Made by a program: the position numbers and the translations under genes. The notes beneath the pieces are model-generated. The model did no database searches. It was not told the DNA's origin and saw nothing but the letters and a program-made list of their open reading frames with translations. A stretch of 17,742 bases of DNA, from NCBI GenBank assembly GCA_048881705.1, contig JBHLSH010000078.1, positions 1 through 17,742 on the forward strand, written 5' to 3'. Of the stretch, positions 1 through 17,742 are shown one piece after another. Source of the stretch: Candidatus Heimdallarchaeota archaeon. GTDB lineage: Archaea; Asgardarchaeota; Heimdallarchaeia; Hodarchaeales; Hodarchaeaceae. Position 1 is the first letter of the stretch. Every line of letters begins with the position of its first letter.

Positions 1-1
1 T

Positions 2-1969
2 GAACTTCAGGCTGAACCCTTTGGAACCGTCATAGTAACGGTAGCTTTGCTCTCTCTACTACTCTCGTTTTTCCTAGCGGTTCTACTATTTCATAAACTT
101 ATCTTTCAGCTCGGGGGATCGTTTTTCTTCGGTCTTGCCTTTTTTTGGTTAAATTTAACCCTAAATCCGGTTCTTGGAGGATCACTCGAAACCGAGATGG
201 GGCAGCTTATCGTTGGGGGGATAAGAGTTCCTATATATTATATTTTTATGGCAGGAACTCTTATAATTGGTCTACTTTTCATCTTGATCTTCCATGCTTT
301 ATCTAATAGGCAGGGAACCATTTTCATGATCATGAATTTTTCTTTTAGGAGCTTAAAAAGACAAAAGTTTCGCTCTACCGTTTTTATAGCCACTTTACTA
401 ATTATTACCTTCAGTTTTACCTTATTAATCTCTGTTGCTTATCAAGGAGAAGTTATCAGCAAAGGTATTGCAACGAAAACCTCTTATAACGGCATAGAAA
501 TAGGAAATATGCAGGAATCGATACTCGGTATCGATTTGGCTATACCACAATATCAAAGAATCTCTGAAGGTTTAACAATCCAGATTAATGCCAGTTTAGA
601 GATTTTTGGCCTTCGTAACTCAACACAGATTCTGCAACGGGATTTCCTGACGGGTGCTTTCTCTCAGAATAGCGACACATTTCAATCGTCCGAGATCACG
701 GTCACTACATCTCAAAACAACGTTTCTGTTGAGCTGAAGAATTATTTTGCCACGATCCCAAGTATCGAAGCCGATGTCTCCCATCTTGATACGGCTATTC
801 TCGCTGGTGAATGGTTGACCGATACTCGCAATATTTCTGACCTAGGGTATTCTGCAGCTGTTCTTCCTTCTGAGCTGGCTGAGGTTCTCCAAGTACAAAT
901 AAATGACTCCGTCACATTCCATTATTTCAGTAATGAAATTTGGACCAATGCCACATTATTAGTTCAAGGTATTTTGGATACAACACGCATGACTGAAATC
1001 ATAGATATTGATGGAAAACCGCTGACGCCCCCCAAATTTGAATTTAATAACCGAGGGATGGTTACCCACGAATACCTTTGCGAAGGAACTGAATTCATTC
1101 TTATTGATTTCCTTTGGTGGCGATACGCTCGCGCAGACTCATATTCTGATCAATTTGAATTCTCTCGGATTTCTAAACTGGGCCCGACGAAAATCGTTCT
1201 AAATACCACTAACCGTGAGATGGGCCTTGATTTAGCTGATCAATTGGAGGGGTACAGTATTTGGTTAGCTACTGGGGGAATAATCTTCAACCTCGAATTT
1301 TCGATCGTCCAAACAGTTGAAGGATTGGTTCCCCAACTTCTCCCTGCTCTATTGGCTATTCCGATCATTACACAGACGGTATTAAACTCATTATTGGAAA
1401 GAAAAAGGGAAATTCATCTTTACGGGACCATTGGGATGCCGGCACGAACCATCTTGGTTATGATCTTATTTGAGATCGCAACACTTGCATGCATTTCGGG
1501 GATCCTTGGATATATGAGTGCGATCACCGTTTTCCCCATTCTTGGCCAGTTTGGATTCGGAAAATACCTAACACAGAAAACAGGATCAATGTACATGCTG
1601 TTATCACTCATTCTGAGTATCGGGGTGAGTGGGTTCGCCACTCTTCCATTTTTGGTTAAGATCCTCAGGGAATTAAAACCAGCCAAACCCAAAACAGATG
1701 GCTATAAACCATTCGAAAATTTACTCATTTTTGATGAGGATATCCAACCTCTAATCCAGATGGCCCAAGGACTCGATCTTTATGGATATCTAGAACCAGG
1801 TGAGGAATTAAGTCTTTCATCAAATCAGCATGCGATCTGTACTTTTCGCTACTCACACCAAGAACAATTTTGGCCCTTGGTAAGCTTTGACCCAAAACAT
1901 GAGAATATATTACGAACTCTTGAACACCGAATTCACAGATGGAAACTTGATATGATCTTATCAGAGTAA
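2..1969 (+). CDS. FtsX/MacB-family ABC transporter permease-like membrane protein, 5'-truncated (frame open to the window edge)
   Basis: The frame of ORF 47..1969 has no stop back to position 2 (ELQAEPFGTVIVTVA-LLSLL). It shows an N-terminal TM cluster, the MacB-like amphipathic/TM start RSLKRQKFRSTVFIATLLIITF, a large soluble domain, and the FtsX-domain signature LLERKREIHLYGTIG...ILFEIATLACISGILGY followed by further TMs. Confidence 0.8.
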   Translation, partial: ELQAEPFGTVIVTVALLSLLLSFFLAVLLFHKLIFQLGGSFFFGLAFFWLNLTLNPVLGGSLETEMGQLIVGGIRVPIYYIFMAGTLIIGLLFILIFHALSNRQGTIFMIMNFSFRSLKRQKFRSTVFIATLLIITFSFTLLISVAYQGEVISKGIATKTSYNGIEIGNMQESILGIDLAIPQYQRISEGLTIQINASLEIFGLRNSTQILQRDFLTGAFSQNSDTFQSSEITVTTSQNNVSVELKNYFATIPSIEADVSHLDTAILAGEWLTDTRNISDLGYSAAVLPSELAEVLQVQINDSVTFHYFSNEIWTNATLLVQGILDTTRMTEIIDIDGKPLTPPKFEFNNRGMVTHEYLCEGTEFILIDFLWWRYARADSYSDQFEFSRISKLGPTKIVLNTTNREMGLDLADQLEGYSIWLATGGIIFNLEFSIVQTVEGLVPQLLPALLAIPIITQTVLNSLLERKREIHLYGTIGMPARTILVMILFEIATLACISGILGYMSAITVFPILGQFGFGKYLTQKTGSMYMLLSLILSIGVSGFATLPFLVKILRELKPAKPKTDGYKPFENLLIFDEDIQPLIQMAQGLDLYGYLEPGEELSLSSNQHAICTFRYSHQEQFWPLVSFDPKHENILRTLEHRIHRWKLDMILSE

Positions 1970-2010
1970 ATTCATTACTTCTGAGATCAGTCTCGCCAAT
2001 TGGAGCTCGT

Positions 2011-2544
2011 TTAGAAATCTTGATTCTTATAGTAGTAGGGTAACTTCTGGTATTTTTTTCTGGCTTTTGAGATGATATCCGAGGATTTTAGTGGTTTGGA
2101 TTGCAGTTTTTTCCATTCTGCAGCGGAGAGACAATAAGGTTCGAGAATCACGGCTTCGCCTGCCATGAGTTGGATAAAGGCTCTGTGGATTTCTAATTTG
2201 GTGATGCTTTGCTGAAATTCATAGATGTAACAACGCAGTTCCTGGAGGATGATATTTACGATGATTGGACGATGAAGTTCGCTAAAATCAAATCTTATCT
2301 TTCTAGAATGATCTCCTAGATGGAATTTTTTTTGATCAAACATCGCAAACCAAGTTAACTCAGTCCCACCTATTTGAACAGCTTGGAAAACGTAGTTTCT
2401 TCCCTGCCTCCAAGGCAAACTTCCACGAAAAAGGATCGTCGGAGGATCTGAATATGGGACAGCGGCGAGGTTTTGAAAAGCCCGATCCACCAAAGCACCT
2501 GACCAGTTTGTTCCTTCATTCGTTTCCTGGGAATAGAGAGTCAT
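2011..2544 (-). CDS. hypothetical protein (177 aa)
   Basis: ATG-initiated ORF filling the gap between flanking genes. Its ATG overlaps the HAD gene stop as ATGA (2541-2544), typical of translational coupling. No motif recognised. Confidence 0.7.
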   Translation of the reverse strand: MTLYSQETNEGTNWSGALVDRAFQNLAAVPYSDPPTILFRGSLPWRQGRNYVFQAVQIGGTELTWFAMFDQKKFHLGDHSRKIRFDFSELHRPIIVNIILQELRCYIYEFQQSITKLEIHRAFIQLMAGEAVILEPYCLSAAEWKKLQSKPLKSSDIISKARKKYQKLPYYYKNQDF

Positions 2545-3335
2545 GATTCCACATCACGGTTGGTTCTTCGGGCAGTTATTGCTTGAAAAAGATCATCTCC
2601 AACAGATGAAACAACAGCCAAAGGAGTATATCCAATTGAAGGAAAATAATTTGAAAAAACGCCTGTTTTGACTAAAATAATTGAAATCTCGGCTTCTTTT
2701 GCGGCTAATAAATCTACGAGCGTATCTCCGACAAAAACCGCTTCCTCTTTGGTAACTCCCAGTTTTTTTATTGCAATCTGGAGTGGGATTGGGGATGGTT
2801 TCCTCGCACCAATACTCTTAGAATCAACTAAAACATCAAAAAGAGAAAGATATGGGGCAAAGCGCTTTCGTAATAGATACGGAGATCCATTTGTAACAAT
2901 TCCTAGCAAGTAACCGCGTTTTTTCAGCTTTTGAAGAGTTTGGGGAACATTAGGAAAAACATGTAGATCTTTATCCCATTGATAGAATTGCCAAACAGCA
3001 CGCATCATACCACGTAAAAAATTATACCATGAGAGGCTGAAGTCTTCACGAATCGCACGGAAAAGGTTCATTTTGAACCAACTGTGCCTCCTCCCTGAAT
3101 TGTAGAACTTGCCTAACCGTTTAAGATAATTCCGAATCTGAATTGCATTAGGCTTACTTACGGGGAAGAATTCCTGTACAATAAGTTGAGGAAAGATCCT
3201 GATTGAGTTAACCAAGGTACCATCAAGGTCAAAAAGAACTGCTTTCGTTGGAGCTCTGATCGCCGTACTTAAACCTCCCCATGATAAGGTTGGTTCAACT
3301 GCCAGGAATTCATTAGCATTCAGTGATTCTATCAT
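2541..3335 (-). CDS. HAD-superfamily hydrolase (phosphoglycolate phosphatase/Gph-like, subfamily IA)
   Basis: Motif I FDLDGTL, motif II IVTNG, motif III KP (RKPSP), motif IV VFVGDTLVDLLAA. The ORF track starts at TTG 3362; ATG 3335 is preferred because of the BRE/TATA-like element at 3369-3385. Confidence 0.9.
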   Translation of the reverse strand: MIESLNANEFLAVEPTLSWGGLSTAIRAPTKAVLFDLDGTLVNSIRIFPQLIVQEFFPVSKPNAIQIRNYLKRLGKFYNSGRRHSWFKMNLFRAIREDFSLSWYNFLRGMMRAVWQFYQWDKDLHVFPNVPQTLQKLKKRGYLLGIVTNGSPYLLRKRFAPYLSLFDVLVDSKSIGARKPSPIPLQIAIKKLGVTKEEAVFVGDTLVDLLAAKEAEISIILVKTGVFSNYFPSIGYTPLAVVSSVGDDLFQAITARRTNRDVES

Positions 3336-3368
3336 CGATTGAAGTCCATTCCGCGTATTCAAGAGGGC

Positions 3369-3385
3369 TTTAATTAAAATTTTCC
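3369..3385 (-). promoter_or_regulatory. putative archaeal BRE/TATA promoter of the HAD operon; the TATA-like core TTTAATTAAA (3369-3378) is a perfect palindrome and could be bidirectional
   Basis: The minus strand reads AGGAAAATTTTAATTAAAG, ending about 33 nt before ATG 3335: a purine-rich BRE-like stretch followed by an AT-rich TATA-like box. Confidence 0.45.
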
Positions 3386-3866
3386 TAAGATGGTTCTAAT
3401 CCACGTAAAGGATTGTAATCCCATTATGCCATCCCCTCATATTGATATTCTCAATCATGCTTATCTAGACTTGTGCAAGAAAATTGGGATTACCACAGTT
3501 TCGAAGATGAACCCATTCAGGGCCCTAGTTAATAAAAAATCTCAAAAAATCGTTCCCAAGGGAGCATTTATCCCTCGTTCGGCAACTCATGACAGGCTAG
3601 GCTGTTAAACAGACGAATAAATGCATTTCGACTTTGATAACGTTAAACTTTATTCATCGGATCTGATGAAATGGATTCAGTATACCATCGGTGTCCCTTA
3701 CGAGCTATTTCCAGCGAACAACATCGGAGAATTAGCTTTGGTCGTGACCCGAAGATACTTAAAAGGCAGCAGCTACTGTGTCTCAGATTTCATCGATCCC
3801 CGCCCTATATGATTTGGCTCGCCTCGCTCCGTCGTACCTAACAAAAGTTCCAAATGGGTGGAAAAA

Positions 3867-5045
3867 TTGCCAACAAACCTAAATCGAGAAGCCCAGGTAG
3901 AGTGGGATAAGTATTTGCAGGCCTCAGGTACCGAAGAACAGATTATGCATTTGGAACGTTTTTTAGGCGTGGTAGTCAAGCACAAGGGAGTGGAAAACCA
4001 TCTTAGAATGGTTAAACAAAAATTAAAACGTTTGAAGGCTCAACAGGAAAAATTACGACAGTCTAAGAAAGGATCCGGCGAGAAATGGCTAATACCGAAG
4101 GGGGAAGACGCCCAGGTTGCGATCATTGGTACTGTGAATTCTGGAAAGTCATCTTTTCTTAATAATCTTGCACAGGCGGAGGCTACCAAGGTCGGAGCCT
4201 ATCCTTTTACCACGGTTAAGCCAGCTGTGGGATCAATTACAGCAAAGGGCGCCCGTATACAACTTGTTGAGTTACCTGCTGTTGTAAAAGGAAGTTCGCA
4301 GGGAGAAATGTCAGGTAAGTTAGTTCTTGCAGGAATTAGGAACGCGGACTGTCTTTTAATATCCATAGATCTATCACAAGATCCAATCCAACAGTTAAAG
4401 CTAGTTCTTAATGAACTGGATAAAGGGAAAATTCGTATAAACGTTAATAGGCCTGCTGTTACAATTGAAAAAGTAGGTTCTGGGAATATACAGGTTTTCA
4501 ATAGCCACTTTTTCGCGGGAAAAGGAAAAGAAGCTGTTATTGAAATCATGAGAGCGAATGGCTTTCTTAATGCTATTGTACGTTTTCATGGTCCAACATC
4601 ACTTAACGAATTTCTTGATGCTCTGGATAGGAGCATTACCTATCTGCCGGGAATAATTATCGCTACAAAAGGCGATCTAGAAGGGTCAAAACAGAATTTT
4701 ACTAGCCTAGCTAATTATCTAAAAGAAAAAAGTTTGTCCTTCGAAATTGTTCCTGTCTCAACGTACCCACAAGAGGGATTCGAGGGATTAGAGGAAAAAA
4801 TCTTTGGTTCATTGGGAAAGATCCGTATCTATACGCGTGACACCAATGGCGAGATAGCTGAACGCCCCATCATCTTAAACAAACGTCAGGCGACTGTCCA
4901 AAATGCAATTGAAGTCCTTTCAAAAAAGATGCTCAAGCATTTTCGTTTCGCGCGAATATGGGGATCTTCGGCTTCTTTTGATGGAGAAAAGGTTGGTTTG
5001 GATCGTAATTTGTCCGATGGAGATGTGATCCAGGTATTTACCTAG
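3867..5045 (+). CDS. DRG/Rbg1-like OBG-family GTPase with C-terminal TGS domain (archaeal type)
   Basis: N-terminus (M)PTNLNREAQVEW...KHKGVENHL resembles archaeal DRG-type proteins. G1 GTVNSGKSS, G2 YPFTT, variant G3 ELPA, G4 TKGD, and TGS domain IRIYTR...FARIWGSSASFDGEKVGLDRNLSDGDVIQVF. The start was moved from GTG 3858 to TTG 3867, which has GGGTGG 5 nt upstream as a ribosome-binding site. Confidence 0.92.
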   Translation: MPTNLNREAQVEWDKYLQASGTEEQIMHLERFLGVVVKHKGVENHLRMVKQKLKRLKAQQEKLRQSKKGSGEKWLIPKGEDAQVAIIGTVNSGKSSFLNNLAQAEATKVGAYPFTTVKPAVGSITAKGARIQLVELPAVVKGSSQGEMSGKLVLAGIRNADCLLISIDLSQDPIQQLKLVLNELDKGKIRINVNRPAVTIEKVGSGNIQVFNSHFFAGKGKEAVIEIMRANGFLNAIVRFHGPTSLNEFLDALDRSITYLPGIIIATKGDLEGSKQNFTSLANYLKEKSLSFEIVPVSTYPQEGFEGLEEKIFGSLGKIRIYTRDTNGEIAERPIILNKRQATVQNAIEVLSKKMLKHFRFARIWGSSASFDGEKVGLDRNLSDGDVIQVFT

Positions 5046-5304
5046 GCAGGACAAGATTGACTCGGGTTAGGTTCGATTTCTTTGGTTCGGCTATCAGCAG
5101 CTTTTTAAAAATAAGCAAAACGATTTGAAGGTAAATTAAACTCAATAAGAAACCTCTACCATTCTCCTTGGATAAAATAGGCCTTGGACGATTGATCTTG
5201 ACCTTAAAGACGGCATTATTTCCCATTACTGAAGTTTGTGAAAATCAGTTTAATTCATCGCGAAATTGATGGTTCAGCAGACTTGTGAGTCCGTGTGATG
5301 ATCT

Positions 5305-8097
5305 ATGAGTACCCAGTGGCACGCTGAAGATCTTCAGTCCTTAATCAGCAAATTATCAACGAATCCTGAACTTGGACTTACCGAAAGTGAAGCACACCGA
5401 CGACTCGATAAATATGGGGCCAATGAACTTGAAAAAACGAAAAAGAAACACCCTATGTTCCTTTTTTTAGAACAATTCACAGATCCTTTGGTGATTATCC
5501 TCTTATTGGCACTACTGATTTCAATTATAATAGGTGCACTCTCGACAAATCCAATAGAACAGATCGAATATGCGATTGATGCATTAGCCATATCAACTAT
5601 TGTCCTGTTTAACGCTTTATTCGGGTTTATACAAGAATATAAAGCGGAAAGGGCCATTGAAGCACTTAAATTAATGGCAGCGCCCACAACAACCGTCATC
5701 AGAGATGGAACGAAACTACGAATCGATGCTAATACTCTTGTACCTGGAGATGTAATAGTTATAGAAGAAGGGGATAAAATTCCTGCGGATTCACGGCTAA
5801 TTCAAGCCCATTCTTTGCGAGTTGATGAGTCAGCACTAACTGGGGAATCTTACCCAGTCGTGAAAAAAGTTGGATCCAACATAAATCCCCAGACCCCTGT
5901 TGCTGAGCGTTGGAATTGCGTATTTTCGGGTACCAATATTACACGAGGACGAGCTCATGCTATCGTCACGCAAACAGGAATGCGTACAGAGTTCGGTCGA
6001 ATCGCGCTTGGCCTACTCGTAACCCAGGAGGAGGAAACGCCCCTACAGCTGAGAATGGAAGAACTAGGAAAGTGGATTGGGATTGGGAGTCTGACAATTT
6101 GTTTTATAATATTTATTTTCGGTATACTCTTGAATCAAGAGGTTATCGAAATGTTTATTGTAGCTGTTGGACTTGCTGTCGCAGCTGTCCCTGAAGGTCT
6201 CCCTGCCGTTGTAACATTAGCATTAGCTCTCGGAGTTCAAAGAATGAGTAAAAAAAATGCCATTATTCGTCGTTTACCTTCTGTTGAAACTCTTGGATCT
6301 ACAACAGTTATCTGTTCAGACAAAACTGGTACTCTAACAAAAAACGAGATGACAGCACGCAGAATTCTTACAGTCGAGGATGAATATGATATTTCAGATT
6401 CTTTGGTTCTTGATGATTCGATAAAAAAAATCCTATCAATTGGTGTTGAGTGTAATAATGCACAGCTGGCGAATCTAGGCCAAAAATCCGTTAGGGTCTC
6501 AAGTCCTTCCACATCAGAGATCCGGATAAATACGGACATTGGTGATCCTACTGAGCTTGCTCTTCTTAAGCTTGGAGCCTCTTATGAGGTTTATCCACAG
6601 TTCGAGCGGCTTTACGAGATACCTTTCGATTCAACCTCAAAACGCATGAGTGTAGTGGTAAAAAATGACAACAATGAGTTTTTGGTTTTTACAAAGGGCG
6701 CTCCCGAGATCCTCATTAATCTATGTGAATACTATCTTTTTGGTGGGGAGATCAAAACATTAAACGACACCGTGCGTAAGCATCTAGAAGAAAAAGAACA
6801 ACAAAATGCTATAAAAGGATATAGAATGTTAGGTATGGCATATAAGACACTGGAACCAGATGTAGCCGAGCGCGAAATATTGTCAGAAGATACAGAAGAG
6901 ATTGAATCGAGATTGATCTATGTGGGATCAGTTGCCATTATGGATCCTCCACGTGAAGGAACTAAAGAGGCTATTGACACCTGTAAAATCGCAGGTATTC
7001 GGCCGTTAATGATTACAGGGGATCATCTTAAAACAGCGCTTGCCATAGCAATAGAAATCGGTTTGGTAGAATCACAAGGCTCTGCAAAATATATAGAAGG
7101 AGCTCAACTGGCGGAAATGAGCGATGACCAGCTTTCAAAATCGGTCTTGGATATTAACGTATTTGCTCGGGTCTCACCTGAACACAAACTCAAATTAATA
7201 TCTGCGTTAAAATCAAACAACCAAGTCGTGGCCATGACAGGAGATGGCGTTAATGATGCTCCAGCGTTAAAAAGAGCTGATATTGGAGTAGCAATGGGAA
7301 TATCTGGGACAGATGTATCGAAAGAGGCATCTGATATGGTTTTGGCGGATGATGATTTTTCAACCATAGTTCGGGCGATCCGAGAGGGCCGAACGATTTA
7401 TGACAATATGCGGAAGTTCATTCTATACCTTCTGTCATGTAATGCAGGCGAAATTGCGGTAATGTTCTTTGGCATGTTGTTGACAACCATAATATTTGGA
7501 GAGCCAGCGCTTCCGTTGCTGGCTATCCAGATCCTCTGGGTAAATCTGGTAACAGATGGTTTACCAGCTTTGGCAATGGGGGTTGATCCCCCTGACTCTG
7601 ATATAATGATACGACAACCTCGAGACCCTAAAGAATCGATTTTGACTCGAAAATCCATCTATTTCATCCTATATTCGGGAATCGCGATAGGTTTAGGCAC
7701 TCTTTTCATTTTCTTTTTGTATTTAACGCCAAATTTAGCATCTGGCCAGGCACCTGATACTCATGCTCTTCTTAGGTCCCGAACTGCCGCATTTACCCTA
7801 CTTATCATGTTCCAGATGGTAATGGCATTGCAAATCCGAAAGGAAGAACATTCGTTATTTGGCCGCGAGTTAATTCGAAATCCTTACCTATTATTGGCGG
7901 TTTTTAGTTCGATCGGACTTCATCTAATAATCATGTATCTTCCTATTCTTCAACCTATATTCGAAACCACGAGCCTTGGGATCGGTGATTGGGTAATAGT
8001 GATCTCCATCGCAAGTCTACTTATTGTTACTGATGAAATCCGTATTTTCCTCGCAAAAAGGGTCCCCAGGTTTAAGAACCTTGGGGGATATTGGTGA
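5305..8097 (+). CDS. P-type ATPase, type IIA (SERCA-like Ca2+-transporting ATPase)
   Basis: TGES actuator motif, TM4 VAAVPEGLP, phosphorylation site DKTGTLT (6319 onward), KGAPE, DPPR, MITGD and GDGVNDAPALK. TM5 NAGE and TM6 NLVTD match the P2A Ca2+ ligand pattern. Confidence 0.95.
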   Translation: MSTQWHAEDLQSLISKLSTNPELGLTESEAHRRLDKYGANELEKTKKKHPMFLFLEQFTDPLVIILLLALLISIIIGALSTNPIEQIEYAIDALAISTIVLFNALFGFIQEYKAERAIEALKLMAAPTTTVIRDGTKLRIDANTLVPGDVIVIEEGDKIPADSRLIQAHSLRVDESALTGESYPVVKKVGSNINPQTPVAERWNCVFSGTNITRGRAHAIVTQTGMRTEFGRIALGLLVTQEEETPLQLRMEELGKWIGIGSLTICFIIFIFGILLNQEVIEMFIVAVGLAVAAVPEGLPAVVTLALALGVQRMSKKNAIIRRLPSVETLGSTTVICSDKTGTLTKNEMTARRILTVEDEYDISDSLVLDDSIKKILSIGVECNNAQLANLGQKSVRVSSPSTSEIRINTDIGDPTELALLKLGASYEVYPQFERLYEIPFDSTSKRMSVVVKNDNNEFLVFTKGAPEILINLCEYYLFGGEIKTLNDTVRKHLEEKEQQNAIKGYRMLGMAYKTLEPDVAEREILSEDTEEIESRLIYVGSVAIMDPPREGTKEAIDTCKIAGIRPLMITGDHLKTALAIAIEIGLVESQGSAKYIEGAQLAEMSDDQLSKSVLDINVFARVSPEHKLKLISALKSNNQVVAMTGDGVNDAPALKRADIGVAMGISGTDVSKEASDMVLADDDFSTIVRAIREGRTIYDNMRKFILYLLSCNAGEIAVMFFGMLLTTIIFGEPALPLLAIQILWVNLVTDGLPALAMGVDPPDSDIMIRQPRDPKESILTRKSIYFILYSGIAIGLGTLFIFFLYLTPNLASGQAPDTHALLRSRTAAFTLLIMFQMVMALQIRKEEHSLFGRELIRNPYLLLAVFSSIGLHLIIMYLPILQPIFETTSLGIGDWVIVISIASLLIVTDEIRIFLAKRVPRFKNLGGYW

Positions 8098-8250
8098 GCA
8101 TCCACCTATATCCGATTGATATTTCACTGGAACCGAAGGCATAACAATTTAAGGGGAAGAGTTTTTAGTTCAGGACATGCATATATAAATCACGGCAGTC
8201 TCGTTTTTGGAAATCAGAGGGTGAAAGCATCGGATCAAAAAGAATTTAGA

Positions 8251-9747
8251 ATGAATAGAGTAAGGTTTTTCCGGGTAATAAACGCAGCCGCCTTTTTCAT
8301 TCTTACCTTTGCTCAAATCATCATCGTCAGCTGGATTTCTATCAGTCAGGAACCCAAGGTAGAGCCATGGAAACCCTTGCCATCATTAATTGGAATAGAA
8401 GGAAACCCACGAATATTGGGTTTCTTCATATCGATCAATCCGTTTGCCGACCTTCAGCAAACAGCCGTCTTGGTCCTCTTAACTGCAGGATTGCAGCTAC
8501 TCTTGTTGGCTTTTTTGGTGTCAATAGTTTTTTCCAATAAGAACATGATACAGATTTATCCTGAACCGTTGTATGGCCCGGCTTATGCCGCTGAGGAGGC
8601 ACCTACTGTTGACCGCACGGTTCAACTTGTATCACGTATGGCTGCGAGAGTGAATATCAAGGTAACCAAAATTTTTGTGTATCGAAAAGCGGTTCCCAAC
8701 GCCTTTAGTCTCGATTTGCTTCCAATCCCATTTTTCCGAAGACCTTATCTGGTGTTAAATACTAATGTCTTGGAAATACTTAGCGATCACGAAATTGAAG
8801 CTGTTATCGCCCATGAACTCGCCCACGTGAGCCATGGTGACAGTTTAGTTCGATTGGTGCTTTCTATCCCGCGTCTCTTCCTTAACCTTGCATACATTTT
8901 CATATATCTCCAGATATTCACGGGGATTTTGAATGCGGTTTTTGATTCATTTAATACCTTGGCTGCTATTGAACGAATGCTGTTTCTTGCCCTTATCTAC
9001 CTTGTTGTTGCGATCGTAACTCGCTTTACTTTGAAGTTTCTTTATGCAGCAAATCATCAGGCTGAATATCTGGCGGATTTTTTTTCCGCTCAATTGGTGG
9101 GAGCTGAAGTTTTAATCAATGCCCTCATCCACCTTGGGCAACGAAGTGAAGCCATGCAAGTATTAACACGCGAGATTGAATGGTTGGAAAGTCTCTCTTA
9201 CGAAAAAAAACCTTCAGTCTCCTTTACTCGAGGAATTTACCAACGGTTCCCTAAGACTCAGCTTGATGAAGATGTCGCACGTGAAATCGCTCCTCGCCTC
9301 TTTTTGGAGGAGAAACTCGATCAACTGGTGAAAAATTATGGTATCGAACTGGATACGGAAATGCGGGATCAATTAATAGCACACGCGGTACCAACACTTC
9401 TACAACGCAGGGCAAAGTATTTTGCGGACTTAGATGACCAAAATCAGGATCTTACTCCCACTACTTTAAAACAAAAAACAATCGATTGGCGACATTTCGA
9501 TTCCGATTCGAATCAATTTCTTGATACCGAGGAGATAGAAGGATTTATCGGCACACTAATAACAGAAAGGGAAAAAATGGTTTTCGAACACGAGTTGTTC
9601 CAAATCCCAGAGGGGGATGAGGATCATCCATCATTCCGAGATCGTATTTTGAAGATTTTCAGAATTTATTACCCCGACAGATACCAAAACATTGTGCAGG
9701 TGTCAAAAGAATCGGATGATAAACCACAACCAGGTATGAGTGCCTGA
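8251..9747 (+). CDS. M48-family (HtpX/Ste24-like) membrane zinc metalloprotease with a large internal insertion bearing an EF-hand-like loop
   Basis: N-terminal TMs, PNAF motif, HELAH zinc motif (8812-8826), two TMs, third-ligand motif AEYLAD (9061-9078), and distal HPSFRDRI (9625 onward). The start is uncertain: ORF track 8116, GTG 8221 or ATG 8251 (preferred; TATA-like ATATAAA near 8183-8189). Confidence 0.88.
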   Translation: MNRVRFFRVINAAAFFILTFAQIIIVSWISISQEPKVEPWKPLPSLIGIEGNPRILGFFISINPFADLQQTAVLVLLTAGLQLLLLAFLVSIVFSNKNMIQIYPEPLYGPAYAAEEAPTVDRTVQLVSRMAARVNIKVTKIFVYRKAVPNAFSLDLLPIPFFRRPYLVLNTNVLEILSDHEIEAVIAHELAHVSHGDSLVRLVLSIPRLFLNLAYIFIYLQIFTGILNAVFDSFNTLAAIERMLFLALIYLVVAIVTRFTLKFLYAANHQAEYLADFFSAQLVGAEVLINALIHLGQRSEAMQVLTREIEWLESLSYEKKPSVSFTRGIYQRFPKTQLDEDVAREIAPRLFLEEKLDQLVKNYGIELDTEMRDQLIAHAVPTLLQRRAKYFADLDDQNQDLTPTTLKQKTIDWRHFDSDSNQFLDTEEIEGFIGTLITEREKMVFEHELFQIPEGDEDHPSFRDRILKIFRIYYPDRYQNIVQVSKESDDKPQPGMSA

Positions 9748-10629
9748 TTAGGAAAAAAGTACTTTCTCGAGCATTAAAGGTATTTCTTGAGCCTCAACTG
9801 GCATATAATATAATCGAATGTTTCCAAATCGTCTTAGCTGTCCAATAATGGGCTTAGTTAGCTGGAACAGGTGTTTTCGAGGGGTAATGATGATTCGTAC
9901 ATCTTTAACTTTGGCCAACAGAGGTATAAAGTTTTTTCCGCTAGTGGCCAAAAGATCAGACATTAGAATCAAAGTTTTATGCGAACTGATTTGAGTTTCA
10001 AGCTCCTTCATCGCGGCCTGGACAGCCAGAAAGATGTTTGTTTTTCCACCAGAGGCTAGTTCTATCAAACGTCGTATCATCTCTGTTGGTGTCATCCAGG
10101 AGTCCCGAAAACCTTTCAGAATGTCAGGTAAAGAATCAAATCCAATTATCGCTAGGTTGTTGAGATCGGTCGAAAGACTAAATAAAATCGATGTTAATAT
10201 GATTAGTCTAAGATGCTGCAAGACAGAATGTGATTTATCTATTAACAGGACAACAGGATAGTGGCGGCGTAACCTCCTGATGGATACTACGTGTTTATAC
10301 GTAAAATATAGATCCCCTGATTGGAGGTAGTTTTCAAGTGTTTTTTCTACGTTCCAAGGACGGCCTGGACTATAGGGGCTTGTTTCTGGATATCTATTTC
10401 TATCGATTTCCTTGAATATACGCATAGCCTGCCGATATAGCCTGGGGATAAGTTTCCGTAGTAAAACCTGCCTTTCTTCATATGAGTAATAGGGCCGCAG
10501 CTGAAAAACCAACGAACTGGATTCTAGTATAAGATCCAAGTGATCAGTGTCAAGAGGCAAAAGATTCACTAGAGTTCTGGGATAAACCTCTGAGAGAACT
10601 TCAATTGCAGGTATATTACGCTGCTTCAC
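9748..10629 (-). CDS. von Willebrand factor A (VWA) domain protein, CoxE/ViaA-like partner of MoxR ATPases; the true 5' end probably lies further upstream
   Basis: Complete MIDAS: LLIDKSHS (DxSxS, 10225-10239), GGKTNI (T) and LMSD (D). Adjacent to a MoxR-type ATPase. The frame remains stop-free upstream to 10854. Confidence 0.88.
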   Translation of the reverse strand: MKQRNIPAIEVLSEVYPRTLVNLLPLDTDHLDLILESSSLVFQLRPYYSYEERQVLLRKLIPRLYRQAMRIFKEIDRNRYPETSPYSPGRPWNVEKTLENYLQSGDLYFTYKHVVSIRRLRRHYPVVLLIDKSHSVLQHLRLIILTSILFSLSTDLNNLAIIGFDSLPDILKGFRDSWMTPTEMIRRLIELASGGKTNIFLAVQAAMKELETQISSHKTLILMSDLLATSGKNFIPLLAKVKDVRIIITPRKHLFQLTKPIIGQLRRFGNIRLYYMPVEAQEIPLMLEKVLFS

Positions 10630-10763
10630 AGCTTCCTTCGTAAACTCAATAGAAGCTTCAGGATCCAGCCGTTGTTGTAATTTATATTCATATATTCTTT
10701 CTAGAAGTGATTTCTTTGACTTTATCTCGGAAATCGTGTAATCATTCGACGCTATTGGGTATT

Positions 10764-11636
10764 TTAGCCGTTCTTCTTTCCTTTTTTTTTTACCTCTGGG
10801 AAAAAAACTGGCAATGCTAGGACTTCCAAACAGTCCTCTACGGATCGAGCTTCGTCAGAATGAGGTTTTACCTTTTTAGAAAAGACCGCATTTATGGTAG
10901 CAAAAGTTTTTCTTTGAGTTAGGGGGTGGTGGTCTAATAATTGGGTGAGCTGTATTGTTGCACGAATACTAGCCCCTGATTCAAAGATACCTGAAGTTCG
11001 TGTCTGCTCAGTAAACTCAACAGCTTTGTTAATGAGGGAATCATCAGTACACTGGGTCCGAAGGCGTACAATTTGTTTGGCTTCTTCTCCCGTTTTGTGG
11101 TTCAATCGAATAAGTATACATCGGTCAAAAAACGCTTCTGGTAACGGGTTTGTACCAACATAGGCAGCAGGATTAAGAGTAAATATTGAATAGAATTTTT
11201 GATGGGCCTTAACCCGAGATAGCTGTGGAATCTCTATCTGGCGTTCTGTTCTATCCATCGCAGCCAAAACGCCATTTATTGCCTCGCTAGGTGCCCTATT
11301 GACCTCGTTAAAGAAAAACAAGCCTCCTTCTTGCATGGCTTTAACAAGAGGACCAGGTACAAAACTTTTTTTGCCGAATCCTGACTGCATGACCAGGGGA
11401 GGGTCAAACCAACCCCGGAGATGGGTTATGGTCAGATTCTCGTCCCCATCGACACGATAAAAAGGGCGGCGTAAGGCATTTGCTATTGTCTTCGCAAGTT
11501 CTGTCTTTCCTGTGCCCGATTCCCCTTCAATCACTACTGCAATTTGGTTTTCAATGGCAGCGAGTACTAGCTGAATTTCAGTCTCCAGGCCCACTAGATT
11601 AAGTTGACATTCTCTTGTTATGGTTTCAATATCCAC
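10764..11636 (-). CDS. MoxR-family AAA+ ATPase (CoxD/CbbQ/NirQ-like)
   Basis: Walker A GESGTGKT, helix-2 insert region ending in PGPLVKAM, variant Walker B LFFFNEVNR, sensor I LNP, arginine finger FFDRC. GGAGTGA lies upstream of the GTG start. Confidence 0.92.
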   Translation of the reverse strand: MDIETITRECQLNLVGLETEIQLVLAAIENQIAVVIEGESGTGKTELAKTIANALRRPFYRVDGDENLTITHLRGWFDPPLVMQSGFGKKSFVPGPLVKAMQEGGLFFFNEVNRAPSEAINGVLAAMDRTERQIEIPQLSRVKAHQKFYSIFTLNPAAYVGTNPLPEAFFDRCILIRLNHKTGEEAKQIVRLRTQCTDDSLINKAVEFTEQTRTSGIFESGASIRATIQLTQLLDHHPLTQRKTFATINAVFSKKVKPHSDEARSVEDCLEVLALPVFFPEVKKKGKKNG

Positions 11637-11688
11637 AACGGGTCACTCCGACCACTGGAATCAGCCGACAATTCGAAAAAACTGCTAC

Positions 11689-13524
11689 CTAGTCATTTTC
11701 TAATAATGGTCGCTTTAATCGAACAGTACCTTGGTCTTCATCGAAATCTACCCATCCATCGGACTCAAGTTCTTTTATCAAGCGCACCGCAAAAACCAGC
11801 TGGATAGCAATGGTTTTTGCTAGTTCACCTACACTAGCATGTTTTATGTCTTGTAAGACGAAAAGAATCGCGTATTTCGGATTCTTAGCAAGATTAATAC
11901 GTAGAGTTTCCACTGCCGTGGAAAGTTTTTCGTTCTTAGCTACCAGCCGCTTTTGATTGCTCATCAACGACTCGATTTCGTCGCTCTTTCTCACTAGTTC
12001 TTTTGCTGAGTCCTCAAGCTTTCTTTCAAGGTTTCCTTTAGATTCCGTGATATCATCGATCTGTAATTGTAGATTCTGGAGTTGAACTTCATATAAATCC
12101 TTTTGGCGCTCAATTTCCGCTTTAACTCCACGAGAATCGGAGGCCTGTTTAGCGATTGCCTCTTGTCGTTGACGTATAAGTTCTAGATCGTTTTGGAGTA
12201 CATCTAACTCCCGCTCACGGGCTTTTACTTGAGACTGAAGATCAGAAATCTCTGATTTTTGTTGTTCGTTCTCGATTCTTGCATCGGCAAGTTGGTTACG
12301 CAATTTATCGCGCTCAGATTCAATAGAATCAATACGAAGGTTTTTCCCCTTCTGATCGATCTTTATATCCTCCACTTCGGTCTCTAGGGCGCGATTTTTC
12401 CTTCTTAGTTCTTCTACGGCCTCACTGGCTTCATCCAGTTTATTCTGAACCGTTTGGGTTCTCGCTGATTTCTCAGTTATTTCTTCCTTTAAGGCAGTAA
12501 TCTCTCCTCCCAAACGATTTGTAATCTCCCGAATTTCATTTTCTTTTTGATTTAACTGAGTTTTTACATTATCCAATTGGTTTTTGAGCGTTACGGCCGT
12601 TTGACTGGTCTCACCAGAGTCTAAAAGCAGATCCTCGTTTTCTTGTTCCAATCGAGAAATTTGTTCCTTCAGCTCATTGACGGTCGCCTCGTACATAGTT
12701 TTTTGCCTACTGGCCTCTTGGAACTGGGTTTTCAGTTGGTCAAGAGTTTCACCAAGTTTTTGATTTTCATCCTTGAGATGGATATTCTCCTCGGTATGGG
12801 AAACCAAAACCCTGTTCTCGGCTTTTAGGTTCTCGATTTCAATGTCTTTATTCGCCAAGGCAGTTTGGAGTTCTTCAATCTCCAGTCTTGTGGTCATAAG
12901 GGTGTTACCGACTGTTTCAAACTCAGCTTCAATTTTTTCGCGCTCTTTTCTGGCTTGCTTCAAATCTCGTTGACTTTCATCAAGTTGGGCCTGAAGCCGA
13001 TTAAGTTCTTGCATTTGATTCTCAATTTTCCCCGTGACCATCCCTGATTGACTCTTCAATTGCGCAAGCTCCTCATCTTTTTCGCCCAGAAGTATTTGAA
13101 GGTTTTCGATCTCCAGCTGTAAAGGCTGAATATCTGCCCCTTTGGCCTGAAGTTCGTCTCGTTCTTTCGAAACAACTTTTAGTTCTTCTCGAACCGTCTC
13201 CAGTTCTTCTAGAATATTTTTCATATCTTCTCCCGAAGCAAGCATCTCCAGTGAGATTTTTTCTATTTCCGTGTCTGCTAGATTTGTTAAGCTTTTAATT
13301 CCTTTTTTTGAGAATTCAGTGTGGGTTTCTTTGTTTAAGCTTAGCATCCTTTTTTTTAGTCCTTCAATGACATCCTCGACATCTTGGAGGGTATAATATG
13401 ATTTGGGCCTCTGCTGTAGGTTTTTAACAACTGATTTGGCTTCCAGAGAGATTTCATGCTCCATTCGACGAGCTTGCTGTGCAATACTTTGAATAAACAT
13501 AAGTTTGGGATTTTTATTTTTCAT
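11689..13524 (-). CDS. long coiled-coil protein (about 450 aa of heptad-rich E/K/Q/L sequence) with a C-terminal winged helix-turn-helix domain
   Basis: Near-continuous E/K/Q/L/R-rich helical sequence with almost no Pro. The C-terminal 65 aa (PKYAILFVLQ-SVGELAKTI-LVFAVRLIKELESDGWVDFDEDQGTVRL) follow the wHTH pattern. AGGTG lies upstream of the ATG. Confidence 0.85.
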   Translation of the reverse strand: MKNKNPKLMFIQSIAQQARRMEHEISLEAKSVVKNLQQRPKSYYTLQDVEDVIEGLKKRMLSLNKETHTEFSKKGIKSLTNLADTEIEKISLEMLASGEDMKNILEELETVREELKVVSKERDELQAKGADIQPLQLEIENLQILLGEKDEELAQLKSQSGMVTGKIENQMQELNRLQAQLDESQRDLKQARKEREKIEAEFETVGNTLMTTRLEIEELQTALANKDIEIENLKAENRVLVSHTEENIHLKDENQKLGETLDQLKTQFQEASRQKTMYEATVNELKEQISRLEQENEDLLLDSGETSQTAVTLKNQLDNVKTQLNQKENEIREITNRLGGEITALKEEITEKSARTQTVQNKLDEASEAVEELRRKNRALETEVEDIKIDQKGKNLRIDSIESERDKLRNQLADARIENEQQKSEISDLQSQVKARERELDVLQNDLELIRQRQEAIAKQASDSRGVKAEIERQKDLYEVQLQNLQLQIDDITESKGNLERKLEDSAKELVRKSDEIESLMSNQKRLVAKNEKLSTAVETLRINLAKNPKYAILFVLQDIKHASVGELAKTIAIQLVFAVRLIKELESDGWVDFDEDQGTVRLKRPLLEND

Positions 13525-13667
13525 GACTCTGCACCTGATTTTAGTTCTAATCTAGGGAAAGTAATTAGGAGAGATCAGGAATCTTTTCCACCAAATGAAG
13601 AGATGTAAGACCCGTGCTTTCTAGCTCTGAGGAGGTAACTAGACTTTACACCGTTTTTCTTTGGTAT

Positions 13668-14240
13668 CTATAATATATCTCTACTTATCTGTGTACTTTG
13701 TTTGGCCGATGTCCGAAGTAATTCAATCGATTTTTCGAACTCCATTAATCTGCCAATTACCAGATTGTATAGCGCAGTTTCAAGATAGGAGGTCTCTGCC
13801 TCTGGGTCATATCCAATTGCTTGAAGTAATTTAAAGTTCTGGTCTTTGACAGATTTGAGAAAAAACGGTAATTCTTCCAAATTCTTGGTTACTGCTTCTA
13901 ACACCTTAAGGGCGCTGCGTTCTCCTGTGATTAAATTCTGAATAAACGATTCAGCCTGTGGCAAAACCATAACTCGCAACCGATTACGAATATCAGCTGT
14001 GGTAAGAGTAGTATTTAAAGCAAGTTTCTTTGTCCACTCTACCATGATTTCATAATTCCTCAGACTGTTCTTTTCTAGCTTTATCCAGTTAAGTACTGTT
14101 TCTAATGATTCTTCAATTGCAACCAATCGACTATATTGCTCATCAGGCTCATATAATGATCCATGCAGATGTATGATGCCATCATACAACTCCTCCAGCA
14201 GGTCGTGGTATGATCTTTCTTTTTCTTCATTTGTGGCCAT
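13668..14240 (-). CDS. hypothetical all-alpha protein (190 aa)
   Basis: ATG-initiated ORF with natural amphipathic-helix composition, co-directional with the coiled-coil/AAA+/VWA genes. No motif recognised. Confidence 0.75.
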   Translation of the reverse strand: MATNEEKERSYHDLLEELYDGIIHLHGSLYEPDEQYSRLVAIEESLETVLNWIKLEKNSLRNYEIMVEWTKKLALNTTLTTADIRNRLRVMVLPQAESFIQNLITGERSALKVLEAVTKNLEELPFFLKSVKDQNFKLLQAIGYDPEAETSYLETALYNLVIGRLMEFEKSIELLRTSAKQSTQISRDIL

Positions 14241-14256
14241 TTTCGTCTCGTCTCAC

Positions 14257-14345
14257 TTTAATAAATTGTGAACATGAGCGATCTTATTGGTCTTAGATAA
14301 GGAAACAATCTATTTTAAAACTATTTAAACGTACGATTTTAAGGA
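14257..14345. promoter_or_regulatory. AT-rich divergent promoter region with several TATA-like boxes
   Basis: TTTAATAAA (14257-14265), TTTTAAAA and TATTTAAA (about 14313-14329) sit between the divergently oriented 190-aa gene and the serine hydrolase gene. Confidence 0.35.
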
Positions 14346-14629
14346 TGCCCTTAGAAAACGGGATTAAATCAAAGACCTTTGACACCAAGCTCCCAAGTTT
14401 TATTGTTTCACAAGCAAGGCAACTGTACTCTGATTATTCTGCACAAAGAACATCTGGAGAACCCTTATAAGGAAATCATGCATTATTACATCTGTTACGA
14501 GAAACAGAGAATTTGGCAATGAAGAATAACCATAGTTGAGGCTTTAATTAAAACTTCGTAACTCTTATGATTTATTCATATAATGATTTTACCTCTACCT
14601 CTTGGTTGCTAATCCCAAGGGTAAGAAAC

Positions 14630-15715
14630 ATGGATATTGACTACTTCAAAGAAAATTTTGAACCAGAAATAACGAGGAGGTTCGAGAATAGAGAATTTCC
14701 AGGCATGGCGATTTCTATCATAGAAGATGGAGCAATTATCTATTCTTTTGGCCTTGGATTTCGCGACATAAAAAATTTCAAAGATTTCAACGCGGATACG
14801 CTCGCACGATTCGGTTCATGTTCAAAATCATTCACCAGTTTGGCAATCCTCCTCTTAGAAAACCAGGGAAAACTTTCAGTAGATGATCCCATAACTGATT
14901 ATCTTCCGATTACCACAAGCACTGGTACGGATGCTATCACCATCCATCACTTAATGACTCATACTTCTGGTTTGCCGGATATTTTTATCGATAGAATGGG
15001 ATACACAAGAGATGAATATTTAGAGCGTGTCACAAACATAATCAAGGACTCCCGAGCTGATCTGGGGAGATTCATATACTCTAATATCGGCTACTCCCTC
15101 CTTGCGATGATCGTGGAAAAAGCCTCCAGGAAATCTTTTGATGAAGCGATGAGAGGACTAATCCTCACCCCATTGAATATGAAGAGAACCATTATGTTAG
15201 GGGATGAAGAACTAGCTTCTATTGATGATAACCATAGCATCCCTTATATGCCAAAAAAGGATGAATATGGCAATTTGACTTTCACTAAATCCGAATATCG
15301 CTTTGAAGAATTTACTAAGGGACCAGGAGGCATAGTGACTTCGTGTAATGAAATGCTCATCTATCTTGACATGCTGATGAATAATGGATCAGTAGGCGGG
15401 AAAATAGTATTTAAACCAAGTGTTATTGCGAAAAAACTGTCAAGATACCTAAAGGATGAAAATCTGACAAAAATGCTGAAGACTGACTCATTCGAGGGCT
15501 ATGGCATTGGTATTAAGGATGGTTACAAAGGGCAAACTTTCATGAATACCGCCGGTGGAATAGTGGGTGGTATCTCTCTAATCGGCTTTTACAAGGAGGC
15601 AAAGATCGGGTTTGCCTGTATCGGAAATTCCGAGGGATTTCCTCTTATGTTCATATATGATGTATGGGATAAGATTCTAGATAACGACCCTGTATTCAAA
15701 AATTGGAACAAATAG
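14630..15715 (+). CDS. serine hydrolase of the beta-lactamase/penicillin-binding fold (class C/AmpC-like, D-peptidase/esterase-like)
   Basis: PGMAISII, catalytic SxxK (GSCSKSF), LMTHTSGL, YxN (YSN) and LTPLNM. No signal peptide seen. ATG 14630 (MDIDYF) is preferred over 14567. Confidence 0.9.
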   Translation: MDIDYFKENFEPEITRRFENREFPGMAISIIEDGAIIYSFGLGFRDIKNFKDFNADTLARFGSCSKSFTSLAILLLENQGKLSVDDPITDYLPITTSTGTDAITIHHLMTHTSGLPDIFIDRMGYTRDEYLERVTNIIKDSRADLGRFIYSNIGYSLLAMIVEKASRKSFDEAMRGLILTPLNMKRTIMLGDEELASIDDNHSIPYMPKKDEYGNLTFTKSEYRFEEFTKGPGGIVTSCNEMLIYLDMLMNNGSVGGKIVFKPSVIAKKLSRYLKDENLTKMLKTDSFEGYGIGIKDGYKGQTFMNTAGGIVGGISLIGFYKEAKIGFACIGNSEGFPLMFIYDVWDKILDNDPVFKNWNK

Positions 15716-15996
15716 AACCTGGTTCATTCATGATGGGGTAAGGTAGAAGAAGGGCAATGACCTTGTGGGATTTCGACCATATTGATTGTAAGGATGGTCC
15801 CCTATTTTTAGTCTCTTGATCAATCGGCACATTAAAAACTGTTAAACCTGGCATCTCGGGAATATCAGAGCAACGTTGATATAAGCTGGGATCAAATGAC
15901 TTCCGCAACGATATGTCTATAACTCAGGAGTTAAGAACTCTATCCTTTTGAAAAAACTGGCCCCGTGGTGCCCTCAAAAATGGAGCTGACCGAAAA

Positions 15997-17556
15997 ATGA
16001 TTCCGAAAAGCTTTGATCAAGTCCATTACAACGCCCACATCATAACAATGGATTCTGAAAATGAATCTGCCGAAATGATTGGGATCACCCAGAACAAGTT
16101 TACCTACGTCGGTCCAAATAAAACGAACTACATAGACCGAGCGGAAAAAGTCAGGGACCTTGGAGGAAAAACCATAATCCCTGGTATGATCGATCTCCAT
16201 ACACATCTGTGGAAAGAAGCGGAGGTGATCTCTGTTGACCTCGGTCAGGAACAAACGTACAGTGGAACAATTGATCGCCTTGCACAAGAGGTAAGAGCCG
16301 CACAACCAGGCGAATGGATCTTTGCCTCCAAATGGGACGAGTCCAGATGGCCGGATCGCAAAGAATTTCTTTCACGCCAAGATCTGGACGAGATCAGCCC
16401 GAATAATCCGGTTTATACGTATCGTGAGGACGGACATCTGGTAGTGTGTAATTCATTGGCCCTAAAACAATTATCCATCCCTCCTGATCATGCGGGCGTG
16501 GAGAGAGATATCTCTGGCAATCCCACTGGAGTTTTAAAGGATGTTTGGCTGGATCTGATTCCGTACTATAAGGATAAACTACCTCACAGCATTGAAAAAT
16601 CAGTACACATTGCGGCTTCTAAAGGAATTACGGCTGTTGTAGATAATCTGACTATTCGTCCCTCGGGCCAACAATATATCATCCAGACGTACCTTCAATT
16701 GGATCTTTTAGGCAAAATCCCGATTCGTATTTTTCTAAATCCTACTAGAGAGCTCATCAGGGAATTCACAAGGCTCGGGATTCCACAAAACTGGGGTTCA
16801 CATATGGTACGATTTTCTGGCTTCAAGGGTTTTTTTGACGGCGCCCTTGGAGCACAAACCGCCTTGCTTAAATCTCCATATATCGGCATTGATCATCTCG
16901 GAGATAAATTTCTGGAGGAAGAAGAACTTATCGAGCAAATCGTCCATGCAGAAAAGCACGAATTTACCTTATGTGTACACGCCATAGGTGACCAAGCCAT
17001 CGAGCTACTTCTCGAATGTTATGAGAAAGGAATCACCGCTGCAGGATATAACCACTCTAATAGACGTCATCGAATAGAGCATGCTGAAATGGTATCAGAC
17101 GAACATATTCGGCGTGCCAAAACTCTAGGAATTCTTCTTTCCATGCAACCAAATTTCCTAAAATGGGAGTATCCAGGAGAATTATATGAACAGCGGCTAG
17201 GAAAAGAACGATATATGACTTTAAATCGTTTTGCTGCAATTCTCAGACACGGACATATGTTGAATTTTGGTTCCGACAATATGCCACTTTCTCCTTTTTA
17301 TGGAATCCGTCAAGCAACTAGCTTTCCGTCACCGGAAGTTAAAATTTCCGTATTAGAAGCCTTAAATGCCTATACCATTGCTAATGCTAAGGCTTTGTTT
17401 ATGGAAGATCAACTGGGAAGTATTACTGTGGGAAAACGTGCGGATTTTGTCACTTTGTCCCAAGATCCCACCAATATTGATTCGAAGAGATTAACCGATG
17501 ATTTAGTTGTAACCACGGTCGTTGGAGGAAAAGAAATTTATCAAGGAGACTCCTGA
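15997..17556 (+). CDS. metal-dependent amidohydrolase, YtcJ-like (amidohydrolase_3)
   Basis: IPGMIDLHTH (HxH), KGFFDGALG, VHAIGD, RIEHAE, FGSD, and the C-terminal GSITVGKRADFV beta-sandwich signature. Confidence 0.92.
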   Translation: MIPKSFDQVHYNAHIITMDSENESAEMIGITQNKFTYVGPNKTNYIDRAEKVRDLGGKTIIPGMIDLHTHLWKEAEVISVDLGQEQTYSGTIDRLAQEVRAAQPGEWIFASKWDESRWPDRKEFLSRQDLDEISPNNPVYTYREDGHLVVCNSLALKQLSIPPDHAGVERDISGNPTGVLKDVWLDLIPYYKDKLPHSIEKSVHIAASKGITAVVDNLTIRPSGQQYIIQTYLQLDLLGKIPIRIFLNPTRELIREFTRLGIPQNWGSHMVRFSGFKGFFDGALGAQTALLKSPYIGIDHLGDKFLEEEELIEQIVHAEKHEFTLCVHAIGDQAIELLLECYEKGITAAGYNHSNRRHRIEHAEMVSDEHIRRAKTLGILLSMQPNFLKWEYPGELYEQRLGKERYMTLNRFAAILRHGHMLNFGSDNMPLSPFYGIRQATSFPSPEVKISVLEALNAYTIANAKALFMEDQLGSITVGKRADFVTLSQDPTNIDSKRLTDDLVVTTVVGGKEIYQGDS

Positions 17557-17566
17557 GTATTTTCCA

Positions 17567-17740
17567 TCATAATTGTCCCTGAACCTCATCCTTGAGCCGA
17601 TGGAAGAATCTTTTCATAAATGCATGACGAGAAGTAGCTATCTTTCGGCCTTCATCCGTGAAAAGGAGCCCTTTAATCTGACGAAGCTTAACTTCATACT
17701 CTATATTGGCGGTATGAACTAATGGATTCGCTTTTCGTGA
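17567..17740 (-). CDS. 3' end of an HD-domain phosphohydrolase (YpgQ/YedJ-like), truncated by the window edge and absent from the ORF track
   Basis: Manual translation gives SRKANPLVHTANIEYEVKLRQIKGLLFTDEGRKIATSRHAFMKRFFHRLKDEVQGQL*, matching the C-terminal KL...T..G(R/K).IA..RH.FM..F pattern of that family. The stop is at 17567-17569. Confidence 0.7.
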   Translation of the reverse strand, partial: SRKANPLVHTANIEYEVKLRQIKGLLFTDEGRKIATSRHAFMKRFFHRLKDEVQGQL

Positions 17741-17742
17741 TA

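Follow-up and report, generated by a model that had tools for sequence, protein, structure and literature searches.

A conserved −1 register and A-run slip site suggest that a MoxR-type AAA+ ATPase and an AAA+-VWA fusion share one recoded gene in Hodarchaeales

A MoxR-type AAA+ ATPase and the VWA protein annotated behind it in the window (the whole 17,742-nt stretch of DNA analysed here) are very probably encoded by one recoded gene, which would yield a 290-aa ATPase and, through a −1 shift at an A-run, a 629-aa AAA+-VWA fusion. Recoding into an AAA+-linker-VWA chain had been proposed from a sequence-only reading of the window, and we find it supported because the −1 register is conserved, an in-phase A-heptamer accompanies it, the linker is under selection, the VWA frame has no conserved start (its called starts scatter) and natural in-frame fusions exist.

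The geometry on which that reading was built was reproduced on the sequence (Table 1). The VWA frame is open for 75 codons 5′ of the GTG at 10629, bounded by a TGA at 10855-10857; its −1 overlap with the ATPase end is 91 nt long, and a gap of 134 nt separates the ATPase stop from the GTG. The ATPase 3′ end reads GTT TTT TTC CCA GAG GTA AAA AAA AAA GGA, so that T_TTT_TTC and A_AAA_AAA both stand in the correct phase; the A10 run holds two tandem A_AAA_AAA heptamers, each of them in phase. Either a single added A or a single −1 slip opens a stop-free 629-aa translation with the junction FFPEV-KKK-RKEERL. The ATPase carries a Walker A motif (GESGTGKT), a Walker B motif (FFFNE; 11310-11296, minus strand) of the form hhhNE and not hhhDE, and an arginine finger (FFDR). 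The VWA domain matches Pfam VWA_CoxE and VWA_2 at cut-off and has a complete MIDAS (DKSHS, T, D), of which D-x-S-x-S, T and D are invariant in the VWA alignment.

Table 1 Features of the locus in window coordinates
Feature	Position	Strand	Remarks
Short product: 290-aa MoxR-type AAA+ ATPase in the zero frame	10764..11636	−	Pfam hits above cut-off: AAA_5 (75 bits), AAA_3 (51 bits)
−1 frame: linker, helical region and VWA domain	9748..10854	−	C-terminal part of the predicted 629-aa fusion
A10 slip site, GTA AAA AAA AAA GGA	10782..10791	− (plus-strand T10)	5 codons ahead of the ATPase stop
T_TTT_TTC heptamer	10800..10806	−	Phe-Phe codons, in phase
Slot of the GCGGG..CCCGC hairpin of relatives	10737..10781	−	Unstructured here
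Conserved coding segment 5′ of the annotated start	10630..10707	−	26 codons from LLERIYEY
GTG taken as start by gene callers	10627..10629	−	
611-aa coiled-coil protein with C-terminal winged helix	11689..13524	−	Directly upstream of the ATPase
190-aa helical protein	13668..14240	−	First gene of the conserved cluster

Register, slip site and linker across orthologues

We compared 28 distinct orthologous loci of Hodarchaeales, the window (L001) included. Homologues carry Hodarchaeales or Heimdallarchaeota labels, which places the window in an Asgard archaeon. The VWA frame lies at −1 to the ATPase in all 28, and it opens just ahead of an in-phase A_AAA_AAN that stands at most six codons from the ATPase stop, again in 28/28. 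By comparison, an in-phase A_AAA_AAN occurs in the last 7 codons of 45 of 2418 long ORFs (1.9%) in the genome at large. Beyond the orthologues, de-duplicated AAA/VWA loci of the wider family were found in most Asgard families sampled and also at loci labelled Thermoplasmata and Desulfobacterium; the VWA frame is at −1 in 104 and at +1 in 6, fusions number 12, and no locus has the two domains in one frame with a stop, counts that are not independent trials, as the loci share ancestry. Orthologue comparison had been suggested as a check along with the original proposal, and it recovered both a conserved slippery site with the same −1 overlap and fused homologues.

Two slippery sites had been claimed. 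The A-run was borne out, being conserved throughout the orthologue set; T_TTT_TTC had to be given up as a shift site, since a VWA-frame stop precedes the A-run in 12/26 placeable orthologues, including the closest relative, L002, and so separates the U-run from the A-run. A GAGGT beside the run was considered as a Shine-Dalgarno-type stimulator and rejected, as it is missing in the closest relative. All six +1 loci (L050, L087, L120, L124, L125 and L129) carry TTT TTT CGN near the ATPase end, resembling UUU_CGN, a +1 frameshift motif in viruses. The junction of L031 (83% identical) is as in G001, which genome search places in the window's genus; its Candidatus Thorarchaeota label is probably wrong.

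In-frame AAA-VWA fusions were found at L032, L051, L060, L067, L123 and others. L032 (1895-4653; Kariarchaeaceae) has a free ATPase gene and, behind it, an in-frame AAA-VWA fusion of 638 aa in which Walker A is decayed (GRSGSGKR); here the frameshift seems to have given way to duplication. A fusion with decayed Walker A behind a separate ATPase copy is the state seen in chlI plus chlD, and fused chlD beside chlI has been proposed to follow frameshifted chlD (PMC9227772). The AlphaFold model of the L032 fusion is of moderate confidence (pLDDT 69, pTM 0.40): the AAA and VWA parts fold, their mutual arrangement does not. Foldseek gave NorQ as its best match (E = 1.5e-15).

Selection on the linker was tested across 10 orthologue pairs. 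The 26-codon segment from LLERIYEY is under purifying selection, its pN/pS being 0.16 when read in the VWA frame, close to the 0.21 of the VWA body, against values of 1.05 and 2.98 for the other two frames; the 10 codons ahead of the LLERIYEY helix are weakly constrained (pN/pS 0.68). Start codons are scattered. In 13/24 orthologues, the window included, there is no ATG, GTG or TTG at or before the conserved helix; the position of the GTG at 10629 is a start codon in only 3/24; and the called VWA starts spread over ~100 codons, giving separate VWA proteins of 253-361 aa. Orthologous VWA proteins beginning at VKQRNIP, or relatives with stops in the interval, had been named beforehand as observations that would speak against a fusion, and neither was found. 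The GTG is probably an internal Val codon.

These results bear directly on whether the window holds two separate genes, with the VWA protein starting alone at GTG 10629, at a non-canonical ATA, ATT or CTG, or by re-initiation once the ATPase has terminated. In most known MoxR/VWA pairs the partners have a gene each, as the gene callers have it here with their stand-alone VWA proteins. A start codon does lie at or shortly before the conserved helix in 9/24 orthologues, and an ATG two codons before it is often present in the sister family, so independent initiation is possible there. Separate genes nevertheless fail to account for the invariant −1 register, the in-phase A-heptamer and the fused homologues, and they sit poorly with the scatter of called starts and with 26 codons 5′ of the GTG as constrained as the VWA body. 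We regard this arrangement as very unlikely, and one recoded gene as the better account.

Hairpin loss and long A-runs

In 23 of the 28 orthologues, a run of A6-A9 is followed 7-8 nt downstream by an invariant GCGGG..CCCGC hairpin (−10 to −18 kcal/mol); its stem requires CGG for Arg and CCC for Pro, codons with usages of 12% and 23% in the window's genome. We infer that the ancestral signal of Hodarchaeales was A_AAA_AAN with a hairpin 7-8 nt downstream, that is, a classic ribosomal −1 frameshift. The window departs from this design. While the claim of a −1 frameshift is supported as regards recoding, the window, unlike most relatives, has no 3′ hairpin (fold −2.2 kcal/mol, z +0.8; 151-nt region, z +0.44), and no Rfam match was found at its junction.

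The five loci without an intact hairpin carry long runs: A10 in the window, A11 in L002, A10 in L016 and L105, and A13 in L013. Four of them have lost the hairpin (L001, L002, L016, with its 5′ arm gone, and L105), and in L013 one substitution weakens the stem. Every run of at least 10 A among the 28 orthologues falls within these five loci, which represent four lineages; a single clade was rejected (AU p = 1.5e-4, on a quick tree and with the group defined from the trait itself). The branch-length-weighted probability that hairpin loss and long run coincide comes to ~3e-5; restricted to the three full losses it rises to 4e-4, and both figures are post hoc. The simplest reading is that a long run compensates for a lost hairpin: the stimulator goes and the run lengthens. 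This partition, with 23 loci of A6-A9 plus hairpin set against five of A10-A13 without an intact one, appears to be the new element of the present comparison.

Another element occurs in the sister family, where a kink-turn-like pattern lies 8 nt behind an A7 site in 14/14 loci (L022-L030, L033-L037) and the stem variants CC/GG, CT/AG and TC/GA preserve pairing. The pattern (tandem GA pairs, a 3-nt bulge and flanking stems) is absent in the window and has no shared match in the hairpin-type orthologues.

Long A-runs are rare elsewhere in the window's genome. Against synonymous shuffles, we counted 4 coding A-runs of at least 10 where ~43 were expected, a roughly tenfold depletion that begins at 9 (A9, 37 versus 83 expected; T9, 19 versus 56 expected). 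Three of the four runs are at AAA+/VWA junctions, namely the window's, that of a paralogue on contig C61 and that of a chlD-type gene on C1. Because of this concentration amid depletion, bare long A-runs would seem to be kept out of coding sequence unless having two products is of use, although the depletion may instead reflect replication slippage (PMC1088944).

The C61 paralogue (L155, G000:C61:18160-19956), whose group has DE in Walker B, is an in-frame AAA-VWA gene with A10 at the domain junction (C61:19047). Either shift there stops within 3 codons: one A fewer leads to TGA at once, and −1 to a stop three codons on. Its orthologues retain A10/A11 both where they are fused (in 3 genomes) and where they are split at −1 (in 4 congeneric genomes, with the same A10 as the paralogue), and no hairpin common to the C61 paralogue loci was found. 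The C1 gene (L153, G000:C1:9506-11880) is a true chlD-type gene, −1 split at A11 (C1:10666-10676); three of its orthologues are fused and three more are −1 split. Of the split three, one contains A10, another A7/A8 runs and the third no run as long as 7. The fourth coding A10 (L154, G000:C65:1394) is found near the start of an ORF resembling carbon-nitrogen hydrolases, behind a T7. A second MoxR-type paralogue (G000:C55:21235-23165) has CGT TTT TTA before its stop and a −1 VWA frame, with a TCCCG..CGGGA hairpin conserved in all congeners fetched.

Long runs are hypermutable (PMC1088944), and A10 might therefore mutate in replication so that cells alternate between split (A10) and fused (A11) alleles. 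The C61 paralogue, which occurs both fused and split and in which L133 and L135 differ by one A, would fit such phase variation. At the orthologous site, however, all five long-run loci (A10, A11, A13, A10 and A10) are in the −1 register, and the closest relative acquired its A11 by a T-to-A substitution rather than an insertion, with the −1 register retained. We consider alternating alleles still less probable than separate genes.

Less probable again is a decaying signal, in which the stimulator has been lost, fusion output is low and the VWA frame is turning into a pseudogene. The missing hairpin and the long branch to the window and L002 speak for decay, but the VWA frame is intact and 84% identical between these two loci, their linkers differ by pN ~0.17 against pS 0.40 (helix, 2/61 versus 3/17; small numbers), and each hairpin loss is accompanied by a longer run.

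Least likely of all is a sequencing or assembly error that hides an A11 and with it an ordinary 629-aa fusion gene: homopolymers are prone to such errors, but a second assembly carries the identical A10, the −1 register is kept in 28/28 orthologues, most of them with only A6-A7, and a search for longer, fused orthologues among proteins found none (weak evidence). That second assembly, the Logan assembly of SRR24270832, is 100% identical to the window across 2563 nt including A10, possibly from the same reads as the genome, and it is because of this agreement that we hold an error at A10 unlikely.

Predicted products and related systems

For the recoded gene, standard decoding would end 5 codons past A10 and release the 290-aa ATPase. 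Part of the time, the frame would move by −1 inside the A-run, and decoding would continue through linker and VWA domain to the 629-aa AAA+-VWA protein. With the hairpin gone and the run longer in the window's lineage, the run alone may drive the shift. Two routes would yield the identical 629-aa protein, and we give about half of the weight to an RNA polymerase that adds one A and a somewhat smaller share to a ribosome that slips on the tandem Lys codons. The polymerase route is favoured because a stretch of 9 A or T is enough for bacterial polymerase to slip efficiently, a property that Thermus dnaX exploits (PMC5009743), because depletion in the window's genome begins at 9 for both A and T, and because ribosomes slid little on A9 and A10 in an E. 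coli cell-free system, with robust sliding on A11 (PMC4363877); the last result also weakens a ribosome-only route at A10. Ancestry, the two in-phase heptamers and the −1 register of all long-run orthologues argue for the ribosome. Chelatase cassettes in E. coli shifted at 63% with 11 A, 40% with 9 A and 10% with 7 A (PMC3711429), figures that do not separate the two routes. Our literature search found no study of archaeal polymerase slippage.

It is possible, if short of probable, that several switches have occurred in Hodarchaeales from hairpin-stimulated ribosomal −1 frameshifting to stimulator-free polymerase slippage on at least 10 A, with such runs at three AAA+/VWA genes of the window's genome setting subunit ratios. 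If so, these would be conserved, productive transcriptional slippage events in archaeal chromosomal genes, and they would offer a natural series in which hairpin, kink-turn and bare-run signals can be compared at one site.

The closest known parallel is frameshifted chlD (fs-chlD) of Mg/Co chelatases (Antonov et al. 2013, PMC3711429; Kuznetsov et al. 2022, PMC9227772), which likewise has an AAA+ domain followed by a VWA domain at −1, an A-rich slip site and fused homologues, and in which a short and a long subunit come from one gene, as predicted here, with reporter efficiency rising with A-run length. The window's ATPase differs in being MoxR/GvpN/NorQ-like and not ChlI-like (TIGR02442 21 bits, TIGR02031 32 bits, against 456 and 226 bits for the genome's own chlD-type gene on C1); the window also has neither a 3′ stimulatory structure nor a chelatase large subunit among its neighbours. 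It would thus work like fs-chlD and is, by these scores, not a member.

A second parallel is dnaX, where short and long AAA+ ring subunits arise either from a structure-stimulated ribosomal signal or from a bare long run: E. coli uses ribosomal −1 frameshifting at A_AAA_AAG plus a hairpin, and in Thermus thermophilus the polymerase slips on a run of 9 bases (PMC5009743). Like the T. thermophilus gene, the window has a run of at least 9 (A10), and such runs are avoided in other coding sequence. Unlike dnaX, the window's predicted long product requires the shift, the gene is archaeal, and the swap of signals is seen in four lineages of one genus-level group.

MoxR AAA+/VWA pairs (NorQ/NorD, CbbQ/CbbO, CoxD/CoxE and RavA/ViaA; PMC13036017) share the AAA_5/AAA_3 ATPase and the MIDAS-bearing VWA partner. 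Their partners are normally separate genes, whereas the VWA domain of the window would be reachable only through the ATPase frame, and most of the window's family has NE instead of DE in Walker B. Midasin/Rea1, also an AAA ring with one MIDAS tail, was the top PDB sequence match, but it has six AAA modules per chain against the single module of the window's ATPase. We found no support for a midasin ancestry other than general kinship, as the match is a summed score (best module 46 bits, NorQ 31) and the fold search ranks NorQ first. Saccharolobus solfataricus fucA1 is, like the window, an archaeal chromosomal gene with A_AAA_AAN in a −1 overlap; it is split in few strains and has an unrelated function, whereas the window's site is conserved across its family and beyond. 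According to a 2021 review, a single chromosomal −1 frameshift had been demonstrated in archaea (PMC8211752, also our source for fucA1), and our literature search, which reached few subscription journals, returned no paper on MoxR-type AAA+/VWA recoding or on Asgard frameshifting. If recoding holds, many Asgard VWA proteins would be mis-annotated truncations, and the two-product logic of AAA+/VWA genes would reach beyond chelatases. The cis signal would be interchangeable among a hairpin, a kink-turn-like element and a bare long A-run, providing matched natural cassettes for archaeal slippage.

By analogy with NorQ/NorD and ChlI/ChlD, the free ATPase and the fusion may form hexameric rings together, in which the VWA tails, present on a minority of subunits, would remodel a client. 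Neither a chelatase large subunit (ChlH/CobN) nor an established MoxR/VWA client was found among the neighbouring genes. A candidate client is the 611-aa coiled-coil/winged-helix protein encoded directly upstream, the C-terminus of which is present in the Hodarchaeales orthologue loci and not beside the sister-family copies. The gene pair for the 190-aa and 611-aa proteins (11689-14240) is conserved. Upstream of this pair, six relatives have hypF, where the window has a gene that is beta-lactamase-like by sequence motifs (14567-15715, opposite strand).
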